Notes under the pieces: generated by a model
What the model was told of the DNA's origin: nothing
Databases searched by the model: none
The model's input: the letters and a program-made list of their open reading frames with translations, nothing else
Source: Promethearchaeota archaeon
Lineage (GTDB): Archaea > Asgardarchaeota > Lokiarchaeia > Sigyniarchaeales > SOKP01
DNA length: 30,482 nucleotides
Direction: 5' to 3'
Assembly (NCBI GenBank): GCA_048938445.1
Contig: JBHLME010000049.1
Location: 1 to 30,482 of the forward strand
Part shown: positions 1 to 30,482 of the stretch, in pieces
Position numbering within the stretch: position 1 is the first letter of the stretch
Layout of the letters: each line of letters starts with the position of its first letter
Program-made: the position numbers and the translations under genes

Positions 1-76
1 GTGGTCTCCGACGCTGGGCTTCAAACCCAGTTATCCTGCGGAGGGATAGGGGTTCGATTCCCCTCGAGGGCCGCCA
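1..76 (+). tRNA. selC: tRNA-Sec (UCA), 5' end truncated by the window edge
   Basis: Anticodon arm CTGGG-CT TCA AA-CCCAG. Long variable arm TATCC..GGATA. 4-bp T stem GGGG-TTCGATT-CCCC. 9-nt acceptor 3' strand TCGAGGGCC, then discriminator G and encoded CCA (9/4 fold). Directly upstream of SepSecS. Confidence 0.95.
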
Positions 77-128
77 AAAATCTTAATAAATGTGTTGAAA
101 CTTGGTAGCTTTTGATAAAATTATTGAA

Positions 129-1466
129 ATGATTAATAAATTGAAAATCCCTCAAAATATGGTAAATAGAGGTCATTTAGTCTTTAATGAATTTTTAAAA
201 CCCCTCAAAGTATTGTTTGAACAAAAAGCAGTTCCCAAAGAACCTTGGTCTGATGAACAAATTGAATTTCTAATTCAAGTATTATCTAACATGGATACTG
301 ATAAAGATCCAGAGGCATCAAGAGTGGGTGAAAGGGAAGCTAGAATTGCATCCAAGATTCACTTAAAGACTTCAGCGGGATTCTGTCATGGTATTGGAAG
401 AAGTGGTTTTCTAACAGCTCCTCAACCAAAAGCTCCTGGGGGATCTATAATGTATGAGCTTACAAACTCCCTTGCTCGGAATTTTTTTAAAAATTTTGGC
501 TTGCCAAATATAAAAGATGCTGCTGTTTTACCATTATGCACGGGAATGTCGCTTGCATTATGTTTAGGTGCATTAAAACCTAAAGGACCTTCAGAATCAT
601 TGAATGATAAAAATATGGTTTTAGTACCCCAGATTGACCATAATTCTCTATTAAAAGCAATGGATTTAGTCGGCGTGAATAAAAAAATTATTAATGGTCA
701 AATCTTTGGGGATGCTGTCAGAATTCCTATTGAAGAAATTAAAAAAGGTTTTGAGAATACTTGTTATGCGATTATATCTCTTACAAGTTTCTTTCCCCCG
801 AGAGAACATGATGACTTAAAAGAAATAAGTAAATTCGCTAAAGAGAAAGATATTTCTCATATTATTATTAATGCCTATGGTGTTCAAAGTCCAGATTGGA
901 TGAGGTTCATACGCTCAGCAATCGATGCAGGACGTGTGGATGTCATAATTCAATCTACGGATAAAAATTTCTTAACTCCAGTGGGCGGATCAGTGATTGC
1001 CTCACCAAAAGAAGGAACCATTGACAAAATAAGCCAAGCTTATGCTGGTAGAGCTTCTGCTACTCCAATTGTGAACTTTTTAATTTCAATGCTATCATTA
1101 GGTCTCAATGGTTATAAAGAACTTTTAGAAACACAACAACAAAATCGCAAGAGATTAGAACTAAAAATGAAAGCTTTTGCTGAGAAGATAGGAGAACGTA
1201 TATTAGATATATTCAATCCAGTCGCCGTGGCAATGTCTCTCGAAGGACTTAAAAAGGAGCAAATAACGGCCCTAGGAGGTGCTTTATATAACTTACGTGT
1301 TACTGGTCCCCGAGTTTTTGATCCAAATGTAAATATTTTTGGTACGTGTAGTAAAAATTACCCTACACCATATATTATAATGAATGCGGCCATCGGAGCA
1401 AGTATCAATGATATTGATTCTGCAGTTTTAAGACTTGAAAAAGCGTACCTCCAAGTAACTCAATAA
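129..1466 (+). CDS. spcS: O-phosphoseryl-tRNA(Sec) selenium transferase (SepSecS)
   Basis: Motifs GEREARI, HGIGRSG..QPKAPG, INAYG, PLP-lysine QSTDKNF and YAGRAS. ATG at 129 is preferred over TTG at 102. Confidence 0.95.
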   Translation: MINKLKIPQNMVNRGHLVFNEFLKPLKVLFEQKAVPKEPWSDEQIEFLIQVLSNMDTDKDPEASRVGEREARIASKIHLKTSAGFCHGIGRSGFLTAPQPKAPGGSIMYELTNSLARNFFKNFGLPNIKDAAVLPLCTGMSLALCLGALKPKGPSESLNDKNMVLVPQIDHNSLLKAMDLVGVNKKIINGQIFGDAVRIPIEEIKKGFENTCYAIISLTSFFPPREHDDLKEISKFAKEKDISHIIINAYGVQSPDWMRFIRSAIDAGRVDVIIQSTDKNFLTPVGGSVIASPKEGTIDKISQAYAGRASATPIVNFLISMLSLGLNGYKELLETQQQNRKRLELKMKAFAEKIGERILDIFNPVAVAMSLEGLKKEQITALGGALYNLRVTGPRVFDPNVNIFGTCSKNYPTPYIIMNAAIGASINDIDSAVLRLEKAYLQVTQ

Positions 1467-1591
1467 TTATGCATAATCCAAATAAACTCTTTAATAAAAG
1501 GATGTACAGAATCGCAATATTTTTTAATGAATACTTTTGTTATATTATCAATTCTAATTATTCATATTAAAAATTATAAACTTTTTGAGCC

Positions 1592-2275
1592 ATGGAAAAT
1601 AAACTTTTAGAGCAATTCGAGAGCGTTATCATATCACAATGGCCATCTAAAGAAATTACTGAAGATTTTGCCCCTTTAAATCATAAAGAATTATTTGAAT
1701 TAGCATACCATACCTGTAATACGATTAGTAGCAGGTGTATTTCCATCCATTTATCTCAAGATGTTAATAAAGGGGGTTCAAAAGCTATTTTATACCATTC
1801 AAAGCAAAAGCGATTTACGTTAATTGAATCATTGGATGAGCATTTAAAGATTATGATGTATAGTTCTGAAGCAAGCACTAATGAAAAATTACCAATCGAA
1901 ATTCAACCAAAATTACAAGAAAGAAAGAATAAGTTCAATTCGAAAGACGCGGATTTTAAAGAACAATTATTAAAAAATATCCTCGTAGAAAGGAAACTTG
2001 ATGAAGCGGCTAACTTATCTATGCTTGAAGCAATAGCTCGTAAAGTATACTTTGCTATAGGCGATGCTCGCGAGAGTGCTGCCGTGGTCCCGATGTTCAT
2101 GCAAGCAGAAGGGGCCAGCTTAGTACAACTTGCTCTTAATAGATGGATGTCATTCGCTCAAAGATTACCTCCTGAGCAAGCATACCCCCAAAATCACGTT
2201 GCAGGACTGTTAAAAAACCTATTAGAGATTAAAAAATGGGTTTTAGGTTTGATAAACTCTAATTTAGATAAATAA
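1592..2275 (+). CDS. hypothetical protein
   Basis: 227-aa ATG ORF with normal composition; no family recognised. Confidence 0.75.
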   Translation: MENKLLEQFESVIISQWPSKEITEDFAPLNHKELFELAYHTCNTISSRCISIHLSQDVNKGGSKAILYHSKQKRFTLIESLDEHLKIMMYSSEASTNEKLPIEIQPKLQERKNKFNSKDADFKEQLLKNILVERKLDEAANLSMLEAIARKVYFAIGDARESAAVVPMFMQAEGASLVQLALNRWMSFAQRLPPEQAYPQNHVAGLLKNLLEIKKWVLGLINSNLDK

Positions 2276-2395
2276 ATCTCTTCTAAAGGGCATTTCCTTA
2301 TTTAATATATTCACTAATCATCTACCAAAAAAAATGAAGGATATCTTAACTATCTCATTAAAGAAGAATTGAATTCTCTCGTTACAGAAAATAAG

Positions 2396-2603
2396 TGGTC
2401 CATCGGGGAATTTCGTTAATCCTTAGAACCTAAGACTTAATTCGAACCCCGGATCTCAGGTTTTTATTGACATGGACAATTTCATATTTAATGTACGTCC
2501 ATGGGTCATTTATAAGACCTGCGCTTGTTGGCCAAGCTATTCAAACCTGTTAACCAGTTCAATTAACGAGGTAATTCCTCGTTAATGTCTGAGCTAATGG
2601 ACC
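2396..2603 (-). tRNA. tRNA-Ile (UAU) with four predicted BHB-type introns
   Basis: Exons 2603-2588, 2556-2551, 2526-2510, 2461-2441 and 2409-2396 join to a 74-nt cloverleaf: GGTCCAT TA GCTC AGATGGTTA AAGC G CAGGT CTTATAA ACCTG AGATC CGGGG TTCGAAT CCCCG ATGGACC A. D-arm splice positions are uncertain by 1-2 nt. Confidence 0.85.
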
Positions 2604-2829
2604 TTGATTAAATTATAAACTCTTTTAATCATAATAAAAGATAAAAAAAATAAAAATTTTTGTAAAACCTTTAGAATTAGAGGGATAACTTTTATAAAAT
2701 TTTTTCTTAAAAAGAGTAAATAAATATAAGTTTTTTCTATATAATCTTATTATAAAAAAAGAATTAATTGAAGAGAAAATTATATAAATAATCTGTAAAT
2801 TGCTCAAAACATATAAAATGTGAATAAAT

Positions 2830-3258
2830 ATGGCAGAAATGTTAACAGACTTGTTACAAAACATATATAATAGAATAGCACAGCTAGGAATTGCAATCCA
2901 AGACCTTAAAAAATCTTTAGATGGACTCAATCAAAATATTGAAGATAAAATCGCAAATCTAACAGAAAAAATTAGCGCATTCTCTAGCGAAATTGATCAA
3001 ACACAAACAAAACACATAGATGTTTTAAATGAGATTGGTAAAGGCGTAACCACTGAATTTGTTAAGCTAAAAGAAGGATTGGGATTAGAAGCTTTTAATA
3101 CTCTTATATCAAGCTTAGAAAACTTTTCTTCATTAGCAGGAGAAGTCTTGAACCAGGATACAGTAAATTTACTCCTTTCTGAAGCAATAGAGTCTGTTAA
3201 AACCTTAAAACAACCAACAATACAAGAAGAGGAAGTAGATCAGGCTTCAGGGGAGTAG
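2830..3258 (+). CDS. coiled-coil hypothetical protein
   Basis: 142-aa helical ORF with a heptad pattern (LLQNIYNRIAQLGIAIQDLKKSLDGLNQNI). Confidence 0.8.
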   Translation: MAEMLTDLLQNIYNRIAQLGIAIQDLKKSLDGLNQNIEDKIANLTEKISAFSSEIDQTQTKHIDVLNEIGKGVTTEFVKLKEGLGLEAFNTLISSLENFSSLAGEVLNQDTVNLLLSEAIESVKTLKQPTIQEEEVDQASGE

Positions 3259-3303
3259 ATTAAAAGAATTTTTAATTAATTTATAAAAAAGTGATTGAAT
3301 AAT

Positions 3304-3729
3304 ATGGCGGAACAATTATTAGATGAAATGATAACGAAAATCGATCAAATTACTGCTTCTTTAGATGGAACTATTGCTCAAATTAACAACATGAGTACCG
3401 CAATTAATGCAATGAGTCAGAAATTTAGTGAAGAAACAGTTTCACTTACGGAGAACATTAGATTAATAGTTGAAGTATTAAAACAGTTTCGTACTAGGTC
3501 AAGTGAAAGTATGCAAGAACTATCGGATGAAATTAATGCTCAGATAAAGGAACTCTATGAAAAAAAAGTTATCGAGAATATCAAAGAAGATGAAATAAAA
3601 GCGATAGAAGATATAAAAAATGCAGCAAAAGCGGTAGCTAACAATGTATATTATGCACAACTATTAACAATCATCCAGTCGATTAGGGAAGAAACAAATC
3701 GAATCATTCAAGCATCATTTAGAACCTAA
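3304..3729 (+). CDS. coiled-coil hypothetical protein, probable distant paralog of the upstream gene
   Basis: ATG at 3304 gives MAEQLLDEMITKIDQI, resembling MAEMLTDLLQNIYNRI upstream. Nearly identical length. Confidence 0.8.
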   Translation: MAEQLLDEMITKIDQITASLDGTIAQINNMSTAINAMSQKFSEETVSLTENIRLIVEVLKQFRTRSSESMQELSDEINAQIKELYEKKVIENIKEDEIKAIEDIKNAAKAVANNVYYAQLLTIIQSIREETNRIIQASFRT

Positions 3730-3795
3730 ATATCTCAATTTTTTTAAATCATTGCTGTTTAATCTATTTTATACCAAGTTATCTTTAATGAGGTT

Positions 3796-4701
3796 TTGAT
3801 TAAATTGCCAAGTGGAACATTTGTCATATTAATGCCTACAGATTCAGATTATAAAGTATTAGGATATTATTTTACTGATAAAAGAGTAGAATTTGAAGTC
3901 ACGAGTGATCTTTTTCTCAGATTAAACTTGGATCACTCGAAAAATGAATATAACTTTTTAAAACTAAAAAATCTTTCATTAGTATCTTACTTGCATAATT
4001 TTAAAGGGAGATTATCAAGAAAAGCTTCTGGAATGATACTAGGATTGCTTCTTGATGAAGATGAAAAACCTGAGAAATTTAGAACTTCGCTTAAAAATGC
4101 GGCATCCGCTATTGAAATAACTGATTTTATTTCGCTATCACGTGAAGATTTTGAAAAAAAATTAGAAGAGATTTATGTTGAGCATTTAGAAACATTAATA
4201 GAGAGTTTAGATCCTGCTCTATTAAATGAAAGTATAATTAATCGAGCAAAGGAAATGTTAAGCGGAAATAAAAAGGATAGACAAATTGCAGATGAATTAT
4301 TAGAGAAAATACAAAATAAAGAACATGAAAAAATCTCTGAATTTTATAAACAGGCAGAAGAAGCTTTAAATACAAGTGATTATGATAAAGCTGCTAAGTT
4401 CTTTGGGAAGGCTGCTGAAGTTGCTGAAGATTTATTGGAAAAAGACTTGGCAAAAACTCTAAAACACAAGTCGAAAATCTCCAATAAAATACCCCTCCTA
4501 ACGAAAAATAGAGAAAAAATGATTCAAGATGCAAGAGCTGCAATTAGAACTGAAAACTTTCATAGTGCTTATATTTTCTTCAAAAAAGCTGCTGAACTAT
4601 CCAAGGAATTGATGGAAGCTGACAAGGAGGAAGAATATAATCTCAAATCTCAAGCTTTAAAGGATTATTATACAGTCGATCAGAAGTATGGTAAGAAATA
4701 A
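3796..4701 (+). CDS. putative longin-like N-terminal domain plus helical (TPR-like) repeat protein
   Basis: The N-terminal ~130 aa show a beta-beta-alpha-beta-beta-beta-alpha-alpha pattern (GTFVIL..KVLGYYF..LVSY..ILGLLLD). The C-terminus has two helical repeats (YDKAAKFFGKAAEVA; FHSAYIFFKKAAELS). The fold is inferred. Confidence 0.55.
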   Translation: MIKLPSGTFVILMPTDSDYKVLGYYFTDKRVEFEVTSDLFLRLNLDHSKNEYNFLKLKNLSLVSYLHNFKGRLSRKASGMILGLLLDEDEKPEKFRTSLKNAASAIEITDFISLSREDFEKKLEEIYVEHLETLIESLDPALLNESIINRAKEMLSGNKKDRQIADELLEKIQNKEHEKISEFYKQAEEALNTSDYDKAAKFFGKAAEVAEDLLEKDLAKTLKHKSKISNKIPLLTKNREKMIQDARAAIRTENFHSAYIFFKKAAELSKELMEADKEEEYNLKSQALKDYYTVDQKYGKK

Positions 4702-4751
4702 TACTTGGTTCACTCTTACAATTGATCACATAATAGATTAATTGAGATAAT

Positions 4752-5588
4752 ATGAATGAATCATCTCCAAAAATAATAGCTCTTCTGACAGATTTTGGAT
4801 CAAGAGGAATGCATTATGTAGCAAGTATGAAAGGAGTTATCTTAAAGATAAATCCCAACGTAAAAATTATAGATATTGCACATGATATTTCACCTTATTC
4901 AATTATCGAAGCTTCTTACTTAATTAAAAGTATATATAAGTTTTATCCTGAAGGTACCATATTCTTGATGGTCATAGATCCAGGAGTAGGAAGCAAAAGA
5001 GAAATTCTCGTGCTCAAATCTAAATTAAATCATTATTATATTGGACCAAATAACGGAATCTTTTCAAAGATTATAAAGGAAAAACACATTTTAGAGTGTG
5101 TTGAGATACAAAATAAAGAATTTTTTCACCTTCCTGTTTCAAATACATTTCACGGAAGGGATATAATGGCTCCTGTAGCCGCCTATATTTCAAAGGGAAT
5201 AGAACTCAAGAAATTTGGAACTTATTTTGAAAAAAAGGATATTGTAAGATATCCAATAACATATAACGTGGATGAAGAAAATAAAATAATTAAAGCAACT
5301 GTTTTATTTATTGATAGTTTTGGGAATATTACGACTAACATTCGAGTAAGGAACAATTTTATAAAGAAAACATTAATTCAAATTGTTATCGGAAATCAAA
5401 TTGAGGTTAAATTTGGAGAAAATATCTATAAAGGTAAAATTACAACTCACTTTAATGATGTACCTGAAGGATCCTTTTTGTTTTTAATAGGTTCAAGTGG
5501 TTATCTAGAAATTTCAAAAAATCAAGGAAATGCTTCGCGAGAAATAGGATGTAAGGTTGGAAATGTCATCACCATAAATTTACACTAA
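4752..5588 (+). CDS. SAM hydroxide adenosyltransferase / chlorinase-fluorinase family (DUF62)
   Basis: Motifs LLTDFG, VIDPGVGS.R, GPNNG, TFHGRDIMAP, IDSFGN and GYLEI. Confidence 0.92.
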   Translation: MNESSPKIIALLTDFGSRGMHYVASMKGVILKINPNVKIIDIAHDISPYSIIEASYLIKSIYKFYPEGTIFLMVIDPGVGSKREILVLKSKLNHYYIGPNNGIFSKIIKEKHILECVEIQNKEFFHLPVSNTFHGRDIMAPVAAYISKGIELKKFGTYFEKKDIVRYPITYNVDEENKIIKATVLFIDSFGNITTNIRVRNNFIKKTLIQIVIGNQIEVKFGENIYKGKITTHFNDVPEGSFLFLIGSSGYLEISKNQGNASREIGCKVGNVITINLH

Positions 5589-5685
5589 AAATATGATAAA
5601 AAAGAAGTAAATATTATTCATTTTAATATTTAATTTTTAGAATAAATTAAATCAAGTTTTAAAATAGAAATTACTATAATATTCA

Positions 5686-6825
5686 TTGATGAAGGAAGAA
5701 ATTATCGCTTGTATTGATAAAAAACATGTAAAATTTTTGGAAACGGGACAAATATCAAAATATATTTTTCCAATGGGCCGCAAGGAAGCTCATGAAAAAA
5801 AAATTGCTCACATCATAACCCGTTTATTTATAATGACGATTACTCCGAAAAATGATATTTTATACCTTGTCCAGAAACGGAGTAAAAATAAAAGAAGTTA
5901 TCCGGATTATTTTACAGACTCCGCTTCAGGGCATGTTATCTACGAAAAAAATTTAGATATTTTAAAGATCGAGAAGAACGCTTTAAGGGAATTAGAGGAA
6001 GAATTTGGAATCCCGATAAAATCAGTTAAAAATCTTATTTTCCGTGATTTACAAGTTGAAAAAGATAATTTCACCGGAGAAATAGCATATATTTTCTATG
6101 GATTAGTTAATAATGATATTAACTTAGAACCAGATCCTCACGAATTAAATGATAGAGAAAGTCATTTTTACAATAGGCAACAATTAATAGAATTATTAGA
6201 TGAATCAGATATCATAGATTATTCAAGAGATATTTGGAGGGAAATCATCAATACAGATATTTTCTCACTCTTTAAAATAAATAATAATTATGACCAAGAA
6301 ATAAAAAAAAAAGAGGAAATTGCTTTATTTATTGGAAGGTTTCAGCCACTCCATCACGGTCATATATATGTAATAAAAAATATCCTTAAAGATTATAAAA
6401 AAATAAAAATTGGAATAGGGAGTTCACAATTATCAAATTCTATAAATGATCCCTTTACAAGCACTGAAAGAATACGATTTATTAAAGCATCAATGAAAAA
6501 AAGAGGAATTAATAAAACTCGATATGAGATCTTTGAAATTCCCGATATTTATAATGCAAAAAAATGGGTCAATCACGTTGTATCTATTGTAGGTGAGTTT
6601 GATATCGTGTTTTCAAATAGCAATTGGGTAAGAAATCTTTTTGAGAATGAGGGATATGAAGTAGGAAAGAAATTAGAAATTTTTAAAAAAAAATATAATG
6701 GAACGAATGTAAGAAAATTAATAAAAAGAAAGGACCAAATGTGGAGACGTTTAATTCCAAAGGAAGTAGTTGAATTAATACTTGAATATAACGGACTAGA
6801 AAGAATAAGTAATTTGGACACGTAA
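5686..6825 (+). CDS. nadM: fusion of an N-terminal Nudix domain and a C-terminal nicotinamide-nucleotide adenylyltransferase
   Basis: Nudix part: QKRSKNK..YP....SASGHV and ALRELEEEFGI. NMNAT part: FIGRFQPLHHGH, GIGSSQ, PFT..ER and GTNVR. Confidence 0.88.
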   Translation: MMKEEIIACIDKKHVKFLETGQISKYIFPMGRKEAHEKKIAHIITRLFIMTITPKNDILYLVQKRSKNKRSYPDYFTDSASGHVIYEKNLDILKIEKNALRELEEEFGIPIKSVKNLIFRDLQVEKDNFTGEIAYIFYGLVNNDINLEPDPHELNDRESHFYNRQQLIELLDESDIIDYSRDIWREIINTDIFSLFKINNNYDQEIKKKEEIALFIGRFQPLHHGHIYVIKNILKDYKKIKIGIGSSQLSNSINDPFTSTERIRFIKASMKKRGINKTRYEIFEIPDIYNAKKWVNHVVSIVGEFDIVFSNSNWVRNLFENEGYEVGKKLEIFKKKYNGTNVRKLIKRKDQMWRRLIPKEVVELILEYNGLERISNLDT

Positions 6826-6830
6826 TATTA

Positions 6831-7904
6831 ATGATGCATGATAAGGAATTTTTAGTAATTGATGGATCTATGGGAGAAGGTGGGGGTGCTATACTCCGTT
6901 TAAGTGCTGCATTTTCCATATTATATAATCAGCCAATAAGAATAATTAATATCCGCTCTAAACGACCAAAACCAGGACTAAGACTTCAACATTTATTAGG
7001 ACTTCGTTCCTTAGCAGAATTGACAGGAAGTAAATTAAGTAATTGTGATGTGGGCTCAACTGATTTAACCTTCAATCCAAATAATGATATTAAAACTTCA
7101 ATACAAGTGAATATAAGCACTGCAGCAAGTATTGGCTTGTTAATCCAACCAATTCAAATAGCATGTTTAGGAATTAAAGATCATGGTAAGGTAGAAATTA
7201 AATTTAATGGTGGAGGTACCTTTGGTAAATGGGCTCCAAGTATGAATTACCTAATGCACGTAACTTATCCAATTTTTAAACAAGTTGGGCTTAAGGTCGA
7301 GGTTGATATAAATAAACATGGATGGTATCCAAAAGGAGGTGCAATTGGAAAAATTACTATTTATCCTCCAAAAGAAAAATTGAATCCAATAAAAATGACG
7401 GAATTAGGTAAAATTGAGGAGATCCATGGTGAAATCATTATTTCTAATCATTTAAAGCGAGAAAGGGATGATATCGCACGAAGAATAAAAAGAGCAACGG
7501 AAAACTACCTTAAAGACTTTTCTAATTTTACAACTAATATCAGAGAGATTTGGGTAAACTCTAGCAGTCCTGGTGTTGGATTAAGTTTATGGGCTCAATC
7601 AAATAATGGAAATATTATATCATCTGGAACAATCTTAGGGGAAAAGAGAATCTCCTCTGAAAAACTTGGTGAAATGGCGGCAAATGAGATTTTAAATTAT
7701 ATTAAGAAAGATATCCCTATTGATAGATACTTAAGTGATCAAGTGATTCCTTTAATGGCTTATATTAGAGAATCATCTATTATTAGAGTGCTTGATATTA
7801 CGAGTCATGCGAAAACCAACATACAAGTGATTAAAAAATTCACGAATCGTGATTATAAAATCATTAAGAATAAGGATGATACTTGTTATATCCAATATAA
7901 CTGA
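6831..7904 (+). CDS. rtcA: RNA 3'-terminal phosphate cyclase
   Basis: Motifs IDGSMGEGGGAILR, RPKPGLRLQHL, GWYPKGG, DRYLSDQ and catalytic His in SHAKTN. Confidence 0.95.
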   Translation: MMHDKEFLVIDGSMGEGGGAILRLSAAFSILYNQPIRIINIRSKRPKPGLRLQHLLGLRSLAELTGSKLSNCDVGSTDLTFNPNNDIKTSIQVNISTAASIGLLIQPIQIACLGIKDHGKVEIKFNGGGTFGKWAPSMNYLMHVTYPIFKQVGLKVEVDINKHGWYPKGGAIGKITIYPPKEKLNPIKMTELGKIEEIHGEIIISNHLKRERDDIARRIKRATENYLKDFSNFTTNIREIWVNSSSPGVGLSLWAQSNNGNIISSGTILGEKRISSEKLGEMAANEILNYIKKDIPIDRYLSDQVIPLMAYIRESSIIRVLDITSHAKTNIQVIKKFTNRDYKIIKNKDDTCYIQYN

Positions 7905-7996
7905 TATGATACTAATTTAAAAACATTAAAATGAGAGAATTTTTATAGCACTATTGTTACTATATGATTATTAAAACTCTCATTAAAAATTAAATA

Positions 7997-8932
7997 ATGT
8001 CCATTACATCAGTTCGCGCAATTCAAAGATGTCCAAGATGTGGAAATGAGAATAAAGCTGCGAATTTTCAATGTACTTTTTGCGGGAAAAGACTAAGAAT
8101 TGAAGGAATTGAAAGAGTTTTCATATGGAGAAGAATCGAAGATGAATGGGCCGCACCTTATCCTTGGTATCGTAAGTTATATTATCTATTTATAAATAGT
8201 CCACGAGCATTCTGGGATATTAATCATCAAAGAAAAAAAGCTCCAAGTAAAATAATCTTTTTCACTATTTCAATAGTTTATGCATTTGTTTGGATGACAC
8301 TATTTCTTCATCTAAAAATTCCTGATTTCCCCCTGAATATAAATTCCTTTGTAGCTCCATTGATCGGATTATTAACTGGATTCTTATTCGGTATAATATA
8401 TCATTTTCTATTGTTTGAAATATTAATATGGTTATTCACTAAAGGTGCTAACTATGCTGTTGATTATTCGGCAAAATTAGAATCAAGATTTGGGAAAAAG
8501 AGTAGGGAACAATTTGAAAAATATGATGAAGCTCACATGAGTCCCTTTAGTATATATAAAGGAGGTGTCCTTCAACAAAAATATGCATATAAAAATAAAA
8601 TGATGTTTTGTGCTTTTATACCTTTTATAATTACTTATATCATTGAGATCATTGTCATAAGCATCGCATTCGGCACCATGGAATTTGATTTAAATGATAT
8701 TGGTTTGAGAACGCTATTTCAATTCCATGCTCCAGTATGGGTTGTGATATACACGATTGAAGCATTAACCATAATGTTATGGATACCTAGCTTGATGGCA
8801 ATTGCAATTAGAGAATTATCCAATTCTTCTACATATCGAGTAGTATTATCATCGTATATTGTTGCGATAATCGTAGCTATTTTTTATTTCTTTTTGAGAC
8901 CAGCATTTACTTGGATGGTATTAGGTAGCTAG
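7997..8932 (+). CDS. zinc-ribbon plus Yip1-like multi-pass membrane protein
   Basis: CPRCG..CTFCG, then a 'LFINSPRAFWDI' Yip1-like amphipathic segment and about 5 TM helices. Confidence 0.65.
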   Translation: MSITSVRAIQRCPRCGNENKAANFQCTFCGKRLRIEGIERVFIWRRIEDEWAAPYPWYRKLYYLFINSPRAFWDINHQRKKAPSKIIFFTISIVYAFVWMTLFLHLKIPDFPLNINSFVAPLIGLLTGFLFGIIYHFLLFEILIWLFTKGANYAVDYSAKLESRFGKKSREQFEKYDEAHMSPFSIYKGGVLQQKYAYKNKMMFCAFIPFIITYIIEIIVISIAFGTMEFDLNDIGLRTLFQFHAPVWVVIYTIEALTIMLWIPSLMAIAIRELSNSSTYRVVLSSYIVAIIVAIFYFFLRPAFTWMVLGS

Positions 8933-9117
8933 ATTTTATATATAAATTCGCTTTTTAATAATCAAGTTTTTAATTATTTTCAATTTATGCTTGAGTTTTA
9001 ATGTTATCCAATTTATATAGGAAGTCAAATTCATAAAATTATTATTGAACCGTAAATTTTTAAAAAATATTAATATCTCTTTTGACAAATAATATAAATT
9101 TATAAAAGGAAAGTATC

Positions 9118-9387
9118 ATGCCAAGACCTGGACTACGTTCTAAAGCACAGAAACGCCATGCATTAAGGACTCCTGGAAATCAAAATGTAACTCACTATTG
9201 GAGAAAAATCCCTAAAAAGAGTCATTGTGCTCTTTGTAAAAAACAACTTCAATCCATACCTAATCTCCGGCCAACGAAAATGAAAAAGACTAAAAATACC
9301 GCTAGAAGAGCAAATAGGTTAGAATCTGGTAGATATTGTGCTAAATGCCTCCAAATTTTAATAAAAGAAACGGTATATAATCAATAA
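9118..9387 (+). CDS. rpl34e: 50S ribosomal protein L34e
   Basis: MPRPGLRS..RTPG, CALC..L..IP, R..R..SGRYCAKC. Confidence 0.95.
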   Translation: MPRPGLRSKAQKRHALRTPGNQNVTHYWRKIPKKSHCALCKKQLQSIPNLRPTKMKKTKNTARRANRLESGRYCAKCLQILIKETVYNQ

Positions 9388-9452
9388 TTTTATATTGTTT
9401 TAAATTACTCTTATCTTATTATAGTATGTTTATTCAATCCTAAATTTTTAAA

Positions 9453-9989
9453 ATGATTGTAACAATTTCAGGTCTACATGGAACTGGAAAATCAATAATT
9501 GGTAAAAAAATTGCTTCAATCTTCGGATTGAAATATTATTCAACAGGTCAAGTATTCAGAGAAATGGCAAGAGAATATAATATGACCCTTGAACAATTTA
9601 CAAAGTACGTTGAGGAAAATCCTGAAATTGATAAACAATTAGATCATAAAATTCTAGACCTCGCACGTGAAGATAATATTATAATTGATAGCCAGCTGAG
9701 TGCCTATATCTTAAAATCTAAAGCAAATTTTAAAATTCTTCTTACTTGTTCTATAGATACACGAGTTAAAAGAATGGCTGAGAGAGATAAAACTTCTTTT
9801 GAAAAAAAAATGAGAGAAACAGTTCTTCGAGAGAAATCTGAAGAAAAACGATTTAAAGAATTATATGACATCAATTTAAATGATCAAGAATACCAAGAAA
9901 AGACCTATGATTTGATAATAGACACGACTAACTTGACAATAGATCAAATTGTGAATAAAATCGTTGGAAACATAAAAAAAACTGAGTAA
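9453..9989 (+). CDS. cmk: cytidylate kinase (archaeal type)
   Basis: TISGLHGTGKS P-loop, STGQVFREMA, RE.SE.KRF..LY and YDLIIDT. Canonical position after rpl34e. Confidence 0.93.
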   Translation: MIVTISGLHGTGKSIIGKKIASIFGLKYYSTGQVFREMAREYNMTLEQFTKYVEENPEIDKQLDHKILDLAREDNIIIDSQLSAYILKSKANFKILLTCSIDTRVKRMAERDKTSFEKKMRETVLREKSEEKRFKELYDINLNDQEYQEKTYDLIIDTTNLTIDQIVNKIVGNIKKTE

Positions 9990-10107
9990 CTCTCCAATAA
10001 AAATTAATACGCTTGATCAGTACATTTCAAAAAAATATTATTTTTAAATAGTATCATGTCTAAATATCAAACTGTGATAAAACATCTATTACAACAAAAC
10101 TCAGGAT

Positions 10108-12696
10108 GTGAAAGATATATTGAAGATTAAGAAAAGTACCAAAAATAAATTTTTTAAATGGAATTATTCTATAATTCTGTTAATTTTGATGTTATTACCT
10201 TCTATGGTCATTTTGATGCAAATTTCATCTAAACAAAATGTAATTATTAATGATACACCTGTTCTCAAACCTGCTGTTGTAAGCACCCTATACCCCGAGG
10301 ATTTCATGTATTATAAAGACCTTACGATTGATCAATCAAAAGTAGTAGGTGGAACTCATAATAATTTCCCAATGTTATTAAAACTATACGATCCAGATTT
10401 AGACGAACTTGCCCAACCGGATGGATTTGATATAGTTTTTTTTAGCACTACACATGATCGATGGCTTGAACATGAAATTGAAAAATATACCCAACATTAT
10501 AATTCAACTCATGCGGAATTGATAGCATGGATACAAATCCCTACATTATCTAATTCAGGTCCAGTGGAAATTAAAATGTATTTTGGTGGGAAAACCATAT
10601 TTAATTCAGAAGAAGATGCTTATACTCTTTGGAGTAATTATAGAGGTGTATGGCATTTATCCGAAAGTCCAACAGGAACAATATTAGACTCAACATTATA
10701 TACAAACCATGGCTCCTCCCAAGGAACAATGGCAGCTAGCGCTCTAGTTGATGGACAGATCAACAAAGCAATTCATTTTGACGGTTCAAATGATTATCTT
10801 GATTTTGGAGATATTACATTTGGGGCAAATGCTATAACCGTGTCATTTTGGATGAAAGCTGATCAAAGAAGTACTATGAGTTGTATAGATAAGTTTGTTT
10901 ATGATGCGGGTTTATTTGAACCAGCAGGTTGGTCAATCAGGCTTCAATCTGATGGTGATTTGGAGTTTATTGTTGGCAATGAAGGCTGGATTGGTGGTTC
11001 AGGTAGTATCACTGCTTCAGGAGTATATTCAGGACAAACATGGGTATATGTTACTTGTACTTATAATGGTGGTACTGCAAGAATTTTTATAAATGGAGCT
11101 CAAGAAAGATCTGGTACTTTTTATGGGTTAGGTCATATTGATGATAATAATGTTAGGCTCCGATTTGGAGCGCCATACTCTGTTCCTTATGGTAATCGAT
11201 TTGATGGAGTACTTGATGATGTACATATTTCAAATTTTGCACATCCAGCTGACTGGATTGCAACAGAATATTCTAATCAAAACGATCCTGAGAATTTTTA
11301 TTCCATTGGTGATCTATGTGCTTTTGATTTGGCACCAAAAGTTCAAATTATTTCACCTATCGATTTAAGCACTTATAATCCTCCTTCCTTGACCATAACT
11401 GCAACGATTACTGATGTTGAGACACAAGTAGTAGATGATGTGAAAGCGACGATTGATGGTGGATTTCCTTTTGATATTCAGATGTCTCTAGTAAATACTG
11501 ACACATGGGAATGTAACTGGGATTTTAGCGATTCTATGTATCCTGCAGGTGATTATGACATAACAATAGTTGCATATGATGATAATGGGAATATAAATAA
11601 CACGGAATCTGTTACGGTGACAATCGAGAAGGATCTAACAGGTCCTATTATCACCTTTGTGAATCCATCATATGATGGAGAAAATGCAGGAGATTCATTT
11701 GACATAACAGCAACAATAACTGATCCTGGAGGAAATTATCCTGATGCGGGTGATGTCATTGCCACTATTAAATATGGAAGTATAACTCAATTCAATCTAA
11801 AAATGAACAGAATTGGCTTGACAAATGATTGGACTGTTGGATGGTCAAATGTGTCCTCATCGTATTACCCATTGGGGAATTATAATATAGATATCACGGC
11901 AACAGATACGTCTTACTATCGGAATGTGGGAAATGTGGCAAGTAGGATGGTTACTCTCATAGATATTCACGCTCCAACCGTCATTTTTGATTCTTCCATG
12001 CAAACAGGACCATATGGACAATATCAGATTAATGAAGTAATCGAAATCAAGGCAACGATCACTGATAGTAAATCAACCGTCACTAAAGCTATAGCAATGA
12101 TAAGTTGTACCGAATCATTTAATATTACAATGAGTTTGAATGCAGGAGTGTGGATATGTACATGGGATAACTTGACAGAATACTCCAATGGAGATTACAC
12201 GATAACAATATGGGCTATTGATGACGCAGGAAATATTAATGACAAAGAATCTATCGTAATGAATATAAATCATTTAAAATCCCCTGTTAGTGGAGATGAC
12301 GGATCTTTAATTATAATCATAGCCATTGTAGCGGTCATTGGATCGGTTGGTGCAGTTGGAACATATGGTATTATAAAAATGAAAAATAAAAATAAAATCG
12401 GTTCAAAGCTCGATGATAAGCTTGTAAAATTGCAATCAGGAATAAAGCAAACTAAAACCTCTTTAAAAGAAGCAAAGAGTTCGTTAAAAGCCTCAATTCC
12501 CCCTCCAAAAGATAAAAAACTAGATAAGAAAGCCAAAGAAATCCTAGATAAAAAAAGACATAACTTAACTCCTCTCCCCAAGCAAAATGATTCTAGAAAA
12601 CTTTCAAAAATTCAAGCACAAGATGTTTACATGAAAAAGGAATTAAAGAAGAAATCTACAGATGAAAAATTAGACTTGTTAAAAAGACATCTGTGA
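10108..12696 (+). CDS. membrane-anchored surface protein: DUF2341 + LamG-like + three Ig-like repeats + TM + Lys-rich tail
   Basis: N-terminal hydrophobic signal, NFPML..DIVF..L.HEIE (DUF2341), GVWHL...FDGVLDDVHISN..W (LamG), three 'I.ATITD...W...W..GDY.I.I.A.D..GN' repeats and a TM IIIIAIVAVIGSVGAV. Confidence 0.85.
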   Translation: MKDILKIKKSTKNKFFKWNYSIILLILMLLPSMVILMQISSKQNVIINDTPVLKPAVVSTLYPEDFMYYKDLTIDQSKVVGGTHNNFPMLLKLYDPDLDELAQPDGFDIVFFSTTHDRWLEHEIEKYTQHYNSTHAELIAWIQIPTLSNSGPVEIKMYFGGKTIFNSEEDAYTLWSNYRGVWHLSESPTGTILDSTLYTNHGSSQGTMAASALVDGQINKAIHFDGSNDYLDFGDITFGANAITVSFWMKADQRSTMSCIDKFVYDAGLFEPAGWSIRLQSDGDLEFIVGNEGWIGGSGSITASGVYSGQTWVYVTCTYNGGTARIFINGAQERSGTFYGLGHIDDNNVRLRFGAPYSVPYGNRFDGVLDDVHISNFAHPADWIATEYSNQNDPENFYSIGDLCAFDLAPKVQIISPIDLSTYNPPSLTITATITDVETQVVDDVKATIDGGFPFDIQMSLVNTDTWECNWDFSDSMYPAGDYDITIVAYDDNGNINNTESVTVTIEKDLTGPIITFVNPSYDGENAGDSFDITATITDPGGNYPDAGDVIATIKYGSITQFNLKMNRIGLTNDWTVGWSNVSSSYYPLGNYNIDITATDTSYYRNVGNVASRMVTLIDIHAPTVIFDSSMQTGPYGQYQINEVIEIKATITDSKSTVTKAIAMISCTESFNITMSLNAGVWICTWDNLTEYSNGDYTITIWAIDDAGNINDKESIVMNINHLKSPVSGDDGSLIIIIAIVAVIGSVGAVGTYGIIKMKNKNKIGSKLDDKLVKLQSGIKQTKTSLKEAKSSLKASIPPPKDKKLDKKAKEILDKKRHNLTPLPKQNDSRKLSKIQAQDVYMKKELKKKSTDEKLDLLKRHL

Positions 12697-12723
12697 AGAT
12701 TAAATCTGAATTTAACCAAATCC

Positions 12724-12744
12724 CTTTTTTTCTTATTTTTTTTT
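12724..12744 (+). terminator. oligo-T archaeal terminator
   Basis: T-runs (ctttttttcttattttttttt) about 30 nt after the stop codon. Confidence 0.5.
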
Positions 12745-12767
12745 AAAATCAAAAAATAATATTATAT

Positions 12768-12870
12768 AAATTAAATGATCAAGAATACCAGAAAAAACAT
12801 ACACTTTGATAATTGACACGATTGGTTTGCAAATAGAACATATCGTGAATAAAATCTTTAGAATACATTA
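12768..12870 (+). pseudogene. decayed duplicate of the cmk 3' end
   Basis: ttaaatgatcaagaatacca..tttgataattgacacga..gtgaataaaatc matches 9873-9975. Confidence 0.8.
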
Positions 12871-13012
12871 ATAAAAGGAATATTTTATGTAAAAGGATTA
12901 TTACGCACGTAAAAAACAATTTAAAGAATATTATTTTTAAATAGAATCACGTTTAATATTTAAAATAGGGAACAACTTCTTCTTATGAACAAACATTTGG
13001 CTCTTAATACTC

Positions 13013-15094
13013 ATGAAACATAGAATACCGCAAAAAAATAAACTTGTCAAAAGGAATTATCCAATTATTGTTCTAATTTTAATACTTTTACCACTAATGG
13101 GAATTATCATGCAAAATTCTAATAAAATAATTAATGATAAAGATACACTTCTAATAATTGAAGATCCCATTATTAAATCAAATACTTTGAACCAATTAAA
13201 ACCAGAATTTTTTAATTATTATAAAAATATTACAATTGATAAAGGAAAAGTGGTTGGAAGTCATTCGAATTTTCCCGTTTTAATCTCTATTTTTGATATA
13301 GATCTACATGATCACACCCAAGCAAGTGGAAATGATATAGTTTTTTTTAGTAATTCACAATGGCTTGATTATGAAATTGAACTTTACAATAAAATTTATA
13401 ATGGGACACATGCACAATTAATAGTATGGATTCGACTTCCTTTAATCTCTGATATTGAAGATACCATAATTTCAATGTTTTTTGGAAACTCAACTATGGA
13501 ATCGGAACAAAATCCCGAAGGAGTGTGGTATGAAAATTATATTATGGTCCACCATTTAAATGGTAGCTCCTATTCAGAATTAGATGACTCTACAAGTAAT
13601 AATAATGATGTCTCAAGTCAATATGACTCTCCTCATTATAATATAGAGGGAAAGATAGGAAATGCTGTTGAGTTTGATGGTGATGCGGGTACAGACGGGC
13701 TCGTAGTTGATGATTCAAATTCCTTAGACATTACTAGTAATATTACATTATCAGCTTGGGTCAAATGTGATTCAATAACTCAACATAATAAAATAATATC
13801 AAAAAATAATCTTCAGAATGAACCATGGAATAGTTATTCAATGACCTTTGACCGAGATAACAATTATTTTCGCATGGAAATGACTGGAGATGGATCACAA
13901 AGGACAGTAGAAAGGCCTATACCCGCGACAGTATCAACATGGTATTACATATCTGTTAGTTATGATCAAACCTCAATGAGAATAACCGTTAATGGAGAAA
14001 ACGAATATATTAATAATATCGGTTCCATGACTATACCAACATCAAGCTTACCTCTTACTATTGGACGAGAATATTATGATAAAGAATATTTTGATGGAAT
14101 AATTGATGAACCTCGCATATCTAATATAGCACGTTCACACGATTGGTCTTTAACAGAATATGCAAATCAAAATGATCCTAGCAGTTTTTATTCCATTGGG
14201 GAATCAATTAGGTTAGACTTTAATGCTCCAACTGTCATCATCGATCCATCCTTACCATCGGGACCATATGGTCAAAATCAGACTTATAAAGAAGTCGTGA
14301 TTAATGCAACAATTACAGACGCAGAATCACAAGTCTTGAAAGCCATCACAATGATTGAGGCTGATGAACCCTTTAATATCACCATGAACTTGATTGCAGG
14401 GACGTGGACATGTAAATGGGATAATATATCGGATTATTCCAATAGGGATTATATGATAAGGATATGGGCAGTTGATGAAGCAGGTAATATAAACCCAAAT
14501 GAATTTTTTGTAGTGACTATCAATAACCTACCTTATACTCCCGATGGAGATGGAGGTGAGGGAGATAATGGAGGAGAAGGAGAACTTGGAGGAGATAATG
14601 GACTTTTTATGATAATTATAATCATAGCCATTGTAGCAGTCATTGGTTCGGTTGCATCAATTGGAACATATGGTTTAATAAAAATGAAAAATCGTAATAA
14701 AACGGTTTCAAGTCTAGATGATAAGATATTAAAAATATCGGGAGATATAAGAGATACTAATACCTTTCTAAAAGAGGCAACAAGCTCTTTTAAAGAATTA
14801 ACACCTCCTCCTAAAATTAAAACAATGGAGAGAAAACATATATCGAAAGTTGATAAAAGGAAATACGAGTTAACTCCTTTACCTAAATTAAATTCGATAG
14901 AAAGAAAAGATATCAAGAGACTTGATAAAAAGAAAAATGAGTTAACCCCTCTTCCTAAATTGAATGAAACAGGCAAAGATTCAAAATTCCTACTTCAAGA
15001 TGAAATCTTGAAAAAGGAACTTAAAAAAAAAACAGCAGATGAAAAATTAGATTTATTAAGAAAAATAGGTCAAGACAAGGATACACTCGATTAA
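13013..15094 (+). CDS. paralogous surface protein: DUF2341 + LamG-like + one Ig-like repeat + TM + Lys-rich tail
   Basis: Same architecture as 10108-12696. Near-identical TM region (IIIIAIVAVIGSV...GTYG.IKMKN) and C-terminus (KKELKKK..DEKLDLL). Confidence 0.85.
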   Translation: MKHRIPQKNKLVKRNYPIIVLILILLPLMGIIMQNSNKIINDKDTLLIIEDPIIKSNTLNQLKPEFFNYYKNITIDKGKVVGSHSNFPVLISIFDIDLHDHTQASGNDIVFFSNSQWLDYEIELYNKIYNGTHAQLIVWIRLPLISDIEDTIISMFFGNSTMESEQNPEGVWYENYIMVHHLNGSSYSELDDSTSNNNDVSSQYDSPHYNIEGKIGNAVEFDGDAGTDGLVVDDSNSLDITSNITLSAWVKCDSITQHNKIISKNNLQNEPWNSYSMTFDRDNNYFRMEMTGDGSQRTVERPIPATVSTWYYISVSYDQTSMRITVNGENEYINNIGSMTIPTSSLPLTIGREYYDKEYFDGIIDEPRISNIARSHDWSLTEYANQNDPSSFYSIGESIRLDFNAPTVIIDPSLPSGPYGQNQTYKEVVINATITDAESQVLKAITMIEADEPFNITMNLIAGTWTCKWDNISDYSNRDYMIRIWAVDEAGNINPNEFFVVTINNLPYTPDGDGGEGDNGGEGELGGDNGLFMIIIIIAIVAVIGSVASIGTYGLIKMKNRNKTVSSLDDKILKISGDIRDTNTFLKEATSSFKELTPPPKIKTMERKHISKVDKRKYELTPLPKLNSIERKDIKRLDKKKNELTPLPKLNETGKDSKFLLQDEILKKELKKKTADEKLDLLRKIGQDKDTLD
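14850..14965 (+). repeat. 72-bp (24-aa) intragenic tandem repeat, D-K-[RK]-K-x-E-L-T-P-L-P-K-L-N
   Basis: ttgataaaaggaaatacgagttaactcctttacctaaatt at 14850 and ttgataaaaagaaaaatgagttaacccctcttcctaaatt at 14922. Confidence 0.8.
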
Positions 15095-15345
15095 ATTCTC
15101 TCTTTTTTAATTTTTCTTTCTCATACTTTTTTTTTTTTAAAATAGATATAATAATCATTTTGGGATTATAAAAAGATATTACCTCTTTTTCCTTCCCATC
15201 TTTTCACAAATACCTAACCTTTTAAAATCTTAAAAATCGAAAAAAATTTATTTTATTTTAAATTTCATATCTCACTATATTAGGTATCTCTACTTCATGA
15301 AATTAAGCAAGTAAAGATATAATAATAATAATTTGGTGACGAATT

Positions 15346-15618
15346 ATGAGTGTTTATGATATTGGACGAGTTTGTGTCAAAACTATGGGACGCGAGGCAG
15401 GTAAATACTGCATTATAGTAGATGTCATCGATAAAAATTTTCTACTCATTGACGGTTTGGTCGTGAGGCGAAGAAGAACTAATTACAAGCATGTAGAACC
15501 TACTCAAGATGTAATTGAATTAAAAAAAGGTGCTGACCATGCTGCTGTTGAAGATGCCATTAAAAAAGCAAAATTAACAAAAAAAATGAAAGAAACCATC
15601 TCGATTCCCATAAAATAA
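15346..15618 (+). CDS. rpl14e: 50S ribosomal protein L14e
   Basis: IGRVCVKTMGREAGKYCIIVDVIDKNF..VRRRRTN.KHVEPT, with a GGTGA RBS upstream. Confidence 0.96.
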   Translation: MSVYDIGRVCVKTMGREAGKYCIIVDVIDKNFLLIDGLVVRRRRTNYKHVEPTQDVIELKKGADHAAVEDAIKKAKLTKKMKETISIPIK

Positions 15619-15680
15619 TTTAAATGAATTCATGGCTTCCTTTAATATAGCCAAACAATATTTTTTTTATTTACTTTAAT

Positions 15681-15798
15681 GCAACGGTAGCCTAGCCTGG
15701 TAAGGCGCTGGCTTGGAGCGGTAATACCTACAAGAAGAAAAATGGTCCCAGAAAGCCAGTGTGCTCTGCACTCGGGGGTTCAAATCCCTCCCGTTGCG
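15681..15798 (+). tRNA. tRNA-Ser (GGA) with a canonical 37/38 intron (15719-15753)
   Basis: Acceptor GCAACGG/CCGTTGC, anticodon arm CTGGC-TT GGA G^A-GCCAG, variable arm GTGC-TCT-GCAC, TTCAAAT T loop, discriminator G, BHB helix TTGG/CCAG. Confidence 0.93.
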
Positions 15799-15907
15799 CT
15801 TTAAAATTAAGATTTTTAATCATAATTTGATAAAAATAAAAAATCGATATGTAACTATGGATCATATCTTTAATATCCAATTTGGGATTCTTGGACAATA
15901 CTTAAGG

Positions 15908-15921
15908 GAAAAGTTTATTAT
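15908..15921 (+). promoter_or_regulatory. putative BRE-TATA promoter for the leader-leuA transcript
   Basis: GAAAAG-TTTATTAT about 50 nt upstream of the leader ATG. Confidence 0.5.
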
Positions 15922-15971
15922 TTAGGAAAGGATAACTCTATATAATTAGCAATAAAATGTGTATTAAGGAA

Positions 15972-16082
15972 ATGAAAGTTACTCAAACACGATTTTTCAC
16001 TCGACCTGTGAACATTTTGAGTAGATTTTCTTCTTTAGGTTTATTGTTAAATTTATTAGGACTTCTCTTATTATTATTATGA
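15972..16082 (+). CDS. putative leucine-rich leader peptide (36 aa) of leuA
   Basis: MKVTQTRFFTRPVNILSRFSSLGLLLNLLGLLLLLL*. 12 of the last 15 codons are Leu. An in-frame alternative ATG lies at 15957. Not in the supplied ORF track. Confidence 0.75.
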   Translation: MKVTQTRFFTRPVNILSRFSSLGLLLNLLGLLLLLL

Positions 16083-16140
16083 GGAGTCTCTTCTCGTTCG
16101 GAAGGAATTGAACTCTTTCTTTCGGGCGGACAGGAGAGAC
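16059..16140 (+). promoter_or_regulatory. attenuator-like mutually exclusive hairpins
   Basis: GGACTTCTC(16059-67)/GAGGAGTCT(16081-89) competes with GTCTCTTCT(16086-94)/AGGAGAGAC(16132-40) plus CGTTCGGAAGGA(16095-106)/TTCTTTCGGGCG(16117-28). Confidence 0.7.
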
Positions 16141-16177
16141 GTTTAAAAAAAAAACAAATTTAAATAGGTAAAGGAAA

Positions 16178-17791
16178 ATGAATGAAAAAAAGGATATATA
16201 TGTCTCTGACATGATGGACAAGTTGCGAGATTCCCTGAATCTCCCTGAGAGAGCTTATTTTTTTGATACAACATTGCGTGATGGTGAACAGACACCAGGA
16301 ATTAGTTTCTCTCACGAAGAGAAGCTCGCCATTGCCCAGGCAATTAGTGATGTCGGAATTGACGTGATTGAAGCAGGAATGCCCATAACATCAGAAGGGG
16401 ATTTTGCAGCTTGTAAAGATATAGCAAAAATGGGCTTAAGTTCTGAAATAATGGGCCTTGCTCGAATTAAAAAAATTGACATAGATAGGGTCATTGAAGC
16501 GGATATGGATAGTATTCATGTTTTTATATCAACATCAGATTTGCATTTAAAAGAGCAGATGAAAATGACAAGACAAGAAGTCATTGATAGTATCATTGAA
16601 CAAGTGACTTATGCAAAGGAACATTATTCTACAGTTTTATTTTCGGCAATGGATGCAACTAGGACCGATTTAGATTATTTAATCAAAGCAAATAAAACTG
16701 CTGTAGAATGTGGAGCTACTCGAGTAAACATACCAGATACGGTAGGTACAATCACGCCTCTAGCATTTGGATATATCATCCGAAAAAATTACGAAGCATT
16801 GCCTAAAAATATTCGAATTGCTGTCCATTGTCATAACGATTTTGGCTTAGCCGTGGCGAATACTATTGCGGGATTTGAAAATGGGGCATCTGAAGCTCAA
16901 ACTACAATAATGGGACTTGGAGAAAGGGCTGGTAATGCTTCTTTTGAAGAAACAGCAATGTCTCTCTATGCACTTTATCAGATTCCAATGAATGTGAACA
17001 CGCGAAAAATATTTCCAACGGCAAAATTGGTTGAGAGTTATTGCGGTGGCAAAATTAGAATTGGACGCCTTCAACCTTTAATCGGGCAAAATGCATTTGC
17101 CCATGAATCTGGAATTCATGCCCATGCAATGATACAACATGCTCGAGCCTTTGAACCTATAACTCCGGAACTAATAGGAATTAAAAGAAATGATAGTGTA
17201 GATGAAATCGTCCGTCAATCAATAAAACTGGGAAAACATACGGGTGGTCATGCCCTCAGGGCCAAATTGGAAGAAATGGGATTGAACACTACAGATGGAC
17301 AATTTCAAAAAATCATGGAACACGTGAAAAGATTTGGTGATAAAGGACATGAAGTGACAGAAGAAGATTTACTGGCAATTGTAAAAGACGTGCTAGGAGA
17401 ATTACCTGAACAAGAGAAATATGTTAGTCTGGAAGAATTAACAGTCTTGACAGGCTCTGTCATTCCAACTTCTACGGTAAAACTGAAAATAAGGAATAAT
17501 GGTGATTTTATTGAAAGAATTGCTTCTTCAGTTGGAGTTGGCCCTGTAGACGCTTCAATAAAAGCAATTGTTAAATGTTTCGAACCGATGGGAAAAACTA
17601 AACTCCTTGAATATGGAATTGATGCGGTAACTGGAGGGACTGATGCTTTAGGGCATGTTACTATTGAAATCATGGATATTGAATCAAATCACATCGTAAA
17701 AACGAGCGCAACACACGAAGATGTCGTAATGAGCTCCGTTTTAGCTGTATTAAAAGGGCTCAATCTCATCATGAAGCATAAAAATAAATAA
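16178..17791 (+). CDS. leuA: 2-isopropylmalate synthase (LeuA/CimA family) with C-terminal regulatory domain
   Basis: Motifs DTTLRDGEQTPG, HCHNDFGLAVAN, GLGERAGNA, AHESGIH, LGKHTG and GVGPVDA. The Leu-rich leader favours LeuA over citramalate synthase. Confidence 0.85.
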   Translation: MNEKKDIYVSDMMDKLRDSLNLPERAYFFDTTLRDGEQTPGISFSHEEKLAIAQAISDVGIDVIEAGMPITSEGDFAACKDIAKMGLSSEIMGLARIKKIDIDRVIEADMDSIHVFISTSDLHLKEQMKMTRQEVIDSIIEQVTYAKEHYSTVLFSAMDATRTDLDYLIKANKTAVECGATRVNIPDTVGTITPLAFGYIIRKNYEALPKNIRIAVHCHNDFGLAVANTIAGFENGASEAQTTIMGLGERAGNASFEETAMSLYALYQIPMNVNTRKIFPTAKLVESYCGGKIRIGRLQPLIGQNAFAHESGIHAHAMIQHARAFEPITPELIGIKRNDSVDEIVRQSIKLGKHTGGHALRAKLEEMGLNTTDGQFQKIMEHVKRFGDKGHEVTEEDLLAIVKDVLGELPEQEKYVSLEELTVLTGSVIPTSTVKLKIRNNGDFIERIASSVGVGPVDASIKAIVKCFEPMGKTKLLEYGIDAVTGGTDALGHVTIEIMDIESNHIVKTSATHEDVVMSSVLAVLKGLNLIMKHKNK

Positions 17792-17859
17792 TAAACAAAA
17801 AAGATTTTTTTACTACTCTTTTTATTTCTGTAATTTTTTAAGATAAAATTCAAACTATA

Positions 17860-18459
17860 TCATACATTAGGAAATTCAAGCGCTTTTGCTTTCTGACCAC
17901 TAAACATCTGACCAAGTTGGCCACCACTTGTTTGAGTTTGAATTTTAAGCAATCTATTGATAAGTGATGACATTGTCATTGAACATAATATATACCACGC
18001 AATATAACTAATAGAATTCCCTGGATCTAGACCTGGAGAGATCATGCTTCCTATCAATGGAATTCTACTCGGAGTCATGGGACTATACGCGGGATTAATG
18101 CCACCGAAATAAATATTAAACACCATCATTATTATCATTAAAGGAATGGCTGTTACGCATGTTGGTTTGAATCTTTGCAAACCCATTCTCTGCTCTGTTT
18201 TTTTTATCATTACGTCCTTTCTTTCCCACCGTTTTCTCTCTTTCCTGTACTTGTTAACATCAACATCAGCAAGTTCAATGATTTTCTCCTTCTCTTCCTT
18301 ATGTACCCGTATTTGTTTTTGCTTTCTTTCTATTTCTTTAGTATCTATTAACAATTTTGTCAATCCTGCGCTAATTAATGATGATGATGCTGCTAACAAC
18401 ATCACGATTAACATTGGAATGAGATTAGTAGCTAGAGTTTGATACATCATGAATAACAT
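17860..18459 (-). CDS. DUF106 / EMC3-TMCO1 (Oxa1 superfamily) membrane protein
   Basis: TM1, coiled coil, FKP...IP TM2 and a WYILCS motif. Lies downstream of secY. Confidence 0.88.
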   Translation of the reverse strand: MLFMMYQTLATNLIPMLIVMLLAASSSLISAGLTKLLIDTKEIERKQKQIRVHKEEKEKIIELADVDVNKYRKERKRWERKDVMIKKTEQRMGLQRFKPTCVTAIPLMIIMMVFNIYFGGINPAYSPMTPSRIPLIGSMISPGLDPGNSISYIAWYILCSMTMSSLINRLLKIQTQTSGGQLGQMFSGQKAKALEFPNV

Positions 18460-18530
18460 GGCTATGCACTATTATGTAAACTTTTATTTAAAACTTTAGT
18501 TATTATATAACGTGTATCTTGATCATGAGA

Positions 18531-19988
18531 TCAATCTAATCCAAGGAAACCTCTCATGCTAGGATATTGCATGGCTGCCACCTCCTTGGAAATTGTCTCT
18601 GCGTACTGATGAACAATTCCAATTGCGATTAGTAACCCTGTACCACTCGTTAACGCACCTAAGCTGTCAGCAGTGAAACTTAATATTGCAATTATAATAC
18701 CGTTAAGCACGATGAGAGTTGGTATATAACGCTTTAATATTTTCTCTATTATTTTTTCAGAGCGCCGAAATCCAGGTACTTGCATCCCGGAATCAATAAT
18801 TTGCTGAGATACTTCTTTAGGACCGATACCCGATACGCTCACCCAAACTCTCCCAAGACCAATGCAAAGAAGGATGAATACGCTAAGATACACTATAGCC
18901 CTAAGAGGATCAGCGAATAGTGCGTCCAAACCATTCGGTGGAGAAAGAAAATAGATTAAACCTTTTATAGGGACTAGACGTGCTGTACTTCCTGTTCCTT
19001 GTACTTCAAATTGCCCTATTAAATTTAGCCAAAACGGATCAATTGCTCCCCCACGTAATAAGCCATTGTCTGCAAGAAGCCATTGTCCAATAAACAAGAA
19101 GTTTGCATATAACGCATTGACTAATATGACGGGAATATTTGATACATAAAGTAATTTCATCGGATATTTTCCCTTGAATCCACGATATCCCGCATACTGA
19201 AGCGGTATCTCGACTTTAGTGGATTCGAACCAAATCACGAAGAGGAATATGATAAAGGTAGTAATTAAACCTAATATATTCGGATAGTCTGGACGAATGA
19301 GAATATCCGTGAAATTTGTGTTTGGATCATTATCGATAAAAACTGAAACCATCGCTATTACGATCCCTTGAGGAATACCCTCTTGTACCTCGATAAAATT
19401 AAATAAATTCCAAAATATTTGGCCAGCCACTCCTGCTGCAATGAATAAAGATACACCGCTACCAAGCCCCCACCCTTTTTGAAGAATCTCATCTAATAAG
19501 ATTATTACAAGACCAGACAACATCAACTGCATGAATATGATTATACCATCTTGGAAAGTTAATTCTCCAAATTGTCCTCCAATGAGATACATTATGGCAG
19601 TAAGGATCGTCATGAACAATGACATGACTTTCTGTGCGCCACTAAACATTGATCTATCATAAGGATCGCTCATATCGACTTTAATCAGTTTAGCACCTAA
19701 GACGAGTTGCATGATAAGTCCTGCCGTGACGATTGGACCTATGCCCAGTTCAGTCAACTTTCCTCTATTACTAGCTAAGATGATTCTCATCCAATATACC
19801 GGATCACTACCAACGATAATAGGGCCAGAGGGTTTATAAAGATCTATATTTGACATGATAATATAGATCACTAAGACCAAGGCGGTCCAAATAAGTTTTT
19901 CCTTGAAAGACACTTCTCTCTGAGGTTGCTTAACCTCTGGCATTATTCGTACAAACGGTGCAAAGAATCTTATGAATTTTCCAGCCAT
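18531..19988 (-). CDS. secY: protein translocase subunit SecY (Sec61 alpha)
   Basis: Motifs PEV..P.R.V.FKEKL.WT, ELGIGPIVTAGLIMQL, KGWGLGSGVSLFIA, YPMKLLYVSNIPVIL and SGTGLLI. Confidence 0.97.
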   Translation of the reverse strand: MAGKFIRFFAPFVRIMPEVKQPQREVSFKEKLIWTALVLVIYIIMSNIDLYKPSGPIIVGSDPVYWMRIILASNRGKLTELGIGPIVTAGLIMQLVLGAKLIKVDMSDPYDRSMFSGAQKVMSLFMTILTAIMYLIGGQFGELTFQDGIIIFMQLMLSGLVIILLDEILQKGWGLGSGVSLFIAAGVAGQIFWNLFNFIEVQEGIPQGIVIAMVSVFIDNDPNTNFTDILIRPDYPNILGLITTFIIFLFVIWFESTKVEIPLQYAGYRGFKGKYPMKLLYVSNIPVILVNALYANFLFIGQWLLADNGLLRGGAIDPFWLNLIGQFEVQGTGSTARLVPIKGLIYFLSPPNGLDALFADPLRAIVYLSVFILLCIGLGRVWVSVSGIGPKEVSQQIIDSGMQVPGFRRSEKIIEKILKRYIPTLIVLNGIIIAILSFTADSLGALTSGTGLLIAIGIVHQYAETISKEVAAMQYPSMRGFLGLD

Positions 19989-20245
19989 GTTAATTCGAGA
20001 TAATATTTATTTCTGTAAAAATTTACGTGTATTAAATTTGCTTTTTTAATGTAAGTGAAAAAAACATGAATTTAAAAAAAACTTTTTGATCTATAAAGGG
20101 CAATTTTCTTAATTGTCTTTCATAATACTTTTAAAATTAGTAAAAATGACATTCTCATTTCGAATAATTGTTGTTTAATTAAAAAGTAAAAAATAAAAAA
20201 ATAAAATATTAGGCTATGAGATTAGTAATAATTCGAACAACTGAG

Positions 20246-20551
20246 TTAGAATAAACTACCAATCCCCGTGGGTTCCTCTTCTTCTTCTTCTTCCTCTTCT
20301 TCCTTTTTAGCAGGTGCTTTTTCTTTAGCAGGGGCTCCAGCTGTAGCAGCAATGGGTGCAGCCATAACAGGAGCAGCAGCAGCAGAGGCTATGATCTCAT
20401 CAATATCTTTTCCCTTTAAACCCGCGATTAATTTCGTGATTTGAGTTTTATCGACATCAACATCAACAGCCTTTAACACCTTTTCGATGTTTGCTTCTGT
20501 AATTTTTTTAGAAGCCTTATGAAGCAAGAGGGCAGCATAAATACTCTCCAT
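20246..20551 (-). CDS. rpl12: ribosomal stalk protein P1 (archaeal L12)
   Basis: IYAALLLH, Ala-rich hinge, acidic tail and GIGSLF end. Confidence 0.96.
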   Translation of the reverse strand: MESIYAALLLHKASKKITEANIEKVLKAVDVDVDKTQITKLIAGLKGKDIDEIIASAAAAPVMAAPIAATAGAPAKEKAPAKKEEEEEEEEEEPTGIGSLF

Positions 20552-20631
20552 TTTGTTTACCTCGATTTTTATTAATTGTTTTGATTAATATTTAAAATTT
20601 TCATATATTTTTACAAAAAATTATTTAATTA

Positions 20632-21615
20632 TTAGAATAAACTTCCAATACCGACACTATCCTCATCATCTTCGTCATCATCTTTTCCTTTTTTAGGTTT
20701 TTTATCCTTAGATTCTATTTTCTCCGCTTTGCTAGATGATTCAATTCCAAAAATACTTGCTTTGAGAGCATTTGCATTTTGTTCTGCTTTTCGGAGATAA
20801 TCTTCTAACATTCTTTCATCTATGAAAGGCATTTCGAATAATAATGCGATTGCTTCTCTATATGCTTTTTGAATTAAGATATCTACCGTTGCCTCATCAA
20901 TGACACCCACTTCTAATGCGACTTTTATTACGCTTGATTGAGCAGATATGATATCCTGTATGAGAGCATCAATGTCCATGTAAATTACGTCCTTAGGGAT
21001 TATCTCTCCATCGCTCCAGGCGAAATCAATCTTTATCAATGATTCTAGGGGAGTTATTCCTAATTTTTTTAGAACACCTGCTTGTTTTACTGTCACCACA
21101 TCCCCCGCTTTATGCGTTCTTGTGTCTTCTCTTACCCAGATGGTATCATTTTGAATACGTGTGGGTAATCGTAAAGTCATGTTTAATTCGGATATTACTT
21201 GACCAGTGGGTAATCCAGTATCTCCAGCAGGAACCCAAATATCTACGGGTGTGACTTCTCCTGGTTTTGCAGGAACCATCCATTTATTTTCTTGGAAAAT
21301 TTTATTTAATTCAAAAGCATCCATGTTGGAAAATACAAAACTTGATTGAGCAGGTATGTTCTTCATTAATTCATCTAAATTTGGCTTTTTTGATTCTTTT
21401 TTAAATTTCTCGATAGCAAAGGTCTGCAAGGACTTCTTAGACATTCTCACGACGGCATTTCCCCTTAATTTTTTCCGAACGTCCTGAATTTGTCTATCAT
21501 TGATACCTGCAATATCTATAATAGCAATATTTTTGTACTTTTTAAACAAGTCAACCAAGTAATCAACTTCATCACGTTTCCATTGTTGTATCTCTTTTTT
21601 CTGTATCATCTTCAT
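20632..21615 (-). CDS. rplP0: ribosomal protein uL10 / P0
   Basis: WK..EV, PAKPG..P.DI.VPAGDTGL..G, LKKLGI.P and an acidic GIGSLF tail. Confidence 0.96.
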   Translation of the reverse strand: MKMIQKKEIQQWKRDEVDYLVDLFKKYKNIAIIDIAGINDRQIQDVRKKLRGNAVVRMSKKSLQTFAIEKFKKESKKPNLDELMKNIPAQSSFVFSNMDAFELNKIFQENKWMVPAKPGEVTPVDIWVPAGDTGLPTGQVISELNMTLRLPTRIQNDTIWVREDTRTHKAGDVVTVKQAGVLKKLGITPLESLIKIDFAWSDGEIIPKDVIYMDIDALIQDIISAQSSVIKVALEVGVIDEATVDILIQKAYREAIALLFEMPFIDERMLEDYLRKAEQNANALKASIFGIESSSKAEKIESKDKKPKKGKDDDEDDEDSVGIGSLF

Positions 21616-22319
21616 GTACCTCCGAGTTTTACTGGTTGACCCATGGTTGTTTTGATATAAATTGATTTGAAGTTGTTATATCTATGTGGCATGAGATCTG
21701 CAATAAAATCTACTATAGCTTTCATGTTGGCAAAAAGTTTATCAGATTCCATTGATTTTTTACCTATTTTTACTTGAACGATTGGCTGTTTCTTAACTGC
21801 TACTCGAATAACTTTTTTATATCTGTCTATTGCTGTATTAAGATCATCTACAGTTGATATGATTCCATACCCTGAGGGAAATGGTTTTGGCATTTTTCCA
21901 ACGGGACCTAGAAATCTTGCTAAATAACGGGCAACATCCCTCATCATCTTGTCTTCCACGACAAAATAATCATATTTTTTAACAAAATTCTTTTTATATT
22001 TCTTTTCTTCACCATTTAACTTGATTAATCCATCTGAATCAATCGTATCAATGCCCTTCTTCTTTGCTTCCAATAATATTTCATCTGAAGCAATTACGCA
22101 AATATTTGGTAATTTTTGTGTAATTATGTCATTAGGTAGGATTAATTCCTTGTCGATGCGCTGTTTTGGATCGTTTAAATTGATATCTTTAAGATTTATG
22201 ATAAAATCAACAGTCTCATCAAATTTACGGACCTTATCCTTTTTTTTATCCATTTTTATCACTGATTTATCGATTGCATCGTTTAATGACTTCTTTAATT
22301 CTTTATCTTCAACCTTCAC
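21612..22319 (-). CDS. rpl1: ribosomal protein uL1
   Basis: RKFDETVDFIINLKDI, LGPVGKMPKP and IYIKTTMG.PVK. Confidence 0.96.
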   Translation of the reverse strand: MKVEDKELKKSLNDAIDKSVIKMDKKKDKVRKFDETVDFIINLKDINLNDPKQRIDKELILPNDIITQKLPNICVIASDEILLEAKKKGIDTIDSDGLIKLNGEEKKYKKNFVKKYDYFVVEDKMMRDVARYLARFLGPVGKMPKPFPSGYGIISTVDDLNTAIDRYKKVIRVAVKKQPIVQVKIGKKSMESDKLFANMKAIVDFIADLMPHRYNNFKSIYIKTTMGQPVKLGGT

Positions 22320-22322
22320 GTT

Positions 22323-22820
22323 TTATGCCTCCTCCTTGATAATGTTATCAAATTCTCCGTTATCAATTGCTTTTTGAACAACTATTGGATTTCTTCCCTC
22401 TACAGTTGCTCCAATTGATAAAGCTGTACCTATTACTGTTTTTACACATGATTTAAATGTTTTATCCAAAAAAATATCTCTTTTTGCTTTAGCTACGGTT
22501 ATGATTTGTTTCATGGATAAATTACCTATTATTTCCTCTCCTGGACTTTTTGAACCAATCTCTGCTCCTAATTCTTTTAAAAGTAAACTTGCCGTACTTG
22601 GAGTTTCTACGAAAATTTCGAATAGTTTAGTTTCTGGATCGCACAAAATACGAACAGGTACCGTTAGTCCCTTGAATATCATTGTTTTCTCATTAACTTT
22701 ATCAACGACATCTTTAATATTAATACCTGTTGGTCCTACAGCAGGCCCGATTGGGGGCCCCCCGCTGGCTGCTCCTCCAGTGACTAAAGCTTTGACAACA
22801 ATTTTTCCTTTTTCACTCAT
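22323..22820 (-). CDS. rpl11: ribosomal protein uL11
   Basis: GGAASGGPPIGPAVGPTG, P.TASLL.KELG and GTALSIGATVEG. The ATG at 22820 is the likely start. Confidence 0.96.
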   Translation of the reverse strand: MSEKGKIVVKALVTGGAASGGPPIGPAVGPTGINIKDVVDKVNEKTMIFKGLTVPVRILCDPETKLFEIFVETPSTASLLLKELGAEIGSKSPGEEIIGNLSMKQIITVAKAKRDIFLDKTFKSCVKTVIGTALSIGATVEGRNPIVVQKAIDNGEFDNIIKEEA

Positions 22821-22860
22821 GTTGATCAAATTTTTTTAATTTAAATATCGTTAAAAAGAA

Positions 22861-22961
22861 TTTTAGACTAGGAGAAGTAGATCATTCACATATCGTGAAT
22901 CAATTGCTTCATTTCAATATCTAAGTCTATTGAAACCGTCTCAGACGTCCTAAGTCTAAAA
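22861..22961 (-). promoter_or_regulatory. structured multi-branch RNA in the putative 5' leader of the rpl11-rpl1-rplP0-rpl12 operon
   Basis: Closing stem TTTTAGACT-TAGGA/TCCTA-GTCTAAAA encloses the hairpins CGTC/GACG, TTTCAATA/TATTGAAA and GAAG..ATTCAC/GTGAAT..CTTC. Confidence 0.6.
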
Positions 22962-23095
22962 TAATTTTTAACTTAGTAATTATTGAAAAGAATGCTAACT
23001 AAAAAAATTTATTAAAAATTTCAAAAAAAAAAAATTTTTTATCTCTTACGTTCCAAATTATAGGTTGCTTCTTAAAAGCTAAGATTGTGAAAGTG

Positions 23096-23287
23096 TTACC
23101 CTCTACAACATAATCGTCTTCCTTGGTCGAGATCATATTTACAATATTCCTCAGATAAAATTTTCATTAAAGTATCGTGATCTATATGAAGTTTTTTGGT
23201 GATATCTTCGATTTCTAATCCTGGAGTAGAAATTAATTGAAAAATCTTAAGTTTTAAATCTTCAGAAATTCTATTGCTTTCACTCAT
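23096..23287 (-). CDS. small hypothetical protein (HTH-like, C-terminal CCRG)
   Basis: 63-aa ATG ORF in an otherwise empty gap, with a 'PGLEIEDITKKLHIDHDTLMKILS' HTH-like pattern. Confidence 0.6.
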   Translation of the reverse strand: MSESNRISEDLKLKIFQLISTPGLEIEDITKKLHIDHDTLMKILSEEYCKYDLDQGRRLCCRG

Positions 23288-23425
23288 TTCTAAGAATAAT
23301 ATGGGTTAAAAGCTAAAAAATCTTGAGATAATATATAGAAATCATCTAGAATCTTCCTTGCTATTATTATTTATTTCTTAGAAGATGGATCCAATCTATT
23401 AATTTTTATAAGTAGATTTTTATCT

Positions 23426-24484
23426 TTAACCTTTTCTCTTGCCATCTAATATTGCTTTTCCTAATTCAAGAACTCTATTAAACGGTTCTTCGCCATCTTT
23501 TCTTAATTCAAGAGTTATTGCATCTTCTGGACATTCACTAGCACATAAACCACAACCTACGCATAGATCTCTGTTTACAATAGCGATATCTTCTAATGTG
23601 ATTGCTTCAACTGGGCATCGTTCCACACATTTACCACAACCTACACACGACTCTTGGTCAATGATAGATTCGAATATGGCATTCAGGTATTTATGTTTAC
23701 CAAGGCCTTTTTTAGTGATTCCTTTCATGGAAGCACAACAGCAAGGACAACAGTTGCAAATGTTTGATAAATGCTTAGAATTAACTGAAGCATGAATCAA
23801 TCCCGCATTATCGGCTTCTTCAATAATTTGTATGGCTTCTTCAGGAGTTATTTGCCTACCAACTCCATTTTCAATGTAATAATCAGCTGCGGCGCCAAAA
23901 GATAAACAATTATTTATGGGATGATTACATCCCTCGCCCGTTAGTTTAGCTTCTTTTCGGCATATACAATCATATACTGCTATTTTTCGGGCATTTTTAA
24001 TACTCTCTTTTAACTTATGATATGGATAAAGAACTGTATTTATTTCTATTGTTTCCTCAACAGGAAGGACCTTGAATCCTGGAACGTTGCTAGCACCCAT
24101 TTCCTCCATCATTGCATCATCATAATATTCTTTAAACATTTTTGCAAGTTCTTCGTCGATTTTATTAACTGAATACTCATATAGACCAATCATAAAGGGC
24201 GCAGAATTGTAAAGTGTATTACCTCCTCTACGAACTCGGAAAATTAGCCCATTTTTTGACATTGAATCGAGTATTTCCTCTGCTTCCTTTCTATCCAATC
24301 CTGCTCTTCGTGCAATTCGGGAAACTTTATCTGGAATAGGTGTTAGAAATACTGCTATTTCTGCTTCTCGTTCCGTAAAAAGCCTTTTTAAAATCTTGAT
24401 TTCTATTCCACTTTTCGTTTTAGGGAATCCTATGGGAAAGTGATCTAAAAATTCTCTTAACCTTAAGTAAGTTTCTTCAGACAT
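23426..24484 (-). CDS. 4Fe-4S dicluster-binding protein with N-terminal winged-helix-like domain
   Basis: CICR, CNCCPCCC and two ferredoxin motifs (CVGCGKCVERCP, CVGCGLCASECP). Confidence 0.88.
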   Translation of the reverse strand: MSEETYLRLREFLDHFPIGFPKTKSGIEIKILKRLFTEREAEIAVFLTPIPDKVSRIARRAGLDRKEAEEILDSMSKNGLIFRVRRGGNTLYNSAPFMIGLYEYSVNKIDEELAKMFKEYYDDAMMEEMGASNVPGFKVLPVEETIEINTVLYPYHKLKESIKNARKIAVYDCICRKEAKLTGEGCNHPINNCLSFGAAADYYIENGVGRQITPEEAIQIIEEADNAGLIHASVNSKHLSNICNCCPCCCASMKGITKKGLGKHKYLNAIFESIIDQESCVGCGKCVERCPVEAITLEDIAIVNRDLCVGCGLCASECPEDAITLELRKDGEEPFNRVLELGKAILDGKRKG

Positions 24485-24583
24485 GTTATCTTACCTTGAA
24501 GATTATTATAAACAATAATTAAGAATTTAATATATGTAAAATATCTTGCTAAAAGTGATTGTGGAAATTTGCAGAGTAAATAT

Positions 24584-25261
24584 TCACCCTTCTTCTAAGA
24601 TTACCTTGTTTGTTAGTGTTCCAATTTTTTCAATTGTCCCCTCAATAACATCTCCTGGATGAATAGGTCCTATTCCACTTGGTGTACCAGTAGCAATTAT
24701 ATCTCCAGGTTCTAATGTAAAAAATCGTGAAATATATTCCACTAGAAAGGGAATTCTAAATAAGAGATGTTTTGTATTTGATGATTGTTTAATGATGCCA
24801 TTCACTTTTAGTTCTATGTCAAGATCATGAGGATCACTTATATCTTTATGACTTATAATCCTTGGTCCAATAGCTCCGAAAGTATCAAATGATTTTGACC
24901 TAAACCAAGGTAATTGAGAAACTATATCTCTTGTTTGCATTTTTCGTGCTGTGATATCATTAAAAACAGTATATCCTAAGATATGTTCAAATGCGTCCTT
25001 TTTAGGAATATTTTTACATTTATCTTTTATGATAAAGGCTAATTCTACTTCATAATCTACCCGATTGTTTTTTCTATCATTATAAAGGATTTTTGGATAT
25101 ATTATTGGCTCTTCATTTGTAATTAGGCAGTTCAAGGTTTTGCAAAAAAGCACTGGTTCTTTCGGTGTTTTTGTTTTAGTTTCTTCTACATGATCCAAGT
25201 AATTAAATCCTAAACAAATTATTTTAGTTGGATATATTGTAATATCTCCAATTTTAATCAT
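24584..25261 (-). CDS. fumarylacetoacetate hydrolase family protein
   Basis: Motifs KIICLGFNY.DH..E, DYEVEL, NDITAR, KSFDTF and PGDIIATGTPSG. Confidence 0.94.
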   Translation of the reverse strand: MIKIGDITIYPTKIICLGFNYLDHVEETKTKTPKEPVLFCKTLNCLITNEEPIIYPKILYNDRKNNRVDYEVELAFIIKDKCKNIPKKDAFEHILGYTVFNDITARKMQTRDIVSQLPWFRSKSFDTFGAIGPRIISHKDISDPHDLDIELKVNGIIKQSSNTKHLLFRIPFLVEYISRFFTLEPGDIIATGTPSGIGPIHPGDVIEGTIEKIGTLTNKVILEEG

Positions 25262-25367
25262 AATGTATAATCCTCTTAGTATGATTTAGAGATATTATGT
25301 TCAATAGCAATTAAATTTTTATTACTTATAAGACTACAAAAGTTATAATAAAAGAAAGGATTATGAA

Positions 25368-26150
25368 ATGTTAGACGAAACTATTATAACAAGAGCAATA
25401 ATTGAATCATATACAAAAGAGTTTATTAATTACTTAAAATCAGATGTAATAATTGCTGGTGCTGGTCCAGCAGGTTTAGTTGCATCCAAATTTTTAGCAG
25501 AGGCGGGCTTAAAAACAATAATATTTGAACGTAAATTGTCGTTTGGTGGTGGAATGCTGGGTGGGGGGATTATGTTCAACAAAATAGTGGTCCAAGATGA
25601 AGCAAAAAGGATTTTAGATTTATATAATATAAAAAGTAATGAATATGAACCCAATTATCATGTCGCTGATGCAGTAGAATCCGTTGCTAAATTAACATCT
25701 GGAGCTGTTGATGCAGGTGTGAAGATATTTAATTTATTATCTGTTGAAGATGTAAAAATTAACCAAGATAATCATGTAACCGGTGTTGTCATAAATTGGA
25801 CCGCAGTTGAAATGGCAAAATTACACATCGATCCAGTTACGTTTGAATCTAAATGTGTTGTTGATGCAACAGGGCATAATATTGAGGTTATAAGGACTGT
25901 TCTTAAAAAAATTCCAGGTGCTAAATTAAATACACCTACAGGTGAAATTATTGGAGAACTACCCATGCATGCGGAAATTGGTGAGAAAATATTAATTGAA
26001 ACCACAAAAGAAATTTATCCTGGATTGTATGTTGCTGGAATGGCTGCAAATGCTTGTTCAGGAGGACAGCGTATGGGACCAATTTTTGGTGGAATGCTCC
26101 TTTCTGGTGAAAAAGTAGCTCAGCTTATAATTGAAAAACTTAAAAAATAA
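25368..26150 (+). CDS. thi4: sulfide-dependent adenosine diphosphate thiazole synthase
   Basis: Motifs GAGPAGL, GGGMLGGG.MF, LHIDP, DATGH and RMGPIFGGMLLSG. Confidence 0.95.
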   Translation: MLDETIITRAIIESYTKEFINYLKSDVIIAGAGPAGLVASKFLAEAGLKTIIFERKLSFGGGMLGGGIMFNKIVVQDEAKRILDLYNIKSNEYEPNYHVADAVESVAKLTSGAVDAGVKIFNLLSVEDVKINQDNHVTGVVINWTAVEMAKLHIDPVTFESKCVVDATGHNIEVIRTVLKKIPGAKLNTPTGEIIGELPMHAEIGEKILIETTKEIYPGLYVAGMAANACSGGQRMGPIFGGMLLSGEKVAQLIIEKLKK

Positions 26151-26170
26151 ATACTATATAGAAGTTATTA

Positions 26171-26488
26171 TTATTTTTTCCCCGCTAATTCACTTCTCAA
26201 GATATCACCAAAAATATCGCTGGCATTTTTAATATAATCTTCTTCCTCTTCAAAAAAAATATCAAAAGGCTTCTTTTGATGAGAGAGTGTTAACAAGAGA
26301 ATTAGTTGATTTGAGATCAAATTAAAATGTTCTCTCGAATTCTTATGTTGGTATAAATTTTCAATCAGTTTAGAAATTAATTGAAATTTCTTTTTTTGAA
26401 GATCTTTCTCATTTTGCTTGTTTAATTTATTTATATCATTTTCAATAAATTCATAGAAATATTCTTCTTCATTAAACATGGCCATCAT
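26171..26488 (-). CDS. hypothetical protein
   Basis: ~105-aa ORF convergent with thi4. The start is uncertain. Confidence 0.6.
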   Translation of the reverse strand: MMAMFNEEEYFYEFIENDINKLNKQNEKDLQKKKFQLISKLIENLYQHKNSREHFNLISNQLILLLTLSHQKKPFDIFFEEEEDYIKNASDIFGDILRSELAGKK

Positions 26489-26671
26489 TTTCAATCAAAC
26501 TACGATCTTACTATTGAATTTTCTAAAGTTTAAATAATAATTGTGTTGAGTGTAATACGATTTGTAAATTGTAGTGATATGTGGATAGCATGGTCAAATA
26601 TCAAAAACAATAAATTGCATGAGAATTTTTATCATTTATCTTAATTTAATACTTTAGAAGTAGAAAAAGAA

Positions 26672-27103
26672 ATGGGGCTTACTAGAACATTTGTCATGAT
26701 AAAACCAGATGGAGTGAGAAGAAATCTTGTTGGAAAAATCATTGGTCGATTTGAAGAAGCAGGAATAAAGTTGATTACTATGCAGATGCTTAGTGTATCA
26801 CGAAAGATGGCTGAAAAGCATTATGCCGAACATGAAGGGAAAGAATTTTACAAAAGACTTTTAAATTTCATAACATCAGGCCCCTCTATTGCAATGGTTC
26901 TTGAGGGAAGTAATGTAGTTCCTGAAGTAAGAAAGATGGTTGGAGCAACGAATCCTGCAGAAGCGGAGTCTGGAACCATTAGAGGTGATTTTAGAGAAGA
27001 ACCCCTCAAATCAACCACCGAAAATATGATCCACGCTTCAGATTCTGACCAATCAGCGAATAGAGAAATAAAATTATTTTTTGGTAAGAATTACCTCTTA
27101 TAA
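26672..27103 (+). CDS. ndk: nucleoside diphosphate kinase
   Basis: TFVMIKPDGV, GATNP..A..GTIRGDF and NMIHASDS. Confidence 0.97.
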   Translation: MGLTRTFVMIKPDGVRRNLVGKIIGRFEEAGIKLITMQMLSVSRKMAEKHYAEHEGKEFYKRLLNFITSGPSIAMVLEGSNVVPEVRKMVGATNPAEAESGTIRGDFREEPLKSTTENMIHASDSDQSANREIKLFFGKNYLL

Positions 27104-27229
27104 ATTAATTTGATCTATATTATTTAACAAACCTTATAATAAGTCCTCTCATAAGTAACTATTATATAAAAATTTATAAGAGATTCTGAAATAAACATTT
27201 CATTTAAATGTGAATCAAGGAAAAGTAAA

Positions 27230-28642
27230 ATGACCGCAAGTGGATATTCACCTAAAAAAAGGATTATTCTTTTTGGACCTCCAGGTGCAGGAAAAGGAAC
27301 TTTTACTGAAGTTCTTAAAAAATTCCTTCCAGATATTGTCCATATTTCAACAGGTGATATTTTTCGAGAAAATTTATCAAAAAAAACACCATTAGGTTTG
27401 AATGCTAAGGAATACATGGATAAGGGTATACTCGTACCTGATGCGATCGTTATTAGTATGGTCAAGGAGAGGTTAGAAAGAGATGATGTTCAAGACCATG
27501 GATACATCTTGGATGGATTTCCTAGGACCATCGAACAAGCAAGAGCTTTAACAGAAATTACACATGCAGATATATTCATTCACTTGTCGATTGACAAAGA
27601 AATAGTGATTAAAAGAATACTTGGTAGGTATTCATGTCCATATTGCGCTAAGATATATAATAAATTCTTTTTACCTCCTAAACATGAAGGAATCTGCGAT
27701 GAATGTGGTTCTGAGATAGAATTCAAACAAAGAAGCGATGATAAAGAAGAAACTATTATGAAAAGATTGGATGTTTTTGAAGAAAATGCAAGACCAATCA
27801 TAGAATATTATTCGAATATGGGAATAATGAAAGTCGTCGACGCAACAAGAACACTTGAATTAAATCGTGACGAGATAAAGGAATTAATAGAACTATTGAT
27901 CTTAAATATTTGCGTGCCAATAAAATTAACATCAAGTGATTTAAGTCAGAATGAAGAAATAATCACTAATGTAACAGCTTCTAATCCAGAATATATAGAA
28001 TTTAGACTCGACTATATTGATGACACATCGAAAATTACTCCGAAATTATTAGAATTTTTAATTAAATCAGTTCGAGTTAATGATATTAAGGTTATTTTTA
28101 CATTTAGAGACAAGTCTGAAGGAGGACAAAAATCAATTGATATTAATGAGCACCTAAGACTCATTACTATCATGGTAAATTCTCGACCTGATTATATTGA
28201 CATTGAAATGAGTGCCGATGATGAATTTATACGTGAATCTGTTAGCCTTGCCCTTCAAAATGGAATTAAAATTATTTTTTCTTACCATGATTTTGAAAAG
28301 ACTCCATCTTATGTAGAAGCAAGAAAAGTTATAGATGATTTTGAGAACCGATTAGTTAAAGAATTATCAATTGGTGCAATTACCATAAGAGATTTCCCCT
28401 ATAAATTAATATTTAAAGCTCAAAACTTTGAAGATAACCTCGTGCCCCTGAGACTATGTCAAGAAATGGCTGATGTAAGAAAAAGAATCATTAGTTTTTG
28501 CATGGGAGAGGCAGGAATTTTTTCAAGAGTGAGTTGTGTAAAATATGGTGCCCTTTTAACTTTTGCTTCATTAGTGGATCAAACAGCTCCCGGACAGATA
28601 AGTATTGATAAAATGAGAGAAGCTCATAGTATTTTGTATTGA
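27230..28642 (+). CDS. fusion of Zn-lid adenylate kinase and type I 3-dehydroquinate dehydratase
   Basis: Adk part: GPPGAGKGT, HISTGDIFR, LDGFPRT, CPYC..CDEC and RSDD. AroD part: ICVPI, IEFRLDY, TFR...EGG, DIE, SYHDF, CMGEAG..SR and APGQ. Confidence 0.88.
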   Translation: MTASGYSPKKRIILFGPPGAGKGTFTEVLKKFLPDIVHISTGDIFRENLSKKTPLGLNAKEYMDKGILVPDAIVISMVKERLERDDVQDHGYILDGFPRTIEQARALTEITHADIFIHLSIDKEIVIKRILGRYSCPYCAKIYNKFFLPPKHEGICDECGSEIEFKQRSDDKEETIMKRLDVFEENARPIIEYYSNMGIMKVVDATRTLELNRDEIKELIELLILNICVPIKLTSSDLSQNEEIITNVTASNPEYIEFRLDYIDDTSKITPKLLEFLIKSVRVNDIKVIFTFRDKSEGGQKSIDINEHLRLITIMVNSRPDYIDIEMSADDEFIRESVSLALQNGIKIIFSYHDFEKTPSYVEARKVIDDFENRLVKELSIGAITIRDFPYKLIFKAQNFEDNLVPLRLCQEMADVRKRIISFCMGEAGIFSRVSCVKYGALLTFASLVDQTAPGQISIDKMREAHSILY

Positions 28643-28861
28643 GAGTAAAATTACTCTTAACTTAATTTAAAGGATTTTATCTGTCTGAAACTACCCTTTA
28701 TTTTAATAATTTATTATTAAAGATCTTGCATCTTTATTTAGATATTTATTATATTGACCTTATTCAAAACCTTGTTTCTAAAAAAAATATAACCATAAGA
28801 TTTAAATAATCATTAAACTGAATAAAACAAAATTCTCTTTTAAATAAAAATTGGTGATAAA

Positions 28862-29413
28862 ATGCTTGAAAAATTTAGCGAGAATCACGTCAGACTTTTA
28901 AATATAATTATCGGAATTTTAGTATGTGTATTATCAATAGTTATTATAATTTTCTCCACGGCAGCCATCTTGGTTCTGTTATTTATAATAGCAAATATTT
29001 TATTGATTATTGGTATAGCAAGGATGTACAATGCATTAACAAACGAGAAAACACCGAAATCAGAAATAATATTTAAATTAATATCAGCATCTTTCGCAAT
29101 ATTTATAAGCTTATTAGCAGAAATTTTTATGATATTAAATCCAACTGAATCGATCTTAATATCTGTTATTATTTTCGGTATTGCTTTATTGATAATAGGA
29201 ATTGCAAGGATTGGTGTTGGACTCATAAATAAAGAATTAAATAATGGTTATAGGGGGCTTATAATAATTGTAGGAATTATAACTTTAATCTTGTCGATAA
29301 TATCAATAGCAATCCCAACATTAGGAGAACAAATTCTTATAATTATTATCGCAGTTCCACTATTGTTAAATGGTGTTGCGAAAATTGTTTTGGGAATTAT
29401 CAGTTCTAAATAA
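28862..29413 (+). CDS. HdeD/DUF308-like membrane protein
   Basis: Six hydrophobic segments with a repeated LLIIGIAR motif, plus a GGTGA RBS. Confidence 0.75.
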   Translation: MLEKFSENHVRLLNIIIGILVCVLSIVIIIFSTAAILVLLFIIANILLIIGIARMYNALTNEKTPKSEIIFKLISASFAIFISLLAEIFMILNPTESILISVIIFGIALLIIGIARIGVGLINKELNNGYRGLIIIVGIITLILSIISIAIPTLGEQILIIIIAVPLLLNGVAKIVLGIISSK

Positions 29414-29621
29414 TTTTTTTTATATTTTCTTCATATGAAAAATTTTTTAAATCAATCCATTAATAATGCATTGACATATAATGTAATATCGAAGGATATA
29501 TCTATGTAATATCCTCATATAGCTCTTACTTCATGAAACGAGCATTTCACGAAAATTCCATGCTAATCTTTTTAAATGCAAAAACTAAATTTTATTTATA
29601 AAATTATTTAGGTAGAAAAAA

Positions 29622-30371
29622 ATGCCATTAGAACCTATACATATTATTAATGGAATATTTAGCCTAGCAGTAATATGCTGTTTTACAATTGTGGGATTAA
29701 AAATAGCATTAATTTATAGAAAAAACAAGGACAAAGTATATCTTTTAGTTGGTTTAGCTTGGATGCTTCTCGCATCACCATGGTATGGTAGCGGAACATC
29801 ATTTATAGTGGCTTTATTTGATGGTACTCAACGTGGATTAATGGATTATGAACTGGTTTATTTTACGCTTGTCGTGCCATTAATCCCAATTGCATTAACT
29901 ATATTAGTCACTAGCATTACTGAAATAATGTTTAGGCCTTACCGATGGAAAATTCGATTAATCTTCCTCATCTTCGCAATCGTGATGGAAATATTATTCA
30001 TTGTATACATGATTTATTTTGATTCTTCCCTTATTATAATTGTAGAAACACCAGTAAATGCGACTTATTCCCGGGCAATCATGTATTACATCCTTATAAG
30101 CGCATTAATAGTATTACTTATAGGGATATTACTTGCTCGATCCTCAATACAATTAGGAACAGCTGAAGGAAAAATAAGAGGATATTTTCTTCTCATAGCG
30201 TTTGTATTATTTGTTTTAGGTGCCTTATTCGATTCTTTGTTAAAAGATTTAATTAAACAAATTAACATTCTTATATTATTACCTCGAAGTCTTTTAATAA
30301 TGAGTGCGTTTTGTTTTTATTTAGGATTTATCACGCCTAAGTTTATCAAGGAAAGGTTAAAAAAAGCATAG
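29622..30371 (+). CDS. seven-TM hypothetical membrane protein
   Basis: About 7 hydrophobic helices and a 'FYLGFITPKF' C-terminus. Confidence 0.75.
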   Translation: MPLEPIHIINGIFSLAVICCFTIVGLKIALIYRKNKDKVYLLVGLAWMLLASPWYGSGTSFIVALFDGTQRGLMDYELVYFTLVVPLIPIALTILVTSITEIMFRPYRWKIRLIFLIFAIVMEILFIVYMIYFDSSLIIIVETPVNATYSRAIMYYILISALIVLLIGILLARSSIQLGTAEGKIRGYFLLIAFVLFVLGALFDSLLKDLIKQINILILLPRSLLIMSAFCFYLGFITPKFIKERLKKA

Positions 30372-30482
30372 AGCATGTTTAATCAAAATATATCCACAAA
30401 TAATACTTTTTTTTTTATTAAATACTTATTAATGTAGGAAGTATCTTTATTCTTATAACAAAATAAATTGTGAAATCTCATG

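Follow-up and report, generated by a model that had tools for sequence, protein, structure and literature searches.

The window analyzed here is a stretch of 30,482 nucleotides from a Promethearchaeota archaeon (GCA_048938445.1 JBHLME010000049.1:1-30482). On its minus strand, positions 2396-2603 read as a tRNA-Ile(UAU) gene split by four inserts, which lie in the D-loop, in the D-arm at 21/22, in the anticodon loop, and in the T-loop at 59/60. The locus begins with GGTCCAT and ends with ATGGACC followed by A, which make up a 7-bp acceptor stem and the discriminator base, and CCA is absent from the encoded 3′ end. All five exons are colinear on one strand within 208 nt, so that the gene is neither a split nor a permuted tRNA gene. 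The features are given below in the order of transcription; local position i lies at 2604-i in the window.

2650..2661, minus strand: A/T motif AAAAATTTTTAT, some 58 nt ahead of the mature 5′ end; candidate promoter element (BRE/TATA)
2603-2587 (local 1-17), minus strand: exon 1, 17 nt; acceptor 5′ strand GGTCCAT, TA, D-stem GCTC, D-loop AGAC; same in ortholog L002
2586-2557 (local 18-47), minus strand: intron 1, 30 nt, in the D-loop at about 17/17a; bulge-helix-bulge motif (BHB) with central helix TCAG/TTGA (local 12-15/42-45), bulges ACA and ACT, inner helix 9 bp, outer 1 bp
2556-2551 (local 48-53), minus strand: exon 2, TGGTTA, 6 nt; D-loop U17a-G18-G19-U20-U20a-A21
2550-2527, minus strand: intron 2, 24 nt, at 21/22; BHB with central helix TGGT/GCCA (local 48-51/72-75), bulges TAA and ACA, inner helix 6 bp, outer 0 bp
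2526-2510 (local 78-94), minus strand: exon 3, 17 nt; D-stem 3′ strand AAGC, G26, anticodon stem CAGGT, loop CTTATAA with anticodon TAT
2509-2462, minus strand: intron 3, 48 nt, in the anticodon loop at 37/38, or 38/39 in the motif register; BHB with central helix TTAT/ATAA (local 89-92/137-140), bulges AAA and AAA, inner helix 4 bp, outer 0 bp
2461-2441 (local 143-163), minus strand: exon 4, 21 nt; anticodon stem 3′ strand ACCTG, variable loop AGATC, T-stem CGGGG, T-loop TTCGAA
2440-2410, minus strand: intron 4, 31 nt, at 59/60; BHB with central helix TTCG/CGAA (local 158-161/189-192), bulges AAT and ATT, inner helix 1 bp, outer helix formed by the 5-bp T-stem
2409-2396 (local 195-208), minus strand: exon 5, 14 nt; T60, T-stem CCCCG, acceptor 3′ strand ATGGACC, discriminator A
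2386..2394, minus strand: T-rich trailer TTATTTTCT; candidate oligo-T terminator

Because of A runs at the end of exon 3, cuts anywhere after local 92 to 95 yield an identical product. The central helix of intron 3 pairs the anticodon with the intron, and its inner helix consists of TGAC/GTCA plus ATGGAC/GTCCAT. Among the matches listed, 36 of 59 orthologs had AAA[AT]TTTT[TA]A in the 110 nt upstream, with a cluster at 57-65 nt, and TTTT occurred no more than 20 nt downstream in 47 of 60, both counts being from AT-rich DNA and given without a chance expectation.

A sequence-only reading of this DNA had proposed a single colinear tRNA gene comprising four introns and an exon of 6 nt, and the sequence, the BHB motifs, and compact orthologs all confirmed this. 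The helices that it had named (TGGT/GCCA with TAA and ACA bulges, TTAT/ATAA with AAA bulges, and TTCG/CGAA) were all located in the locus, and exon 2 was indeed TGGTTA, at window 2551-2556. It had also rightly placed insert 1 in the D-loop with the stem ATTAACGAGG/CCTCGTTAAT (local 18-27/33-42), but had drawn this insert at 31 nt, whereas the central pairs and the D-loops of the orthologs give 30 nt. At 30 nt, intron 1 combines a central helix of 4 bp with bulges of 3 nt and an inner helix of 9 bp; at 31 nt in the same 4-bp register, only two of four central pairs form and the D-loop would be 9 nt. Among the matches listed, the D-loop was 10 nt in all 48 orthologs without intron 1, and the predicted spliced D-loop AGACTGGTTA exactly matched the uninterrupted loop of ortholog L013. 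With intron 1 at 30 nt, the mature tRNA is therefore 75 nt, and the 74-nt product given earlier has to be lengthened by one base. In silico splicing with the 30-nt insert yielded a 75-nt cloverleaf that ARAGORN called tRNA-Ile(tat); with the inserts as previously drawn, the 74-nt product was also called tRNA-Ile(tat), with a normal cloverleaf. Thus, removal at the bulges restored a canonical class I cloverleaf with a 5-bp anticodon stem and a 7-nt loop carrying UAU, for which isoleucine charging is predicted.

No tRNA was called at the unspliced locus by ARAGORN in default or intron mode (the run on the window returned only a tRNA-Ser), and the Rfam tRNA model gave no match there, either at its gathering score or at E up to 10 on 2300-2700. 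The earlier expectation that standard scanners would miss the gene therefore held for ARAGORN in both modes and for Rfam. An intron-mode call in the whole-genome run, 'tRNA-Tyr c[2396,2529]', was considered as a misparse of the locus and rejected, because it sits on another contig. With four inserts relative to compact orthologs and no call by ARAGORN or Rfam, the locus is a heavily interrupted Asgard tRNA gene. The analysis shows that about half of the tRNA set of this genome is invisible to standard scanners.

Intron boundaries in the ortholog series

Orthologs were gathered by BLAST of 40 relatives, by fetching seven further regions by place, and by an exact-pattern scan for the anticodon arm in one genome per GTDB species. 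The GTDB-wide scan returned at least 119 stretches, and the ortholog set is a sample of at least 60 genes. Matches with an alignment score below 78 (bacterial chance matches) were dropped, as were 12 non-Asgard loci (DPANN and bacterial tRNA-Ile) and one locus cut by a contig end (L016); merging identical sequences took 77 loci to 69 distinct ones and to 60 Asgard genes. Inserts were placed by spliced alignment against 44 compact references. A '9/10 intron' in L052 and L108, obtained by single-reference alignment, was discarded as an artefact of a misplaced 5′ end, and one 'o51' insert call (16 nt, L035) may likewise be an alignment artefact. The records carrying the orthologs were mostly titled Promethearchaeota or Promethearchaeia, which we take to be the name that NCBI now uses for the Lokiarchaeota lineage; other Asgard names occurred too.

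All 60 of these distinct orthologs, a number that is a lower bound, spliced in silico to a 75-nt product called tRNA-Ile(tat) by ARAGORN, with at least six of seven acceptor-stem pairs. Among the matches listed, two genes carried one intron, 25 carried two, 22 carried three, and 11 carried four; of the four-intron genes, seven had the architecture of the present locus, and four combined the 21/22, anticodon loop, variable loop, and 59/60 sites. Ortholog L009 has the anticodon intron only, and L013 has introns 2 and 3. Occupancy of the five recurrent sites, and the share of inserts at a canonical motif, were as follows among the matches listed.

Anticodon loop: occupied in 60/60; canonical motif in 41/60
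D-arm 21/22: occupied in 47/60; canonical motif in 47/47
T-loop 59/60: occupied in 27/60; canonical motif in 24/27
Variable loop: occupied in 15/60; canonical motif in 2/15
D-loop: occupied in 12/60; canonical motif in 8/12, the hairpin sequences differing

Accordingly, a canonical motif was not reached within 3 nt for 4 of 12 D-loop, 19 of 60 anticodon loop, and 3 of 27 T-loop introns among the matches listed. The comparison of intron presence and absence that had been suggested as a check thus gave one to four introns per gene, with each insert delimited separately. BLAST matches to other genera spanned intron 3 at 72-89% identity, and a genome of the same genus carried the same architecture at 89% identity over all 208 nt. 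This is one gene with one to four introns at five recurrent sites in at least 60 relatives, in which boundaries are fixed independently of the splicing motif, and the series could serve the study of intron gain and loss.

At the present locus, all four introns had four of four central pairs and 3-nt bulges on both sides, and therefore form BHB motifs, each central helix being built of four exon bases and four intron bases. Introns 1, 2, and 3 are without an outer helix (0-1 pairs) and are therefore of the HBh′ type, not the full hBHBh′ type. A BHB pattern scan was rejected as a stand-alone detector, because shuffled AT-rich sequence yields about as many candidates (82 in the locus versus 70 ± 13 in shuffles). 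The boundaries were set by compact orthologs, independently of the motif, and all four fell on canonical motifs; they also restored a 10-nt D-loop, a 7-nt anticodon loop, and a 7-nt T-loop. Among the matches listed, 122 of 165 ortholog introns had a canonical motif within 3 nt, versus 446 of 4579 (9.7%) same-length inserts moved by at least 8 nt.

Further evidence, not all of it in favor, came from pairing and folding. Exon base 57 covaried with its partner in intron 4, forming G-C in six genes and A-T in 10 among the matches listed. In contigs of other sequencing runs, the intron-1 stem showed two-sided changes, from A-T to G-C at local 22-38 and from A-T to T-A at local 25-35; in the same contigs, as read from the alignment, neighboring intron-1 pairs were weakened to a C.A or A.C mismatch or to G.U wobbles. 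The minimum-energy fold of the precursor was −73.9 kcal/mol (z = −7.2), and none of 200 shuffles was as good. The acceptor stem forms in this fold, as do the hairpin of intron 1 and the motif of intron 4, and the anticodon stem has its 3′ strand paired with CAGGUUU of intron 2. Forming all four motifs at once was predicted to give −65.3 kcal/mol, less stable by 8.6 kcal/mol than the minimum.

It is decidedly unlikely that the gene is real but that one or more inserts are handled otherwise, by other cut sites, by keeping a D-arm insert as a larger loop, or by removing the D-arm pair through another route. Such handling would agree with the missing outer helix of introns 1-3 and with the higher energy of the all-motif conformer, and the main text of a recent preprint speaks only of 'intervening sequences' and places no more than 33% of missed D-arm inserts at canonical motifs (10.64898/2026.10.13.758758). 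Against it, the full set of central pairs and 3-nt bulges occurs at all junctions exactly where normal loop lengths return, and the intron 2 motif is canonical in every one of the 47 orthologs that have it among the matches listed. Removal of local 18-77 in a single piece would moreover delete G18 and G19, which orthologs without introns 1 and 2 keep. The related concern, voiced in the sequence-only reading, that both D-arm inserts might leave as one intron with a different D-loop is contradicted by orthologs with only insert 2 or with neither, which keep a TGGTTA or TGGTCA D-loop; in orthologs without introns 1 and/or 2, the bases of exon 2 run unbroken as part of the D-loop.

Two ideas about the content of the introns were also considered. 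A C/D-box guide RNA inside intron 3 was rejected, since no RUGAUGA box was present and 48 nt is too short. AGCTTGG occurs twice in some orthologs, which would fit an origin of intron 2 as a D-loop duplication; the TGGT pairing requires such likeness anyway.

Conservation and assembly of the gene

Compared with its closest ortholog (L002, of the same genus), the locus differed at none of 75 exon bases and at 23 of 133 intron bases (Fisher p = 3e-5). Compared with the six other genes of the same architecture among the matches listed, the exons were 93-100% identical and the introns 46-100%. Judged from these substitution patterns, the exons are under purifying selection and the introns are not.

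This pattern bears directly on whether the locus could be a decaying or silent copy, with AUA read by another tRNA such as an intron-free tRNA-Ile(tat) found in a tRNA array on contig C215. Given this second tRNA-Ile(tat) in the assembly, the four-intron gene is not demonstrably the sole AUA decoder of the bin; the mismatch C13.A22 and one contig variant without the locus would likewise suit a pseudogene. We nevertheless regard such decay as highly improbable, since exon bases are unchanged where intron bases have diverged in the closest ortholog, and a spliceable 75-nt tRNA is kept in 60 of 60 orthologs among the matches listed. The mismatch, which had been raised before as a pseudogene caveat, proved native to the lineage: among the matches listed, 32 of 60 orthologs have C13.A22 and 26 of 60 have U13-A22, and C13.A22 is also found in L009, whose D-arm is uninterrupted. 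The array tRNA-Ile, for its part, when aligned to the mature product matches it in only 46 of 79 columns, and the anticodon-arm pattern occurs once in 47 of 51 family genomes, whereas anything array-like was present in only 7 of 41 genomes, the present one included. Outside this array, only 23 tRNA matches in the genome reached the Rfam cut-off.

The genome is metagenome-assembled, being 96.5% complete with an estimated contamination of 8.2%, and read depth over window 2494-2556 was inflated by reads of relatives. The chance that the four inserts arose in assembly or from chimeric metagenomic reads is still next to negligible, because the same architecture is found in the same-genus genome and in five further assemblies, and another run contains two overlapping contigs that span the locus and show 2 and 0 differences. 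In run X3, a contig links window 2375 with 2636 by 17 other letters and looks like a variant that lacks the gene here. Among the runs listed for window 1-10000 none was an RNA run, and in the four DNA runs compared no contig joined exons across an intron, which carries no information on expression. Taking these data together, window 2396-2603 is very probably a functional four-intron tRNA-Ile(UAU) gene that is spliced by the EndA/RtcB route proposed below.

Splicing machinery and order of intron removal

The genome encodes both a splicing endonuclease and an RtcB-type ligase. Two EndA paralogs of 202 and 204 aa, each with PF01974 and PF02778, were found on contigs C26 and C80, and RtcB was found at 563.7 bits. 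The C26 EndA aligned over its full length to the solved chain 3p1z_B (E = 1.8e-35) with the catalytic His aligned, and the C80 EndA aligned best to 1a79_A, with a residue other than His at the corresponding place as read from the alignment. We take 3p1z_B to be the catalytic subunit of a crenarchaeal two-subunit EndA. On these alignments, the enzyme here is probably a two-subunit EndA composed of a catalytic and a structural paralog. The main text of the preprint describes the same paired-paralog pattern in 44 of 60 Asgard genomes (10.64898/2026.10.13.758758), and two-subunit EndA is linked to non-canonical and multiple introns in the available part of a review (PMC4090602). The earlier suggestion of an EndA of broad specificity is thus plausible, given two paralogs in a pattern that this review ties to such introns.

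In the proposed pathway, transcription would yield a precursor comprising about 208 nt together with a leader and a trailer, the catalytic and structural EndA paralogs would cut in both bulges of each motif, and RtcB would join the exon ends. The CCA-adding enzyme would then complete the 75-nt tRNA, which would read the frequent AUA codon. Transcription, cleavage, and ligation of the locus RNA are what we infer from the gene and the encoded enzymes.

The D-arm places a particular constraint on this pathway. The motifs of introns 1 and 2 abut at T48, the base with which the bulge of one ends and the helix of the other begins. Each of the two motifs is formed from local sequence only, and therefore neither order of removal is compulsory. 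Cutting both introns first would free the 6-nt exon, and for this reason the D-arm introns would be removed one by one, each cut being followed by ligation; such stepwise removal of introns 1 and 2 is most likely, as judged from the arrangement of the motifs. No statement on stepwise D-arm removal was found in the main text of the preprint (10.64898/2026.10.13.758758). The 6-nt exon between abutting motifs makes stepwise splicing testable in vitro.

AUA decoding and comparison with known genes

ATA was used at 36.2 per 1000 codons in long open frames and made up 34% of Ile codons. A search for the two TiaS domains was negative in this genome (96.5% complete), while four archaeal control genomes were positive, and the order sample of 41 genomes yielded no TiaS either. 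Across the phylum, 201 genomes with a completeness of 85% or more were sampled; TiaS was found in 120 of them, but in none of the 51 from this family. With sampling settings unchanged, the tRNA-Ile(UAU) anticodon-arm pattern was recovered from 47 of the 51 family genomes sampled and from none of 149 others, by an exact pattern that would miss diverged versions elsewhere. Given the ATA usage and the search for TiaS, a tRNA-Ile(UAU) is needed in this genome, as far as its sequence tells.

The anticodon UAU is generally unused in prokaryotes, according to the part of a review available (PMC8879553). In the accessible text of a survey of 167 archaeal genomes, tRNA-Ile(UAU) was reported in only two, Korarchaeum cryptofilum and Nanoarchaeum equitans (PMC6000648), in contrast to 47 of 51 sampled genomes of one Asgard family here. 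The same text describes the Korarchaeum tRNA-Ile(UAU) gene as likewise interrupted, by one intron (PMC6000648). Two features are shared with nuclear tRNA-Ile(UAU) of eukaryotes: UAU reads AUA, and an always-present anticodon-loop intron (60 of 60 orthologs among the matches listed) pairs with the anticodon. In yeast tRNA-Ile(UAU), pseudouridines 34 and 36 require the intron, as stated in the available part of a review (PMC4090602). The eukaryotic genes, however, have one intron only, and homology of the introns to those of the Asgard gene is not claimed.

We put forward, as a tentative proposal that is on balance rather unlikely to hold, that this Asgard family gave up the tRNA-Ile2/agmatidine (TiaS) route for a eukaryote-style tRNA-Ile(UAU). 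The anticodon intron would have been kept for intron-dependent anticodon modification, and the D-arm and T-loop introns, together with the 6-nt exon forcing stepwise cutting and joining, would be later additions tolerated by a permissive endonuclease. Our literature search found no paper joining Asgard archaea, TiaS loss, and tRNA-Ile(UAU). If tRNA-Ile(UAU) does go together with an absence of TiaS, close relatives of eukaryotes decode AUA in the eukaryote-like way.

Multi-intron tRNA genes of Thermoproteales were reportedly described by Sugahara et al. in 2007/2008. As far as the available part of a review goes, these genes share with the present one BHB introns (up to three per gene), including D-arm and 59/60 positions, and a two-subunit EndA of relaxed specificity (PMC4090602). 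The present gene differs in belonging to another phylum with mesophilic, AT-rich genomes, in having four introns, and in that no intron copies were seen at other loci of its genome, where only weak matches of 18-24 nt occurred. The former view that multi-intron tRNAs have up to three introns and are known mainly from Thermoproteales is outdated in view of the portions available of two Asgard studies (PMC11291895; 10.64898/2026.10.13.758758). In the accessible text of the first, three Asgard genomes had introns in 92-95% of tRNA genes, and several in more than half (Valentin-Alvarado et al. 2024, PMC11291895). The main text of the second, a preprint by Goswami et al. of October 2026, gives 2.2 intervening sequences per gene in three families and up to five in one gene, and reports that tRNAscan-SE preferentially misses D-arm inserts and that canonical motifs are 6-10 times enriched (10.64898/2026.10.13.758758).

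Because Asgard tRNA genes with up to five inserts are published, the four-intron gene is a further case of a published kind and no record; it is a clean, well-delimited example of something described in Asgard archaea. Like the Asgard genes in the published text available, it has several short introns (about 20-50 nt), non-canonical sites, and D-arm inserts missed by annotators, with BHB motifs enriched at the boundaries, two EndA paralogs, and repeated gain and loss among relatives. Lokiarchaeia, tRNA-Ile, and micro-exons are unmentioned in the main text of the preprint, whose supplementary tables may already list the gene family (10.64898/2026.10.13.758758). The lineage, the one-to-four-intron series in one gene family, and the micro-exon may perhaps be new, some of which the preprint supplements may cover. 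In the published text available, the heaviest load is in Atabeyarchaeia and Jordiarchaeia (Freyr-/Jordiarchaeaceae) and other Asgard families average 0.91 per gene, whereas the named members of the family of the present gene are mostly titled Promethearchaeota.

AUA decoding in the family of the source genome

Agmatidine for the reading of AUA codons is the product of the enzyme TiaS. When the source genome of the window (G000) was searched with both TiaS Pfam domains, no match to either was obtained, and TiaS was likewise detected in none of 41 order-level relatives and in none of the 51 sampled genomes of its family; among Asgard genomes overall, 120 of the 201 sampled carried it. A pattern scan for the anticodon arm of tRNA-Ile(UAU) then found this arm in 47 of the 51 family genomes and in 0 of 149 others. 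Taken together, the lack of TiaS matches and the prevalent tRNA-Ile(UAU) pattern suggest that this family decodes AUA in a eukaryote-like way.

Intron sites among orthologs of the tRNA-Ile(UAU) gene

The anticodon-loop intron of the gene (intron 3, window 2462-2509) was present in all 60 orthologs compared, among the matches listed. Blocks of its sequence, for example GGACATACA and the AGTAAAA end, were kept across genera, and for this reason BLAST alignments crossed the intron, doing so at 72-89% identity. As judged from these sequence comparisons, such a degree of conservation is unusual among introns.

Furthermore, a fifth recurrent intron site was found in the variable loop, at about position 45-47, in 15 of the 60 orthologs (again among the matches listed), including L015, L018, L027, L038, and L039. 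The introns at this site were 29-31 nt long, and only 2 of the 15 had the canonical bulge-helix-bulge motif at their boundaries, so that either a relaxed motif may be used here or the boundaries may have been drawn incorrectly.

One contig of sequencing run X3, with a depth of 3.6, joined window 2375 to 2636 via 17 other letters, and looks like a population variant that lacks the tRNA gene at this position.

tRNA genes elsewhere in the window and genome

Two further tRNA genes were located in the window:

1-72, plus strand: tRNA truncated at the beginning of the contig (Rfam, 29.3 bits)
15681-15799, plus strand: tRNA-Ser(gga) whose anticodon loop contains an intron of 35 nt (Rfam, 47.9 bits; ARAGORN)

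Another contig of the genome carried an array:

C215, about 6480-15110: intron-free tRNA gene array, loci L141-L145 (Rfam, ARAGORN)

Outside this array, only 23 Rfam tRNA matches reached the cut-off in a genome that is 96.5% complete, and several of them were partial (model positions 5-66 and 6-65). Therefore, introns probably hide about half of the tRNA complement expected for such a genome, as they do the four-intron tRNA-Ile(UAU) gene; the size of that complement is our assumption.

In contrast to the interrupted, dispersed tRNA genes elsewhere in G000, the C215 array was free of introns. Rfam assigned 27 tRNA genes to it and ARAGORN 26, with most amino acids represented and a second tRNA-Ile(tat) among them. 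The array may be native to the genome, as an accessory set of tRNA genes, or it may be a mobile element or a contaminant. Its flanking genes were cellular (CheR, a B12-binding protein, a URO-D-like protein, radical SAM, and MFS), and its GC content of 0.30 was similar to that of the genome as a whole. Any match to it was found in 7 of 41 genomes, G000 itself counted, and multi-hit matches occurred in only two relatives (G020, contig C54; G008, contig C266).

Follow-up and report, generated by a model that had tools for sequence, protein, structure and literature searches.

What is a short, leucine-rich open reading frame (ORF) doing immediately ahead of leuA, the gene for 2-isopropylmalate synthase, in an Asgard archaeon? 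The window that we analysed, a stretch of 30,482 nucleotides from contig JBHLME010000049.1 of a Promethearchaeota archaeon, had been given a first-pass annotation in which this ORF, in a setting described as Asgard-like, was the sensor of a bacterial-type attenuator. Our comparison of related loci suggests that the ORF is indeed a Leu-sensing leader of some kind, a reading to which we give a probability of roughly 85%, and that it looks like a leader-peptide sensor whose output, through a single hairpin, is not of the bacterial kind. The features on which the argument turns are collected in Table 1.

Table 1. Features of the leuA leader and its surroundings, in positions of the window.
Feature	Positions	Strand	Basis and remarks
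tRNA-Ser(GGA) gene, 35-nt intron	15681..15799	+	Rfam RF00005, 47.9 bits; upstream neighbour, outside the element
BRE/TATA-like promoter motif, purine-rich stretch then TTTATTAT	15906..15921	+	read from sequence
Leader ORF, 36 codons and TGA, MKVTQ...LGLLLNLLGLLLLLL	15972..16082	+	read from sequence; MK start common to relatives
Predicted helix in 5' half of leader ORF, ACTCAAA (15981-87) with TTTTGAGT (16015-22)	15979..16024	+	folding; weak, z -1.0
Leu-codon tract, last 16 sense codons, 12 Leu; presumed sensing codons	16032..16079	+	sequence and relatives
Hairpin A (16059-67 with 16081-89)	16059..16089	+	present in window; not conserved
Hairpin B, 55 nt, begins 3 nt past stop codon; pyrimidine-rich 5' arm, purine-rich (SD-like) 3' arm	16086..16140	+	folding and co-variation
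Poly-A run, 10 A, in spacer	16145..16154	+	kept only in closest relatives (L002, L005)
Conserved spacer motif AAATTTAAA, then Shine-Dalgarno-like TAGGT (16165-16169)	16156..16169	+	leader comparison
leuA, 2-isopropylmalate synthase with LeuA allosteric domain	16178..17791	+	Pfam and NCBIfam profiles

The product of leuA is a true 2-isopropylmalate synthase. The protein, of 537 amino acids, carries the Pfam domains HMGL-like, HCS_D2 and LeuA_dimer, the last of which is the allosteric domain (PF08502, E 2.3e-28), and it scores 583.4 bits against NCBIfam NF002085 (cut-off 517) while reaching only 214.6 bits, under the cut-off of 450, against the citramalate synthase profile TIGR00977. The tRNA-Ser(GGA) gene upstream was recovered by ARAGORN with the intron option and missed in its default mode. 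The putative BRE-TATA that had been proposed upstream of the ORF is present as an A-rich/TTTATTAT motif at 15906-15921, which sits 51-58 nt upstream of the start of the leader ORF, and a regular-expression search finds a similar A-rich plus TTTWTAA motif about 55-66 nt upstream of the leader ATG in 19 of 43 leaders. Since the spacing from TATA to start site in archaea is of a usual length, the leader transcript would begin near 15945-15952 (ATTAGCAA).

The Shine-Dalgarno (SD) motif before leuA is conserved: TAGGT lies 12 nt upstream of the leuA ATG, and (T/A)AGGT is found 11-14 nt upstream of the start in most of 41 leaders. Across the genome AGGT peaks at -11 to -13 in upstream regions, and only 8.5% of the long ORFs have it anywhere from -20 to -5, whereas in the leaders it stands at a fixed distance from the start. 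The longer pattern AATT[TA]AAA[TG]AGG occurs three times among 2161 gene upstream regions of the genome. A second promoter in the spacer (TTTAAATA, 16159-16166) was considered for the annotated leuA start and rejected, because it begins at -19 from the ATG, whereas in this genome TATA-like motifs are most frequent at about -32 to -36.

As to the ORF itself, every statement that had been made about its sequence was confirmed. It runs from the ATG at 15972 to the TGA at 16080-16082 (an alternative in-frame ATG at 15957 would give 41 codons), 12 of its last 15 residues (LGLLLNLLGLLLLLL) are Leu, its 3' end reads CTT CTC TTA TTA TTA TTA TGA, and 95 nt separate it from the leuA ATG at 16178. Its product has no match to any Pfam family. 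Could such an ORF have arisen by chance, from a (TTA)n microsatellite in DNA that is rich in A and T? The genome has a G+C content of 29.6%, TTA is its commonest Leu codon (51% of Leu codons genome-wide), and among 42419 mechanical ATG-ORFs of 12-70 amino acids there are 20 with similarly Leu-rich tails, that is with at least 7 Leu in the last 10 residues. Five of these have 8 Leu, the leuA leader among them, and the Leu-run leader ORF exceeds chance. Leader ORFs of this kind are small and unannotated.

What speaks against the microsatellite is the comparison with relatives. A Leu-run ORF stands ahead of leuA in 21 of 26 orthologous loci, 82-115 nt from the gene (362 nt in locus L018, where the distance spans an N gap), the other five loci being without the element. 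It is found again in 30 of 31 public Promethearchaeota loci whose LeuA is at least 65% identical and whose upstream DNA is long enough, the distance over both sets being 82-125 nt, and in none of 43 distant archaeal leuA loci with at most 58% identity. Together the two sets amount to 51 loci, with 43 distinct leaders among them. As far out as 65% LeuA identity, the relatives preserve the frame, the length of about 31-41 codons, the place and the richness in Leu. All six Leu codons are used (TTA 69-70%, TTG 12%, CTT 12%, CTC 4%, CTA 2.5%, CTG 1%), and the Leu runs are broken at similar places. The conserved, frame-preserved, Leu-rich upstream ORF (uORF) with synonymous codon variation that the first-pass annotation envisaged is therefore there, and so is its Asgard-like setting, the uORF being conserved in a Promethearchaeota-like lineage. 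As far as comparison can go, conservation refutes the microsatellite reading, to which we leave next to no chance.

Conservation of a Leu run could also reflect an independent small hydrophobic peptide, destined for the membrane, with its own promoter and 3' hairpin and merely adjoining leuA. The last 17 residues have the hydrophobicity that a membrane helix needs; upstream of the ORF lies a promoter-like motif of its own, past its stop lies a hairpin, and in many relatives an SD-like AAGGA stands 6-12 nt upstream of the leader ATG. However, a membrane helix would tolerate Ile, Val and Phe, all one base away, yet among the hydrophobic residues in the tails of the 43 diverged leaders 88% are Leu, as against 1.9% Ile, 1.7% Val and 2.5% Phe. 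Many tails are moreover interrupted by Asp, Glu, Arg or Asn, the N-terminal two thirds of the peptide are not conserved, and the last 16 residues are 63% Leu where the N-terminal part is merely 15% Leu. The comparison indicates that selection acts on the Leu codons as such and not merely on hydrophobicity. All 51 copies are, besides, directly upstream of leuA, and no full copy turned up elsewhere: a comparison with the DNA of 25 genomes gave 13 non-self matches, of which eight lie just upstream of leuA, the remaining five being AT-rich stretches of 23-42 nt.

A membrane peptide would also have to account for the way in which the residue of the run shifts with the downstream enzyme. In the same genome an Ile-run leader with a hairpin precedes citramalate synthase (cimA), an arrangement found at 13 of 21 orthologous citramalate synthase loci, with Ile forming 83% of the hydrophobic residues of the run. 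Mixed Val/Leu/Ile/Ala leaders precede 2-oxoacid:ferredoxin oxidoreductase (where the run is of Val/Leu/Ile), ilvE and acyl-CoA mutase, and a Val-rich candidate leader of this genome lies upstream of acyl-CoA dehydrogenase on contig C117. For ilvB, no leader was seen upstream of the best TIGR00118 match (395 bits, below the cut-off of 538). The search for analogous cognate uORFs, which had been suggested along with the Leu leader, thus turned them up before other branched-chain amino-acid genes, and we consider the membrane peptide quite improbable.

Between uORF and gene lies the long hairpin B (16086-16140), which the first-pass annotation had pointed out and whose two arms, alone among the combinations compared in pairing tests, pair above shuffles. 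In the window its energy is -26 to -27.9 kcal/mol (z -3.0 against dinucleotide shuffles, with 1 of 200 shuffles as good). A hairpin follows the leader stop in 43 of 43 distinct leaders, starting 0-6 nt past the stop and 40-61 nt long (median 54), with a median z of -3.9 and values below -2 in 36 of the 43. Halves from the same leader pair at -18.7 kcal/mol, versus -10.4 for non-cognate halves, the cognate partner being the best in 21 of 43; canonical pairs fill 86% of the outer stem, where non-cognate arms reach 59% and slid arms 55-59%, and this with 41 distinct 9-mers in the 5' arm. Arm against arm, the mean shuffle z is -5.16, and 41 of 42 leaders fall below -2. Judged in this way, the arms of hairpin B co-vary at a fixed place after the leader stop.

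These tests (cognate against non-cognate, shuffles, slid arms) are alignment-free, and we used them rather than a covariance model because the MAFFT seed had ragged 3' ends. RNAalifold, run on MAFFT alignments of the hairpin and of whole leaders, returned 0 pairs, since the loops vary and shift the arms against one another; this is a failure of alignment and not evidence against hairpin B. At gathering thresholds Rfam gives two tRNA matches only in the whole window and no Leu_leader (RF00512), and with E up to 10 there are five chance-level matches between 15800 and 16300, none of them a leader family.

Does hairpin B work as one half of a switch? In a bacterial-type attenuator, as had been proposed here, hairpins A and B would be mutually exclusive, and stalling on Leu codons would tip the balance towards a terminator or a sequestering structure. 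In the window, hairpin A is able to form, with 9 pairs of which 2 are G-U (-10.9 kcal/mol), and it has 4 nt in common with B, so that this part of the proposal stands, and the closest relatives have a short T stretch downstream of B. Hairpin A is not kept in relatives, however: over 42 leaders the cognate mean is -3.98 kcal/mol and the non-cognate mean -3.99. At -26 kcal/mol against -11, B moreover greatly outweighs A, and therefore A cannot compete at equilibrium. Eleven other pairings, of the arms of B or the Leu tract with flanks, leader ORF, mid-ORF and start region, give mean z values of -0.66 to +0.31, against the -5.16 of arm with arm. There is no terminator-like site on the + strand between 15600 and 16400, and across the 43 leaders the 12 nt that follow hairpin B show no consistent richness in U. 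With hairpin A unconserved, no U tract and no alternative pairing above shuffles, the exclusive A/B switch is not supported and we judge it very unlikely. The transcription-translation coupling that had been read into the leader does not follow from the sequence either. We also discarded a coupling by frameshifting at hungry codons: in the +1 frame a stop falls within the hairpin in 30 of 42 leaders, and in the -1 frame in 27 of 42, whereas shifted frames that end close to leuA, no more than 20 nt from its ATG, are few, with 5 of 42 for +1 and 6 of 42 for -1.

How could leucine supply then reach leuA? As there is no terminator and no competing helix, we prefer a post-transcriptional, steady-state output. 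We propose that the 36-codon ORF encodes a cis-acting leader peptide on which ribosomes would gauge the supply of charged tRNA-Leu, with leader and leuA on one transcript from a promoter probably near 15906-15921. When Leu-tRNA is scarce, ribosomes would stall on the Leu tract (16032-16079), between the weak 5' helix and the strong hairpin B; when leucine is plentiful, they would reach the stop codon and depart. The 5' part of the leader folds with z < -2 in 16 of the 42 relatives, and a GCTTCAA/TTGAGGC-type helix is often responsible. Stalling would lead to higher leuA expression, possibly by the following route: hairpin B would bring the U-rich Leu tract and the A-rich leuA ribosome-binding region together, and a ribosome parked on the tract would block their pairing. 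The parked ribosome may also shield the RNA. That the output is post-transcriptional, with a parked ribosome freeing the leuA ribosome-binding region, is a tentative reading of our folding models, and we place it a little short of even odds.

In ensemble folding, the SD-AUG region of leuA has a pairing mass of 8.5 nt with the Leu tract, 0.1 with hairpin B and 4.0 elsewhere. At 37 C, masking the Leu tract as a model of the stalled ribosome lifts accessibility from SD to AUG from 0.47 to 0.59; at 15 C the values before and after are 0.41 and 0.51. When the mask is placed at codon 7 instead, as a control, nothing changes. The modelled change is small: it amounts to at least 0.1 in only 19-20 of 42 leaders and goes in the opposite direction in 3-4. 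Complementarity between Leu tract and leuA start does not stand out (the z value is +0.13 when codon order is permuted and +0.29 when the start regions are shuffled), and cognate pairing, at -9.90 kcal/mol, equals non-cognate pairing at -9.89. Moreover, leaders rich in Val or Ala, though built to the same design, cannot form such pairing with an A-rich start, so a common mechanism may lie elsewhere.

A rival reading would keep the Leu-sensing leader and change its output: aCPSF1/FttA, which is the CPSF73 homologue of archaea, would end transcription early or cleave the RNA, in the manner of Rho in the bacterial tna operon. The U-rich, single-stranded Leu tract would be the entry or recognition site of the factor, and a stalled ribosome occupying it would allow transcription into leuA. 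In tnaC the ribosome stalls at the end of the leader, by the stop codon, without a competing helix. Here too the sensing codons are at the extreme 3' end of the uORF beside the stop, with no competing helix, and the U-rich tract is flanked by the 5' helix and hairpin B; TTA TTA and a stop end 4 of the 6 leaders of the genome, whatever amino acid is enriched, and the genome encodes aCPSF1 (TIGR03675, 875 bits, cut-off 580). According to PMC8716108, the KH domains of aCPSF1 bind U-tracts, and a Lokiarchaeota orthologue behaves likewise. Yet not every Leu tract contains a U4 stretch, that of the window having none, there is no consistent U-rich stretch past the hairpin, no element synchronises polymerase and ribosome, and a stable hairpin just past the site would impede a 5'-3' torpedo. 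A hypothesis published in PMC11616081, that translational arrest favours FttA termination, would work in the wrong direction for a biosynthetic gene. We regard this output as unlikely while giving it appreciable weight.

More generally, one may suppose that in Asgard archaea (Promethearchaeota) leuA, cimA, ilvE, 2-oxoacid:ferredoxin oxidoreductase and acyl-CoA enzymes are all under cognate leaders, which would act by a non-bacterial mechanism in which a single hairpin abuts the uORF stop and the fate of the mRNA depends on the point at which the ribosome halts, either by gating the access of aCPSF1/FttA or through re-use of the start region. Taken whole, this proposal is possible but somewhat unlikely. 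The leaders form a well-conserved, product-matched set in Asgard archaea, and their design lacks the bacterial terminator and antiterminator. If they operate as we suggest for leuA, ribosome-read control would have arisen, or persisted, in a lineage whose ribosomes and polymerase are eukaryote-like and whose mRNAs are mostly leaderless. The leuA leader would then be a short, genetically simple handle on functional transcription-translation coupling in Asgard archaea, on how archaeal ribosomes handle stalls, and on termination or decay factors that read ribosome occupancy. For annotation, the leaders help to tell the LeuA paralogue from the CimA paralogue.

How does this leader compare with known systems? 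A full-text literature search found no published archaeal case of amino-acid sensing by a leader peptide, and as far as we found such sensing has so far been described only for bacteria; a tool paper (PMC10219788) says in general terms that uORFs regulate in archaea too. Among the classical attenuators, the enterobacterial leuL (Rfam RF00512), ilvL, ivbL, hisL, trpL, pheL and thrL have in common with the leuA leader a short uORF with a run of codons cognate to the product, as well as a conserved frame, structured RNA between uORF and gene, and leaders matched to the product for each pathway gene. Unlike them, the leuA leader has neither a terminator hairpin with U tract nor alternative 1:2, 2:3 and 3:4 helices, it carries its sensing codons at its extreme end, straight before a single hairpin, and it matches no Rfam family. 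The sensing codon of E. coli leuL is a rare Leu codon, whereas the leuA leader uses the commonest one. The termination signals of the archaeal host differ from bacterial ones, according to PMC8716108.

In ermCL, cat/cmlA, SecM-secA and MifM-yidC2, which are translational-attenuation and arrest-peptide systems, a ribosome held near the 3' end of a uORF beside a hairpin alters the expression of the following gene on full-length mRNA, with no termination of transcription, and the proposed leuA leader would work likewise. There, the regulated gene has its SD within the hairpin that is melted by the stalled ribosome. The leuA SD (16165-16169), by contrast, is outside hairpin B, about 25 nt downstream, and is not predicted to pair with it, and the signal for stalling would be a lack of charged tRNA instead of a drug or an arrest peptide. 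The tna operon of E. coli resembles the arrangement proposed for the leuA leader in that stalling occurs at the end of the leader ORF and no alternative RNA structures are involved, and its output is the access of a termination factor to the RNA beside the stop codon. There the signal is free tryptophan acting on the nascent peptide and the factor is Rho; for the leuA leader the proposed signal is codon starvation, and the candidate factor would be aCPSF1/FttA.

Our analysis indicates that leuA in this contig (C157 of the 4.63 Mb source genome, with 29.6% G+C) stands behind a small leader ORF ending in a dense run of Leu codons, and that both the run and a hairpin directly after it are conserved among relatives. 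The leader, as read in the sequence, has 36 codons, an alternative in-frame ATG at 15957 making it five codons longer; its C-terminal 15 residues are LGLLLNLLGLLLLLL, its codons end CTT CTC TTA TTA TTA TTA TGA, and it closes 95 nt before leuA. In this description the first-pass annotation was exact, letter for letter. It had also named the downstream gene as 2-isopropylmalate synthase, and the name holds: the product has HMGL-like, HCS_D2 and LeuA_dimer domains and exceeds the curated NCBIfam cut-off of NF002085 (583 vs 517 bits), while as a citramalate synthase it lies far under the curated cut-off (215 vs 450 bits). Among 42419 mechanical small ORFs of the source genome, 20 have at least seven Leu in their final ten residues and five have eight, the window leader included. 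The tRNA-Ser(GGA) gene upstream, missed by default ARAGORN, which reports no tRNA in the window, is unrelated to leucine.

An ortholog search in 40 relatives, which are not independent samples, gave 26 full-length LeuA orthologues (100% to 55% identity). At 21 of these loci (L001-L021) a Leu-run small ORF lies upstream of leuA, with its stop 82-115 nt from the gene save at L018, where the distance of 362 nt spans a run of N; the five loci lacking it are the most distant ones, G+C-rich ones among them. A public scan, one genome per species, yielded 80 named leuA loci, of which 78 were analysed, L089 and L131 being without upstream DNA. Here the leader is present in 30 of the 31 loci that have at least 65% LeuA identity and 450 nt of sequence upstream (the exception is L082), and in none of the 43 with at most 58% identity, which come from Helarchaeota, Jord-, Borr- and Freyarchaeota, methanogens, Archaeoglobi and others. 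The loci in the first of these groups are labelled Promethearchaeota, Promethearchaeia or uncultured archaeon, except L078, labelled Hermodarchaeota. The Leu-rich uORF is thus conserved before leuA in relatives, as the first-pass proposal of a leucine-sensing attenuator expected. Both searches combined give 51 loci with 43 distinct leaders. When leader plus hairpin were searched as DNA in 25 genomes, 8 of 13 non-self matches lay directly upstream of leuA, the other five being AT-rich and 23-42 nt long, and no second copy appeared in the source genome. Two public contigs (L088 and L089) carry Asgard-type leuA genes (57% and 77% identity) under the bacterial names Candidatus Deferrimicrobium and Nanopelagicaceae, and are probably mis-binned.

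All six Leu codons are used at the Leu positions of the leaders, which is the synonymous variation that had been proposed. Over the 43 leaders Leu makes up 63% of the last 16 residues (the Leu tract) and 15% of the N-terminal part; among hydrophobic residues in the tract Leu accounts for 88%, with Ile at 1.9%, Val at 1.7% and Phe at 2.5%. The leader genomes are AT-rich, a single base change turns TTA into ATA, TTT or GTA, and many tails are broken by Asn, Ser, Asp, Glu or Arg. Since Leu is preferred over residues one step away, and since the tails are interrupted, their composition is what selection for Leu codons would predict and not what a membrane helix would require.

A predicted hairpin follows the stop in all 43 leaders (40-61 nt, median 54; first pair 0-6 nt past the stop), with a median z of -3.9 against dinucleotide shuffles and 36 of 43 below -2; the window copy, hairpin B, reaches -26 to -27.9 kcal/mol (z -3.0). 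In covariation tests that are alignment-free and rest partly on predicted structures, the halves pair at -18.7 kcal/mol when cognate vs -10.4 kcal/mol when non-cognate, and in 21 cases the cognate partner ranks first among the 43. At the outer nine positions, the first three of which are paired by definition of the stem base, canonical pairs reach 86% in cognate vs 59% in non-cognate combinations and 55-59% with slid arms; 41 distinct 9-mers occur as the 5' arm of this outer stem, and each position shows three to six types of canonical pair. On these modelled structures the arms of hairpin B co-vary across the 43 leaders, a test that the first reading of the sequence had proposed. They share a polarity in all leuA leaders: pyrimidines make up 80% of the 5' arm (CCTCTTC-like, anti-SD-like) and purines 77% of the 3' arm (GGAGAGG-like, SD-like), and in the cases inspected no start codon lies at a useful distance after the SD-like arm. 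In its 5' half the leader ORF also tends to form a predicted helix, codons 2-5 with codons 15-19 (z < -2 in 16 of 42 leaders; -1.0 in the window), and with this helix and hairpin B on its two sides the Leu tract is, in the folding model, an unstructured stretch flanked by two structured ones.

Could the element work as a bacterial attenuator, with hairpin B mutually exclusive with a hairpin A between the Leu codons and the segment past the stop, as first proposed? Both hairpins can form in the window, where A has 9 possible pairs (-10.9 kcal/mol), but A is not conserved: over 42 leaders its pairing is equally good for cognate and non-cognate partners (-3.98 vs -3.99 kcal/mol), and by these computed energies it is a feature of the window sequence only. 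We tested each arm of hairpin B against the spacer plus leuA start, the final 60 nt of the leader ORF, mid-ORF and the start region, and the leuA start region for pairing with the leader; mean shuffle z was -0.66 to +0.31, vs -5.16 for arm against arm. A terminator scan found no terminator-like sites on the + strand of the leader region, and over the 43 leaders the 12 nt past hairpin B are not consistently U-rich. With no conservation of hairpin A, no terminator and no competing helix above shuffles, the four-segment switch is not supported. A frameshift from the leader into leuA is ruled out by stops in both other frames. No Rfam family matches the leader element.

While the sensor parts and their conservation can be read directly in the sequences, the whole of the output is what we infer. 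Because a single hairpin abuts the stop codon, Leu plenty and Leu want could differ only by ribosome position. In want, the ribosome would be parked on the Leu tract with hairpin B closed; in plenty, it would reach the stop, open hairpin B at its base for a short time, and then leave. The output that we favour would be steady-state and post-transcriptional, hairpin B acting as a clamp that joins the Leu tract and the leuA start region, and a parked ribosome freeing the latter from the former. In ensemble folding the main pairing partner of the start region is the U-rich Leu tract (pairing mass 8.5 nt, vs 0.1 with hairpin B). When the tract is masked to mimic a stalled ribosome, the modelled accessibility from SD to AUG goes up, at 37 C from 0.47 to 0.59 and at 15 C from 0.41 to 0.51; masking at codon 7, as a control, leaves it unchanged. 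Since the modelled gain is small, since the complementarity follows from U-rich vs A-rich composition, and since this route cannot hold for leaders with Val/Ala runs, we rank it first with a probability of only about 0.45. A tna-like output via aCPSF1/FttA ranks second and seems unlikely to us: the aCPSF1/FttA gene is present in the source genome and aCPSF1, including a Lokiarchaeota orthologue, binds U-tracts according to PMC8716108, whereas U4 tracts are not universal in the leaders, and the hypothesis put forward in the discussion of PMC11616081, that translational arrest favours FttA termination, has the wrong sign.

Most leaders have an SD-like (T/A)AGGT motif 11-14 nt before the leuA start, preceded by AAATT(T/A)AAA. 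Among 2161 long ORFs of the source genome AGGT occurs at -20 to -5 in 8.5% only and TATA-like motifs peak ~33 nt before the ATG, so that most genes look leaderless, as most mRNAs probably are; judged by these signals, leuA looks exceptional, with internal initiation on a long leader.

We also scanned the source genome for small intergenic ORFs with one-residue or Ile/Leu/Val-rich tails upstream of long ORFs. The analogous cognate uORFs that had been suggested for this genome indeed occur, before four enzyme genes, with a fifth candidate (see table). The run residue changes with the downstream enzyme, the hallmark of leader-peptide control. Strong hairpins are predicted within 10 nt of the stop in five of the six leaders, that of leuA included; for the acyl-CoA dehydrogenase leader a similar helix is readable in the sequence and the minimum-energy fold gives another structure. 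In four of the six the last codons before the stop are TTA TTA.

Features of the window and sibling leaders in the source genome (positions without a contig name are those of the window)
Feature	Position	Strand	Details
Second tRNA	1-72		truncated by window start; side observation
tRNA-Ser(GGA)	15681-15799	+	35-nt intron after position 37; Rfam; ARAGORN with intron option
Leader ORF	15972-16082	+	stop TGA 16080-16082
Hairpin A	16059-67 with 16081-89
Hairpin B	16086-16140
leuA ATG	16178
Ile-run leader MKQKIIPSICIIASIIIGIIII	C93:15107-15175	+	locus L031/L035; 109 nt before citramalate synthase (cimA)
Leu/Val/Ile-run leader, tail ...ITLLLLVVVVIL	C74	-	locus L143/L197; 89 nt before oxidoreductase gamma subunit
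Ala/Ile/Val/Leu-rich leader, tail ...SIIAAAIAAVAAVLL	C71	-	locus L142; before branched-chain aminotransferase ilvE
Val/Leu-rich leader, tail ...LVLLLSVLLLVVRVVVLL	C206	+	locus L146; before acyl-CoA mutase
Val-rich ORF, candidate leader	C117	-	locus L032; before acyl-CoA dehydrogenase; seen in source genome

The gene behind the Ile-run leader is confirmed as citramalate synthase (TIGR00977, 674 vs 450 bits), and the leader, with Ile as 83% of hydrophobic residues, recurs at 13 of the 21 orthologous loci whose upstream DNA is long enough. In the source genome it comes with a conserved hairpin AGAAATTTTAAAC...GTTTAAAATTTCT, and at all 13 loci a hairpin starts 1-11 nt past the stop (median z -2.8; halves -13.7 cognate vs -7.5 kcal/mol non-cognate). 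At three loci from another family of the order (L054, L055, L056) cimA directly follows leuA with an Ile-run leader in the gap, an arrangement that may put two different sensors in series on one transcript. At one cimA locus (L044, genome G008) CAA replaces the relatives' stop TAA and the frame continues for 65 codons, perhaps because the copy is decaying or through an error in sequencing. The ITLLLLVVVVIL leader persists at 11 of 16 loci (relatives L198-L211), together with a co-varying hairpin whose 3' arm contains a T5-T8 run; it precedes the gamma subunit of a pyruvate/2-ketoisovalerate-type 2-oxoacid:ferredoxin oxidoreductase, and since this enzyme may be catabolic the direction of the switch there is in question. 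The ilvE leader is kept in 7 of 19 loci and the acyl-CoA mutase leader in 4 of 27, all of the same genus. The source genome is 96.5% complete and has leuA, cimA and ilvE; its best match to the acetolactate synthase large subunit, on C162, falls under the TIGR00118 cut-off (395 vs 538 bits), a shortfall that could be due to enzyme divergence, to a gap, or to 2-ketoisovalerate being made via the 2-oxoacid oxidoreductase.

Full-text searches of the literature outside subscription journals turned up no published amino-acid leader peptide from an archaeon. The closest known systems for the sensor are the enterobacterial leuL/ilvL/ivbL leaders, and for an output without a terminator the erm/SecM-type and tnaC-type systems; the element described here lacks defining features of each of these.
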